This document shows positions 1-56,721 of a stretch of DNA of 56,721 nt, in pieces. The notes beneath the pieces were generated by a model. The model was given only the letters and a program-made list of their open reading frames with translations. It made no database searches and had not been told where the DNA came from. The stretch spans positions 62,495,171 through 62,551,891 of the forward strand of contig NC_068992.1 of assembly GCF_001194135.2 (NCBI RefSeq), given 5' to 3'. Within the stretch, counting starts at the first letter, position 1; each line of letters opens with the position of its first letter. A program made the translations under genes and the position numbers. Source of the DNA: Octopus bimaculoides (Eukaryota).

Positions 1-54592: not shown

Positions 54593-54702
54593 GAATGGTG
54601 GGATATATGGCTGAAATGGAACCCAAGCGAGTACGCAGGTCTGAAAACCATCGAAGTTCCGGCTGCAGAGATATGGACGCCAGATTTGGTCTTGTTCAAC
54701 AA
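54593..54702 (+). CDS. nAChR loop-A exon, variant B (110 bp): EWWDIWLKWNPSEYAGLKTIEVPAAEIWTPDLVLFN(N)
   Basis: ttcttaacttatggtcttggtaaAG|GAATGG...TTCAACAA|GTAAGT. Exactly 110 nt, same phases as variant A, no stop codon, 20/37 residues identical to variant A, with structural W, D, WNP, VP, W.PD, VL and NN kept. Confidence 0.9.
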
Positions 54703-54969
54703 GTAAGTTGGACGTGTGTTGCCTCTTTTTGCTGGTTATGGTCTCTCTCTCTCTATCTTTCTTCTTAATCTCTTTCTCTTTTATATCTTTGTTTAAACTC
54801 TCTTTTTTTTAACATCACTTAATACGGTACTAATTTTAATCCATCATCTAATTAGATAAAATGGCATCTAAACATTTAACTCTCTCTCTCTTTGTCCTTC
54901 CATGATTTCTATATTTTATCACATTTTCTGGGTTTTGGGGAGGGGTGGGGGGCTTCCTTCACATTGGCC

Positions 54970-55011
<42 letters not shown>

Positions 55012-55572
55012 AATAAAATTATACATATATATATTTATATATAAGTTTATATATGTATTCATAAATGAACATATGTATATACATATACTATCTATATGTA
55101 TATACGCATACACATATGTATGTAGATATATTTGAATATATGTATATACATATGTCCCTTTTCATGTGTGGGTGGGTGTGTATGTGCGTATATGTAAGTG
55201 TGTGGGACTGTCATGTCCATGTGGTTATGAAGATCGAGGCCTATTTTTCGAGTTACTTCTCTCAGAGCATTGCGTAGACCAGTATTGGTCGGACCAATGC
55301 TTTGCGAACGAATACCGGCAGCTGGATTACCAACGGTCATTATTATTTCTTAAGCAAGTAGAACTAATCGTCCCTTCGGATTAATATCTCTGCATATTTC
55401 TTGGATGGCTGTAGCGGATGTTATATTGCAGATGTACATTCGGGTCAAGCTTCCATATTCTAAAGAATTATAATTTTGTCACATTCTCTGGACAGATTTG
55501 CTGGTCTCAACGACAAATTTCACTTGTAGTGGCCCTAACCAAACTCCTACGGCAGTTATATATATATATAAC

Positions 55573-55817
55573 TCTTCTTCCTCCTCCTTCATCATCATCA
55601 TCGTCTTCTTCTTTTTCTTCTTCTTCTTCTTCTTCTTCTTCTTCTTCTTCTTCTTGTTCTTGTTCTTGTTCTTGTTCTTGTTCTTGTTCTTGTTCTTGTT
55701 CTTGTTCTTCTTGTTCTTCTTGTTCTTGTTCTTGTTCTTCTTCTTCTTCTTCTTCTTCTTCTTCTTGTTCTTCTTCTTCTTCTTCTTCTTCTTCTTCTTC
55801 TTCTTCTTCTTCTTCTT
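55573..55817. repeat. (TTC)n / (TTCTTG)n compound microsatellite
   Basis: Directly visible. It is the source of the spurious poly-E, poly-K and poly-S ORFs. Confidence 0.97.
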
Positions 55818-56721
55818 TCTCTTTGTCATCCCCATCGTCGCTCTTGTCCTCCTCCCCTTCTTCACCCTCGTCCTTATTCATTGTCATGAGCATCCTCCTC
55901 CTCCTCATCATCATCTTTTACTTCCTCCTTTGATCGTCGTCCTCCTCCTCGCCCACGTCCTTCCCTTCGACTTCTCCTCCCTCTTTTTATCTTCTACTTT
56001 CTATTCCTCTTAAATTATACCCCTCCTTCTCTTCCTTACCCTCCTTCTTCTCATCCTCCTTTTCCTCTTCTCTTTCAGTTTCATGATCACAAAGAATAAT
56101 TTCAACATCATACTCGTCATCATTTCTTCTTTCCTTCTTCATTTGCGCTCTGTTTACTTTCAGTATTTTCCTAATCTAATGACCATTCTCTTCTTGCCCG
56201 CTCCTTATTCTTTTCACCTAAACTGAGATTATCACAAAATATTTTCAGTCACATTTAAGTATATATGCATGTGTGTGCGTGCGTGTGGATGTGCTTATAT
56301 AAATATATATATATGTAGATGTATATATATTTGATATATATGCCTTGGATTGGTAAAGTGCTACTATAGTAATTTAACTAAGGGCAACCAATCATTGTTT
56401 AATTAAAAGTAATTAAAAGGGGACCACTTTGCTAGTCAAGAACCTGCATGAAGTGCTGCTGAGGTGATCATCTGGATTTTACTTATGCTCTCGATTCTTG
56501 TGCGCATATATATATATATATATATATATATTGCGGAGATGTACTTGCATAGCAGGTGACCTGATCTGAGATCGTGTGCTAAAGCAAAAAACAATTGCAG
56601 CGTGGAAGGTGTTTATAAGCTATTTAAAAGACACGCAAAACTGTTAGATTCACTTCAACATTTAAATTTTACTTTTCAATGAAAATATTTTCGTCGCTTT
56701 GAAACCGTGACCGGGTCACTG

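What the first reader, a model, noticed from the sequence alone, without database searches (positions are those of the whole stretch)
54593..54702. Variant B swaps the agonist-binding loop-A tyrosine for phenylalanine, suggesting a splice-controlled pharmacology switch
SEEN: variant A ends [10 protein letters not shown] and variant B ends WTPDLVLFNN. KNOWN: aligned to muscle alpha1 W86-R-P-D89-L-V-L-Y93-N-N, this position is Tyr93 of the aromatic ACh-binding box. Y93F lowers ACh potency, and some non-alpha subunits carry LFNN. Variant B also places Trp right after EW (Q->W, on the beta2 strand continuing loop D) and has DIWL instead of DLKL. INFERENCE: one gene could yield an ACh-sensitive alpha-like isoform and a low-affinity, structural or differently liganded isoform. 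If the host is an octopus, this echoes the ligand-site remodelling known in its chemotactile AChR-like receptors, but achieved by splicing.
Basis: partly seen in the sequence, partly recalled or inferred. Interest (0 to 1): 0.78.

Follow-up and report, generated by a model that had tools for sequence, protein, structure and literature searches.

The report
Alternative loop-A exons in acetylcholine receptor gene

Summary
Window 54593-54702 is an intact 110-nt exon (4B, ...EIWTPDLVLFN). It is a diverged copy (56% nt, 19/36 aa) of exon 4A at 43316-43425 (...[11 protein letters not shown]). Both lie downstream of a single 45-nt exon 3 (12757-12801).

RNA contigs and raw reads show both exons spliced at exactly these borders, between the same exon-3 end and the same exon-5 start. 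The split codon is AAT, so LYNN and LFNN are real. Using both exons shifts the frame into a stop. Of the runs laid on both exons, some hold only A, some only or almost only B, and some both.

The pair is old. The bivalve Tegillarca granosa and four loci from unnamed organisms have exon 3 – A – B – exon 5, or the parts of it that they cover, in the same order. Tyr is invariant in 6/6 A exons and Phe in 8/8 B exons. Three other columns are also diagnostic: K6, R19 and Y21.

Two orthologues carry loop-C vicinal cysteines. The window gene's own loop C lies outside the window.

The splice switch is therefore shown. Its pharmacological effect is an inference. The suggested link to octopus chemotactile receptors is not supported. 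This is a new member of a known kind, mutually exclusive exons in Cys-loop receptor genes.

The parts
12757..12801 (+). Constitutive 45-nt exon ('exon 3'), DEKNQIMTTNVWLRQ. It holds the loop-D Trp. There is a single copy in the window, flanked by cag| and |gtgaga.
   Evidence: Its 3' end (AAATTATGACTACAAATGTCTGGCTTAGACAG) sits directly upstream of both 4A and 4B in RNA contigs.
43316..43425 (+). Exon 4A, 110 nt, phase 0 in and phase 2 out: [36 protein letters not shown](N). This is the canonical loop-A Tyr version.
   Evidence: RNA contigs cover exactly 43314-43425 with zero depth on the flanks in X32, X49 and X51. It is 69-75% identical in protein to A exons of five other loci.
43418..43420 (+). 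TAC codon for the loop-A Tyr (the muscle alpha1 Tyr93 position) in exon 4A.
   Evidence: Residue numbering follows the PDB alignments.
43426..54592 (+). 11.2-kb intron between the two alternative exons. It is rich in microsatellites and contains six assembly gaps. No other receptor exon was detected in it.
54593..54702 (+). Exon 4B (the finding), 110 nt, same phase as 4A: EWWDIWLKWNPSEYAGLKTIEVPAAEIWTPDLVLFN(N). Its polypyrimidine tract is weaker than that of 4A (53% against 68% pyrimidines). The donor is gtaagt.
   Evidence: RNA contigs cover exactly 54591-54702 in X25, X29, X32, X33, X49 and X50. Raw reads in X67 and X68 are spliced from 54702 to exon 5.
54695..54697 (+). TTC codon for loop-A Phe, replacing Tyr93.
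   Evidence: It is unchanged in two related species. Phe is invariant in 8/8 B exons.

Best explanation
Window 54593-54702 is the second of two tandemly duplicated, mutually exclusive 110-nt exons (4A and 4B) of a nicotinic acetylcholine receptor subunit gene. The gene belongs to the heteromeric neuronal alpha type.

Shown:
- The pre-mRNA is spliced exon 3 - 4A - exon 5 or exon 3 - 4B - exon 5.
- The exon length is not a multiple of three. Including both exons shifts the frame into a stop codon inside 4B, so only single-inclusion mRNAs encode a receptor.
- Exon choice differs between samples: A only, B only or almost only, or both.
- The pair predates the split of the window organism from bivalves. 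Both copies keep their reading frame and splice sites.
- A is always K6/R19/Y21/Y35. B is always Phe at position 35 and differs from A at positions 6, 19 and 21.

Inferred:
- Isoform A offers a canonical principal (+) agonist face.
- Isoform B has a weakened or retuned aromatic box (Tyr93-equivalent to Phe, as in human beta3, alpha5-like sequences and the orphan receptor Alpo4).
- B also has a changed outward face of the beta2/beta3 strands, where the complementary (-) face and the subunit interface lie.
- B-containing receptors should therefore show lower ACh sensitivity or efficacy, or an accessory-like role, or different partner choice.
- Exclusivity is enforced by the frame (with nonsense-mediated decay) together with regulated choice of 3' splice site.
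For: Gene structure: there is one exon 3 and two same-length, same-phase homologous exons with ag/gt borders.

Transcripts: 4A and 4B have identical 5' and 3' neighbours in RNA contigs of seven runs. In X32, X49 and X50 the contigs laid were 162-nt pieces (for X50, 4B only). Exon B sits inside 1.7-1.8 kb contigs in X25, X29 and X33, and exon A inside a 1750-nt contig in X51. Raw reads give 21 reads spliced from B to exon 5.

Sample-specific use: A is absent from the contigs of X25, X26, X29 and X30. B is absent from X51 and X52. Raw reads count B 10 and 25 against A 0 and 2.

Frame: A plus B gives ...LYNKNGGIYG*.

Age and selection: 26 of the 48 nt differences between A and B are at third codon positions, and 14 of the 19 identical residues use different codons.

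Orthologous arrangement: it is found in Tegillarca granosa (L001) and in L003, L006, L008 and L002.

Alpha type: loop C reads YICCP in L003 and YYTCCSEPY in L008. The best PDB match of L008 is human alpha4.

Loop-A Phe elsewhere: human beta3 (LFEN) and Alpo4 (LFNN; F103 is described as part of its aromatic cage, and the receptor does not respond to ACh).

Effect of the substitution: alphaY93F lowers the gating equilibrium constant from 45 to 0.7 (PMC2525745 Table II).
Against: - No functional data exist for either isoform.
- The window gene's own loop C, Cys-loop and transmembrane exons are outside the window. They are known only from orthologues.
- Rare transcripts with both exons or neither were not searched for exhaustively.
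- Logan contig depth is a poor measure of expression, and the tissues are coded, so 'tissue-specific' really means 'sample-specific'.
- B exons evolve faster than A exons (50-69% against 69-75% identity) and do not form a supported clade on 36 residues.
- Tyr to Phe is conservative, and Phe still supplies an aromatic ring. Alpo4 uses F103 in its cage.
- The placement of positions 6, 19 and 21 on the complementary face rests on alignment and recalled literature, not on a model made here.
Confidence: 0.62

Rival explanations
1. The exon switch is real, but its main effect is not principal-face pharmacology. The change that matters would be on the outward beta2/beta3 face and the loop that corresponds to the main immunogenic region (positions 6, 19, 21; Y21 to E). 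This would alter subunit partner choice, assembly, the complementary (-) site or the binding of an extracellular protein. The Y-to-F change would be a minor passenger.
For: Three further columns are as diagnostic as Y/F. Y21 to E/H/Q is chemically much more drastic than Y to F. In insects the alpha4 exon 4/4' choice is proposed to affect receptor assembly as well as ligand binding (PMC2064938).
Against: Phe at position 35 is invariant in 8/8 B exons and Tyr in 6/6 A exons, which would not be expected of a neutral passenger over this time span. alphaY93F has a large effect on gating in muscle AChR.
Confidence: 0.28
2. Exon 4B is a non-productive or 'poison' exon, or a decaying duplicate, whose inclusion only down-regulates the gene.
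For: Its polypyrimidine tract is weaker. It diverges faster than A. It scores lower against Pfam than A (73 against 82.9 bits).
Against: B replaces A in frame, between the same exons, and is the only or dominant form in several RNA runs. The open frame, the exact 110-nt length, the splice sites and the core residues (W2, D4, W9, P11, Y14, P23, W28, P30, V33, L34, N36) are kept in 8 loci, including a bivalve.
Confidence: 0.04
3. A and B belong to two neighbouring paralogous genes, or the assembly has duplicated an exon artificially.
For: The window has 19 N gaps, and downstream exons are not in it.
Against: There is only one exon 3 and no other receptor exon between A and B. In RNA both exons join the same 30 nt of exon 3 and the same 30 nt of exon 5. 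At 56% nt identity this is not an assembly duplicate. The same arrangement is seen in independent assemblies of other species.
Confidence: 0.02
4. The Y-type/F-type pairs arose by independent, convergent exon duplications in each lineage rather than once.
For: B exons do not form a supported clade in a neighbour-joining tree of 36 residues. Other recent same-type duplicates of this exon exist in unrelated receptor genes, for example P0018 (both copies Phe) and P0014.
Against: Within a species A and B are 53-58% identical, whereas A exons are 69-75% identical between species. The order A then B is the same in all five loci that hold both. Four diagnostic columns are shared.
Confidence: 0.06

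Closest known systems
Insect nAChR alpha6 mutually exclusive exons 3a/3b (and 8a/b/c)
   Same: Tandemly duplicated, mutually exclusive exons in the extracellular domain of a nicotinic subunit, conserved over hundreds of millions of years (PMC1919356, PMC2064938).
   Different: In insect alpha6, transcripts that include both 3a and 3b stay in frame (PMC1919356). From my own knowledge, this exon is the 45-nt exon next to loop D. Here that 45-nt exon is single, and the duplicated exon is the next one (110 nt, loop A), so double inclusion breaks the frame. The phylum is different, and the gene is of the alpha4-like heteromeric type rather than the alpha7-like type.
Insect nAChR alpha4 exon 4/4'
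   Same: A mutually exclusive pair in a heteromeric-type alpha subunit, thought to influence ligand binding and assembly.
   Different: That exon encodes loop E and the surroundings of the Cys-loop, not loop A. No aromatic-box residue is swapped.
Insect RDL (exons 3, 6) and GluCl (exon 3) alternative exons
   Same: Cys-loop receptor genes with alternative exons that change residues near binding loops (PMC13512814, listed).
   Different: These are anion channels for GABA or glutamate, and different exons are involved.
Vertebrate accessory subunits beta3 and alpha5
   Same: Loop A carries Phe instead of Tyr93: beta3 has WLPDIVLFEN (PDB 8a5u_B, the best PDB hit of both isoforms). Unnamed alpha5-like sequences have WTPDIVLFDN.
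   Different: Those are separate genes and the substitution is fixed. Here the same gene toggles Y/F by splicing. That beta3 and alpha5 do not form orthosteric sites is recalled knowledge, not tested here.
Alpo4 (Alvinella pompejana nAChR-like orphan receptor, PDB 8bx5)
   Same: Its loop A, IWTPDIVLFNN, is nearly identical to exon 4B. It is the second-best PDB hit of the B isoform but only 25th for A. F103 is part of its aromatic cage (PMC10338036).
   Different: It is a separate, isolated homopentameric gene that does not respond to ACh. It is not a splice isoform.

Membership tests
Nicotinic/Cys-loop receptor ligand-binding domain (Pfam PF02931) | Significant match to the Neur_chan_LBD profile | tested here: met
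   The A isoform peptide scores 82.9 bits and the B isoform 73 bits, against a cut-off of 26.
Nicotinic/Cys-loop receptor ligand-binding domain (Pfam PF02931) | Cys-loop and four transmembrane segments in the same gene | not testable with these tools
   These exons lie beyond the window end (56721). Orthologue L008 has the Cys-loop (SSCTMNVEFFPFDEQLC) and a PF02932 match of 210 bits.
Alpha-type nAChR subunit (can form a principal face) | Vicinal cysteines and flanking tyrosines in loop C | tested here: inconclusive
   Not visible for the window gene. Orthologues with the same exon 3 - A - B - exon 5 layout have YICCPSPF (L003) and YYTCCSEPY (L008). The window gene's exon-5 start, NADGNYEVTL, closely matches theirs apart from the split first codon.
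Mutually exclusive exon pair | Adjacent homologous exons with the same length, phase and canonical splice sites | tested here: met
   110 nt each, ag|GAATGG...AA|gtaagt, 53% identical in protein.
Mutually exclusive exon pair | mRNAs carry one or the other between the same flanking exons | tested here: met
   The loose ends are identical on both sides of A and B in RNA contigs and raw reads.
Mutually exclusive exon pair | No productive mRNA with both or neither | tested here: inconclusive
   Double inclusion gives a frameshift and a stop. All contigs seen join A or B directly to exons 3 and 5. Rare A+B or skipped forms were not searched for, because the 11-kb joint scan failed repeatedly.
Insect alpha6 exon 3a/3b event (the same event?) | The alternative exon is the 45-nt exon whose double inclusion keeps the frame | tested here: not met
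   The 45-nt exon is single here (12757-12801). The duplicated exon is the 110-nt one that follows it.
Conserved (orthologous) exon pair across molluscs | Same order and same diagnostic residues in a distant, named mollusc | tested here: met
   Tegillarca granosa CM056600.1: exon 3 has the identical peptide, A is at 13050-13159 (LYN) and B at 13734-13843 (IWTPDIVLFN).

The most novel reading that the evidence does not exclude
A splice switch that predates the bivalve-cephalopod split, and may be spiralian-wide, lets one alpha-subunit gene supply both an agonist-binding subunit (Tyr form) and an accessory or retuned subunit (Phe form, with a remodelled beta2/beta3 face). This would do by mutually exclusive splicing what vertebrates do with separate alpha and alpha5/beta3 genes. 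The choice would be made cell type by cell type.
Probability: 0.3. Interest if true: 0.72.

Novelty: new member of a known kind. Interest (0 to 1): 0.58.

Why it matters
Mutually exclusive exons are a known way for invertebrate Cys-loop receptor genes to diversify, but the described cases are in insects and involve other exons.

This pair toggles one of the canonical aromatic-box residues (the Tyr93 equivalent). It has kept that Tyr/Phe difference, in the same order, between the window organism and a bivalve, which argues that both receptor forms are needed.

It gives a simple, directly testable handle on how loop A and the beta2/beta3 face tune agonist sensitivity or subunit role in lophotrochozoan nervous systems.

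It also flags an annotation trap. The Tegillarca gene model KAJ8305004.1 strings both alternative exons into one protein.

Tried and rejected
- Read laying on the whole 13.7-kb stretch from A to B, with raw-read runs, failed 13 times. Short stretches worked. As a result no direct scan for A-to-B joints was made.
- Word-indexed protein searches with exon3+4A and exon3+4B peptides returned only short fragments and no full-length protein of this gene. A search with an orthologue's exon 5 returned only fragments of about 200 aa or less, mostly arthropod 'alpha-like' subunits. The window gene's loop C was therefore never seen.
- An apparent exon-2 match at 1252-1302 was rejected. It has no splice sites or reading-frame context, and the match is weak (E about 1).
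- The organisms behind L002-L009 could not be named. The accession numbers appear in no paper and the cluster look-ups gave no names. The window organism is coded, so 'octopus' was not verified.
- A neighbour-joining tree of the 36-residue exons groups the A exons but leaves the B exons unresolved, with supports of 52% or less. The argument for a single origin therefore rests on exon order, identity patterns and diagnostic columns.
- A search for intronic complementary 'docking/selector' pairs in three compact orthologous loci found only short pairs of the kind expected by chance.
- A mite contig with an A-like exon (L010) ends 574 nt downstream of it, so it says nothing about arthropods.
- Long ORFs and tandem repeats in the rest of the window are only microsatellites and gaps.

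Full report
**What is in the sequence**

The window is AT-rich eukaryotic genomic DNA with 19 assembly gaps and many microsatellites. A tblastn search with human alpha7, beta2 and alpha1 finds only three receptor exons, all on the + strand.

- A 45-nt exon lies at 12757-12801 (DEKNQIMTTNVWLRQ; cag| and |gtgaga).
- Two homologous 110-nt exons follow, at 43316-43425 (4A) and 54593-54702 (4B).

The finding's coordinates are exactly exon 4B.

Both 110-nt exons start ag|GAATGG in phase 0 and end ...AA|gtaagt in phase 2. They are 56% identical in DNA and 19/36 identical in protein. Of the 48 nucleotide differences, 26 are at third codon positions, and 14 of the 19 conserved residues use different codons. 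This is an old duplication with both copies under purifying selection.

Both isoform peptides match Pfam PF02931 far above its cut-off: 82.9 bits for A and 73 bits for B, against 26.

PDB alignments place the Tyr of 4A (TAC, 43418-43420) and the Phe of 4B (TTC, 54695-54697) on muscle alpha1 residue 93.

**One gene, two mutually exclusive exons**

RNA-run contigs cover 43314-43425 and 54591-54702 exactly, with zero depth on the adjacent intron. The two extra bases match by chance, because exon 3 also ends in AG.

On both exons the sequence that runs off to the left is ...AAATTATGACTACAAATGTCTGGCTTAGAC, which is the end of exon 3. The sequence that runs off to the right is TGCAGACGGAAATTATGAAGTAACTTTGAT.

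The mRNAs are therefore exon 3 - 4A - exon 5 and exon 3 - 4B - exon 5.

The run-by-run picture:

| Runs | What was seen |
|---|---|
| X32, X49 | Both forms, each as a 162-nt contig with the same ends; depths A 12.7 / B 23.5 (X32) and A 47.3 / B 28.4 (X49) |
| X50 | B as a 162-nt contig (depth 10.1); it also holds the words of exon A |
| X25, X29 | B inside 1.8-kb contigs; no A contig |
| X33 | B inside a 1.7-kb contig; the only A-region contig is unspliced and runs from the intron into exon 4A |
| X26, X30 | No A contig; both hold the words of exon B |
| X51 | A inside a 1750-nt contig; no B contig |
| X52 | No B contig; it holds the words of exon A |
| X67, X68 (raw reads, about 6% of each run) | B 10 and 25 reads, of which 7 and 14 run across 54702 into exon 5; A 0 and 2 reads |

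Joining both exons gives ...LYNKNGGIYG*, a frameshift into a stop. Only single inclusion is productive.

The rival that these are two neighbouring genes or an assembly artefact is excluded. The rival that B is a decaying or poison exon is very unlikely.

**Conservation**

An exhaustive HMMER search with the 36 residues of 4B found gene models and ORFs that contain both an A-like and a B-like copy.

The best hit is KAJ8305004.1 of the bivalve Tegillarca granosa. Its locus (L001) holds:

- exon 2;
- an exon 3 with the identical peptide;
- 4A at 13050-13159 (...[11 protein letters not shown]);
- 4B, 574 nt further on, at 13734-13843 (...EIWTPDIVLFN).

All have ag/gt borders, and both exon-4 copies are 110 nt.

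Four loci from unnamed organisms (L003 with its near-copies L004 and L005, then L006, L008 and L002) hold A followed by B. L003 and L006 also hold exon 3 and exon 5, and L008 holds exon 5. Two more loci (L007, L009) hold B alone.

Across 6 A exons and 8 B exons, four columns separate the two types without exception:

| Exon position | A exons | B exons |
|---|---|---|
| 6 | K | never K |
| 19 | R | T, I, D or N |
| 21 | Y | E, H or Q |
| 35 | Y | F |

A exons are 69-75% identical between species, and B exons 50-69%. A and B within one species are only 53-58% identical. The duplication therefore predates these divergences.

Two close relatives of the window species have exon B and its flanks with a single coding change, GAG to GAT (E26D), at 54670. 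The Phe codon is unchanged.

**What kind of subunit**

The rest of the gene lies beyond the window. Orthologue L003 continues with the Cys-loop, loop B (GSWTYDG) and loop C (KHYKRYICCPSPFPDIT).

L008 has loop C EKYYTCCSEPYPDIT and then the membrane domain (PF02932, 210 bits). Its best PDB match is human alpha4, followed by alpha3, beta2 and alpha6.

The gene family is thus an alpha-type subunit of the heteromeric neuronal group.

**How it probably works**

Shown: regulated, mutually exclusive use of two ancient exon versions.

Inferred: isoform A has a canonical loop A. Isoform B replaces the Tyr93-equivalent hydroxyl. In mouse muscle receptors this change lowers the diliganded gating equilibrium constant from 45 to 0.7 (PMC2525745 Table II).

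Phe at this site is the natural state of three other receptors or receptor groups:

- human beta3, the best PDB hit of both isoforms, with LFEN;
- alpha5-like sequences, with LFDN;
- the annelid orphan receptor Alpo4, with IWTPDIVLFNN. F103 is part of its aromatic cage and it gives no ACh response (PMC10338036).

B also changes positions 6, 19 and 21. By alignment these correspond to alpha1 residues 64, 77 and 79. From my recollection of alpha7 Thr77/Arg79 and beta2 Lys79/Arg81, they face outward on the beta2/beta3 strands toward the complementary side of the interface. That placement was not modelled here.

The most likely outcome is a lower-sensitivity or accessory-like subunit. Altered complementary-face or assembly properties are the main rival (about 0.3).

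Exclusivity is explained by the reading frame, with nonsense-mediated decay assumed, plus regulated acceptor choice. B has the weaker polypyrimidine tract. The A-to-B intron is 350-630 nt in most of the other loci, about 2.4 kb in L006, and 11 kb here, so steric exclusion is not the mechanism. No convincing competing RNA pairings were found.

**Comparison with what is known**

Insect alpha6 exons 3a/3b, insect alpha4 exons 4/4', and the RDL and GluCl alternative exons are the same kind of device, but they are different exons.

- In insect alpha6, transcripts that include both exon-3 versions stay in frame, whereas double inclusion of the 110-nt pair here does not. From my own knowledge, the insect exon is the 45-nt one, which is single in this window.
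- The alpha4 pair covers loop E and the Cys-loop.

Three full-text searches for cephalopod or mollusc nAChR mutually exclusive exons found nothing. A paper on the lophotrochozoan nAChR expansion does not discuss splicing of these receptor genes.

I therefore rate this as a new member of a known kind. Automated isoform annotation in public databases may already contain it.

**Limits**

- The organism is coded and was not identified.
- Tissue labels are unknown.
- Contig depth is only a rough guide to expression.
- Rare transcripts with both exons or neither were not examined.
- No function has been measured.

Noticed in passing
L001:13050-13843 (Tegillarca granosa CM056600.1; protein KAJ8305004.1 = P0008): The deposited gene model strings both alternative exons into one 137-aa protein. 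It does so by inventing a 58-nt linker exon (GYLDLAKPEYKLGFYNVNK) that restores the frame. This is a typical annotation artefact at mutually exclusive exons.
   Followed up: partly
window 43270-43408 (run X33) and 54703-54740 (run X68): A low-depth RNA contig (depth 3.68) runs from the intron into exon 4A, and one raw read runs from exon 4B into its downstream intron. These are unspliced pre-mRNA or traces of DNA. All other RNA evidence is cleanly spliced.
   Followed up: no
window 54670: Two closely related species (coded D and E) read T instead of G, changing GAG to GAT (E26D) in exon 4B. It is the only coding difference in the 185 bases compared; one of the two contigs has a second difference that was not listed.
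   Followed up: yes
window 43316-43425 and 54593-54702, RNA runs: No A-to-G (or other) differences between RNA and genome reached the listing threshold in either exon, in contigs or raw reads. There is therefore no sign of recoding RNA editing in this exon in these samples.
   Followed up: partly
L003:2335-2691: In this orthologue the loop-C residue aligned to alpha1 Tyr198 is Phe (YICCPSPFPDIT), whereas L008 keeps Tyr (YYTCCSEPYPDIT). The aromatic box of this gene family varies at a second position between species.
   Followed up: no
P0018, P0014, P0038 (hits): Other receptor genes from unnamed organisms show recent tandem or partial duplicates of this same 110-nt exon. P0018, for example, has two nearly identical ...VWKPDIVLFNK copies. 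This suggests the exon is duplication-prone.
   Followed up: no
window 1-56721: Apart from the three receptor exons the window holds only microsatellites, such as (TA)n, (TG)n, (TATC)n and (TCTTCT)n at 55573-55817, and N gaps. Introns of at least 30 kb and 11 kb surround the alternative exons, against 0.35-2.4 kb between A and B in the other loci.
   Followed up: partly
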